DNA of 64,000 bases from Parasitella parasitica NRRL 2501 (Eukaryota; Fungi; Mucoromycota), in assembly GCA_025201805.1 (NCBI GenBank), contig MU619317.1, forward strand, positions 62,001-126,000, read 5' to 3'. The notes under the pieces were generated by a model, which was not told where the DNA came from, did not search any database, and was given only the letters and a program-made list of their open reading frames with translations. Below are positions 1 to 64,000 of this stretch, piece by piece. The translations under genes were made by a program, and so were the position numbers. Position 1 is the first letter of the stretch, and each line of letters opens with the position of its first letter.

Positions 1-952
1 CAAATTATATCTTGTCATGCGCTGGATGGGTTGAATCAAAATGTCACTCATACCGAGATTCCCTTTCAATTCCTGATTGAGTAGAAATCTAGAATAGTTT
101 TTGTTTTGCTTGATATTTTGCGTGTGGCATGTCAGAGAATTTGCTTTGCCTAAAAAAAAGACTCTGTAGCAATCAAAAAACTCAAGCTAGATGTGTGTAT
201 ATTAGTAAGGGAAGGGGGGGGGGAGGGTTAACTCATGCACAAATAAGAGACTTACATGCGTGCTGAGAATGCTCCCAAATGACTCCAGTGCATTACCCTG
301 TTGATAGGCTAGCAGTGATTCAAGCAGGGATTTATTAACACGCAAGATATCCTCCATATTGATAAAGATGCGATTAAACGAATACTGGTCTAAAATAGGC
401 TGTTTGTTGGGGTCCACAATAGACTCTTTTATAGGCGCCATAATTTTATGAACAATTTCTTCTAATAGGTCGACATATGACTGTTCGGTAGCAATGAATT
501 CTTTGATGGGTTTTGATGTAGGCGACTCGACAATGCATGCATTTTGAGTGATGATCTTGTTTATATGCGACTAAATAAGGCACTTTAGCTGTGTTGCTGT
601 TTCCTCTGGGTAGAATGTGTACTTACGGTGGTGGTATTTTGCTGGGGTTTTGCATTGGCTTCCTGCTCTACGTGTTTTTTGCCAAAAAAGCTTTTGAAAT
701 GCTCCATCTGCGGTGATGGCCCATTGGGTATCAGTACATCTACATGTTGGCTCTAACTCAAGCTGTCAGTTACTCCTACTCGTTCTCGATGCTATTTTGA
801 CGTACCAAAGGATTCTTTGTCATGTCCAACAGACGCTTTCCAATCTCCTTGCACTGATCAGAGACGTTGTAATCTTTCAACACAGGTATCCGGGCTTCCT
901 TGTAAACGTTACATGGATGATGAAATGGGGTATTCTGGAGTAGTTTTTCCAT
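1..952 (-). CDS. Dbl-homology (DH) RhoGEF, 5' part; continues beyond the window's left edge
   Basis: ATG at 952. Spliced exons give IKEFIATEQSYVDLL (DH conserved region 1) and FNRIFINMEDILRVNKSLLESL...SFGSIL (DH core; ORF 202..441). Introns are GT-AG. Confidence 0.8.
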
Positions 953-1859
953 GTGGTATATTTGAAGAGAAAAGAAAAAGAAAAAGAAAAAAAAAGAAAG
1001 AAAGAAAGAAAGAGATGCAGATCACCAAAGCAAGGAAAAAAAGCATTTTTATTGTCGAGTTTGTTGTTGTTGTTATATTATATGTGTTTGAGTAACACAG
1101 CCAGGTTTGATTTCGGAAGTAACCAGAAACCCACTCACTTACTATTTTGCCACCGCTGCTGTTTGTGCTGTATATGAATATATGCACGTAAAAGTTTGTT
1201 TTTCTTGTCATTTTGTACAACATTTTCGTTTCCTGGATACATGCGTGTGTACTGTCCTGTTGTCTGTTTTTATGAATTTTTTTTTAATTTTACAACGAAC
1301 AAACAAGTCAAATGCGTAAGGGAGTCTATCATCTATAATTGACAAAAGACAATTAAAGGGGCTACAGGAAAGGAGGGGGGGGGGGAGGTGAGAAAAGAGG
1401 CTATACAGTGATACATGAATGATGCCAACACTTGTCACCAGACTTCAAACGCGATATGGAAGCAATCTAGTGCTACAAGAAAAAGGGTATCACTCATGGC
1501 AGCTCTTGCTTGTTCTGTACGTTACGTTCAATGGCCTATATGGTTTGCCAAATACTCCACGAAAATTCTGTAAAGATCTGCAGTGTAGGATAACAATCTT
1601 ACAAATCAGCACGACTAGTATCACGAAAGAGGCCAAAACGATACAATCCTGACAACGTTGGGATGACGTAAATATAAACTCATGTTTATCGCAAAAAAGT
1701 GCATCTAGTAAAAGGGTCAATGCATTTTGCTCTGAACGTTCCGGCCTAACCAATTCAATTGCAAGATTACACAGAAAAAGATGACTCTTCGGATCGTGCG
1801 GACTTGATCCCGCTCTCGTATAGAGCAGAGCTCACCTCTATCAAATACATCCACAGAAT

Positions 1860-1860
<1 letters not shown>

Positions 1861-1904
<44 letters not shown>
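1861..1904. repeat. Poly(A) tract, 44 nt, followed by an A-rich tail
   Basis: Directly visible run of A. Confidence 0.95.
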
Positions 1905-1906
<2 letters not shown>

Positions 1907-2026
1907 AAAAAAAGAAAGAGGTTAACTCTAGTTGTTTATATTAAAAAAACCCGGTTGGATACGTGCGTATGCTTTTAGCCATGTAAATATAAACAAACAA
2001 AAAAAAAAGAAGCACAAACAGGCAGG

Positions 2027-4507
2027 TTATTGCAAACTCATCTTTCGGTGGTATGATTGTTTTTTGGTATCTATTAGTCGGGTCTCCTCTTTCAATCTTG
2101 GCCTTGGGAGCAGGCAGGTTTGCTGCTGTGACACAGGTTGGTTTGTTTGCAAGCTACAGGCACAGCAACAGGATCCTTTTCGAGGTGAGAGCGATGCAGG
2201 AGGAAATGCTTTGGTGTCATGATGTTGAGTCGAAATTATGTCTGATCCGGAGAGATTAGTTGCTGATATTTCCAACGGCAGAATTTCAGATGTTGCTGAC
2301 TGCGTCGGTGATAGCCTGTTGTGCATGTTTGGAGAGAGAGATATCGCCTTGTTTTTTGTTTGTTGGTGGCGTATGGTGCTGTTGAGGTGCAGGATGCTGT
2401 TGCTTCTGTTGAGATAAAGAACTCTGGGTTTCTTTCCAATAGCCGCTGTTGTCGTCCGCTTGACCTCTCCTTGCACTAGGCTCAGAAATTCCTTTTCGTC
2501 AAAGTACTTGAGGGCTGCCCACGTAGGATTGAGAAAGGAAAATGTCTTTTTGAACGCATTCAGATGCTGCCGCCCCACACCGCCTCTTGGTTCAATGCCG
2601 TGCAGCGGCTTACTTGGTGCAGGCAAGGTACCCTTGGAACCTTGTTTCAGTGGCACCTTTCCCTTTTCCATCCTGCAGATGTTTCTTGCAATACAAACAC
2701 CGGCCAGTGTGGCTGCATAGCCCGTCTTCTCCTCGCGCACGTTCGTTACGTCTCCTCCAGAAAAGATATGGGTGTATTTCCAATGCTCGAGTTGCAATGT
2801 AGGCTTAACGCGGATTCGACCCCAATGGTCCAAGCACGACTCGAACCCAACATCGCCATCGTCTCGTATGACCTGGCTGCAGGGCGATGTCCCAGTGGCT
2901 ATAAACACCTTGTTGTAGCCTGAATAGCGAGCACCTGTGCTTCCTAAATATGTGTTGGTCTCTGCGGAATCGAAATCCACAATCTTCTCGTTGAGCACCA
3001 CCTGAACACCCAAGCTTTTGAAATATGAGACAGCGTTTTGCTGCCACTTTACAGAGCTTCTGTGGACCAGAGTGTTGTTGGAGTCGACCAGGGTAATCTT
3101 CTTTTTATGGTCATACGGAGCAGTGAATGTGTGGTTTGCAATCTCACTGGCCAGTTCGCAGCCTACGAGCCCTCCGCCAATAATCAAGACGGATCTGGCT
3201 TGCTTCAGCTGCTGATGTTCAGTGGATAATTCAGAGAGTCGATACAACGAAGATGTGTCAAATGACTTTAGCTTGGACTGGTATGTGCTTCCGGTAGCAA
3301 TCACGAGATAGTCAAAGGGAATCTATGTGCATGTATGTAGGTGCGTTAATGGGTTGATCTCACGACTGCCTTTCATTCTTTGTGCATTACATATTCATCA
3401 TTCACTTTGACATTTGTTGCATCATTTACAATCTGATCGGCGTAGCCAATCACAACCCTGCCCTGCTTGAGGTAAGCATCGTGTCTCACCCGCAGCGAGG
3501 ATGTTTCCTCAGGACGAACAAGCAGCTTGATCATACCGGGTGTGTATTCAAATGAGTCTATAGTTGGCCCGTGCGGCGATTAGTGTCTGGCTGATCCAGA
3601 AGGAATTGGGGTGGGGGGAGGGAGGAAGGGAGGAGATCGTGGTGCCTATAGCCGTCGTACCTTTTGTATCGACCAAAGTGACATGAAAACGTGGCATTGG
3701 GTCTAAAATCGAGGCAACTGTAAAACCCTATTATTTCAAAGGAACAACATAGTGTTACACATTGACTAAAAAGAGACAGCACACGAATGACATATATTTA
3801 CAGTGAATCCACCTCCAATGATGACCACCTTTTTTTGGTGTTTGATGTGTTGTGAATTGCAGCATAGTCTAGACAGAGCATTTGTGAGTGAGTCATGTAT
3901 TTTGACATTCTGGAAGCCATCTGCGTTACGTTTTGGCTGTTGGGCGGTATACTTTATCAAATTCAACAATTTTTTCATTCTACACAGTTATATGGCGTCA
4001 AGGTACCAAGGTGAGCAAATAAGTTGTACGTACCAGAAATATCTTTACTTCTGCTTCGGCATCTTTGAATATGTCGATAGCATCTCTTTTCGTGATGATG
4101 CCCCACCTATGCGATTTAATTTTGTCTCCTATGGCTTGCTTGCTGCCGACATTGAGCTCCAAAGGTGCGTCTTTTACGAGAAAAGTCTTCCATATTCTAT
4201 ATTAAGGGGAGCACGGGTTTAGCATAGTGTCGACATGAATGCAATAGCGAGCAAACCTGTTTACTATCTGCTCAATGAGGCTGTACGACGTTTCATGCCT
4301 TAATTCCGATAATGCCTCAATAAACAGCAAGTTTTCATGCGCATGGATATTCTGCAGGTAGGTTTGGAAAAAGGCAAGCTGCTCTGGTGAGGAGAGTATC
4401 TGATGCAGCCGTTCGTATTCTCGACAGTCAAAGCTGGAGATTGTCGTCAATGTTCCATCCTCTGAGCCTCTCTTTAAAGTGCTATTAATGTTGGCATCTG
4501 CTGTCAT
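2027..4507 (-). CDS. RGS domain fused to an AIF/AMID(FSP1)-like FAD-dependent NAD(P)H oxidoreductase
   Basis: Exons 1-2 encode LHQILSSPEQLAFFQTYLQNIHAHENLLFIEAL...RIWKTFLVKDAPLELNV (RGS signatures). Later exons encode KVVIIGGGFTG, FDYLVIATGS, VLIIGGGLVGCELASEI and HIFSGGDV (two Rossmann motifs plus the ATG and GD motifs of the Pyr_redox_2 family). GT-AG introns (e.g. 4197-4256, 3869-3929) join them in frame. Confidence 0.8.
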
Positions 4508-5017
4508 GATAAAAGCAGAAATGTAAAAAAAAATGTGGGGCAAGTACAGAAAAGAACAGACACAATAAAAAGAGGGTTGGCGAGCAATTATCCAACACTA
4601 GCAGGTTTCATGTACAAAAAAAAGAGCCAATACGGGAGCCTTTTACGGCTAACCTGATGCAGAAAAGCATCAATTTTCTACCATATTTAAAGTTTTTTCT
4701 GTCGACTTGATAAACAGCTTTGCAAAACAAGGTGCAGCAAGCACAACTGAACCCACCTAGCCGTATTCTATTACTTTTTGTTTACGGAAGGGGCAGGTTT
4801 TCCCCACACTTGAGGGGCTCTTTTTCACACTATTTATATGAAACATTCATGAGTCATTTTTTCTACAAAAGAAAACTTCCATGGAAATTAGGTACAGGCT
4901 CAACGTTTCTCCACAATTATATTATATATGCATGTGTACTGTAATTGTGCAATCATAAATCGAGTTCTCCAAATATACCCGCCTTTGCTGCAAAGCGTTT
5001 ATTTACATTATTGGTCA

Positions 5018-6705
5018 TTAATGCTTTGGATACATGGAAAATGCACCATCACCAAAGTATTTCTCGGATCGCTTTTCCTTTGTCTTTTCAACTGCTGCCG
5101 TAGGATCAATTAGCTCCATGCTCTGCGCAGGCGTAAATGCTAGTGACGACGCCAATCCAGATGTTGCTGTGCCAGAGACACGAGCAAAACTCTTGAGTTT
5201 TGGCCCTTTAACTATGGAAAAAAAAAAAAAAAAATCAGCCCTTCTTTGCTGCGTACAATTTGAGCTTTTTTTTTTTTTTAATACGTACCTTTGCTTCGTT
5301 GATCTGCAATAGACGCTCTGATTTTGCCCACTTGCTTGGTAGCCATGCCCAATCCTTCAGTTTCATCGCCATAGCCGACTTCCTCCTCTGCCTCACCAAA
5401 TGCCATTCTATTGCGAGCAGCACGCAATTCTGTCATGGCGTAGGCTTCATTCTGTCTTCTCACTCTTTTACCGCCTCGTCTCTTTTTAGGCCCCTCATCA
5501 GGAACAGGCAATGCCTTGGTAACCTTCAATGAGGGCGCCTCTTGCAGTTTGTCAATCTTTGCATCAACCTCATCTCTCATCTTTTGTCCTGCCTCTCCAC
5601 CCGGCGACTGGTGGCTAGCGTCGATGCGCGCCGCTAAAGCTGCTTTGGCGGAAACAATCTTGACCAACTTTTTCTTCAAATCCTGAGGTGCTGCCATAAT
5701 GGGTTCTGCAAACCCGATATAACCAGTGTGTCTGTCCATATGCGCTGTCGAAAAGCCAGTGTTGGTCTTTCGGTTGTTGCCGATTACCTGGACATTGCAC
5801 GACGGAATTTTGCAAAAGGCTGTGAGCCCACCAGCTGCGGTCAAGAGCTTGGCTGCAGTGGGTGTGCCGACAACCGCAGACAGGTTGGGCGCAATCACTG
5901 TCATTCGGGATTCTACATAGTTCATAATCTTTCTGCGTGCAGCGTCAAGATCCAAGGCCATATCACAGGCCTCTTCTGTCAGCCTCCATTCGTCTTCAGA
6001 GAGCGGCTTGCCTGAGGTTGTGGTGGCTGTAACTGTGATGACCATGATGGTCGCTGACGGCAGGATAGGTCGAAGATCAGCTTTGGTCACGTCTAATTCG
6101 TTGCCAATTGCCTTGACTGTGCGTGCGTATTCTAATGGGTTGTAGACTAGTGTTTCCAGTTCAGGGAACTTTGCTGCATAATGATCGCGAATAAACTAGG
6201 AGAGGTGTTATAAAATTGCCTTTATTTGTGTGTGTGTGTGTGTGTGTGTGGTGGAGCGAATTACCTTGTGCACAGTCTGTATCTCGTTGTCTATGTCGGC
6301 TGTCATGCTATTGGATTGGACAATCAGCTTGTATTCCTCATCTTCCTCTGTAGGTCCAACAACCTGCGATGCGTTGCGGTTCTGAGCAATGTAACTATCG
6401 ATTCTCTACAAAGCAAAAATGTTGATAATAGTAGCTGTAGCTTTGCTAGTGGCTCCTACCTTCAAAACCTCCTGTGTCTGCCTATTGTATAGGAGCTTGG
6501 CTATCCTTTTAACGCTGTTTGGGTTCTCGTCCGCACTCGCTGCAGACGACTCTTTGGTGGCATCCATTTTAACATCCCCCTCTGCATCTTTGCTCATTTG
6601 GTTGATGGCCTCTTGTTCTTCATCGACATCTGATCCTTGTTGCTCCTCTTCCTCGTCAGAGGTAAAATCAAGATCGGCTGCGAGTTCGTCGGCAAGTGTG
6701 GCCAT
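5018..6705 (-). CDS. PRP31: U4/U6.U5 tri-snRNP protein Prp31
   Basis: MATLADELAADL N-terminus, Nop domain (IAPNLSAVVG...AAKLLTAAGGL), KALPVPDEGPKKRRGGKRVRR, RAARNRMAFGEAEEE and C-terminal SGLASSLAFTPAQSMEL. Confidence 0.96.
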
Positions 6706-6720
6706 TGTCGGATATGTGTT

Positions 6721-6751
<31 letters not shown>

Positions 6752-6806
6752 CCACTGGCAAGACAGTGAGGTGGATAGGGAATGGTTATCATTTGTGACC
6801 AGCTAA

Positions 6807-7112
6807 ATGTCATGTACAGAATCAAATCAACATGACCATGAGCACCTCATGTCATTTCTCGATAAACAGCCCGATTTTATGTTGTCGGCATCAACAAGAG
6901 TACGGCTTGGCTCCTTCCTCGAGAAGGTCCATTCCAACTTTCTGAAATTGCCTTCATCACAACTAATTGATCGGGTGTGGCGATCAAAGCTGGCCCTCCC
7001 GTCAGCAGCAAAGGCTTTTTCAGATGAGGGGCCTGTCAGTGGACTCAGAGGGCACGATGCTATCTGTTACGTAAATGTGTCGGCTGTCCTTGAGACCACC
7101 CTATTGCCATAG
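6807..7112 (+). CDS. Possible small orphan gene divergent from PRP31 (3' structure uncertain)
   Basis: ATG-initiated 101-codon ORF with protein-like composition ~100 bp from the PRP31 start. Has a candidate donor (GTAAAT ~7071) and a strong polypyrimidine acceptor at 7200. No recognised homology. Confidence 0.3.
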   Translation: MSCTESNQHDHEHLMSFLDKQPDFMLSASTRVRLGSFLEKVHSNFLKLPSSQLIDRVWRSKLALPSAAKAFSDEGPVSGLRGHDAICYVNVSAVLETTLLP

Positions 7113-7482
7113 ACTAGGAGTCTCTCTTTTTTTTTTTTTCCTTTGGGAATACGCCAACGACAAAGCCCATATTCATATCAAGTTTTTTGTTTTTTTTTAG
7201 GCATTCGGTTGATTGAAATCAGCTTAGCTTGCGGATAAAGACACACTGTATTCTCTTCAGGGCCCAGCTTAGCAGATGGTTGAAGCGCCTGAACTTTGTT
7301 GGATGGCATCCACTGTGGCAATGTTTATTCTAAAAAAAAGTGGATGTATGGTATGAAGAAACACCGCTTTTACGATTTTTAAATTGAGACAGTAAGCAGC
7401 ACTGAACCTTTTCCCTTTTTTTTTTTTTTTTTTTCCTTTTCTATCCATTACAACGGCTTTCGTCAGTGGATTAGAAACAGGT

Positions 7483-9237
7483 ATGAGCGAGGGCATTCTT
7501 TCAAAACATGCTACTTTAAACGCTGGTAAGTGGACAGAAAGAAACGCCAAAAATTAGTGGAATATCAACCGTCGAGGGGATCATTGTAGGGACTATTCCT
7601 GCCTCTGCTGAAGAGCTGTCTCAACGATATCTCAAGCTATTTCAACAGTATTCACGGTAATTTATGCTCAAACCGTTGTATATACCATCTCTTACGTTTT
7701 TGCATAGATTAAAAGCCCAACACGCCGTATTAAAGAAAGCTGTTATTAAAGTATAAAATGCAATTTCCCTGGTTTTTTTTTTCATGTACTCCTGAACTCA
7801 ATAGATCCTGTCTCTCTCTCTCTCTTTCTCTCTCTTTTATCTTTTGTAGGAGCAAGCCACTAACGTTGCATTACAAGGGAACGTCAAGGAAAAAGAAAAA
7901 GAGCTGCGAAAGGTATTTTCATCTAACCAACGTACCAACTGTAAATGCCAACATTTCCCATCGTTTATTCAGCTTCAGGAACAGCTGGATCTTTTAGCGT
8001 TCCACAACGAAAGACTAACAAAGCGTATCCAGGCTGTACAGGAGAGCGATCAAAAGGGCACTCATTTTTCTCTATTGGGCGGATCAGTCAAAAAAGAACT
8101 AGAGAAAAGCGCCCAAGCACTCGATGAAGCCAACATGGATTTGGAGAGAAAGATTGAAGAAAACGAAAAGCTCCATGAAGAATTGACCGAGAGACAATTT
8201 GAATTCACAGAAAGCATCAATAAACTATTACAGCAAATTCAGGATCTCGAAAAAAAAGTAACCGAGTTGCAAGATGAAAATACGAATTTGCAAGCAGAAA
8301 TCAAGAATGACGGTGGCACCACCGTTAATGGGACAATGTCTGATAGCCACCAACAATTGAATATAGAAATCGGGTCACTTAGAAAGGAATTACAAGAGTA
8401 AACGATTCAATGTGTGGGCCTATTCCAAGTTGCTGATTTTTTCTTTTTTTAAAAAAAACATATTTATATGTATATAGGAAGAATGCATTGCTGCAAGAAA
8501 AAAACCAACAGGCACAGCAAAACGACGTCCAAATGCTTGCTGAAATTCAGAGTCTACGTGCTATTTTGTTGGCCAAAGTTGGCAGCTTGAAAAAGGACGA
8601 ATCTACTCTATACGACATTGTACCTGCAGCATCAGACGCATTAAAAACATTGGAAGCACAGGCTAACCAGTACATTCTGTCTAATGGAGAAAAGGTAAGT
8701 TGCAAACCGGCAAAGGCAGATTGGCGTTAATACGTCACAATCATAGACTGATATGAAGGAACTGCCCTCTGAAATTGCTAAAGGGTTGGCTATATCTACA
8801 GAGACTTACTCTAAAGAGCTGCTGGGCTTGTTGGAGCAACTCAATAACACCAAAATAGAGCAGAGTAAATTACTCGCCGAAAAAGACCAAGACCAAGAAA
8901 AAAACCGACAGCATGAGCAGGATTTGGATCAAAAAATTCAGGCACAAAATGATAAAATTGAGGATTTGGCAGCAACAATCGAAGCAAATCAAAAGAGGGA
9001 GGCAGACGCAGTGTCTAATCTCGAGGCAATCAACAAGAAACTTGAAAGTGAGAATGCACAATTGCAAAAAGAACTGGAGTTACAGGTAGGGAAGCAGTGG
9101 ACAGTTTTAGAAGGGTTTTCCGTTTTGACATTTGTGATACAGAAAGTAAATTTGGAAAGCGCCCAGAAAGAATTACATGACATCAAAGAGTCGATGGGAC
9201 CAAAAGACGCACTAGACAAAGAAATTCAAGTCGGTAA

Positions 9238-9275
<38 letters not shown>

Positions 9276-9844
9276 ATGACCCTAGCGTCCCATTCGAAGA
9301 AAAACCCGAAACTTTCAAAAAAGAGACAGAGAAAGAACAAGAACAAGAACAAGAAGAAGAGGCTTTTGTATACCCTAATAATCCAACCAACGAACAGAAA
9401 GCAAAAGAAGACGAGGAAGACGAGGAAGTGTTTGTCTACCGTGGCCTGGATGCAGTACCTAGCGCTAGTCCACCTGCACCAGAAAAGTTATACAGTGAAG
9501 AAGATATTCTTAAAAGAGAAGCCAGAATGAAATCTCACTATGAGCAGCAACTTGGCCAGCTTACAGAAAAGATCCAAATGACAGACAGCAAAGCGCTACG
9601 ATTTGCAGCCATGTACAAAGCCTTGAAAGATAGATTGGCCCTAGAGGATAAGGAGAAGCAAATGATGGTGACAGAAATTGAAAGATTGAATAAAGAGGTC
9701 AAGAATGTCCAAGATTTGCTGGCCACTACTGAATCAAATTATCAAAAGCAAGTGGATGCAATGACCGAATTTATCTCTTCTATACAGGAACACCAAGAAG
9801 AGCAATCCAGGCCGCAAAGACGAAGCAATAATTATAATATATAA
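7483..9844 (+). CDS. PPP1R21: PPP1R21 / KLRAQ-domain coiled-coil protein (FERRY Fy-2-like)
   Basis: Spliced N-terminus EELSQRYLKLFQQYSRLKAQHAVLKKAVIKEQ...LDLLAFHNERLTKRI matches the KLRAQ motif. C-terminus LATTESNYQKQVDAMTEFI matches the TTKRSYEDQ motif. Long coiled coils lie between them. Confidence 0.8.
9242..9274 (+). repeat. (GCT)11 coding microsatellite (poly-Ala)
   Basis: Directly visible and in frame within ORF 8753..9844. Confidence 0.95.
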
Positions 9845-10253
9845 ATAAAAATATTTTTTTGGTATGAACACATCGTCTACGGTTGATTTTTGAAGTTACC
9901 AAGTGTATGTAACGTAACGGCGTTGTACCACCCACATTTGAACATTGAAAATGGCCAACTGTCTTGAAAATCATCATACAGGTATTTTCATTTGATTGAA
10001 ATTCAAGTTTGAAATTTTGCCCAGTTTTCTCAATGCATATATACACAAGGCACACATGGACACATGTTTTGTTTTGTTTGGCAATGAAGTCTTTTGACAG
10101 CTACCATTGCTTCTCAACAAGTAAGGTTATGGTACAGTACTGTACTTCTTCTTCTTCACAAACGACTGCTTTTCGTCAACGGCTCAGTCACTAGAAGACC
10201 AAACCAAAGTGTAATTTTTTTCATCTGATCTTTCTTTTCAACAACTAATACAA

Positions 10254-10557
10254 ATGGCTCGTCCACAAAAGAAAGCAGGCTCCAAATCCTCTAAAAAAAC
10301 CAAGGCGCCCAAGCACAACAGGCTTGATGGCTCATTAAGTAAATCCTTGAACCGAGATGTTTTCGAGGCCGAGGAGGAAACTGGATATCGTAAAGGAAAT
10401 GATCTCGATGATGTAGAGAACCTGGAATACGATGCTGGGGAAATTGCCGAAGAAGACGATTCTGAAATTGATTCTGATGAAGCGTTTGATGAATCTGATG
10501 AAGAGCGTTTTGGTGAATACAAATTCAATGGATCTACAAAGGTGAGATTTTAAAAGC

Positions 10558-10594
<37 letters not shown>

Positions 10595-13263
10595 TACTCA
10601 CATCCAGAAGCTCTCCGATAAGAAACGCTTGAAAAAGGAACAAAAAGCTAACGGTGAGATCGACTTGAACGAAGATTCTGAAAATGACGACGAGTCAGAA
10701 GAAGAATTCGAGAGTGATACTGGTGAAGATTATGTTGATCTTGATCAGATGCTTGCAGGAGGCAACACTGACGATGAAACAAATGTGAAAATTAACAAAG
10801 AAGAGGGCCATGATGATGACGATGACGACGAAGAGGACGAGGAAGAATTCCGTGGTTTCGACAACATTAATGATAGCGACGAAAGCGACGAGGACATGGA
10901 TTTGAATGATGATACGGTTGCTGACCTAATCAGCAGTCTGGACTCCAAGAAACGCAGACGTGCTGATGAGGATGGCAATGCCAAAAAACGTCAATTAAAA
11001 GAAAGAAGCGAGGCTTATCAAGAGAGCGAATTCAACTTGGCTGCTCGAGACCAAGACGATTCATCTAAAAAGCTCAGCCTTGCCGATTTGATGGGAACTG
11101 TGGATGATGAAGCCTCTTTTGGAGCATTAAAATCCGGCCTTGAAAGCTTGGCTGGCAAGGGCAAAAATTTGACTCGACGTGCTTTGGATGCTCCCCTGCC
11201 CAAGCGTGTACAAGATCGTATGGATCGTCAAGCGGCTTCAAAAACTGCCACGGAAGAAATCTCTAAATGGCAGGCTACGGTCAAGATGAATCGCGAAGCC
11301 GAACATCTCGCTTTCCCTATGCAAGATACATCTGTGACACCCAAGGAAAATCGTACCAGCGCTGCCATGGCTAGTAAGTTCAAGGCCGAAACTCCTTTGG
11401 AAAAGCAGATCCAGGATGCCCTCGCGCAAGCTGGAATGAAGGATGAGGAGTTGGAGGAATTCGAAGCTCTCAAGCTGAACAAACTGACTGTTGAGCAGAT
11501 GGAAGAAAAACGCAAGGAGCTTCGCATGATGCGTGAGTTGATGTTCCGTCATGAAATCAAGAACAAACGCTTTAAAAAGATCAAGAGTAAGAGCTACAGA
11601 AAGCTGCAACGTAAAGAAAAGGATAGATTGGCGCTTCAAATGAAAGACATGCCCGAAATCGATCATGAAATGGAGGACAGTGAAAAGATGGATGCGGCTA
11701 TGAGTAGAGCTGAAGAACGCATGACTTTGAAGCATAAAAATACCAGTAAATGGGCCAAACGTGCCTTGGCTCGTGGCACGCAAGATGAGGGTACTCGTGA
11801 TGCCATTATGGAACAGCTGCGTCGTGGCGAAGAGCTTCGTCGTAGAATCGATGGTGACGATTCAGACGATGAAGATAGTGACGAGCAGCTGGAGGACGAT
11901 GAAGCCTATGTAAAAAACCAGTTGAAGAAATTGCATGACGAGATTTCTCAAGATACCCCACCTACCAAGGGTTTACTTGGTATGAAATTCATGCAAGAGG
12001 CTGCGAACCGTCAGTTGGAAGCTACTAAGCAAGATGCCGAAGCATTGGAAAAAGAGTGGCTTGCTGCTGATAGTGATGACGATCAGATTGGAAAGAAGGA
12101 GGAGCATTTTACTGTAGTGGCTAATAACCCTGGTCGTATGGCGTTTGGCGCAAAAGCCAAGCAAATCAAGAATTCTAGTCGTAGTAAAAGCAATGAAACC
12201 GATGTTGACGAGGATGGCGTTACCGAAGAAAAGGAGGAGCCCACTAGCAAAATTATCGTCAATAACGCTGGCCAAATAAAAAAGATCTCACATTCAGCAG
12301 CACACAACACGCGTACATCTGCTCCCATCAGTATAAAGAACAAGAGCCCATTAGCTGATTTAGATGCTGGAAATGACGCTCTCAATCCCTGGCTTCAAGC
12401 CGACACCTCTAACCTGTCAAAAAAAGCCTCCAAAAAGAACAATGTTATTTCCGGCCAAACTGAGTCTCGTGCTGACCATAGTATTTCGAAAATGAACAAA
12501 ACAAAGAGAGATAAGCAACAAGCAAACGATACAACAGAGGATGTGGAAATCGATTTAACAAAAGTCATGTCCATCAAAGCGTCTACAAATACAGCAGTCA
12601 AAACAACCAAGAAGAATATGTCTATAGCCAAAGCAAAGCTTGCAAAAGGAGATTCTGATTCTGAGCTGGATAGCAACGAGAAGGACGATAGTGATGCTGA
12701 ACAAGTTGGCCAAAAGATGGTCCATAAAGATAAAGTGAGCTTCAGCCAGCGCGAACTCGTAGCAAGAGCTTTCGCCAATGACGATGTTGTAACTGAATTC
12801 AAAGACGAAAAGATGGCTGAAGTTGAAGAAGATGGTGATAAAATTGAAGATTTAACATTGCCAGGCTGGGGAAGTTGGGCTGGTGCTGGCGTTAAAAAAA
12901 ATAAGAACAAGAAAAAAATCCTCAAGGTTACAAAAGGCATTGATGCCGACAAAAGAAAAGATGCTAAGCTTGCACATGTTATTATCAACGAGAAGCTCAA
13001 CAAGAAGGTAAACATTGCATATCGTAGTAAAAATCATATTTTTTTTTTTTTTTTTAACCCTCTTCTTTGTCTATTAGGCTGAAAAATATCGCGCCACATC
13101 TGTGCCTTTCCCTTTCAAAACCATGGAACAGTACGAGAGATCTATTAGTACACCTATGGGCAGTGAATGGAATACTCGTCAAACATTCATGAAGCTGACC
13201 AAGCCCAAGGTCATTACTAAACTTGGCAGAGTTATTGACCCACTTAAGGCACCTTTTGCATAA
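10254..13263 (+). CDS. UTP14: U3 snoRNP / SSU processome protein Utp14
   Basis: LDAPLPKRVQDR, RAEERMTLKHKNTSKWAK, TLPGWGSWAGAG, RKDAKLAHVIINEK and last exon VPFPFKTMEQYERS...PMGSEWNT. Two introns. Confidence 0.96.
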
Positions 13264-14055
13264 AGACTGTTACTGCCATCTACATAATAATCAGCAAGCA
13301 TGTAAAATAAAAATAAAAAAAGTAGAAGCTGGTATTATTGTAAAAATCGGAAATTACCTACTTATAAATGTGGTATCATACATTTATCAGCAGCATTGAA
13401 TTCTGATAGTGTATGCGCAAGAAATCGAGAAAAAACAACCCGGATATGGGTAATTTCTAAATATCACACACCATTATTTCAGAACATTTGATAAAAGTTG
13501 TCATTTATAAATATATTTTGTTCAATGCTGTTAATTTACTCAAAAAAAAATAGTTACTTTTGCAAGCAAGTCCTGATGTATGCTTCACCCATTGGAAGTA
13601 AAGTATATATCAGTTAGCCCTGATCATGACGGTATCAGACAAGTATAAAACATGGCTTGATTCATTCTTTATGCAAAGGTATTGGCATTTATATGCATTT
13701 TTATGTATAAAAATTGGTGTTTTCTGTTCCCAACTTCATGTGTAGACATACAATGGGGAAAAAGATATGTATCAACAAATGAAACTGACTCCAGGATACG
13801 ATGATAAGAATGTCTGGTCTAGATATGTGGTGTCTTTAGCCAAAGTTATCGACTAAACTACCATTTATCGCAGTGGCAAAGCGTGAAGGTAAGAGATGGC
13901 ACATTGTCATTAAAAAGAAGTATGATTATATTTTTCAAAGAAGTCGTCATTATCATGCGTAGTGTGTTGTGAGATTTAGCATCTTTGCTTCGTGAAGCGG
14001 TGCAGACCTGCTCGTTTTTTGTACAATATAATGAATTTATGCCCTAAAATCATTT

Positions 14056-14211
14056 TACTTGCTAAATGATGCCATCTTTTAACTGTTTTTTGAAAACACA
14101 AACAGACTGGACTATATGCACCATAACGAATGGTTATTGTGACGAACCTGATAAAGGCGTAGCAGGCAATCAATTTCTTGTAGTGTAGCCAAGGGTTTCG
14201 ACCCTGTTGCA
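14056..14211 (+). ncRNA. Candidate U1-like (variant) Sm-class snRNA or U1 pseudogene
   Basis: Sm-like site and following bases AATTTCTTGTAGTG (14172-14185). 3' stem-loop TGTAGC-CA-AGGGT-TTCG-ACCCT-GTTGCA. Closing helix TGATGCC/GGCAATCA enclosing three hairpins. 5' TACTTGC. Length is U1-like, but the canonical U1-70K and U1A loops are not intact. Confidence 0.4.
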
Positions 14212-14625
14212 ATACCAACCTTCATATATATATATAGATTGCATGAAGCAAAGGACTTTTTTTTTAACAAAAAAAAAGGAGAATGTTTAATGTAGATATA
14301 ATAGTAGTGATTGCAAATGTTGGTTTTTTTGTATCTTTATTTGTGTAATTTAAAAAGACAAAAGAAATCAAGGCATTTTGTACAACACTGTGCTAGTTAA
14401 ATACGTGAGATATATTCAGTTTTTTTTTTTATCAATGAGAGGGTAAAATAAAAATAAAAATATATTAGAAATTACATGTTACATTGGGAAAAAGAGGAAA
14501 TGTATACATCAAGATATATATTGCATGCGAAAGAAAAGAATAAAAAAAAAAAAGGACTTTATATAATACAATAGTGAGCGAGCGAGACAAAGAGAGATGA
14601 AAACAGGGCAAGGAAACAAAAGCTA

Positions 14626-16540
14626 TTATGAACGAGAGGAGGGAGCGGGAACTCTGGCAATCATATCCCTTAAAATATGTCGAAGATATGTCTTGTATAT
14701 TCCTACAGCACTTGGTGGTAATCGAGTACACACAACACCATATTGTTCTGCTTCTAGCCATTTTTGAACGTATATATCGTATTGTCTAAAGAATTCTTGA
14801 TGAACGTATTGTAAAGTGTCCTTTACAACAGGGAATAATGAAACAGACCACACAGGACTATCTCTTTGGCTTGTTACTTCGATAATATTATCGATTTGGT
14901 CTACTGGCCACATCCGAGTTTCATCATCTAGTATAAGAGGTAATTGGAATGATGAACCAAGTGACCTATCTTTGATGGCACAAAAACTATACAAGGCTAA
15001 CAGGTCCTTTGGTGGTCTACCTTTATCTGGAGATCGCTTGATATAATCATGCTCACTACGTGCAGAATAATTAATGCCTCTGATACGGACACCCTGAGGA
15101 TCTAATACTTTGACAACATTCTCTACATAAGTTTCATCACTATTGTAATATGTATTAGGGAGAGGTTCTTTTTTTACAACTGAAAAGGAGAACTTACCCT
15201 AAGGAACAGACAGAAATATCGAAAAATTGTTGAGCCCATTCGAGAAATTCATGCACTCCTTCCGTAAGTACGACTCTTCTTCCATCTTTCAATACTGCAA
15301 CTCGATCTCTGCACTTGGGAATATCAGCTTCAGGTACATGTCGTTCGTTTCCTTCGCCAACAATACGAACAAGAGTATCATCTAGATCAAGGACCAAAGG
15401 TAATTTTCTACAGTGAAGGAGTTCATTCATAGAATCTTTCACGATACGAATCATGTCTTCGTGTTTAACTAGATAACCAAATAGAAATCTGATGAATGGT
15501 TAGCAGTCGGATCGTACAAGTCATGAAAATACGTACTGTTTATCTCTAGATGGTTTCAAATGTAGCTCGTATAATTCACCATCTTCAGTGCGCATAGCGA
15601 CATAGGCACTCTTTCTAAGACCATATAAATCTTCAAACCATGGATGATCAGGCAGCTCAAACACAAAGTTATGCTGTATTTGTCTCTTTGCCATCATAAC
15701 AAAGAAACCGCGAGGATAAGCACCTTGAATCTCATACACGTCTTCCAACAAAACTTTGGGCTCATCGCCGCGAATGATTACCTCAATAGTTTTAAGCTGA
15801 CATTCCAAATTGTCAACATCATCTTTGCCATTTACTCTACGGCCAACGGGGCGCAGAGTTAAGGGCTGGTCCTTCATGACAAAATTAAGTGATAGTTTAG
15901 GGCACCAAATACCAGGATTTGCTTTGAGCGAGGGATTCAAATGGGGGCACTTGGTACTGTTGGACGCTGAAGGAGTTACTATATAAATGTGATTAATAAA
16001 AAATACATAATGACAATGACAATGACAATGAAAATGAAAACGAAAATCTAATAGAATTTTACCATTAATCTTGAGGTTGGAATTGGTCTCTGTCTCGGGT
16101 CTGAAAGGAGAAGAAAACACGCCATTGGGCTTATTTGTAGAGGTATTGTGGGAAGGCAGTATCTGGTGACCAGCATTAGTAGGGTTGGAAATAGTGCTTT
16201 TTCCGACTGAATATTGTAAAGATGTGTAGATTTGCTGAACCAGCTAAATTTTTTTTTTAGAGAATTAATTGTTTAGGAAAACTCCTTTTTTGTTTGTGTC
16301 ACTTACCGCTTTTTCCTTTGATTGAGGGTGAACAGCAACAGGGCGAGTGGTGGTACTGGTTTTACTTGTAGTATCGAGAGTGTTAGATGGGGATTGGCGA
16401 GGAACAGAAGAAGCAGGTACGCTAGCGTTTTGTACTCGCTTTGGAGGAGGCATTGGCTGAGGACGGTAATTTGAGTTTGACATTGAGTAATCTCGTTTTT
16501 TGGATGGCATTGAGCCATTAAGCATACTGGACAGATCCAT
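14626..16540 (-). CDS. Fcp1-like (NIF/HAD) CTD phosphatase-family protein, no BRCT domain seen
   Basis: RKLPLVLDLDDTLV (DxDxT motif), GVHEFLEWAQQFFDISVCSLG...YVENVVKVLDP and PLILDDETRMW (motif IV). Four GT-AG introns. Confidence 0.8.
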
Positions 16541-16877
16541 GTCGGGGCGTTATTGGGGATGTGTGTAGGGGGTGTATCACGTGACTATCAGCGGATTTTA
16601 AATTGTGAGGGGGAGGCGGCGAAATCAAATTGATGAAGATCAATAAAACTAATATTGAGATCCGGAAAGAAAACGGTGGTTATTAAAAACAAGATGGATC
16701 TCTCTTTTATAGTCGTGTCGATCGCCTATTTAAATATTTACACATCCAATCACCCTCACGATATTTTCTTCCAACAGGAGGTGAAAAAAAAAAAAAAAAA
16801 AACCATTCAGAAGGGGAGGGGGTGGATTTCAAAAAAGAAGAGAAGAGATTCTTCTCTTTTGCATGGGCATCTTTTTA

Positions 16878-19577
16878 TTATGTGGAATAACCTCGACATA
16901 ATTTTTTAATAGCTCTTTCATACATCAATGGAGAATGGTCCATAAACATGGTTCGACTGAACACAATTTCAGAAAATCTAGCTTGAACATCTTCACATCT
17001 TGAAAGAGCAACTTTATGTTGTTGTCTAACGTGTGGAATTGTTTCTATTAAATAAACTGTGCTTGGAGGATACATTTTTTCTGCAGTCATATCAGCTCTC
17101 ATGGTTTTGATCATTGCCCAGAACCACTGGTCATCATCGTTGAATTCATCTTGTGTATTATCTTTTGGTTGTTCTTGCTCTTTTTTTCTTTTCTGGAGTA
17201 TGCCAACAGCGCGAGAAATAATCTCTTCAGCGACGTCAGCCTCTGCATATAAACTTGTAGCTACATTTTTGAAATCTTTCAAGAGCCCCAAACTAAGGCT
17301 ACTTACAATATCATTGCCATGAACAACACTAGTAACTAGCCCAGTGCAATAATGGCTTAATTCAAGCGACATCACTCCTGGCGGTCCATAAGCGTAGCAA
17401 TGGATAGGCCTTCCGGCTGGTAATCCAGATTGATCCGACGTAACAAACTTGCTGCAATGTTTGCTGGTATTTGCCTTTAGAATCAGCTCAGCGCCATTCA
17501 TCTTTTGGCTCCAAAGCACGCATAGTAAACTCGCTACACCGCCTCCTAAGCTATGTCCACACATTACCAAGCTGTAATCCGGGTATTTAACAAGGCCTTG
17601 ACGTATCTTTTGGTATACCTTTCCTTTTTCTTTGGCTAATAACTGAGCAGCATCTAGCATGCCACTATGTGCCTTGAACATGGAATTCTTGTCAGTAGGA
17701 AGATTAAATTCAGTGTAATCAAAGCTGAGATCAGTCAGTATATCACTGAGACCTAGTGTGCCACGGCATGTGAGGACGATCGCTTTTGCAGCATGATCTA
17801 CTGTCACGTAATGAACCAATGCATGAATAGAAGGATTATGTAGATGTAACGGTGATCTATCTGTATAGCTGGACAGCAATATATCCTCTACAGAATTGCC
17901 GGTGTGATGAGCAAAAGCGTGATGATTTGGATGGTGATGATGAGAGCTGGGTAAAACTGTAGGTATATCTCCAATACCTAAAATACGCATAAATGATTCG
18001 CCATATGCTGCGCTAGCATACTTCATGTAATGAGCGATATTTTTTATAATATCTGTTGATTCATTTTGCGCGTTTTTGTTATTTGTGGTCGTCATGGAAA
18101 GTTTCTTGGAAGACATAGAGCAGAAACTGGATATGGAGCTTGATCTACTTTGTCTCATCATGATAAGACTGCTGTTGCTGGATGCATGTCGTTGCTTTAT
18201 GGTTAAATCAGATGTCGAATAGTTGTATTTCCTTGACGAGTAAGAATCTTGTTCTTTTTGCTGATAACAAAATTGGCCATCATCTGGAGAAGAGAATCTA
18301 CGTTTATGATGATAGTTTGGCTTTTCTATTGATGAGGGTGATAGATCAAAGTTCTCTTCTTGTCTTTCCACCTTACGCTTTCTGCGTTTTTCTGATAATG
18401 TAGATAATATAAACTTTGGTGGTTCTCTGGCTGAATTGTCCGCCAATGCTAGATACGAGCCGTTTTCTTCTTCGTTTGTTTTGACTATGATGCGCTTACT
18501 GAAAGTCGAATCGAGAGGACAGATGGTTGTTGTTTTGGTGGTGGTGCAGGTAGTTTTTGTTGTAACCCTGTATCCATTCTGCATGTACGTAATCAACGAT
18601 GATTCTCTTTCGTTTCCATTCTTTTCTGGATGTTTTCGTAACGCATTTAGTTCTTGAATAATAACGGCACTGTCTTCTTTTTCTTGCTGCTTGTTATTGT
18701 TTTTAAACTGAAGTAGTTTGTTTTTTTGTTGGTATTTCTCTTCTACTTCATCTTTCTCGTCCGTGACTAATCCCTCCCACAGAACTGTCATGGGAATTTG
18801 TTTCATCATTCGTTTATGCGTGACATTTTGTAGAACGGCGAACGCAGTCAAAGCCTTTGTCAAACCCTTTAATATAGCCAACTTTCCAGCTTTTGCTAAT
18901 CCAAAGTCTGGATCTTGAACTAATTCACGGTGGACTAGGGCTATGATAGATGCTATAGCGCGCGATGTATCGTTTGATCCAAAAATGCCATCAATTATCC
19001 GTACTGACTCCTCAGCTGCCTACATTAGGAAAATGAGTGGGGTTACCATGGTAATGTGAGCCTTTTATTTACTTTTAAGCTGGATTGGATTGTTCTTGAT
19101 GTAAACTGCAATCCTGTCATAGCAAAAAGCTCGGCCAAGGAAAACGTATGGCTGACAAGATACAATCCCATGTTGGTATATTTTTCAAGCACTTGAACGA
19201 ATAAACTACCAAAAGTCAGCATTAGTTTGTTTGTATTGTAGAGGTTATTTGATTAATTACCTTTCTTCCAATTTCTCATGTACAATGCTTGTGCTTGATG
19301 CAATTTTGCTTTGTGTATTTGTGTGCAAACTTCTTGCGGTGGAAAGAGCATTTGTTAATGCATCTTTAGATAATCCCAACGAGATCGAAGTGCCATATTT
19401 GGCAGCATCAAATACGGCATCAAAAAATATAGATGAGCATCGCAACGATATTCTCGTTGCAAATGACACCGCTGTGACCATGTTAGCCACATTTCCTGAA
19501 AGTAATGTTCCATCTGTAGCATGATTTATGTCATGAATACTACTGGTGGCAGTTGATGATGTTAGTTGTCCTGCCAT
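16878..19577 (-). CDS. Class 3 lipase / diacylglycerol lipase-like protein
   Basis: YMKYASAAYG, AIVLTCRGTLGLSDILTDL, AHSGM, nucleophile elbow GHSLGGG, CYAYGPP, DIVSSLS and MFMDH. Two 5' introns. Confidence 0.9.
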
Positions 19578-21559
19578 TATGAAATCAAAAGTGTATTAGG
19601 GAGAGAAAAAAAAAGAGTGAGAGAAAGAAAAGTGAAAGATAGAGGAGAATTAATACGATCTGCAAAGAATTAGTTGTGTATGCTGGAAAATACATGTATT
19701 CACAAATACCCCATTTTTTATTGTACATTGTAGATTCAGATAGCTTGGCTAGAGTCACATGTGGTAGCCTTCTTCGGCTCTTTGATGTACGATTCTACGG
19801 CTTTATGTCATGTGTAATTTATATTTTTTCGCCCACATAAATCGCATCATTCGCAATCTCCTTCATTTCATGTTTTATTATCTTGATTACGGTATATATA
19901 TCATACTCAGGGATTCATTTAGAGAAGTAAACAAATACCTGTGTAAATAGTGCATATATGTGGGGTAGGACGTAGCAAACAACAGCTTTTGGGTAACCTG
20001 ATTATGCTGTTTGTATTATGTACTTTGGACTAATCTGCTTTTATGTACGAAATATAAGCCTCATCTGCATTTGTATGGTGCTTTTTATGTGCCTGATTCA
20101 ATTGCAAAATCCTGCCCCCAGATAATTTTTTGTTGCTGCACATTACACATTATTATTTGTTTATGGCAATTTGCTCATTTACGCTCAAAGCGCATTTTTG
20201 AAGATGCTGCCCCCCTTGAAATTTTAATAACTTGGCATATAAATTACAGTCTATTGTATCATATTGTGCCTCTCTCCCTGTCAATTTTAAATATGAATCG
20301 AGTGCTAATGTAGCAAGACGACAGGAAGGAAAAAGAGGAAGAAGAAATTTTTAAATAGAAAGAGAAGGGTATTTATTAATTAAGAGAGCAAAGAATACAA
20401 AAAAAAAAAAAAAAAAAAAAAAAATATATATATTTGTTTGGTACACTAAAACTCATGACTTGATTTGTATAGGACACAAGAGCATAAGTACCCATATGGT
20501 AAACGACATAAAGATGTGAATGGCCACAAGACATTTTACCTCATTTCAACCCCACGAAGAAAGAGTTGCATCATTTAAATACAAGCGTTATTATGTAAGA
20601 AGTGTAAGAGTACTAAAAAAAAAAAAAAGTGGAATAATATATCTGTTTCCGGTTTGCTTTACAAAAGCAGCCCTCATTATTTACCACACTCATGACAAAG
20701 GTTGCTCTTAGAAAAATGCGAGATACCATATGAGCAGCTAATGCTAAAATATAGCCGGAATTCACTTTCTAGATCTCGCTGTCGTTGGCATCATACTGAC
20801 ATCAAATACAGATTCACTCACAAATATACTGCTGCTTACATTTTGAAAATTTTCAAATCAAAAGGCGGATTTTGCACCACAGATGGTTAATACAATTTAC
20901 GGCCAGTTAAAACCAAAGGTAATGTTAAGTTATATAGTAAGCAGCCCGTCTAACAAGGAGGAGAAATTTAAAAGAATATATAACTGAGCTCTACAGTTAA
21001 ATAACGGATAGTAAGATAACATCCCATTGTAAAGAATATGTTTTCTCATCGCTGCCGTACACAGCATCAGCTAACCCCTCTTCGGGGTTGCTTTTCTTTG
21101 GTTTTTTACTGTGTTTTGCAAACCTTATTTATTCTATCTTTCGTGCTGTTCCCTGCATCCTCCAGAATTGAAACCGGATCGTCAATCATGTTATAATTAG
21201 AATAAGCCAGCAGATGTTACTAAAAGGACATTTGTTGGTATGATTATATTTCGCAACTTCCCCATCACAAATTATGATTTCTTAAACTATGCAGCATCTG
21301 ATATACTCCATGGCTCACTCTATAGCTCAGCTTACCTGCGCCTCGTTACATGTTAATAGTCTCAAGACATTTGCTAATATGGATCAAGACTTATAATGTT
21401 ATTACTGTTAATTTATTTTCTTCAATTTGCTAATGACCATCTTGATGCAATCTGTTTAATCTTTTGTATAAATTATATTATAGGTGCTTAAGGTTTGGTG
21501 TATTCTTGGGAATTTAATGTTACTGAAATTGGGTATTCATCATCTTCTTTTAAGTAAGC

Positions 21560-22330
21560 ATCAAGTCATTGGCTATCGTTTTGTTCTTCATTAATTACTG
21601 GTGATATCATCATATTTTTTACATTTAATATTTGTTGTTTAGTTGCCAGACTTGAACAAAAACAAGGAGGACTTCAGCACCAAACTTCTTTACATTTGAA
21701 AAGATACGTATCTCTTTTCCTTGTAATATTTTTGTTATATGTCTATATGGCCGATCAACAGTAATCAGTTGTATAGTTAAGCGGGAATGGCCTATGCCAA
21801 ATGCTTTCATTCCTCTAAAATCCTCGATGCCTACTATCTGGCATTTTAACACTAATCGAGTTCGAGTGCAGATCCGTAGATTGTGGTATATACTGATGGG
21901 AGGAGTATATATCCTTCCTGATCTAGTTTTACGGTCTGGCCTCTTTGATCTACTTCATTGTTCATTTTCGTATTCAATAGTACATTTTTCTGATAGGTAG
22001 AGTTTCTCTTCAATCAGCATGGATTCATTTTGAGCCGGTAAACTATCCAGAACCATTGGTAATTTAATATACCCTTCCGTAATTAATTTGATTCCTTTTC
22101 GTTTATGCGTTTATGACGAATTCCCACTTCGCCTGTTCCGTACTCTAGACGCTCTTAAAACACTATGCTTCAAATATGTCTGATCGTCAACGTCAATGAT
22201 AAAATAATTCGATGGATGACCTACTATTGAATTTTTGCTAAAATTATATAAAGCTTCTTGCACTATCTATTCAGTTGAAAACACCCCGTATGTGAAAAAC
22301 TTTTCTCCAATGCAAGATGGTTTGTGGGTT
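21560..22330 (-). pseudogene. Decayed copy of a Mucoromycota multicopy (probably PD-(D/E)XK nuclease-like) gene family
   Basis: Minus-strand fragments VFSTE*IVQEALYNFSKNSIVGHPSNYFIIDVDD, LEYGTGEVG, KLITEGYIKLPMVL and GIGHSRLTIQLITVDRPYRHITKI occur in the order I recall for this family, interrupted by stops, frameshifts and an internal deletion. Confidence 0.55.
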
Positions 22331-24962
22331 CTGAAAATATATTTTCATAGGAGGCAAAGTAATCTTGCATTCACTTAACATGATACCCTTTTAAATGAAA
22401 ACCGGACTCTTATATAGTCTTATAGAGGGTAATAGAACTCAAGCAAGTTTTAAACAAATTTCATATCACTCTAAACTTAAGAGAAAGATCGGTTTACTAA
22501 CTAAACATCTTAAACATGTGCTATACTTTCTCTGTAATAAAGTGAAAAGAAAAGAATGAAATAATACGTTCATTTTTGTTGAATGAAACTCTACAATGAA
22601 TTATTTCACCAGTAATAACAACCACTGAGAAGCTACGGCCAGTGTGGAGAAAAAGGGAGAGCGTATTTCTCATATAAATATCAACAAAGCATATTTTTTT
22701 TCCTGATAAATCTGTTTTTGTTTGATTTTATCATCGCTGCTGGAAGTAGTATTTTAACAATAGGCAGCTATTGAATGTGTCCTGTATAAACGTTTATCTT
22801 GGTAATAGTAAAGGTAAATCACTTCCCGAAAAAAAAAAGCCTTCCCAACAATATACACTTGGAACTTCAAGTTAGTATATATACTGTCAATGAAATACTA
22901 TCCTGATCTTATTTAAAAAAAGTCTAATTTTAGTTTGTTGGAATAAATATATTTCAATTGACGGTACGGCTTCTGGTATCTTTCCAATTGTTGAACCTGT
23001 TTGCATAGAGTACCTAAGCTGATTAGCACTACATATTATTTGCATCATGTATGAACAATAACCTAGCAGAGTTTTCGTCTAGTTGAGTCATTTAACTATT
23101 TGGCTTATTCCGATGTAGGGACATTTTGATGTGCAGGTCCTTAGTATAATCACTGCCCTTTTTATGTCTACACATCGAAAGAAACTTGCATATTAGCATT
23201 AAAATATTCAAATTCGTTAAAACATGCTAAATAGAAAAATAGGAAAACATTGAGTACGAAGCTCTTTGTTAGGTTCTCTTGAAAGGCTCATTATTAGGGG
23301 GTTATTTTTTTTTTCGCGGAATAATGAGATTATACGTTCCAAATGGTTAAAATAGCAGAAGCAAGTCCAGGAATTGATTGCTAGAACATATCATGATACT
23401 ACAATAACTGCAGAAGAGAATGCAAAGCACTTCGCTTTCGAACCTCAACTCAGCATTGGATCGTTTAAAACGAAGAATATGGGGCAAGTAAACAGCATTT
23501 TGTTTAATAAACTTATATACAGAAAATATTATTATCATGTAATATGTAAGTGATAGTTTCTGACCCTTACCTTTTATCTTCTGGAACCAAAAACTTCTGT
23601 ATGGTGATGCGATATTATCTATACAGTGTCGCAGATGGAAAACAAGAACGTTGGGTTCCAACATCTTAATCAAACTATTCAATCTTTCAAGTTTGTAACC
23701 TATTAACTTGATGAGGGTAAAATGGAAGCGGCAACTTTATTAGGTTTTTAATTGTCTGGATGCAGCTTTTTAAACGATTTATCAATAAAAGATCTGATAA
23801 CCAGCACAACTATTATTGGTTGCCCAGAGTTAAATCCAAAAAAAAAAAAAATAAGGTTGTTTTATATTAAACGTTACATCACAGATATCATCAGGGAAAT
23901 ATAGAAAGAAATCAAGTTTGAAGCGATGAATAAGGCATAATCGTTCACATCTCTAATTCTGCGGTTTCATTGTTTACGCCGGTTGTTTTGAATGGTGTAA
24001 TTGTTGGTTGATTATGCTCTGTCCGTCACTTGAAAAAAACATTGTCCATGTCTGAACTTTATGTGCTACGGAAGGAAGGGCCTGGGGCGGAAAATTGGAC
24101 TGTAATTGAAACATTTGGTTGCAAAATAATGGCCCTCACATGGCTAGATCTATATTTGGTGTATTTTACAGTACCCCTGTACAGAGTATAGACGGCATTT
24201 TTTTATCGCATTTTACATTTTCAACAGAGAATGGGGCCAAGAGACTTTCTGAAAAGCTTTATTGTTTTGCTCGATATTGCTATTAAATAGGTGGATATCT
24301 CTTTGTTTTCAGACCAGGTTTTTATTTTTATGTTTCCTTATATTTAACGTTTTGTTTATTTCTTTATGTACCATGCAGAATCCTGAGAGATTTTTGATTT
24401 AATCAGCATCAAATCATCATATAACTTGCAGTAGACGATAGACTACCGATTAAAAAGTTTGAAAAGGGGCTTTATCGGCTATGTATATGTGCATACCAGC
24501 TTGCAATGTGATCACTGCATTTTTTATACCTCAATTGTAAAGTGCTTTATACGATCTAGTCTTTATGTGCAATGTATAGATTCTCTAGTTACGATATACT
24601 CCGTATAGAAAGATCTGATAATCAAATTTCATGTGCAACTGTAAACAAATAAGAGCAAAATGTGTATGGGGGTGTGGCAATTTTGGATGTAGAAAGTTAT
24701 CTGATCTAAAAAGTTTTAACGTTGATTCGCCAATCTCCAAAGTAGGCGACAAAATATTTGTTGGTTGGCGGAGAAATCAATCTGATAAGATGGAATTTTA
24801 CCATGATTATCCGAAAAAAAAAAGACAAAGAGGTATAAATAATGGTGCTTTGTTGTGCTATAATTTTTGCTCTTTTTCCCCTTCTTTACTTTCTTGTTTA
24901 AACTATCTTCTTTCTTTTTCCTTTTTTTGTTTTTGCTTTGTTATTGCCAAATCGTTTTTAAC

Positions 24963-27900
24963 ATGCTCATTAACCAATGCACAGCAACTAATCCAATGGC
25001 CATTAACACTTCCAAATCAACTTTGAGAACAAATAACTCAACAAACTCAGACTGTCAAGCTTCAATAAAAAGCTCCAACATTAGCCAAGATATCAATAAA
25101 AGTGCAGCTTTGCCTGCTAGTTCTCAGACCAAGAAGCAATCAAATGCTACCGATGGCACTAAGAATCTTGAAGATGAGCAAGATAAGCCTTTGTTGACAC
25201 CTCCCAGCTCGCCCGAAACTGAACCTCGTGGTTCTAAATTGAATCAAAATATTACCTCTGCTAGCTTGCATCATAAATCATCGACCTATGAATATAATAA
25301 TCGCATTTTAGCCGCAAAAAGAAAAGGTGAACTTCGAACTGTCATGCTAGAGTACAACTCTATGAAGACAAAGTCTGTAAAGATCACTCTTCATACATAC
25401 AATCTTGTCATTGAAGCACATGCTATTCTACGTCATGAAAGAACCCCTTTGACTAAAATGCTGAAAAGTAAGCCTTGTATATACGCTATTGAAATTTCTT
25501 CAAGCTAACCTTGAGTAGTTTACAATGAGATGATACAAGCACAAATACAACCAAATGCTTACACATACACTCTAATGATCCGCAGTCTCTGTAAGCGAGA
25601 TGTAGAAGTACAAAAGACTGTTGCTATGCTGAAACGTCAATCAGCTCGTGGAGGGAATCAGACCGAAGATATCAGTCTTTTAGAAGCTGAAGGGAACCTC
25701 AAAAAAGCATTAGCCATATTCCACTGCGCTGTCGCTGATAGTGTCTCTGTAAATACTTTTGACGTGGAAATCTTCAATCAATTGCTTCGCGTCTTGTCCC
25801 ACTATGGCTCTACTTCAGATGCTACCTTTGTCTATGGTCAATTGGAACAACCTGCTGTTCAGGCTAAACCCAACTCTGCTACATATGCTGCTTTGATAAA
25901 CCTGTTTGGCCGTGCAGGTGACATTGATACGGCTCTTTATTACTACAGTGCATATACTCAAGTGAAAGAGACCCTGGGACCTCATGATACCTCCTACATA
26001 TTTAATGCTTTGGTTGATTGTCACTTGAAATGCGGCCGTCTCGATGGCGCCCTCCATGTTGTTGAGCACGAGATGGTTGAAAATGGCATCAAACTAACAA
26101 GCATCCCGTACAACTCCATTATTCGTCATTACTGCAACCACGGCCAGATGTCTGAAGCTGAAGCTTTAGTTGATCGTCTCATTCAAGGCCACCAAAAAGA
26201 TAGTGATAAATGTCCTTGTCCTGATGCCAGCAGCTATGGACCTATCCTCTCAGCCTACTGTAAAGCAGACGCATGGGAAGCAGCATCTCGTATCTACGAC
26301 GCTTTAAGAAACACAGACATTTCCAAAGCTTATGGCAATTTGGCAAACTATGCTCTTCTATGTGTCACACATCAAGATCTCAAAAGGGCTCTTTGTGTGA
26401 TTGAAGACATGAGGAAAGCCGACTTGGAACCTGACCCCACTCTTACTGAACGTATCATTACTAGCTTTGCTCAAGCTGATCAAATCGAACAAGCTGTTGA
26501 TGCTTTGAATACCCTGCAACAAATAATGTGTCCACGCTCCCTTACCAGAGGCTTTTATCAAATCATGAATGGCGCTCTTGAAGTTGTATCGCACTGCATC
26601 TCCGTCCATCAAGTGCTCGCAGTGATGCAGGCTGTCATTCCACTAATAAATATACACAGAAATAGCAGTAATCGCAGCAAGAGCCCATCTCCGTCAGCTT
26701 ACGAAATCATGTCCCAGACACTTGTAGAATTATACGTTAGCCAGGCCAAACATTCGCAACAGCTGCTTACTGCTGGCGAATTCCAGATACTTTTTGACGC
26801 TGCTTTCATTGTCTATAATAACAAAGAACCTGGCTCTCTTTGTGATTTTGCCATGCAGGCCACCCAAGACATGTGTGCTAGCAATGTTATTCTACCGTCC
26901 AACATTTATAATAGCGTACTGGCTCAGCTGAAGCGCGATGGAGATTTGAAATCTGTATCTCAGTGGAAAAGCGCGTTCGATCCTCAACCTTCAGTAGCTA
27001 CCAGCAAAGTTCTTGCTGTCTCTCGCCTTGCTCAAGATAAAGAAGACGATATCATCATCGAAATTGCGCAAGAAACTGACCAAGAACAAGCCCATGAGCG
27101 TGCAAGTGCTGCTACTCTGGCTGTCGTGGCTGAAACTCCTGCATCTGTTACTGCAATAATTTCTAATGAAGTTTTGAAGGCTGTTGATAATAACAAGTGT
27201 CATGACGCTATCAGTATTTTTGAAAAGAACATCATTCAAGCCGGCTTGATTCCTATCCCTGAAACCATGCGGGACGTGATCGCACTAGCTGGAAAGAAAG
27301 GAGACATTGGCACAGCTTTGACAATGTACAACAAGTCAATCTATGCTTTCAAAGACATTGCTGACGTCCAGATTAAAGACAGAGCAATCTACATGGTCAC
27401 AAACAGTCTACTTGTTGGCTATGCTCAAAAAGGCGATATGGAGGAAGCAAAGGTGTACTACGACCGCATTAAAGCTATGGGCTTTTATCCTGATAGCAAT
27501 GGCTATGCGAGCCTCTTGCTGGGCAGTGCAAAGTGTGGGACTGACGAAGCTACAGATGCTCTGGCGATATACAACGAAGCCAAGAGCCACAATGTCCAAC
27601 CGACCACTTTCTTTTATAATGTCATCATTTCCAAACTGGCTAAAGCCCGTAAGCTTGACTCTGCTTTGAGCCTTTTCGATGAAATGCGCAAGTATAATGT
27701 TCCTGCCAATTCCATTACTTATGGTGCTATTATCTCTGCTTGCGTTCGTTCTGGGTCAGAAAGCCAATCTCGACGCCTCTTTAGTGAAATGCAGTCATCT
27801 CCTTCCTATCAACCTCGAGTTGGACCCTTCAACAATATGATGCAATTCTACGTGCATCAAAATCCTAATCGTGAGCATGTTTTGGAGTACTTTTCTGAAT

Positions 27901-28529
27901 TGCGTCGTCTTCATATCAAGCCATCTCCTCACACCTATAAACTGCTGATGGAAGCTTATGCCAACATCCCGCCCTACAATATGCCAATGGCTCATAAACT
28001 GCTCAGTGACATGGAACGTCTTGATCACATCCGACCTCAGGCTACACATTATGCTACTCTCATCTATTCTTACGGCATTGTCAAGCGAGACGTTCAAAGC
28101 GCCGAGCGCGTATTTTCGGAAATGAAGAAGTCGAAAATTCATCCAGATGAAGCTGTTTACCAAGCTATGATCGACACTCTGATCAGTAATAATGCACTGG
28201 AGAGAGCAGAAGAATTCTATCATCAAGAAATGCAAAAAGATACCCAGCTAAAGAAGAGCGGATTGCCCTATATTGAAAACCTTCTTATCCGTGGATATGG
28301 TGAGAAATGCCAGCTTGACAAAGCAGAAAAGATTTTCAAAGGAATGTCTGACCACAAGGGCCGCAGTAATATCTGTGTTGTTCGTGAACCAAGCACTTAT
28401 GAAGCAATGATTGTTGCCTACAAAGATAACGGCAAGATGGACAAGGCCCAGGACATCTTAAATCAAATGCGCAAGCGTGATTTTCCTTCTAAAGTTATCG
28501 AGGCTGTTGCTAGTTTGCTTTCAAAGTAG
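24963..28529 (+). CDS. Large pentatricopeptide repeat (PPR) protein, probably an organellar RNA-binding factor
   Basis: Many 35-aa repeats (PNAYTYTLMIRSLCK, PNSATYAALINLFGRAG, PTTFFYNVIISKLAKARK, ANSITYGAIISACVRSG, PSTYEAMIVAY). One intron near 25468. Confidence 0.93.
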
Positions 28530-28664
28530 TTGTTTACACATGTCCTTTAAATAAATTATAAAAGTACAAAGAAAATGCTCTTATTTCATAAAATCATGTA
28601 ATCAAGATGTTGGCCTTTCTTGTGACATTGCCATTTATTGTACATATCACACCATTTATGCAGA

Positions 28665-31600
28665 TTACGTCGTGTGTTGATTCTGCAATGTTAGTCTTTC
28701 GTTTATTTTGAAAGTTCCTTTATAACTCTGTTCGTAATTCCGTTCATATCGGTCTCTGCCTGACGAAAACTCTATTGAAGAAAATTCAAACTTGATGGTT
28801 GCGTTGTTACTATCTGGAATGATACGGATCGTTAGAGGAAACTCATGATTTTCAAACAAAGGCGAGATCGATGCAACACGGTGGTGATAATAAGATTTTG
28901 TTTCATTGTGATAGTCTTGTTCGTCGGGAGAAGAGTCCAGTGTGTATATTTCTTTTAATACGTCTTAAAATGAGTCGAGAAAAATACAATAATTTATACA
29001 TGTAAATAGCTCATACTTATCTTGTTTATCGGCCCATTGCGAGTGATGAACGTCTTGTACATTCCGTCTTGATCCAGTATTTCTCCTCTACTCAAAAGCA
29101 CAAAATAAGCGACGACATCTGATTTTTCAGTAATTTGTTGGTAAGGTTTTTGACATGAATGCCCATTATATTCATATATTTGGCGCAGTTCATTGTACAT
29201 TATGAATTTGATGATATACGTTGTGCTGGATATCTGGTCATATTTGCCACTCTTGAGGACTTGCTTGATGTCCATTTCCCAGTTCCCCGTAAGCAGGCAT
29301 ACTTTCTTCAGCTCTGCGGATCCAAAAAATAAATTGAGCCCCTTTTGATATTTCCTCAGAAATGTGTAGACTTTTTCTCGGGTCAGTTTGTTACAATAAT
29401 GCTGATACAACGAATCATTCGTTTCGCAAATTCCCGTAATAATCAAAGAAGTGATATGGAACCGTCCAAACAAGTCATTGTCTACAAGGCTAGATGCTAC
29501 CATTGTGGCAAAGTTCGTGATCGCAGGTTTCAACCCAATTTCCAATATCATCTGGTGCGACAATTGTATAGTACAGCCACAGTTACTATTGATTGGGATT
29601 GTCTGAAATATGGCAGTATCAGGCTCTGAGGCCGTATTCCGATTGCTCATCTAATATTCATAAGCAACTGTATCAGCCTATACGCCTATGCTAGTGAATC
29701 TGTTAAAGAATATTTACCAGTGTCTTTACTAACTGTGCCAGGCTGTGGAAGAAATGGTCGTATCTGACCTTGGTTAGCCCATCTTCGAATTGATGTCGGC
29801 CACATTTCTGGAAAAGAACGCTATAATACTCGTCATCGTTGGATGCAAGGGCCTGCATATGGTTTAATAGATGATCACAAGCAGAATCAGCAATGTTATC
29901 CAGAGAAATCGTTCTTGTTTTAACAGTAAACGTCGACTTTTTGCTGGCACCGTTAACTGCCGATGTTTCTATGACCTTGTTTAGCACATAATGTATTGAG
30001 CCCGCCGCAACATGTACATGTATATAGAATGAGTTGGGTGGAAGAAGGTCATTGTTTGGATTTTGTATTTGTAAGGAGTTGTTGCTTTTGCCAAGTACAT
30101 CATTGTCCAATATCAATGGTGCCTGGAAAGAATTTACAATCTCAATCATAGTAAAGGGCTTTCGCATCGCACCTATCGAGATATCTCTGCCGCCCAGAAC
30201 ATGATAGTGGAAATCATTCTGAGCCTCGACTACACCAGCGTTAACAAGAAAATCACGTATAAGTTGCTTATAAAACGTCTGATTCCCTTCCTTTTGCAAT
30301 GCATTGGCACCGTCATATAAGATTACCTCGTGTATGCCATCAGGCGCATCCTTGACTGGATTGAACTTGTGGAACATTTCCAAGACTAGATTGCATATAT
30401 CCGTCAAAAGCAGTTCAATCTGCGGGATACCACAAATTTCAGCTATTATATTGTTGAGATTTAGATCTTTCAAGCACGGCTTTTCTGTCAAAAAAATGGC
30501 AACATCAGTCAAAGCAAGACTGCCCCTTTTGTTTTTCCACTAGTGAAACCGATGAATGTGTGAACTAGACCGTCTCTGTTTCTTTGACCTTGGACTTACA
30601 ATGTGTTGGTAAATGGCAGGCAATTGGCTTATAATCTCTTCACTGAGTAAGGAGATAATTTCTTTATCGCAAGTGCCAAACAATTCCCTTGCTTTGTGTG
30701 CGATAATATCATAAACATGATGAACTGCCTCGCTAATCTTGCCCTTGTAACTGGAGATATGGTCTCTCGTTGTGCCAATATCGTATTCCTTTATTCCTGT
30801 TGCGGCGATATAATCATGCGGTTTACCAGCAATGACCTGCTGAATCATATCCTTGAAATCGGGGAGGTCGATCCTTTCCGCCTGCAAAACAGTCGGAGTG
30901 AGTAGAAGCTCTCCTGTTGCTAGTTTGCTCGACACTGCACTCAACTCCTTTGCGTTTTGCATTTGGAAGCAAGTGAGATTTAATATGGTGCCTCCCGTTT
31001 CGTTGTTGGGCGTCAAGCTGTAAAGCAAATACTTTCTTTCTCTTTTAAAATCTCGTCGATATTTAGTGTTTGTCGTATTCCTCAAAAAGTTGACATAACA
31101 ATCAAGAAACGGCATACATATTAAGCGGTTTTTATGATCTCCTGGGGCAACCAAACCAGCTTCTGAAAACAGTAAACACAACAAGTCTTTGTACTGCTCA
31201 TCATCGCACCATACATTGGGGATGATGAAGATAGTTTGGCATTTATCGAGGCTGACTTCTTCATATTGCGTTAATTCGTGCGCCATGCCTTTGAAGAAAC
31301 CGACGATTTTGCAGAGAGTGGAGATATCCTCTTCCGTTCGCTGGTTTTTTTCTTTTGCTTGCAACTCAAAATATTTTGGGAATACATCTTTGACATACAG
31401 ATTCGACTCGTCTATTGCAAAGTGGCTTGGGTACTATACGAGTTGGATAATATTAATCACAACACAGTGCAAATCTTTTTGAAACAAACATTGCGAATAT
31501 TTTCCACGTTGATAACACGGTTAAGTCCTCGATACAGCTGTATGGCTCCCTCTATAATGTCTATTGCGGATTTGCGCAAAAAAAAAAAAAAGAAAGAAAA

Positions 31601-31750
31601 GTCGAGGGCAGCCAAAAAGTGGTCTTTCAGGGGAATGGTTTGAAACAAATTGCCAAATGTCAAGACCCTTAATTGCACAACTTTGATTGTTACGAGGGTT
31701 AGAACCAACAGCAGCTTGCGTGGATTTTTCAGTTTGCGCACCATCACATT
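28665..31750 (-). CDS. Large lineage-specific hypothetical protein, possibly a degenerate actin-like/Hsp70 (HSPA12-type) fold; 5' end uncertain
   Basis: Consecutive long ORFs (30540..31364, 29703..30512, 28994..29650, 28665..28859) can be joined by GT-AG introns. FLAALDFS, TIFIIPNVW...LFSEAGL and SLIITG are weak echoes of Hsp70-like motifs. Confidence 0.55.
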
Positions 31751-32473
31751 ATAGAGCTATGATTACTCATCAGATTCTATTCAACCAACAAATTGTACTG
31801 CTAGTCGATCAACTTGGAGGGGCACAGATTTGATGTCGGATGAAATGAAAGTTTTATCTTTTCTGAACAATTATTGCTCGCGAATCAGCAGTGTCTATTT
31901 TCATCTAAAGCGTATTAATTACTATAAATTACATGTAATAGATAGTATATTTGATATAGTACTAAATGGCATCTCAATATAGCTAATCATATAGCAGTGT
32001 AAATGAACATAGTTCGCACATTGATATTGGTATTAGTGGGCACAAGCAAATAGTATTTGTATTTGACTTTGATATGTTGTAGGCTGATTTCAAAAGACCA
32101 AACCCAAAATAGACAAGATATAATAATCATTGATATTTACGAATCAGTGTCTGCAGCGTTGCTGATCAGAATATTTTACTCCTTGAAGCAGGATAAAATA
32201 CAAGCATTGTGTGCAGCAGAACAGTGTTTCTGCAGCGCACCAACAGAGAAAAGTTGTAAGAGCACGGTCATGTAGACAGGATGTGTGCTGGATTATTGAC
32301 GAAATGGTCATAGGGCAGGGACAACGTTTCAAATGCATCTAATGGCAAATAGTCATAACAGGTACACATCTTGATTCATCATCATTACGAAATGACTCCG
32401 CAATGGATTTTTGGTTAAAATGGTCCTGAACGATCGAGTAAAGTTTCTTTTTTATCTATAATTTTATACTATT

Positions 32474-33620
32474 ATGTCCAAATCATTACAGGCGAAAACC
32501 TTGGGTAATGGCGCGATGTGTGATTGTGGAATAAGTATAGCAGCTAATTTATACCTTTTTTTTTTTATAGTCGAATCACTGTTAAAGATTCCCACTGTTC
32601 GTATCAAAAATATTCCTGGTACCACAGACAAATTACAGAAAATCATTCAGGGTGGTCGAAGGAACCTCCATTTTATTAGTGGTGAATATCAGCGTTACTA
32701 GTCAAACAGAAAGACATTGTACTCACACAGTTGCAGATTTCGACATGACCATGTCGCGTCATTGGATTCGCAACAAAGAAACAGACGCTCTAGAACGCAA
32801 TTCGTCATCTCATGGCATTCCTGCCCGCTCCGATATCATGTCGCCCGAGGTGGGTAGTAATTTGCCACACTGTTCGTTTAAATACATGTGACTGATGTGA
32901 TGATGTTATATAGTATAAGAAAGAGACAGCCCGCATCTACAATACGTACTATCCTATAGAGATTGATCACACCATGACCCATGAGGAAAAGGTGCCTTAT
33001 ATGATGAAATGGTGGATCGAAGCACATGCAAGCTTGATCAAACAAAACCTTTCAAAGCATGGTAAACTAGTGTTTGGTTAGTAATGGAGTAAGTTGATTG
33101 CTTACACCAGAAACTAGATCTGGCCCAAATGGCAGCACAAGTGAATTTGGAGATGAGATCAGGGATCAAGGATGTTTTGGCTAGTTGCAAGGAAAGCCAA
33201 GTGCCATTTCTTGTGTTCTCTGCTGGTATTGGTAACATTATCGAAGAGATTCTCAAACAAGCGAATTTATTCCATGACAACATGCACATTGTATCTAATA
33301 TGATGGTGTTTGACGATAAAGATATCTGCGTTGACTTTAAAGAACCGTTAATTCATGTATTCAACAAATCCGAGTTCCAGTTAGAGACATCACCTTACCA
33401 CCAAATGATTGAAGAAAGAACGAACGTCATTTTGATGGGAGACAGCTTGGGCGATCTTCAAATGAGTCAAGGTGTGCAGCACGCTTTGTGCTTCAATATC
33501 GGATTTTTAAATCACGATTTCAAAGAGCTGGAAGCCGCTTATACAGAAGCGTTTGATTTAGTCATAGAGGGAGATGCTAACATGGCACCGGTCATAGAGA
33601 TTTTAAAGAGCATAAAATAA
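32474..33620 (+). CDS. Pyrimidine 5'-nucleotidase / cytosolic 5'-nucleotidase III (UMPH-1 family, HAD)
   Basis: FISDFDMTMS (spliced), YYPIEID...EEKVPYMMKWW, LVFSAGIG, EPLIHVFNK, NVILMGDSLGDLQM and IGFLN. Confidence 0.93.
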
Positions 33621-34001
33621 AAGAAATACAGGGTTTATTTTGATGGTGTTGTTGATGTTTCTTTTTTTATGTCTGTGAATGTCTGTGAGTGTGCGTCGCA
33701 TGTTTGTTTGTTTGCGTGCGTTTAATAGTAGTAGTTGTTTTGATTCAGGAAGAATGAAGCTACGAAATCAAGCAAAAATTCCTCGTTTTTAAGCGTACAG
33801 GCTAGGACAAGACAGCTCTGATGTGTTTGTCAGTCATTTTTCCTTGGTGTTTATGCCAACAACAACCCATTTGACTGACTACATGATGCTTCCTCTATCT
33901 ATATCGATGCCAATGCAATCTGCATAACAGACCAAAACCAACTAAAAAAAAAAAAAAATAGTCAGTGTAACTGGAGTGCAATGGTTTATTGAATTTTTTG
34001 A

Positions 34002-35869
34002 TTAAACGACAAAGTTATCAAGGCCCAGACTACAAAGCTCAAAAGAAGCCTTGAGATCTTGCTTAAATCCAATTCGAATCGATTTGAACGCTTCTTTCGC
34101 AGTGCATTCAAAATCGAATTCGATACGATGATCCAAGGGATTCGCGGATGTCAATTTGACCTCGCATTCTTCCCATGAACCAAACAGTACTCGTTGCACT
34201 GTCACTTTGAATACTTGATCCAACGGTGTATCAAACTTGGTTGGCGTATACATGGTGATCCTCTTGGCTTGGATATCTCCTACCATATATAACCCAAAGT
34301 AGTCATCTGTGAGGGGGGCTATCGACAGGTTTATATGAGTAAGTTCTTGGTGCGATTTATGCATATTTTACCTCGCTGGGTCTTCCAACATGTTTTTATG
34401 TCCTGATCCACTGCTTTATGATAAGATTGATGGGTAAAACTGGACTTTGTGGGCATCATACTGTGTTCATTTATTTGATTGTACATGGATTCAAATTGGC
34501 TGATATTTGCGATAGATTTTGTGCTGAATACAATATCATTTTCTCTGCCTGGAACAGGCACGCTATTAATATTTGAGATAAACAGGCATTTGTCGTTTGC
34601 ACAACTCGACCTTTACCGAATTTTCATATTTAATAACGATTGTCACTAGACTGTATACCCAATTACCTAACATCTCTTTCTTCGATAGGTGGCCCAATCT
34701 CTCCCTTTTCAAAATAGTCGTTATTCTCTCTCCTTGAAGTGGCGTTTGTCAGCGAATTTTCCAAAATTGAAATAGCATCATACTAAATCTGTCATCAGCA
34801 TTCCAATTTTCAGCAAACTAGGCCATCTATATATAAATACCATGTAATGCTCTACCAATGCTCTGTTGTTCACTGTATCTGTGTTTTTAAATCCATCTCT
34901 TCCAGACGATAATAATGGATTGGATACAAGATATGGATATTGATTTAACCATATTGAAAAATAGAATTCAGCGAGTCCAAGTTTCGATGCGCTCAAACCT
35001 TGAATGCTCAACTGGCTTAAGAAATTTTGCGCTTTATGCTGGGAAATAAAGGCGCCATAACGTAGATCTGCATAGCCAGTATGAACAGAGATTTCTGCAT
35101 GATTAAAGAATAATAAATTTCATCTATCAATACAATGCAGCGTGCATCCATACATACCTTTGTTGGTAAATCTCCAACTCATGTAATCTATATAATTGAC
35201 CGGCCTTGTATTGGCAATCAAGTGATCTGGATATCGAAATGAATGAGTGTACAAACTATCCAAGTACGGATTTAGCCATAAATCATCCTGAAAGTAACAT
35301 TTTCCATAACTTGCGACCGCACAAGCAACAAATTTCCCCATTCCATACATGGAATCATCTGCTTCTATAACTCGGATAGAAATATGGTCGTTGATCGATG
35401 TCTTGTTGTGGTATAGTTGCTAAGTTAATTCACTTGAGTAACCATAGTAATATTTATTTAAGCACCTTGTTATTTCTACCTTCAATGGCCTTGATTTGAC
35501 TTGATTATATATGAGTATTTCCTTGATGAAAGGATATTTGACTAGATGATTGATTGCATGAATAATGCCATCGTCGCTATTATCAACACGATTGACAATT
35601 GCTGTGGCTGGTGGATATTGTCTAGGATTTGATTTCGAAAACAATGCTGCTTTGAATATACTAGGTTGACTTAAAACAGGTTCATTTTCCAATGTTTGAA
35701 TCGACCAAGTCGGGGGATCTATTTCCTTTTGCGAAAATACAATACTTGGTGCATGCGACTCTTTAGCTGTGAGTTTTTTTAACGAGTCGAATTGACTCCA
35801 TGTTAAAACGATAAGAGTGAAAATAACCACATGTGTGATTAATCTTTTTAATAGTATAGGATTGATCAT
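34002..35869 (-). CDS. Type II membrane protein with a GT-A-like (GT64/GT2-like) region, function unknown
   Basis: N-terminal signal anchor (LITHVVIFTLIVLTW), LVKYPFIKEILIYNQ, and GKFVACAVASYGKCYFQDDLW (acidic DD motif after a hydrophobic strand). Multiple GT-AG introns. Confidence 0.6.
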
Positions 35870-36648
35870 TTTTGGGATACAAATGTACAGTAGTATATCA
35901 AACAGAGAAAAATGAGAAAAACTTTGTACCCACGAACAATAATTGTAAAAACAAGTGCCCAATTGCTAAATTAGGGTCTGATTGGGTTGTGCAGTGCTTC
36001 CACTGCCATTTGGAGATTCAATTGGTCATTTTGTGAACTTTTATTTGGTCATTTTTTAAAAGTTTATAAGGGCATTTTATTTTGACACTTTTCAAAGTGA
36101 TTTACTGAATGATGAATAATGTTTCCAAGATGAACAATTGGTACAGCTTCACTAGCCTCAATTATTCTAGCAGTGAGTTTTACTAAGCTTGGTTCTGGTG
36201 AGATTAAATAGATTCTTCAATCTGTTCTTGAAATAAATCATCTTTTATCCTGCTATTCTACGGTCATACACATTTAAACATTTCAAGGTCAAGGTGCCAG
36301 CTAGAGCACTTGCCAAAGACGAAAGAGAAGAAAGTAGTAAACCATGGTCCTGATGAACCATGTTTAAACATGCCGAAGCAATCTAGGGATCCGTGTCTAT
36401 GACACATCGCCAATGATATTTCCAAAGTGTACTGTGAGCAGTTCCAAGAGCCACCAGAACCTCGTCATTGAGCATTGCCAAATCTTGAGATTCCAATGCC
36501 TAGTTATTAGTTATGTACAAGCAGATTTTGTCCAGTACAGCCTTTTTTTGTTCACGTGTATTTAGACACTAGGAAAAGTCTTTATACAAACATACGGATA
36601 AATCAAATACTAATATTACAGATCTAATAATTTTACACGCCAAAAACT

Positions 36649-38791
36649 CTAGCTGGACGACGACTCTACCTTGATTTTAGTCATAAAGTTGTGACACTTA
36701 AAAACCAAAGCACTCGCAAGGCTATATTTGTTCTTGGCATGAGGCCCTGATCCAATGCTATATTGTCCTCGATCGTTGGCTTTCAATACAACTTGAATCT
36801 CGGATTCTGCTTTGGTATACTCTTTATCCAACATTAGCATATTTGCCTTTTCATAGCGACTGAAATAATAAATGTAGTGATCCAGTTCAATCTTGTCTGC
36901 ATAATCAAAGACAACTTTCAAAGATCTTTCGTGCGTCTGATGCATAGCTTCTGTGCCTGACTTTTGTTGAAATAGCATTCGGATTGTGATCGCTCGCAAA
37001 TATTCCGCTAAACAGAGATCGTCGTAGTAATAAGTGTTGTGTTTTTCTTTTGTGGCTGCCTCCAGGCGAGTTATTTCGGTGTTGATTCGGTTTAAGCCAG
37101 TTTGAAGTACATCTACAGGCATGAAATCGTAGGCGGTGAAAGCATTCAATACCTCAAGATCAGGCAATAAGAGATAGTTTTTTTGGCTGAGGAACTTTCT
37201 AGCTTTTCGTGCAACAAATTTCTACAATGTTTACAAAAAATAAGGTTAAATGATACCTTTGTTCTCGGATGATTTGAATATAGAATAATATACTTACCTC
37301 CATTGGAATTGATTTACCAGCAATCTTTTGCTTTTCTCCAGTAACTTGATCCATGTGGTCGACGACTTGTTTCATGAAATCGGCTCGCGTTGCATCATCA
37401 TTTGTTACGCTGGCCAACATGTAGAGGGTGATAGCTTTCAGATAAGTGTAAACTGCCTTGGACCAGTTGCTATCTCGCTGGAGGATTGTGTAAATGTCGT
37501 ACGCCTTTTGCCAATTCTGCTCCATGATGTATATAAGTCCCAGTTCCCAAAAACACATGTGTTGCAATTGCTTCCAGTCTTTCTGTGTGTCTATGGCAAG
37601 TTGATACTGCGCCTCTGCCTGATTCAATAGCTTCTTAGAGCCCATAAGTCGACCGTTAAAGTATAAAAAGAAGACACCGCGGGGATATTTGTCAAGACAA
37701 GAGTTCAGGATGGTTTCTGCAAACGGAATATCCACATCAGATAGAGGGATCATTTTTGATAATACAACATGATACACAATCAAGACCATATTGCACATTT
37801 GGCTGCGAAGCCCTGTATTGACAACCTTTCCCTGAGGAGCTGTGCCATCGTGATGTTTATCCCACCCACCCACTGACTCCAGTACCTTCAAACCATGAGC
37901 TCGGTCAGAAGAAAAGCCGATAAACTCCGCCACCTTCACTACGGAAGCAGGCAGCATGGATAAAATGAGACTAAAACAACCCACACCCAGCGCAACCCCT
38001 GACGTAAAATCATTGTCCAATGTATTATGAGATTTGTCGGTTTCATTGACGTGGTTGACATATTTCTCCAGTGTCATATAAGCGTTGTAACTACTGCGGA
38101 TATTCAAGCTTTCCCGAAGGAAGGACATGACGCTCTCGTCGTGGATGATGCTGAGTAACGCTTTGAGTAAATAGGCTTCGGCATGCACCAATTCCTATAG
38201 CCAACAAAGAGTCAGTTTCACTTGCTATTGTTGTATAATATGAATAGCAATCATAAATACCGCATGTCTTTCAACCACAGTCATATTTCTGACATTCTCC
38301 AACGTTGTGCCTTTCATCCAACTAGTTACACTGCCGAGCCATCCATTTTCTTTCTTGCGAGAATTGTCTGCAAGCTGAATCGTGTGCTTTAAAGCCTCCA
38401 ATGTCGTTTTGATGTCATCCTCTTGAAAGGTCATGACGGATTTAAGATATAGTATAAACGAGTATCCCAGAGAATAATACATGGAATCCTTATAATGGGG
38501 TTCCAAAATGGCCTCCGCTTCACTGATGTTTGCATTCAAAAAATGGTCTAATGCAATTGCACATTGTCCAGCATCCTCGAACAATTGCTTTTCCGCAAGA
38601 TTGGAGCCGTCAATTGAAGTTTGCTTGGTAAGCTCGCTGCTGTCATGGGAATAAGGTGGCGAACCTACGGGAGTCACCGGCTCTGATTGTGTCGTAAATG
38701 GGCTACCCAGTCTGCTGAGAAATCCTCTCGGCTGAGCCTTGCTATCTGTCTTTTTGTTGAAAGAAAGGTTTTTTATCATTTTTGCGCTCAT
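36649..38791 (-). CDS. Iml2/TTC39-family TPR protein
   Basis: AELVHAEAYLLKALL, SGVALGVGCFSLILSMLP, IGFSSDRAHGL, WSKAVYTYLKA and IAGKSIPMEKF. Two introns. Confidence 0.9.
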
Positions 38792-40196
38792 GGTCAATTT
38801 CTCTGTCTGTGAGGAAGCAAAAGAAAAAGATGGGCAAATGTCAGCTTAAATAAAAAAAAAAAAAGAAATGAAAAAAAAAAAAAAAAAAAAGAGAGAAACG
38901 CCGCTGGACATCCCTATTGTTCAAATCTCTGAAAGGGCAATAGGATCTACCGGTGAAATTGTTTTCCGTGTCTAGTCGTTGGACGCTTTCAACAAAACAA
39001 TACCTGTAAATGTTTATATTGAAACTGTCAAAACAAGATTGACATCTAGCACCAACAAACAATAAACAAATAGGTCACATCTCTTTTTCAATCACAATCA
39101 AAACATTGCCCTGACAGACACGCATAACAGCGTTTACAAAAAAAAATGGTAAAAGTATATTATGATACGACAACATTTGTGCTTTTAAAAACACGTAGAG
39201 CATGTAAAGAGTCGTGGCAGATTTTCTGTTTGTTCTTTTTCTTCAGGCTATATCATCTGCTCTGCTCAACAGCTGTTCATTCACCTGCTCCCTTTACTAT
39301 GATGGAAAATCGTAACCAAGAGGTATAGTAAAACAGAAATTATCCTCTTTATCCTATCGCATTTACCAATACCAAGCCCAAAAAGCGGAAGAACGTTCAT
39401 CCAAGTGCCATTAGTCCAATACGGTGTGGACATTTCCTAAAGTTCCAACACCCCACATCAGCTGTACCCCCTCAAAAGACTTTTACAGACCAGTAATTTA
39501 GGTGATTACAGCCAAGTATGTACCTTTTGTCACCTCCGTATCAGCAGTACTCGCCATATTCGGAATATTCCATGTGTCACAATCATCAACAGCGGCATCC
39601 ATACGTGAAACATGGCAATTATTACAGTAGTCTTTTCATTTTTGGGGGGGGGGTTTTTGTTAATGAATTCAATGGGCTACCAAACATTAGATCCATACCA
39701 AAGCTTTCGTGGCTCGCTAGTAACAACAAGACCCGCTCGATATCGAGCGTGAGTGTTTAAAAGACGCATAAATTCGCTATACTGACCAAGCCCTCATACA
39801 TATGATATAGCTCATACTCACAGCAGGTAGAGACCAACAGTGCAATTTATTAGTAATTATGGGTATTTTGACTGCACAGCAGTACCCAGAAAAAACAATT
39901 GAATTCATTGCAGAAAAGATCCATACCATTGTCGCTTTTCACACAAGAAGAACCACATCTAACACCATGGCATCAGGAAAGAGATTGTTTCGAATAAACC
40001 ACAGGTATTTAGGGATTACAAAGATGTAGAGAATTTTTATGGCAAAATATAAAAAAACGTAAGATTTTATGATGGCTACACAAACAAGCTTAAAAGTTGT
40101 TTATTCTTGTTATCGTAACATAATAATAGACACTTTTATGAAATAAACAAAAAATCCCTTTTTCACTCCTCTTTGCCCTTTGCAAACACCAATACA

Positions 40197-42649
40197 ATGC
40201 CCAATTCTGCTTCATTATCTACCTATACTACCATGATGCGAGTCAATTCGAAAGGAAGGCCTTATGCAAAAGTAGCACTATTTACATAAACAAACCTACG
40301 TATGTGATATTCATTATATCTATATCTTTTTTTCAAGGATTTGTTTGATCTATATTCAGCATTGCTGATACAGCAACCATTGGCAGATCACCGCTCTTTA
40401 TTTCGGACGTACCCCTCAACATTTACCACTGACGAAGCTGTCGAAAGTCTCGGACATTTAGAATTCACACATCTCGTATCAGCGCCCAACCCGCTCGATG
40501 CCAGCAATCCGATACTCACACGAACGACAACGACGTTCAGCATGTCAAGAGCAATGGCAAAGACGCTCGGTCAGCACTTTATCAATGCACGACTCGCTGA
40601 AAATGCTACAGACCCCCAAAACAGGACGATGAAGGATCGCGGCATATGGTCTCCTACGCCAAAAGGCAAATTCATGATCCAGGACTTTAGCCACCGTGCG
40701 CGGGTACCTATTAAGCATATGCAGGCACACTTGGCTCGCATTCAAACCTTTTCGATTGTGCAATTCGAACGGCTGCTAGATGACGACCAGATATCATTTT
40801 CGCGACAGAATATGATTGATGCTTTCAAGACAATGATGGAGTGGCTGCCAACAGACCACATCATGATTGACGATATCGGCGGTAAATGTGTGAAACTACT
40901 GCAAAAGTCTATATATACTAAACTCTCGAACTTGTAGGCGTGAACAATGATAATTTAATCGAGTACAAGGATACATTTTACGGGTATCAATGCTTTGAGT
41001 GGATCAGCGAATACACGAGCGTAGTCTCCAACGAAGAATCAGAGATGATTGCTGCTGAATTTGTGCAGTATGGCTGGATGCTGCAGGTCCTTGATAAATC
41101 AGACAAGATACTATCCAGAAAAGACGATTCAACACTGTTCAAATACGACCGACGAACTCAGTATTATTTGACGGAAAAGGGAAGACGCACATTAGAAGCA
41201 AATCGACTCCTGCATGGCCCGTCTTCTTCTTCCTCCAATACAGCCATCCATACCGTGCCTTCATCTAGATCAAGAACACAGAGCTCAAAAACAACCGCTA
41301 CAGTTACTAGCAGTGGCAGTAGTAGTAGTAGTATCAAAACAAGCAGTTCATCGCCGTCGCAGCCGCCGCTTAAGCCAATAGCCCTCCATAAATCAAAGAA
41401 AGAGGAGTATGCAAGCCGACTACTACCTACAACTGCAATCACTTCGCTAGTCGACTCAACCAGTATAGTGCCCAAAGCTGTCATTACCAAACGGAGGTCG
41501 ACTATTAGCCAAGCATCCATGTCATTGCCACTATCACCCCCATCCACTGCAGGAGCATCACAAGACATGAGAGAAACTTATTCATCTGAATCCATGCTGC
41601 AAATTGAAAGCAACTCGTGTGATTTTGGATTCTCGTCAGCGTCTTCTACTACGTCTTCTGCACCTACTACTATTGCGCCCTCAGCGTCCCTGGATGGCAC
41701 TGAAAGTGCAAAAGAACAAGAGCGCCAAATTTTGCAAGACAGACTCAACCAGCTCAGAATACAAAATAAAAGCGATCCAGGCGCACCTTTGCAAGAGTCG
41801 CTGGAGCACCAGCAGCAGTACCAATATCAGCCCAATTCCCAACATGCTCGATTGGAGAGCATCCTCGAAGACCCACTGATCCGCATGTATTTTCGCCAGT
41901 TTCTCAAGTCATGCTTTTGCGAAGAAAACATCAATTTTTGGGTGGATTACAACGCATTGATAAAGAAGTTGGGCTACGTCAGTGAAGATAAAGAAGCCAT
42001 CAAGCCAGAGGAGCTGCTCTCACTTCCATCTAAACTCTGCGAGTCGTTGCTTGTGCACTGCTGCTCTATCTACACCAACTACTTTTGCCCGGACAACGCT
42101 CCGAGTGAGCTGAACATAGACCATGGCCTCCGATACGACATTGTGCAATACATGCAAGCTACTTTTACTAGCATTGCCTATTCTTCGGACGAAGATAGTG
42201 GCAACGGAAAGCCCGTGGTGGCTGATGCTTCTAACGTGCCCTTTGGTTCCATCTCGGTGTCTTCTCATGGCATCCTCTCATCCACCACCATGTCTTCTTT
42301 TAGAAGAAAGAAAAAGCGATCAAACAGAAATCATGGCCCAGCTACAAGTAGCAGCTGCGCAGACGATTCAATGCTGGTGTCTGTTCGTGAAGGCGTCCAA
42401 GACTCGCTGCAAACATGCTTGTACAAGATCTTGCACCTGTATGACCAGGCAAATGATCATATCTGTCGTATCATGGCGCAAGATTCTGTCCCTAGATTTA
42501 TGAAAACTCAAAAATATATGGATTTGATGGAATCATACTACTTGACGCCAGAAGAAAGAAGAAAGAAGCTGAGTCGCGATGGGGATGTTGACGAGGAAGA
42601 GGATGATACGGATGAAGACGAGGATGAGGACGAGGATGGTGACTACTGA
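40197..42649 (+). CDS. DEP + RGS regulator of G-protein signalling (FlbA/Sst2-like)
   Basis: GRPYAKDLFDLYSAL...HRSLFRTYPSTFTTDEAVESL, TTTTFSMSRAMAK, DEP (TFYGYQCFEWI) and RGS (LESILEDPLIRMYFRQFLKSCFCEENINFW, APSELNIDHGLR, MAQDSVPRF). Confidence 0.93.
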
Positions 42650-43141
42650 TGGTACTCATAACCGTATTAAGGCTGTATTTTCATCACAAACATATATATA
42701 CAAATTATCCCACATATGCATGTTACCTTGTGCTTTTATCTCTTGGCTTACCATGTAATTCGATTTCCAGTCTGCAATCACAATAGATTATAAATGTACA
42801 ATATATCAGAGGTAGACAGACTATACAGGCCTATTTTCTGCTGTCTCTCGTTTACAAGTATCATGCTACTTGTGACACTGCTTGAAGCAAATTAAGATTG
42901 TCTCTCGAGTCAAATTGCCAGAAGGACAAAAAAACCTCAATGTAAAAGAATCAGCAACAAAATATAAACTTCAGCGTTTCTGTACTTGAGAAAAATAATG
43001 CAATTTATTTTGTATGATGTTGTCTATTTATGCAATATGATACTATCAATGTTAAGTCATGTAAAGTACACTGTATATAGTTGTTGATTCTTCGTGGATA
43101 ATTGAAACTCTTGCGTGATGGCATAATGTCAATTGAGGTCA

Positions 43142-45972
43142 TTATCCAGATGTGAATATGCCTAGCAACAGAAACATAATCGATCCTAAAAATCGGAATA
43201 TTCCCAAACCACAGTTGACCCAAAGCATGACGGACATATAAGTTGTCCCAACTGATGGATTAAATATTGATTCATACTCTGATGCTGTAATGAAAGCTAC
43301 TAACAAAGCGTTACAGGCAATCCATGCCAACACCAGATGTGTTCTGAAAGAGCGGTAATAGTCGTCTTTTGTTAATGACCCGCCCGAACTCTAATAATAG
43401 CTCTGGGTTAATACCTTTCATCCATCATGAATCAGACAAATGCGTTTTTTTTACCATATCCTTGGCAGGCTTCTCATCAAGAGCAAACAGGGCGTCGTCG
43501 TATTGACAGTTAATATCGTGCTGATCAGCGGGGAGTTCGATATCTACAGTCTTGACACCTTTTTCTTTTTCAGATACTTTTACCACGCCCAAGTCCTTGG
43601 CAACTGAATTATCGCCCTTTGTTCCCCAACTAAAAATGGCCGTTTAGTAAAATATAATACAACATTAAAATAAACTACATACCTCACATCATGCGTATTG
43701 CAAAACGCATAGATGTTCAATATGTTAATATAGCCAGGTAAAAGCAGTAGATAAGGTAAAAAGCTTGTAATCATATGGAATGGTTGGCGGTGTAAGCAGC
43801 TTGATACTAAATAGATGCCATAGGTCGAGCTGAGAGAAACAACCATATTCCTTAATCCAGGATCGTTCATAGCTATTAGAAAATTGGTTGTTGTATCGTA
43901 TGTCCACTGATGTCTTTCCGCAGCTAGTTGAATTCCTTTATAAATGAGCCATGATGAACAGAACAGCATGTAGCACATGATGATTGCAAAGCCTACAAGA
44001 CACGCCATGAAGAGAAATTTAGATCTACAAAAAAGATTAGATATTGGAATACGAGCCTCGCGTTTCCAGACAATACCCTTGTGGACGATTCCCCATCGAA
44101 CATATAAAAACAACAAAAAGTAAAAATGCATAAGCATATCTGAAAAAATCAAATATCCTGCTTCCCCAGCCATTTCCAAATGGATCTACGTTGGCATCCG
44201 AGAGACTCTTGGTAATAAAGTAAAACGCAATGTAAAAGTTGCCCTATTTACATGTTAGAGGATACATATCATTAATAATATTAACATGTAAGCAAACTTA
44301 CCACTGAAAACCAGCTAAAGACCAAGCTGATTACATTATAAAGGCCCTCAATCATCAGCAGCAACGTTCTGTTAAAGCCGTGGCCACTGCTCCATATTTT
44401 TCGGAAATGAATCAAGCCATAAACACCTGCAAAAAACGACCCATTCAACCATCTTCTCCTCTGCGAAATGAATTCTGGTAATTGACTAGGCACATCTGTC
44501 TCTCCAAACGCATTATCCACATACTGCAAGAGCCAGCGCTCGTCTTTCTTGGCCACTAATTCAAAGCAAAGGATCCTGTCTTCGGCTAAATACATATTCG
44601 CTTCGAATAAGCCAGTGTTATTCATGCTTTGGTTGCTTCCTTGCAAATTGCCATGTAAATCCTCGCCAATAAAGTATTTTTCAAGCGGTCCATGACCATT
44701 GACATCATTCTTCAAAGCAGCATAACGATACGCCGAAAATGCACCTGGCAGAACACTGATATAACCAAACACGCTCTCTAAAGGCTTATCGAGAATATTT
44801 GACATTTTGTATTCAAAATTCTGCGCAGCCACTAAAGGATTCAGCAATTGACAACAAGCAGTACCCAACATGGCACGGATTTCGCCACAGGCACCACCCA
44901 CCAGCGGGTTACGATGGAATACTTTCCACAATTGATAAATGCTGCTGTTTCCGGGCCTTGTGCCTACGTCGAGCAATATGCAGACATTAGGCTTAATGAT
45001 GGGCCCAAATGCGTTGAAAAACCATCGATGCGAATTGATTTTTTTGGCATTCTTTTCTTTTAAGCAAAACATGATTTGAACAGGCACAATGCCCTTGTCA
45101 GAGCCCTTGATATTCATATCAGAGTCGATTGATATCTGAGTCGTATACTAGTGAAGATGTCAGCAATTTGCGGCTTTGGATGAAATCAGTATGCATACCT
45201 CGTAAATATGTGCCTTGACAGGTTTTTCACCCACTACATTTTTGGCAATTCCGGCCTGATAGACGCCCATCGAAGCCAGTACATGAAGCACCTTTTTATT
45301 TACCACTTGTCTACCATCAGCGACAATGCACACAACAATCTTCTTCCAGCCTTCTGGCCCCCACATAGTGCTCTTCTTTAGACTACACATATGCGCAATA
45401 TTCTTCATCACGCCATGCATTGTACGGGTAAATAAGATTTCGTCTTCATTATACATTGTCATGACTATGAATAGTTCGGTTTCTCTATTATAAATCTTGG
45501 GTCGTAATGTATAGCCTTTTGATTCAAACTCATCGGGTTCGCAAGTAGCGGCAGTGTACCTTAGTTGTGAAAATTCATCATGATCATTGAAAGTAAGCGC
45601 ACCAAATAAGCGATCTGGAATAGGGCAATCAATGACAAGATTGTTGTTTGTCAATTGGATTCTGCGGGTTACTTTTCGTCGAAGTACTCCACTTGTTCGA
45701 TCTCCAGATGATTTTGGTGCGTCTAAATAGGATTCTGTATCTGTGCGTATAAGTGTCGCTGCGCTGTCTCTATTTTGCTGCGCTACTGGAACTGTTGCCG
45801 ATTTTTGAGATCGTAATGAAGACAGAGTTTGCTGATTTCTAGCGTAATTTGCTCCTCCCGCTGCAGTTGATGTGGATGGCAGACAATCATCCTGATCTTC
45901 GGTATTGGAGGCAAACCAGCTTGAAAACCAACCACCCACACCGGAATTTCCTTGTCTTTTACTAAATGTCAT
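43142..45972 (-). CDS. Chitin synthase (GT2, division 1, class I/II-like)
   Basis: [56 protein letters not shown] and HDVSWGTKG. C-terminal transmembrane segments. Confidence 0.97.
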
Positions 45973-46162
45973 TTTTGTTTGTATATGTTTTTAAAATTAA
46001 ATAAATAGGTAAAAGGTTAAGAGATGATGGCAATATAAGCTTTATTAAAAGAAATCTTTGCTGAGTTGCACACTGCCTCTATCCAAAAGGGGGAATTGTA
46101 TTTGTTATGATTTTGCTAAAATAGCTGTAACCATAACATGCTTGACTTTTTAGGCAATTTGA

Positions 46163-48447
46163 TTATTGTTGTAGCGCTTTTGAAAGCGTAGTTGCAACAG
46201 TATATAATTCGCTGTTGTCATGGATGCCTTCAAGTCTATTTGAGGTGATCGATTTGACAGCTTCAACTACCTCTGAATTACTATCTTTTCTGGCCAATTC
46301 GACCATCTTACAGAGCAACGTACAGGCATTGCATTTGATCTGAACAGGCATATCATTATCCTTAGTGCAAACACTATCCACTAACACTTGTACAAATGAT
46401 CTTGATTCATCCTCTTTTTGCTCGCCTCCTTCTTCATCTGGTTCACTGGCAATAATAGGCAGAGGTGGATCCGCAATGAAGAGTAACAATGCATTCCTTG
46501 TGATTGTAACGTCGCTTGATTCTGAAAGTATTAATATCAATGCCAGGATGCCATCATTCTTTAATACATCGAATTTCGACGTTCTAACAAGCTCGATAAT
46601 TGGCTCCAAAACATGTGCCTCCATTACTTGCATCCTCAAGTCATTGCTGTCCTTTTGTTTCCAAACTGATTTGACCAAATTAGTCAAAATACGTGTGGCT
46701 TCACTTTTCGCTCCAACATCGTCTACTCTTTTCAAAAATCGAGTAACACGGGATAATGTGTTGTTTTCTTGGATAATACGCTTGGAATTTTCATCTAAAT
46801 TAGCTATTAAACTACCTATCTGATCTTTTTTTTTAAAAAAAACACACTTACAATTGCTTGCGCACAACAATTTGATGATGCCAATGGTAAGGAACTGATT
46901 CCTTTTGAGCATGTCTTTAGTTTCATCAATAGTCGGAGATAGAATCTCGAGGCAATTGCCATTTCCAATGATCACCTTGTTAGATGGTGGAAGACACAAG
47001 TGCTTTAGACAGCCCAAGATGACATACTGAGACATAGCGTTGTCGGTAGTTTGATAAAGATCCAGCAATAATTTCGATAAATTGTAGTTTTCGACTAGCT
47101 CGATGCAATGTTGGTCTGTTCTTGCAAGATTTCCAAGGACATAAATAGCACACTGATGCACAACTTCTGACTTGCTCTTGGCCATGGCCAATAGTTTCGA
47201 TAAAATACGATCATTTTTATACAATTCCTCCATCTTTGAATCTGTGGATGCTGCAAAGATAGTAATTTTGTTCATGTTTTCGCGAATCTTTTTCAGTTTG
47301 TCTTTATCCTGCTTGTCGTCCAGTTCAAATTCAGTATCTTCCAAGAATTCAAGCAAAAAGTCCAATTCTCCACAGTCGATGATTACATTTTGAAGATCAT
47401 CTATCAACAAGACGTTAGAATTTGAACAATCATAGCACTTTGATAGCGTACCATCATCAATAATAAGTTGAAGTAGTGTATCAGTAAGATTTTCTAACAT
47501 GTCTAAATTGTCAGTGTATTGGTGAGAATAATGCTTAATCCTGGCAATATAAGCTTTGATGGTGTAGGGTGTAGCGATAATTTTGCGGGCAGATTCTATA
47601 GGAGCATTATCTGAGTATCCATTTGATGTATGATAGGATAAATCGCATACCTTCTGCTACAATGTTGTCCAAAACTTTAGCTGCCATGATAATGGATATA
47701 TCTTCTTCAGGTATGATCAATGCTGTGCGGACGTCTGAGTATCAACTTGATGTATAATAGAGATAATTACAAACCTTCATCATCCACTTTTTCAGGTTTG
47801 ATCAAATTGACAAGACTTTTGGCAGCCCCAGATTCTGCAATTTCAATTTGAATGGGAGCTTTGCAAAAGTGAGAATACTGGTGGCTAATCCGTAAAAATA
47901 AAATAAAAATACTTACCATAATCCATGCTGCTGTTGAGATAAAATCCACAGACTGTGCGAGTCAAGTCTAGCCTTGGGGTTTCAGTCAAATAGCGTGCTA
48001 CAATAGGAACAATACCAGCATCCTTGACACGTTTCCGATTATTTTCTATTGTTTACCAGTTAGTTCTTATACTAATAAAAATGTAGATCAAATTACCATT
48101 ATCAAAACATAAATTTCCTAAAACTCGAAGTGCCTGAATTTGAAAATTTAACTGCTTTCCAGATGCCTCATTCAACGACTTTGCCAAGTTTTCAATTATA
48201 CCGGCATCACCAAGGGGAGATCGTAACGAATCTAATCAGGTGTTAGTTGGTTTCTTTTATCACTCAAAATTTCTCTGTTACCTGTACGTAATGCGTCTGC
48301 TAGACCTTTACATGCAAGAGTACCTTTCTCCCAGTTTGAGTTATCTTCGTTCAAAAGGTTCAAAGTATTCACAGCATCCACAATGGGGTGAACTGCAATG
48401 GCGGGATCTACAATGATATTACTAGAAATGTATGGCATATTTGTCAA
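46163..48447 (-). CDS. ARM-repeat protein, SmgGDS/RAP1GDS1-like
   Basis: Spliced exons give IQALRVLGNLCFDN, YVLGNLARTDQHCIELVE, ILGCLKHLCLPPSNKVIIG and DVGAKSEATRILTNLVK. About seven short introns. Confidence 0.8.
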
Positions 48448-48553
48448 TTTTACAATTTACCATTCTTTACAGAATTAAGGGCACTCTTTAAAGTTTCCAC
48501 CGAGATACTCATCTTTTACCGGCAATTAAAGATAAACAAAGAAAACACGAAAA

Positions 48554-48778
48554 NNNNNNNNNNNNNNNNNNNNNNNNNNNNNNNNNNNNNNNNNNNNNNN
48601 NNNNNNNNNNNNNNNNNNNNNNNNNNNNNNNNNNNNNNNNNNNNNNNNNNNNNNNNNNNNNNNNNNNNNNNNNNNNNNNNNNNNNNNNNNNNNNNNNNNN
48701 NNNNNNNNNNNNNNNNNNNNNNNNNNNNNNNNNNNNNNNNNNNNNNNNNNNNNNNNNNNNNNNNNNNNNNNNNNNNNN
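48554..48778. other. Assembly gap (N run)
   Basis: Run of N. Confidence 1.
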
Positions 48779-49000
48779 CTCGTTTAATCCTCCATAGGCA
48801 GCATATTTGATGTATAATATATTACTACAGCATTCATAATTGAAAGGCATGTGTTTACTCAACATATTGAAATAAATCTCCACATTTTACTTCATCAAGA
48901 ATGATGTTAAGTATCCTATATTTCAATCAAGACGCAACATCGTTGTTGATTCTTTTAGACTGGACCAAATTACCACACAAACATAACATTCTCTGGACGT

Positions 49001-49016
49001 ATATATATATAAAAAA
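49001..49016 (+). promoter_or_regulatory. TATA-like element upstream of the secreted repeat gene
   Basis: ATATATATATAAAAAA ~85 bp upstream of the ATG at 49098. Confidence 0.4.
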
Positions 49017-49097
49017 GGACAAGATGTAGATAAGTTTCCTTACTATTTCTCTCTATCTTAACGCATATACTTTAACTCAAAGATACGAAAGTTCAAC

Positions 49098-50120
49098 ATG
49101 CGTACCGTTTTTGCTATTTCTTCAGCTATTACTCTTTTTACTGCCTCAGTATTTGCGTCAAAGAATGCCGATTTCAATCCAGTCAACTTTGTCGATGGAG
49201 TTGCTGCTGCTCCTGCTTCTCTGACCAATGAATTTGTCACTTTCCGTTGGAAGGGTGAGGAATCCGTTGCCATGGAGACCTTTAATCTTAATGTTGAAAA
49301 CACTGCTCGCATTCAAGTTACTGATTTCAAGAACCGTGGTGATATGTTTGAAGTCTTTGACAATGGTCAATCTTTGGGTATGACTACCAAGGTGGACACT
49401 CTTAAGGATGAAGAGGTCTTTGCTGCTACCCCTGAAGAAGCTCTCAATGATGACCGCTTCAGTAAGGGCATCTTTGACTTGGCTACAGGTGAACACAAAA
49501 TTACAATCAAAGCAATGGGTCCTTATGAGGCTGGTACTGCTGCTATCCGTGTTTTGGATCAAGCTAATGTTGCCTTCCACAAGAAAGGTAGCCACCATGA
49601 TGATGACGATGATGACAATGATGATGACAATGGCCATAAGGATGACGACGATGAGGATGACAACGACGATAAGAAGCACGGTCATGGTCATAAGGGTGGC
49701 GATCATGACGACGATGATGAAGAAGGAAAGGGAGACTGGCACAAGGATAGCCACCATGACGATGATGAGGGAGGAAAGGGAGACTGGCACAAGGGCGGCG
49801 ACCATGATGATGAGGAAGGTGGAAAGGGAGACTGGCATAAGGGCGGCGACCATGATGATGAGGAAGGTGGAAAGGGAGACTGGCACAAGGGTGGCGACCA
49901 TGATGATGAGGAAGGTGGAAAGGGAGACTGGCACAAAGGCGGTGACCATGACGATGAGGAAGGTGGAAAGGGAGACTGGCACAAGGGTAGCGACAAATGG
50001 AGTCATAAGCGTCCTACTGATGAAGAATACGATCTCTCTCACACCATCACTCTGACCAAGACCAAGTGGGTTGTCCAAAAGCCTACTCATGTAGGTACCA
50101 TCGGCATTGTTCCTCTTTAG
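49098..50120 (+). CDS. Secreted protein: beta-rich domain + His/Asp-rich tract + tandem HDDEEGGKGDWHKGGD repeats
   Basis: Intronless 340-aa ORF with signal peptide MRTVFAISSAITLFTASVFA, the segment RIQVTDFKNRGDMFEVFDNGQSLGMT, and six GKGDWHK units. Confidence 0.9.
   Translation: MRTVFAISSAITLFTASVFASKNADFNPVNFVDGVAAAPASLTNEFVTFRWKGEESVAMETFNLNVENTARIQVTDFKNRGDMFEVFDNGQSLGMTTKVDTLKDEEVFAATPEEALNDDRFSKGIFDLATGEHKITIKAMGPYEAGTAAIRVLDQANVAFHKKGSHHDDDDDDNDDDNGHKDDDDEDDNDDKKHGHGHKGGDHDDDDEEGKGDWHKDSHHDDDEGGKGDWHKGGDHDDEEGGKGDWHKGGDHDDEEGGKGDWHKGGDHDDEEGGKGDWHKGGDHDDEEGGKGDWHKGSDKWSHKRPTDEEYDLSHTITLTKTKWVVQKPTHVGTIGIVPL
49695..49993 (+). repeat. Coding tandem repeat, ~48 bp unit, ~6 copies
   Basis: GGCGACCATGATGATGAGGAAGGTGGAAAGGGAGACTGGCACAAGGG repeated with mostly synonymous changes. 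Confidence 0.95.
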
Positions 50121-50809
50121 ATCAACCAAAAGAAGTAGGTTCCTCTATGCTGTATCTCATTTCTTATCGTGGCTGATTTCTTTTCTTTTTTGTATAGTTC
50201 ATCGGAATTCTTGTTCAATAACTTGATAATTTATTATATTATACACACATACCACTTTTTTCTGCCAAAACACCACGTCTTTTCTTTCCTAATAATTTCG
50301 ATAGTAATTTAGTAAAAATATTCAATATCATTATTTGTCCATGAGAAAGTGGTATTTAAAACCTGTGCCGCCGATGCAATGTATGCTGAAATCTACTATC
50401 ATTGTAATCAAAGACTACTGAGATCGGATAATGACCACTGAAATAAACTAAGCGGCCCTCTATGCATTCATCCTCTATGCATTCATAACAAGTGGTGATT
50501 CAGGATAGAAACTCTTTTTAGTTTCTTGCAGACTATTCCCCCTGGATATCATTTGCAAGTATTGTCTTGAGCCACAGCAAGCTAACGATGGTGGTAGCTG
50601 AAAAAACGATACGGTACGGCATTCACTCCAGTGACTAGATATTTTTTCATCCCAAGCACTGCATAGGCAAGGAACGAGCTGAAGAAACTGATCTAATCCT
50701 TTCTTTTATCAGAGAAAACCATTCAATAGTGGGTTTCGCTCAAAATTTAAATGGTAGCGTCCTAACCGTACATGAAAGAAAGGTCTTTCTCAACAAATAG
50801 CATGCATAG

Positions 50810-51325
50810 ATTGTTCCAGATTCTTCATCGCCATCGGCAACTGTAGACGCAGAAGCCGTTAAACACGACGCAGAACAAGTAGGTTGTTTGATGAATAAAA
50901 TAACATTAGGGATTTATATTCAAATACGCTTAGATCGCCTCTAGGAATACGGCTGCAGCCATTGCTGCTATTGTGCAAGTCATGGTGCCTGCTCATAATA
51001 AAGCAGCACCAATTACGAAGAAAGAGCCACAAGAAGAGCCATTATACGTGAATGCAAAACAGTACCATCGAATTCTTAAGCGTAGAGCTGCACGACTTAA
51101 ACTGGAAGAACAGTACAAGAATTCCAGAGCCAGAAAACCGTATCTTCACGAAAGTCGCCATAAACATGCTATGAGAAGACCTCGAGGACCCGGTGGTCGA
51201 TTCCTAAGTAAGTGCATTTGAGTGTTTCGTTGTTGTTAAATCATAAATGACTTACAGTTTTACAAGCTGCTGCTGAAATCGCTGAATTAGAGCAGCAGCA
51301 ACAGCCGCTGCAAAATAATCATTAA
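50810..51325 (+). CDS. HAP2: CCAAT-binding factor subunit HAP2/NF-YA (5' exons not resolved; start coordinate approximate)
   Basis: [21 protein letters not shown]...[25 protein letters not shown], then spliced TAAEIAELE. Confidence 0.93.
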
Positions 51326-51381
51326 ATAACACAAATCAAGCATTACTTTCAAATACTTAGAAATATAAACGTCCTTTTATT

Positions 51382-52469
51382 TTAGCAAAATTTCCAATGA
51401 TTTCCACATCCCACACATGTAACAAAAGTCGTCATAGGCTCATCCGCACTTCTCGTTTGCATTTGGAAATAAGTGCACTTTCTACCACCGCATTTACCAC
51501 ATTTAAACATGTCAGTTTCAGCTTGTGCAGATTCAGCGCCTCGTGCTTTAAATAAAGCCTCTTCAGCCAATTTACGATCTCTGGCCTGGGCTTCTTCGGA
51601 TGCCATGGCATTGACAGTCATTTTGCACAATTTCTCAACTGCTAATTCTCCACTCACAACGCTTTCACGTAATCCAGGATTGCTTTTATTTTTGAGATTA
51701 AGCGCCAAGGACCGAACTTTGTTTTTGTACTCTTGATTAATATCGCCAAATTCCAAGTAGATTGTCTTCTCAATGTGGATTGCTCGTTTCAGCAATAAAT
51801 CCGAGTCTATCAGTCCCAAGTCAATCACTGGATTTTTTTTTTTTTTTTTGTAAAGTTTGCTATAAATTTACCTGCTCCACTGTCAAATCCAATTGCTGCG
51901 TACATTAGTTCGATCGTCTTATTGCGAGGCACATTGCCGGTGGATTTGAACGACACTTCGTCTGTTTTTACTGTTCGTGGTGGCCCTTCCATGGAAGGTG
52001 TCTTTGGCGAAGAGGCTTGGGAAGAAGAGGGCGAGTTCTTTTTCGTACCAATAGATGTGGACACTTTTGGTAAATTAGAAGGTTTACTGCTGTTTGTGTT
52101 GGTTTGTTGAACTACATCGTCCTTCCATTTTTTCACAATTGATTTGGCTTTGATGGCTACTTTAGTGTCTTTATGGCTTCGTAACTTTCCAATCGTCTTG
52201 CCAATGTCGGTTTTCTATGCATGTATTAGATTCCTTTTGCCATCGTTGACCCATAAATCGCAGCATTTTTTACCTTTAATAATTCTCCTGTCACTTTAAT
52301 TTTAGCTAAAGTATCCAGGATTTCTAAACACGTCTACGTACACTCGAATTAATTACAGGAATTGAATTGAATGTGAATATTTGCTTTGTGAATATACCTG
52401 AGTATTCTCTCTGTCCAAGGCAGATGTAAGAGATGCTTTGGCCTTGAGGATTTGCTCTTCTGCGCTCAT
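51382..52469 (-). CDS. DST1: Transcription elongation factor TFIIS
   Basis: TDIGKTIGKLR (domain I), YKNKVRSLALNLK (domain II) and zinc ribbon CGKC...QMQTRSADEPMTTFVTCVGCGNHWKFC. Confidence 0.97.
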
Positions 52470-52706
52470 TTTATATAACAAAAACAAAAAATAAAAATAA
52501 AAAAAAGTTTCCAAGAGGAAAGAAAGACAGGAAGTCAGTAACTGAGCAATATAAAGCTTGGTGGCTGTGCTCTTGGTCCGACTGCTCATATGGGAATTGA
52601 GGAACTTTCAAGCTGCCACCGTGAGCAGCATGTACCGAGCAATATTTGATTGCGAAATTGGCGATTAATACTACCATTTATTTCCGAAAATGCGATAACA
52701 TACAAC

Positions 52707-53386
52707 TTAATCAAACTCGTCAAATCCATTCTTAAAGGCAATCCCTCCAATAGTAATGCCGATGCCATAAAATACAGTCGAGTACGCTAATCTAGCGATA
52801 TGATGCTCATAGAGCATTTCAAATATTGACCAAAATATAGCAGCCCCTAAATATCTTTATACCCTCAAATTAACCGCTGCATGAAATCAGATAATCAAGC
52901 TGCTTACATCCATGTTAAGATCATGACAGATCGTGTTCCTCCACGAGCCAATGTGTTGATGACAAGAACAGAGAGTAAGAGTAAAACAAGATCTCTAACC
53001 ATGTTGGCTGTCCTATGTAACCTTGCCTATTTATATTGTCTAAGTACCATTTGCAGATATTTGTAATTTTGCGTGTATGTTTTACATACGTAGATATTGA
53101 TCACTTTAGGATGGTTTACCCAAGAATTAACGTTATCGTATCTCTCAGCGTCTAAACTGTGAACGGCTCCCTCTCGGCTATGACGAAGACTTGCGTTACG
53201 ATACATATTTCCATCACCAAATATATGCTGAGCAAATAAAAAGAACCCCCAATACATGCACAAGATGAAAAATGCTGTCCAGTATCCCTTGACAAACTTG
53301 TTGACGAGGAACTCTCCAAAATAGTCGTATTCATCTTGGAAATCGAAAAAGAAATGTCGATTTGTAGCGTCAATGTTTCTGCTCAT
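52707..53386 (-). CDS. Small multi-pass membrane protein of unknown function
   Basis: Three exons splice to ...YWTAFFILCMYWGFFLFAQHIFG...VRDLVLLLLSVLVINTLARGGTRSVMILTWIYLGAAIFWSIFE...YSTVFYGIGITIGGIAFKNGFDEFD*. About four hydrophobic segments. Confidence 0.75.
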
Positions 53387-53895
53387 TTTGTATACTGATG
53401 TTGCTGTGAGGTATAAATGAATTCAGCCGTTAAGTTTATGGTGTATGATTTAATACTTATCAAAGATAAGAGCAAGACGTACTGTTGTAAGACAAGGAAA
53501 AGGAAAAGGTCATTTTATTATTCAGTACAGTTTGTAATCTTCTCTAAACCATCCACCATGGTATCTTACATGTCATTCATTTCATTATGCAACCATTGGC
53601 ATCACGTTTGCTGGATAAATATTCGGCATTATCAAATGTATCTGTCGAGATATGATATAAATCATTACGAGCTGAAGAAAATTTGTGTACTCGATTTGTG
53701 TTTAGTATTTATTACTCCATCATATACCTTATTCATCAAGATATAGAATCATTAGCTACAAGCATTAAGCTTGATGATAGTCTCCCTGAAATGCACCCTC
53801 ATCAGCAATGACACTGAAACAAAAGGTCAATCAAAAAAGCAGCATCAGAATTGATGAAAAAAACAATCCACCAAAGAATTGTCTCGCTTAACTGC

Positions 53896-53898
<3 letters not shown>

Positions 53899-53938
<40 letters not shown>
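53899..53938. repeat. (AT)20 microsatellite
   Basis: Directly visible. Confidence 0.95.
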
Positions 53939-53943
<5 letters not shown>

Positions 53944-55388
53944 ATATATATTTATATATAAAAGTGATAGACGAGATACAATCATAGGTAGTTCTTCAGC
54001 ATTGGCTCTAAATATATGAATACAAGAAGAGAACCCGAATTTATTCCATACTTGATATTTCATGATACCGCTATTGCCACGCACTCCAAATTCATGAAAT
54101 GTAAAGCATCCATTATGAGGCATTTTAACATGCTGCTTACTTGTCATAGATACATTCGTATCCATTTCAATATAAAACTTTTTTATTAAATTTATCAAGG
54201 ATATCATAAAAACTTCATTAGCAGTTGAAACAGCAACTTGATTATACAACATTTATGACAAGACGAATTGTTCAATTCATGAGTAAAAAATATTTTTTAG
54301 GTTAAGGTTGGAATACCATGTGAAATTACTGCTAGTAATTGTTGAATGAGATGTAAACAATCAGGAAACAACTTGAGTATGTTTCGGCTGCGCTATGTTT
54401 GTTTTCATCATCTCTCAGATAGATCAGTGCAAACACTATTGCTATAAACTCTGGTATTTCGATGATTGGAGCTACTTGAAACGCTAAAAAAAATATTCTG
54501 CTATCTTCAATCTTTTGCACCTTTTGAAGCATTGCTCCTAAAAACCCACCGCTCAGTTTAATCTCCGGTTTTTGCTTCTGTTTTTTTTTGGGTTTTTTCA
54601 TTAGATTTGATCAACGAAGGAAGGAGTTGGGAGGGTTTTCATCAATATCTCTATAACTACTATACTGATGTAAAATATGAGAGTAAAAGCGTTTATACAT
54701 TATTTAATTCCCTATCTAATGGTGTAATTTTAAAATATTTTATTAACTATAAATCTCGAGTAATCTACGACTGAAGAGAAATACGCTTTTCAACTAAAAG
54801 TCTATATTTTGCATAGGTATTACCAAAAATGGTAATCAAGTATCAAAATTGGAGTAAAATAGAAGGTTTTTGTTTAATACATGCCTTTAACAGAAGCTGT
54901 ATTTTCATGGCCAAATTCAAGAAATCGTTTTTTCCATCCAATTCATGAGGGGTCCCTCATGAAAAACCGTCGAAAATTGATGATTTTTTTATCATCTATT
55001 TTTTTGGTGAAAAAGCATCAGATAATAAATACGACTTCCAGGAAATCATTTAGCGTTATTCTGGGCACTTGAGTCGGTCAAAAAGAGCGTAAATTCAAGT
55101 AAATTTGTATAAATTGATGATTAATACAACGATGCTTTGTAGTTAAATAAGCTATAGTTTCAAGATTAACCACCGGTTACAAGCATAGAGGCTATGATGA
55201 ATTCGTACACAAGCATCAGGTATTTTTTGGCGTCGTAATCAAATAAGATAACGTTCTTTATTTGATATGCACTAGCAAGCATATCAAGCTAGTGCTTATG
55301 AAGAATCGCTGATTATGAAGGCTGGTGTTATGTACGTAAAACAAATAGTTTATTGGAAATACCAAAACAAGCTTTTCAAATATGCACA

Positions 55389-56083
55389 TTAATCTTCAAA
55401 GGCCCACGTTATGTTGATTCGACCCGTGTCATGGTGTGCTATTTTTCCAAAAGCTTCGACGCTTAAATCAACGTCGCCTTTTACACAAGGAGGACAAGTA
55501 TCAACAATTTTCACGCGGACACTAGCACCGTTTGCTTTGTCTGTATTGTTTGATTAGTAAATGTGTTGTTCCATCAAGCAATTTAGATAAGCAACTCACT
55601 TGTGACCTTGATTCTTTTGTTACAAAGGGGGTTTGTATTTGGATTCTTTGCAGGGTATGGCCATTTTTCTTGCATTTGGACTATATTCTATTAATCAAGT
55701 AGTTAATAAGCAACGTTTTCTCTCAAGCTGACAAGCAAAATGAGTATTACCAATGCAGCAACCATTTCGTAGTCCTGGTATAATTTACCGCAAGAACCAG
55801 CACCCACATTAGGGCTGAAGAAGGTACCTTCTCCACGAAAGGTTTTTGAAGAGCCATGAGAAGTCGTATTTCTCGATTTGGAAGATTTTGATGTGGCTTT
55901 TTTGCTGCTCTTTTCAGTTTTTGAATGGCCATCCAGGGCCAATTGGTTAGATGCAACTACCAAGCGATTGATTGAAACTGTAGCCTCACCAGGAGAAAGT
56001 GGAACAGATTGAGCGCCATCGAAAAGGAGTGATGCTGAGATGACAACAGTTAATATTACAAGATTAGAGAGAGTAAAGCGCAT
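55389..56083 (-). CDS. Secreted RlpA-like double-psi beta-barrel (expansin-like/loosenin-type) protein
   Basis: Signal peptide, Ser/Lys-rich linker, GEGTFFSPNVGAGSCG...MVAAL, NPNTNPLCNKRIKV and VKIVDTCPPCVKGDVDLSVEAF...GRINITW. Two introns. Confidence 0.92.
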
Positions 56084-56724
56084 TTTTTCTTTAATATATA
56101 TATATATATATCAATTGGGTATATGAAATGTTGACTAAATACAAGCAGAAAAGGATGAAGAGTTATTCAAAAGAGAGTCTTCTTTATATAATCCGCTAAT
56201 TGGTTGTTGTAACACAAATTTAGAGCTTTTCAATCCTCCATTATGCGACATCGACAGCAAACAGCTGCCTGAAGATCATAGGTGGTTCTATTGTTCGCCA
56301 GGGTCAGGAGGTACTATGAAAATTCAGAGAAACAATCTGGCAAATGAATGGTGTCTTATTGTGTAAACCGTTACAATAAAGACGTGCTATGTGCAAACAA
56401 TAAGCAAGCAAGTCCGGATTTGTCCCTCTTTCCCCACCACCACCATCCCCCCCCCCGAAATCCTGATTTCTTTAGATTAATATTTAATAATTGATTAAGA
56501 CACATATAATAATATCTGCTTATGTGTCCATATGCAACATGTACAACGTGCCTTATTCATCCCGCTCAGCTTCAAATAAGCGCCTCTTGGTATAATGTTA
56601 ATCATCGATGTTTAAGCTGGATTATCCACGAAATCTGACAGCTGATATACAGCCTTTGCTGGTATTGTGTAGACAATGGGTTCAACATTATGCTACGCTA
56701 AAGAATGCGAAATTAACATTTCTT

Positions 56725-59016
56725 TTATTCCTGATCTATATTGTCTTTGATGCACTTTTCCAAAGGTGTAGAATCAGTAGGAAATGGCCTTTTACCTAAT
56801 AGAGTTTCCATATCTAATATACATGCATACGATACATATGATGTCTGTTAGTGCAATCAAGGGGTTGTAATCAGCTTTTTAATTACATTACCTTGCCTGG
56901 TAAGCACCTCCTTTGCCAGCAGTAGTTGAGCAACCTTCTCAATCTCGTCTTTCTTGGATGTCAACAATTTCGTGGTCCTATCCAGTGCTTGAGATACCAT
57001 TTTTCTGGCTTCATCGTCAATAAGAGAGCCTGTTTTCTCGGAATAGGGCTTTTGGAAATGAGGTTCACTATCATCTTGCTGGTAGGACATTGGACCAAGC
57101 TCATTGTTCATGCCAAATACGGCGACTTGGGAGTATGCCATCTGGGTCACTTTTTTCAAGTCATCTTGAGCCCCTGTTGTGATGGATTCGAAGAACAAGG
57201 TTTCTGACACCCGTCCTCCCAAAGCAACACACATTCTATCCAGCAGCTGTAGTTTAGAGTAGAGGTACTGGTCCTTGGGCAGATACTGAGCATAGCCCAA
57301 GCTAGAATTAGAACGGGGTATCACACTGACTTTCAGCAGGGGATCGGCATACTTTAGGAACCAGCCAGCGACTGCGTGCCCTGCCTCATGGTAAGCTACG
57401 GTCTTTTTTTCTTCAGGAGAAAGAACGCGCGATTTCTTCTCTATGCCTGCAATGACTCTCTCGATGGAGGCCTCAAAGTCAACCTCTGACACTTGATCTT
57501 TACCGCTGCGTGCTGCTAACAGCGCCGCTTCATTGCACACGTTGTGGATGTCTGCTCCTGCAAATCCTGGTGTAAAAGATGCTAATTTCTTTGCTAGCGA
57601 GGGGATATTTAATGTGCCGTCCACCTTTAACGGCTTCAAATGAACCTTGAATATTTCAGCTCTGCCGTCAATGTCAGGTTTATCAATGACAACATGGCGG
57701 TCGAAACGTCCAGGTCGAAGCAATGCCGGATCCAGCACGTCGGGCCGATTAGTGCCTGCAAGCACCACAACATGGTCGTGAGAGTTGAACCCGTCCATTT
57801 CGACCAAGAGCTGGTTCAGTGTGCTTTCTCTTTCGTCATTGCCGCCGCCGCCCATCTGGCCTCCTTTTCCTCTTGCTTTTCCAATAGCATCGATTTCGTC
57901 AATGAAAATGATGCAAGGTGCATTCTTCTTTGCTGTGGCAAACAGATCTCGCACTCTGGAAGAGCCCACACCAACAAACATCTCTATAAACTCTGAGCCA
58001 GATACGCTCAGAAAAGGCACGCCAGCCTCGCCAGCAGTAGCCTTTGCTAAAAGGGTTTTGCCTGTGCCAGGAGGACCAGATAATATAGCACCCTTGGGGA
58101 TAGTAGCGCCCAGTCTTTCAAAGCGCTTGGGATCTTTTAGAAACTTTACAAACTCCATAATTTCCTCTTTGGCCTCGTCTGCACCAGCAACGTCTTTGAA
58201 CTTGACATTGACATCAGTTTCCTTGTCAAAGAGTTTGGCTTTGCTCTTGCCAATGCCGAATATGCCACCTGATTGGCCTAAGCTGCCTGCTCCTGAAGCA
58301 CGGCGACCCATATAGACAAAAAAGCCAATGAGTAGCAGCGTAGGCACAAACTGAGTCAACGTACTAGCAACATTGCCGGTCGTATGATATGAGATGGGGA
58401 TACGCTCATTTTCTGGTATACCCAGCTTGTCTTGGCAGCTCTCCATCTGGTTTTCGAAACGGTCCACTGATCCAATGCTAAAATAGAAGATGGCATTGTG
58501 GTTTTCCGCGAGGTAGGATTTCGACTCTGGCCTCAGTACCACTTGGACGTAGCTCTTGTTCATCACATTCAGCTCTTTGACAAGCCCTTTTTCGAGCAAG
58601 CTTGTTTTAAAGTCTTGAAATGTCACTTCTCTAAAGCCTCCGTTGCTGTTACTGATGCCCAATATAGACCAAAGCAGGATAGACACCGCAAGGATAGGCC
58701 CCAATACGACATATCCGTTATTTTTTTTGGGGTTTGATGGTCTACCATCATCCTGTTTGCCTTGTTTGCCTTGTTTGCCTTGTTTGTCCTGTTTGTCCTG
58801 TTTGGGCTGATTTGGCCGAGATCCGCTGCGTTTATTATCAAAGAAACTCTCGAATCCTTTGGGTGTGTTGCTGGGATGCCTATTTTTGGCTGCACTGTCG
58901 TTTGACATTACAAAATGTCTGATGCGACGTTGGCTGGAAATGAGCAGCCCACAGAGATTTAGGCATGGAGTGCTCTTTAGGGCACTGTTTTTCGATGTAG
59001 CAAATCGGTTCAGCAT
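56725..59016 (-). CDS. Mitochondrial m-AAA protease subunit (Afg3/Yta12/AFG3L2-like, FtsH family M41)
   Basis: Two TM segments, Walker A GPPGTGKT, Walker [22 protein letters not shown], zinc motif [14 protein letters not shown] and last exon [11 protein letters not shown]. Confidence 0.96.
58751..58804 (-). repeat. 9-bp coding tandem repeat x6 (KQD/KQG)
   Basis: (T/C)C(C/T)TGTTTG units on the + strand encode [18 protein letters not shown]. Confidence 0.9.
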
Positions 59017-59183
59017 TGGGCTATGAACAAGTAAGGAAAATAAAAGTGTCAAATATTGGCTACACTGTTGATGATATTATTACTTGGCTCTGCTGTCGGG
59101 GTGAATGCGCCTCGATAAAGATTGCAACCAGCGACTTTTGAGAAGGTTTGTTTTTCTTTTGTCTCCAACAAACAAACAAGCCC

Positions 59184-60564
59184 ATGCTTTTGCTACTATC
59201 TAGTTTTAGCTGTACGCTATTCTTGTATTTTTTGATACAGAGTATCGTTCAAATCAACCAACTGTCGAGCAAGCTACATGCGTCTGTTACACCACTGGCA
59301 AGAATGTCAGATTGCAGACTGGAGGCTGTGAATATTGTTTGCAGTAGATGGACATGGATGCCAGTTTTCATCAGAGTATACCTCATTGGTATATTCGAGA
59401 CCATCTACATTGCACTGTGCAGGCGTGGGCTATTTAAAAGCTCGTCTACTCAGCAGTTATGCGAACAGCAAGTTGACGCGTTGGTTCAATCGTACAAAGG
59501 CACCAAGACAAAGACAGCTGTGGTCACGGGAGGAGACTCTGGCATCGGATTGGAGATATGCAACGGTCTGCTTGCAGCCGGCTTCGATGTCATTATAGGT
59601 AACATGAGCTAATACAGCATGGTGTCTTTATCTGATAAAAACGAATGAATCAGGCATTCGTTCGGCGGATACTAGTTTTAGAGCTGTGGATGCATTAAAA
59701 GAGCAGACTGGATCGGATAAAGTATCATGCATCCAGCTCGATCTGACTTTGTTTGAATCAGTCAGAACCTTTGCAGCAGAAATCAAACGGAGGATCCCCC
59801 AGAAAGAGATACATCTGCTCATCAGTAAGAATTGATGCGTAGCTGTCCTTTTTATACAAGGCAACCTGACTCGTCTGGTTAGATAATGCTGGTGTCATGA
59901 ACATCCCTTGCAAGCTGACGGCAGACGGATACGAGACGCAGTGTCAGACAGTAAGTGGTCCTCAAGAAATGCTAATATTGCAGCCTTAAACAGCCGTTGG
60001 AATAGAACTTTTTATCGCCTGTTTTGCTTGCACAGTTACTGCTGCCATGGATGAACCCTCAATCTGGAAAAATTCTGTTTGCGTCCAGCTCTACGCTGTA
60101 TGCTATCAATGATCTCAACACTGACTTTTCGTCTCATACATATGGCTTGGACGGGTTGCAGCATTACGCTTACAGTAAGGCATGTGTTGCTCACATTGTC
60201 TCTCGGCTGGCCAAATCAACCCGAGTAAAAGTATACGGTAGATGATATCTGTCAAGTCTACAGAAAACATTTGATTAACATCTGAAACACAGCATATCAT
60301 CCAGGCACAGTGCGTACCAGATTATTTGCTCATACAGCAGTGTTCAATCTACCATTAGTGTCAAAATTGTTTGATTTCATCATGCTAACGCCAAAAGAAG
60401 GGAGCCTCACCCCGCTACGCTTGTGTTTGAAAGCGGACGTAGGAGAAAGCGGCACTTATTGGGCCAACGAACGCAGCCAAACTGTTCCTGATGTCTTGAT
60501 CAACGGAAAAGCCAATAATGTGGATGCCTTGTGGAAGGACACTTTGTCCAAGTGCGGACTTTAG
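59184..60564 (+). CDS. Short-chain dehydrogenase/reductase (RDH12/WWOX-like)
   Basis: TGGDSGIG, spliced INNAGVM, catalytic YAYSK (YxxxK) and HPGTVRT. N-terminal hydrophobic anchor. Confidence 0.92.
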
Positions 60565-60742
60565 CGTGTGTGCTAATTAAATGATTAGGAAATGGACATG
60601 CTTTCATGAGGTCACTGCTCATCAAATCTTGATGAGCAAGTCTAATTGTATGTATATATTCGAAAAGCATTATAAAAAAAACCCCCCTCCTATAAGTTTT
60701 TTCAAGTATTCACTGCGGTAAACACCCCCCCCACCTTTTTCA

Positions 60743-61952
60743 CTACATATTATTACTACTACTACTACTATTTGATGATTGGAGCTTTTCTATTGCATCA
60801 GTATCACTGATACTGGCATTTAGAGGCATCCGACTAGAGCAATCATTTACAACATCCAGCTGGTTGGTGGGCCTGGCTTGTTCTTCCGCCATGCCTCTTG
60901 GACAATAGCGATTCCGGGCATTATTAATAGCATTCATCACTTCATCTTGAATTTTTCGATCTCTTTGACGGCGACGAATCAGCATGAATGCTCCGATAGA
61001 TACACCTAAAAGACACACGACTGGGAGGGCAATGGCTAATGCAAATGCCCAACCTGGCAATCTCGACGACGCTTGAGTTTCATCTTCATAAGGAGTGCTT
61101 TCGCCACTTCCCGTTGTATAAAAGGGATCCTCGGCATGGAACATGATCTGATATGCCAAAATGTTTTGGTATGGAGCGTTATAATCGAGTGCTACTTCAG
61201 TTTGGGACCAGTCTAATCGAACATCTGCAAACGAGTCATTTTTAGCAGGACCTCCTACCAGTGCTATATGATTTCTATCAAGTAAATAAAGCGGTGTTGG
61301 TTGTATACTGCAGTCATACATACCTCCATAGATTGTGTGAGCACGCGAGAGATCTTGGGGGTTCTTCAAGGCTTCCTTCAAAGAAGTAAATCCGCTCGCG
61401 GGTGCCGAGTGGGGGTATTTCGGTGAGTTTGACCTTTCGCCTACAACATAGTTTTGATTCAGAGGATTCTTTCCAAATATGTAGTCAATCTGGCTGTTTG
61501 CAAAGTCTGTATATGAACCACTTGCTTGAATTAAAACACCCTGTGTCCATGTTCACAGCGCTATGATCCTACCTTCGTATGCTTGAGCTTTTACAAGCAT
61601 TGTGTCTTTTCCGCTCGGGCTTTGTTCTGCCAAAGGTCGAAGTATCTTGGCCGCATAAGTTAAAAGCAAGAAACTTGTGCTCATTGCAATTGAATTGCTA
61701 TTCTCCGTACTATGTACATCAAAGTGTATCAGCTGCGTAGACTATATAACCATGTAGGTTTTACCTGTATGCATCCCAGAATAATAAACCGCCACCAGTT
61801 TTATTTACAGACCTGCCGCTGACAATGCCATCTAGATACATTTCTGCCTCTGCACGAGTAAGAGATGCTTCATCTTGGTCATGATAGTCTGGCGCCACTT
61901 CTGCTAGCATCAAGTACAGTGCTCCCCACTGCATATAGAGTCAATACCCATT

Positions 61953-61989
<37 letters not shown>

Positions 61990-63512
61990 GTATATAATCA
62001 GTTGCGAACCTTATTATCCCAATCCAAGGGCTCTGTGTGGTTATTCAACCCTTTTGTTTCTCTATACATATCCATCGTTTCATCGAGGTACGATTTCTGT
62101 TTTGTAGCTTTGTAAAGCACAATGCCTGCTAATAGAAGTTCGTCCACGTACCCTGATTATGCAAAATTAGACTTACAGTCATTCAGTGCCTTCAGGAGTG
62201 GCGCATACCTGAGCTACTATAAACGTGCTTCATAGTAGGTACAGACTTGTGATATCTCGAGTATGGTAGTATAGTACGAGCTGACGAGTAGAGTTGAGTG
62301 GCGTGTTCAAGCAGTGTGTCTGCATACTTTCTGTCGTCTTCATTTTCGTTTGTTACGTCTACCAAGTTGTTAAAAAACGCGGAAGCACTAGCAAATGCAG
62401 TCGCTGCAAAGGGGTCGTATGTTAATTAAACGCAATAGTCGTGTGCCTATCAAAAGGTCAATGTACCTGCCATGGCAGCTGCATCTGTGCCAAAGTCAGT
62501 TTCGTTGATTTGATAGCTGGGCCGAGGATCTTGTATTTCGGAATCAGGACCTGTATAAAAGTCATGCACACGGGCAAGGTATGAGCACAGTATGCCATTA
62601 CTTTTCGTCGCCTTGAAAATTACCAAAAGAATCATTATCAATTTCAACATCACCAATCTACATTATCAAGTGTTTAGGTCTCTCATTTTTGACAGCTGTC
62701 GCATGCTTTTATGTACCTGAACGAACAACGTGGATGGCGAAGGATGGGCTTTTATCAGCCAATCTGTAGCCTAGATAGTGGTTCTGGTGAGCGACAAGTA
62801 TCAATTGAGTTTATTACGCACACATGGGTAAATATATTTACCCATTTCACTTGACTTCGTAGATACTTTGTTTGATTTGCTAATTGATAGCCCTGAATGT
62901 AGTCTGTGCCTACAAAAGCGATAGTTGGCGCCAAGTTAATATGACTTTATAGTTGCACATATACACCTACCTCCCCAGCATAGCATAAATGTCGTGTAAC
63001 TGAGAGGAAATGTGAACTAAATGCATGGTTCACTTAGTGGCTTTCATCTAAGGCTTTTTGGCATAGTTTATACCTTCAAGTAATCACCGGCATCATAGTA
63101 TCCCTACATATTATAATTTGAAATTAAAAAAAAAAAAAACACAGGGGGAGGATTGCGCAGTGTGATGAAAACTTACACCAGAGAGATCAATATCCACATC
63201 AGATCCGTCTGACAAAGCAGAGTCGTGCCTCCTACAAGTTCATAGTGACAAGTGTCAGCTCTACATTACATGATCTGTAGTTTTTATGTATACTTGCCAG
63301 GACACTCTATTGTCATCAGGCAGTTTTCCTGATCGCTGCGCTTCGAAAAACAAAATAGAGTGGTTTAAAAGTTTCACATATTCAGGACTAGGGTTTTGTA
63401 CAGTAGGAGGAAGGATCGTAGATGAACGTTTACCAATGGCTGCCGCATGAATGATAGCAGCTGATGGATAAATCATGACGGTGAGAGCTGAAACAAGCGA
63501 CCTTATCTTCAT
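60743..63512 (-). CDS. Glycoside hydrolase family 9 endoglucanase with C-terminal transmembrane anchor
   Basis: Signal peptide, SILFFEAQRSGKLP, spliced GGYYDAGDYLKF, ALVGGP...DSFADVRLDWSQTEVALDYNA (catalytic Asp/Glu region), then the TM helix WAFALAIALPVVCLLGVSIGAFMLI followed by RRRQR. More than 10 introns. Confidence 0.95.
61956..61984. repeat. (AT)n microsatellite in a GH9 intron
   Basis: Directly visible. Confidence 0.9.
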
Positions 63513-64000
63513 GGCAATGGTTAGCTATGAATTCAACAAATTGCGAAATAGTAAGAAAAAGTTGAGAGTGGAAAGAAAGAGCAGTTAAAGCCATTTTAAA
63601 GTGTCAAGTTATGTAAATAATAGCAGCATTTCGTAGGGGGATCACATTCATCAAAGTTAATGCATTGACCATGCATGCATATAGCAAGCAATGTATATTA
63701 TGCGACATTTCCAAAATTTACCAAGTTGAGAGTGGAAGCATTGTTCACTTTTCCAGTGCCTCTTTGAACTAGCCGTTGTAGTCAAAGTAGATGTTTATTG
63801 CTGCAGATTTGACGACTTGTACAGTCTTTACTAGTTTGAGACTCATATAGTAGAATATCTAGCTCGGAATGGCCCCAAGAACTGCGTTGCAGTCAGTCAT
63901 TTCTCAAGTCTAATCATATCGTTTAGTTGAAGGCCAAGCGAAAGAAATCATATCCGACAACTGTCTTTATTAAACGCAAAAATATGATATATTTATTGAT

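Follow-up and report, generated by a model that had tools for sequence, protein, structure and literature searches.

The minus strand of contig MU619317.1 from Parasitella parasitica NRRL 2501 almost certainly contains a single seven-exon gene (4507–2027 of the window, i.e., the whole stretch of 64,000 nucleotides analyzed) that encodes a two-domain protein of 686 aa, in which an RGS domain (aa ~32–149) is followed, after a linker of ~20 residues, by an FSP1/AIFM2-like flavoenzyme. As an explanation of the locus as a whole, this two-domain architecture combined with a G-alpha-coupled quinone reductase accounted best for the data and is slightly more likely to be correct than not.

Gene structure

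The coding sequence of 2058 nt plus the stop codon was distributed over 7 exons separated by 6 GT–AG introns, and the phases agreed across the junctions to give one frame of 686 codons. All introns were of the form GT...TAG and ranged from 54 to 103 nt (60, 54, 61, 74, 103, and 68 nt for introns 1–6, respectively). Exon 1 (4507–4257 on the minus strand, as for all coordinates of this gene; aa 1–84) starts with the ATG at 4507–4505 and encodes the N-terminus, which is disordered, followed by the first half of the RGS domain, including the AHENLLF motif. Intron 1 (4256–4197, GTTTGC...TAG, phase 2) separates it from exon 2 (4196–4034, aa 85–138), which encodes the second half of the RGS domain with the sequence LELNV, containing Asn99. 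Intron 2 (4033–3980, GTACGT...TAG) is followed by the small exon 3 (3979–3930, aa 139–155), which carries the final helix of the RGS domain and the beginning of the linker, and intron 3 (3929–3869, GTAACG...TAG), on whose junction the fusion in this genome depends, by exon 4 (3868–3802, aa 156–177), which completes the linker and contains the FAD-binding GGGFTG. The FAD domain continues through exon 5 (3727–3661, aa 178–200) and exon 6 (3557–3391, aa 201–255), between introns 4 (3801–3728), 5 (3660–3558), and 6 (3390–3323). Exon 7 (3322–2027, aa 256–686 and the stop codon at 2029–2027) contains the NAD(P)H site GGGLVGCE (Glu311), Glu315, the TG motif (Gly399), and the GD motif (Asp446). Its 3′ part encodes conserved C-terminal helices (aa 511–550) and then a disordered tail of approximately 120 aa, in which short motifs are conserved among close orthologues.

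The exons were searched one by one, and the full-length analyses were performed on the NCBI 'hypothetical protein BD408DRAFT_391541 [Parasitella parasitica]'. All seven exon translations were exact substrings of this protein, which begins with MTADAN and in which the exons start at residues 1, 85, 139, 156, 178, 201, and 256; the NCBI gene model was identical to the seven-exon model derived here. A sequence-only reading of the locus had proposed that canonical splicing yields one frame and that one gene encodes an RGS domain joined by a short linker to an FSP1/AIF-like NAD(P)H oxidoreductase. The exact match to the NCBI protein, the gene model, and the Pfam scores agree with this proposal, and all the peptides it quoted are present in BD408DRAFT_391541.

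Because read-through of intron 3 meets a TAA (3928–3926) inside the GTAACG donor, ending the frame after the RGS domain, removal of this intron is required for the fused frame. Its splicing in Parasitella rests on homology and on the deposited gene model. The residues flanking the junction align with those of orthologues, and both the small exon 3 and the position of intron 3 are kept in three other Mucoromycota (Rhizopus, Phycomyces, and Jimgerdemannia).

RGS domain

The N-terminal region, which had been read as an RGS domain from the letters alone, scored as one: aa 34–142 of BD408DRAFT_391541 matched Pfam RGS (PF00615) with 38.8 bits, compared with a cut-off of 23.9. The score is modest though above the cut-off, and a six-frame scan of the genome gave 30.4 bits for RGS at the same locus. 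Exon 1 alone gave a partial match (20.4 bits, E 7e-4, profile positions 2–41) and exon 2 alone gave no Pfam match; the RGS domain passes the threshold only as a whole. In the AlphaFold model, aa 32–149 formed seven helices with pLDDT values of ~85–95. Since Foldseek with the full-length model retrieved flavoenzymes only and no RGS match, the RGS fold was tested on a separately folded, RGS-only model of a single-exon relative from Piptocephalis, whose PDB matches were exclusively RGS domains (RGS8, RGS16, RGS4, and RGS1) with TM values of 0.6–0.7.

In R4-type RGS domains, the contacts between RGS4 and Gi-alpha-1 involve Glu87/Asn88, Asn128, and an alpha7–alpha8 motif with Asp163, Ser164, and Arg167. 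The AHENLLF motif was aligned by phmmer to SEENLLFW of RGS17 and GAIP, and alignment with RGS17, GAIP, and RGS10 placed Glu58/Asn59 and Asn99 at the positions of RGS4 Glu87/Asn88 and Asn128, respectively. Glu58 was kept in 39, Asn59 in 37, and Asn99 in 32 of the 43 family sequences, and Asn99 was replaced in the other 11. The third contact segment, the alpha7–alpha8 motif, was not recognizable in the Mucoromycota members of the family alignment; of the canonical G-alpha contact segments, only two out of three are conserved. The mean pairwise identity of the RGS domain was 41%, compared with 15% for the linker and 14% for the tail, a level that argues for selection on the RGS domain.

The same contact residues bear on whether the domain engages G-alpha at all. 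The fusion could be real while its RGS-homology module has no G-alpha role and acts as an intramolecular regulator, or as a dimerization or docking surface for the flavoenzyme; we consider this possible but doubtful. RGS-homology domains without a G-alpha role occur in the sorting nexins SNX13/14/25, D-AKAP2, and axin. The unconserved alpha7–alpha8 motif, the modest Pfam score, and the substitutions of Asn99 are in line with such a role, as is the short, length-constrained linker, which suits a fixed intramolecular arrangement. However, the two most diagnostic contacts (Glu–Asn of alpha3–alpha4 and Asn of the alpha5–alpha6 loop) were kept by the majority of members across a very long period of evolution, and the nearest structures were GAP-competent R4 RGS domains solved with G-alpha.

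Flavoenzyme domain

The oxidoreductase (aa 167 to ~490) is FSP1/AIFM2-like, carries the catalytic motifs of FSP1, and is predicted to be FAD- and NAD(P)H-dependent. Pfam Pyr_redox_2 matched aa 167–451 of BD408DRAFT_391541 with 106 bits, and exon 7 alone matched it at 7e-19. Human FSP1/AIFM2 was the best match with a solved structure by phmmer (E 7e-21, aa 168–488) and the top fold match by Foldseek (TM 0.73–0.77, ~25% identity). The roles of the FSP1 catalytic motifs, namely GxGxxGxE with Glu156, Glu160, the Gly244 motif, and GD with Asp285, were taken from a previous study (PMC10643123). In an alignment to 8WIK, Glu156, Glu160, Gly244, and Asp285 of FSP1 corresponded to Glu311, Glu315, Gly399, and Asp446, respectively. 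Of the three of these residues that were tabulated (Glu311, Gly399, and Asp446), the first two were invariant in the 43 sequences, as were G173 and G175 of the FAD-binding motif, and Asp446 was found in at least 90% of them.

The alignment ended at FSP1 residue 326, ahead of Lys355, the C-terminal proton donor of FSP1, and the invariant Lys527 in the C-terminal helix of the family is only a candidate for this function. The C-terminal helix region showed a mean pairwise identity of 51% within the family, and AlphaFold predicted helices at aa 511–517, 521–538, and 546–550 with moderate to low confidence. At the other end of the protein, none of the 42 complete family N-termini begins with Met-Gly, as the MGxxxS myristoylation motif would require; this fits the earlier remark that the RGS domain occupies the place where FSP1 has its membrane signal.

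The catalytic residues also bear on the output of the enzyme. A real, G-alpha-coupled fusion might produce reactive oxygen species in the manner of an NAD(P)H oxidase, or have an AIF-like pro-death function (cf. yeast Aif1 and AMID), instead of protective quinone reduction; this seems improbable. Proteins of the AIF/AMID family were first described as pro-apoptotic, and electrons can escape to oxygen from enzymes of the NDH-2 type. The Foldseek matches included water-forming NADH oxidases, and the source name of a relative also points to apoptosis. Against such an output, sequence and fold searches alike point to FSP1, a quinone reductase, as the nearest relative with a solved structure, and the proton-relay residues specific to quinone reduction (the Glu156 and Glu160 equivalents) are conserved.

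Distribution and integrity of the fusion

More than 60 relatives carried both Pfam domains; some of them were titled 'RGS domain-containing protein', and one carried the source name 'Apoptosis-inducing factor B'. The architecture was found in dozens of Mucoromycota genera, in a zoopagomycete (Piptocephalis), in Fonticula (two proteins), and in Nuclearia, and the Parasitella genome contained three RGS-flavoenzyme paralogues. In a tree of the oxidoreductase domain, all fused proteins fell into one clade (SH-aLRT 90), and the non-fused rows within it were exclusively short or truncated models. The proteins with the RGS-flavoenzyme fusion thus form an ancient family that selection has maintained and that is widespread among early-diverging fungi and the amoeboid relatives of these fungi.

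The Piptocephalis locus consists of one uninterrupted ORF (1249–3198) spanning both domains, a unigene from the Nuclearia transcriptome encodes RGS (42–147) and Pyr_redox_2 (167–446) on one transcript, and the second exon in Fonticula has no ATG upstream of the GxGxxG motif. From the last conserved Phe of the RGS domain to the FAD-binding glycine, the distance was 22–30 residues in all 43 sequences. Given the single ORF, the unigene, the sharing of the fusion between Fonticula and Mucoromycota, and the near-constant linker length, the fusion is not a splicing artefact. Two adjacent genes misjoined in the model, with an RGS gene ending at the TAA at 3928–3926 and a separate FSP1-like gene downstream, are extremely improbable and were rejected on the Piptocephalis, Nuclearia, and Fonticula evidence and the conserved linker: although the RGS frame terminates 17 codons past the start of exon 3 if intron 3 is not spliced, and the frame of exon 4 has no stop codon as far back as an ATG at 3978, this ATG falls within RGS exon 3, the stop codon lies <100 nt from the Rossmann motif, and the intron position is conserved along with the linker length.

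The sequence-only reading had not recognized a characterized architecture, which holds for the literature, but the fusion itself is already present in databases. Full-text literature searches found no publication on an RGS plus Pyr_redox_2/FSP1-type architecture, and an RGS-flavoenzyme fusion goes unmentioned in the main text of de Mendoza et al. 2014, whereas the databases hold the identical NCBI model and the two-domain relatives described above. The architecture is thus catalogued but apparently has never been studied.

Proposed coupling to G-alpha

Taken by itself, the mechanism of a G-alpha-coupled quinone reductase falls just short of an even chance in our estimation. The flavoenzyme would be a peripheral-membrane NAD(P)H:quinone reductase of the FSP1/NDH-2 type, with the N-terminal RGS domain standing in for the myristoyl anchor of FSP1. 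The RGS domain would bind an activated, lipid-anchored G-alpha subunit, which would recruit or regulate quinone reduction at the membrane, and it may simultaneously speed GTP hydrolysis. Such a protein would be a G-alpha effector-plus-GAP, with a logic like that of RGS-RhoGEFs and GRKs. The Parasitella genome contains ~12 G-alpha loci, whose products are possible partners of the RGS domain. A link between G-protein signaling and quinone redox is inferred, and the coupling to redox or ferroptosis-like control that the sequence-only reading had suggested is likewise putative. The C-terminal helices could, however, anchor the enzyme alone, as in NDH-2, in which case RGS-mediated recruitment would be unnecessary.

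A broader version of the proposal is more speculative, and we regard it as rather unlikely. In this version, the flavoenzyme would serve heterotrimeric G proteins directly as an effector: activated G-alpha, once bound to the RGS domain, would place an FSP1-type quinone reductase at the membrane or switch it there, with the RGS domain acting as the timer of the signal. It would constitute an ancient, Holomycota-wide link of receptor signaling to membrane redox or lipid-peroxidation defense that was later lost in Dikarya.

The G-alpha effectors known so far comprise cyclases, phospholipases, RhoGEFs, kinases, and channels, and to our knowledge and in the literature searched, no characterized redox enzyme is wired directly to an RGS domain; we likewise know of no NDH-2 with an RGS domain. 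The RGS-redox fusion has persisted from nucleariid amoebae to Mucorales, an order that includes agents of mucormycosis; over this range its linker length is fixed, and genomes contain several paralogues. If the RGS domain engages G-alpha, the family would show how signaling, and not a lipid anchor, can recruit membrane quinone reductases of the FSP1 type, and it would offer a tractable genetic system (Mucor and Phycomyces) for ferroptosis-like control of lipid peroxidation in fungi. Otherwise, the family would still be a clean natural case in which an RGS-homology domain has been co-opted to regulate an enzyme.

Comparison with known systems

The RGS domain shares its Pfam score, the all-helical RGS box, and the equivalents of Glu87, Asn88, and Asn128 with RGS domains of the R4/RZ type (RGS4, RGS8, RGS16, RGS17, and GAIP). 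Unlike them, it lacks a conserved alpha7–alpha8 contact motif and is joined to an enzyme, and its GAP activity is putative. With FSP1/AIFM2 (PDB 8WIK, 8JSC, and 8YO8), the Parasitella protein has in common both the FAD and NAD(P)H Rossmann motifs and the equivalents of Glu156, Glu160, Gly244, and Asp285. Whereas FSP1 has the MGxxxS motif, the Parasitella protein has an N-terminal RGS domain of ~150 aa in its place. Conserved C-terminal helices specific to the family and a long disordered tail further set it apart. For the Parasitella protein, quinone reductase activity and a role in lipid-peroxidation defense are only putative.

The NDH-2 enzymes (yeast Ndi1 and those of Caldalkalibacillus, S. 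aureus, and mycobacteria), which ranked just under FSP1 in Foldseek, share the two-Rossmann fold, and the glutamate proton-relay helix is common to FSP1 and NDH-2 and is shared here (PMC10643123). The helical C-terminal region may act as the membrane anchor of NDH-2 does, but sequence identity to these enzymes is only 17–21%, and membrane binding by the C-terminal helices is putative in the present family. The RGS-RhoGEFs (p115, LARG, and the Entamoeba EhRGS-RhoGEF, 4GOU) and GRKs resemble the Parasitella protein in that a catalytic domain is preceded by an RGS or RGS-homology domain at the N-terminus, and EhRGS-RhoGEF was among the sequence matches of the family's RGS domain. In RGS-RhoGEFs and GRKs, activated G-alpha engages the enzyme directly. 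The catalytic partner in the Parasitella protein, by contrast, is a flavin oxidoreductase and not a GEF or a kinase.

Gene structure and domain composition

The gene occupies window positions 2027-4507 on the minus strand and has a eukaryotic structure of seven exons, the limits of which were set by hand. The translations of exons 1 (4507-4257), 2 (4196-4034), 3 (3979-3930), 4 (3868-3802), 5 (3727-3661), 6 (3557-3391), and 7 (3322-2027), all on the minus strand, were found as exact substrings of P0001 (the 686-aa NCBI 'hypothetical protein BD408DRAFT_391541'), starting at residues 1, 85, 139, 156, 178, 201, and 256, respectively. Exon 7 also matched P0001 with 100% identity in the protein collection. 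Since every translation fell at its expected position, the deposited model is identical to the single frame that the sequence-only reading had derived by canonical splicing. The gene model was searched one exon at a time, and the full-length analyses were based on the NCBI record.

The six introns (60, 54, 61, 74, 103, and 68 nt) all start with GT and end with TAG, their phases agree, and the coding sequence amounts to 2058 nt plus the stop codon. Read-through into intron 3 (3929-3869), between the RGS and flavoenzyme exons, meets an immediate stop, the TAA inside its GTAACG donor; thus, the fusion in this genome hinges on a 61-nt intron, as had been claimed, and if this intron were retained, the product would be a free RGS protein of 155 aa. 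Upstream, approximately 770 nt of intergenic DNA separate the start codon from a Prp31 homologue (5278-6825, minus strand; Nop domain, 184 bits; Prp31_C, 102 bits). A run of approximately 46 A followed by more A-rich sequence (1860-1920, plus strand; poly-T on the gene's strand) lies roughly 110-170 nt past the stop codon.

P0001 contains an RGS domain (38.8 bits, aa 34-142; Pfam cut-off, 23.9) followed by Pyr_redox_2 (106 bits, aa 167-451), confirming the proposed order of an RGS domain N-terminal to an FSP1/AIF-like oxidoreductase. Exon 1 alone gave a partial RGS match (PF00615 profile positions 2-41, E 7e-4), and exon 7 alone matched Pyr_redox_2 (7e-19). For the flavoenzyme, the nearest solved structure by sequence was human FSP1/AIFM2 (E 7e-21, aa 168-488). 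When the AlphaFold model of P0001 (mean pLDDT 73, pTM 0.73) was searched with Foldseek, FSP1 entries ranked first (TM 0.73-0.77), ahead of NDH-2, Ndi1, and sulfide:quinone reductases. The RGS part aligned weakly to RGS2 and RGS10 (E about 5e-3), and its AHENLLF motif aligned with SEENLLFW of RGS17 and GAIP. The RGS fold was tested separately on the intron-less relative from Piptocephalis rather than on P0001 itself; modelled alone, this region matched only RGS domains in the PDB (TM 0.6-0.7), including RGS8, RGS16, RGS4, and RGS1, many of them solved with G-alpha. The C-terminal tail (aa 565-686, window about 2027-2390) is disordered, with short islands kept in close orthologues: ISATN-LSGSD-IS, a CCxCS segment rich in Cys, and a basic segment close to the end. 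These islands could be phosphorylation or palmitoylation motifs.

Reality and origin of the fusion

In Piptocephalis tieghemiana (Zoopagomycota), both domains are encoded in one unbroken ORF (L004 1249-3198, 649 aa), so that no splicing has to be assumed there. A single Nuclearia transcript (unigene P0122, 601 aa) encodes RGS at 42-147 and Pyr_redox_2 from 167, with the same spacing as in P0001. Fonticula alba has two RGS + Pyr_redox_2 proteins, and in the one inspected, no ATG precedes the GxGxxG motif within the flavoenzyme exon. The gene models of Rhizopus, Phycomyces, Jimgerdemannia, and Parasitella share a small linker exon and intron, and the residues flanking the intron 3 junction align with orthologues. 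Across an alignment of 43 fused proteins, 22-30 residues separate the last conserved RGS Phe from the FAD-binding Gly in every case, and the mean pairwise identity of the RGS region (41%) against that of the linker (15%) and tail (14%) indicates that the RGS domain is under purifying selection. Overall, five independent lines agree that the fusion is real, and an annotation artefact is very unlikely in view of these lines, which include the unbroken Piptocephalis ORF and the single Nuclearia transcript. When a tree was built from the oxidoreductase part, the fused proteins all grouped into one clade (SH-aLRT 90). Within this clade, RGS was lacking only in short fragments from metagenomes and in one public model that is truncated, a pattern that fits a fusion that arose once and long ago.

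Distribution and paralogues

Among the matches listed, the architecture was present in dozens of Mucorales genera, as well as in Umbelopsis, Jimgerdemannia (Endogonales), Piptocephalis, Fonticula, and Nuclearia. The two hit lists, which were limited in length and do not constitute a census, contained no members from Dikarya, chytrids, or Holozoa. In the ESM Atlas, a Mucoromycota cluster of 59 proteins has RGS + Pyr_redox_2 in 98% of its members. The Parasitella genome has three paralogous loci, on contigs C81 (the present gene), C142, and C52. For the C52 paralogue (G000:C52:172043-174048, L008), the public model (P0079, 469 aa) has no RGS domain and is probably truncated at its N-terminus, because a six-frame search matched RGS-like exons (query aa 32-85 and 74-203) further upstream on that strand. 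P0002, also labelled Parasitella parasitica, is only 76-78% identical to P0001 and corresponds to neither the C142 nor the C52 paralogue; the two assemblies may represent rather divergent strains or taxa. Among metagenomic proteins, P0130 (JGI, 736 aa) carries RGS (aa 267-373) between the FAD-binding start (aa 1-33) and the remaining Pyr_redox_2 (aa 405-555), which may reflect either the erroneous joining of a tandem pair or another arrangement. Other metagenomic proteins combine the same flavoenzyme family with TIR (P0133) and patatin (P0156, P0183, and P0199) domains.

The view that the architecture is uncharacterised stands insofar as we found no paper describing or testing it, within incomplete literature coverage, but the gene model and the annotations of its two domains were already public, with some relatives automatically named 'RGS domain-containing protein'. 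The family is real, conserved, uncharacterised, and readily testable, and not an unknown sequence class.

Functional residues and proposed mechanism

P0001 was aligned to native-numbered human FSP1 (8WIK), with catalytic motif roles taken from Nakamura et al. 2023 (PMC10643123). The NAD(P)H motif GxGxxGxE with Glu156 corresponds to GGGLVGCE with Glu311, Glu160 to Glu315, Gly244 to Gly399, and Asp285 of the GD motif to Asp446; of these, Glu311, Gly399, and Asp446 vary little or not at all among the 43 sequences. The FSP1-like active site is thus intact as judged from aligned residues. Lys527 is invariant and is a candidate for the equivalent of Lys355, a residue beyond the end of the sequence alignment to FSP1 (residue 326). 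Whereas FSP1 has the myristoylation motif MGxxxS, P0001 begins with MTADAN, and none of the 42 complete N-termini of the fused family starts with Met-Gly.

On the RGS surface, the contacts that we take to be used by RGS4 in its complex with Gi-alpha-1 (Glu87, Asn88, Asn128, and the alpha7-alpha8 motif) were partly retained. Glu58 and Asn59, equivalent to Glu87 and Asn88, are kept in 39 and 37 of the 43 sequences, respectively, and Asn99, equivalent to Asn128 of the catalytic loop, in 32; the alpha7-alpha8 motif of R4 proteins was unrecognisable in the aligned Mucoromycota members. Potential partners exist, as the Parasitella genome has approximately 12 G-alpha loci, along with approximately 15 RGS loci. 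A second, conventional RGS gene in the window (569-aa ORF, 40940-42649, plus strand; RGS, 64.5 bits; DEP, 29 bits, under the Pfam cut-off) looks Sst2/FlbA-like.

P0001 is a two-domain protein in which an intact FSP1-like active site is joined to a conserved RGS box at a fixed distance. We propose that the flavoenzyme would act as a peripheral-membrane NAD(P)H:quinone reductase and that the RGS domain, replacing the lipid anchor, would engage membrane-bound activated G-alpha, with signalling recruiting or gating quinone reduction; the RGS domain may perhaps serve as a GAP as well. As a rival explanation, the N-terminal domain may be an RGS-homology module that works without G-alpha and serves to regulate or dock the enzyme. 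The output of the flavoenzyme may likewise be pro-oxidant or AIF-like, rather than protective quinone reduction. Recruitment or gating of the reductase through G-alpha would follow the same logic as that of the RGS-RhoGEFs and GRKs.
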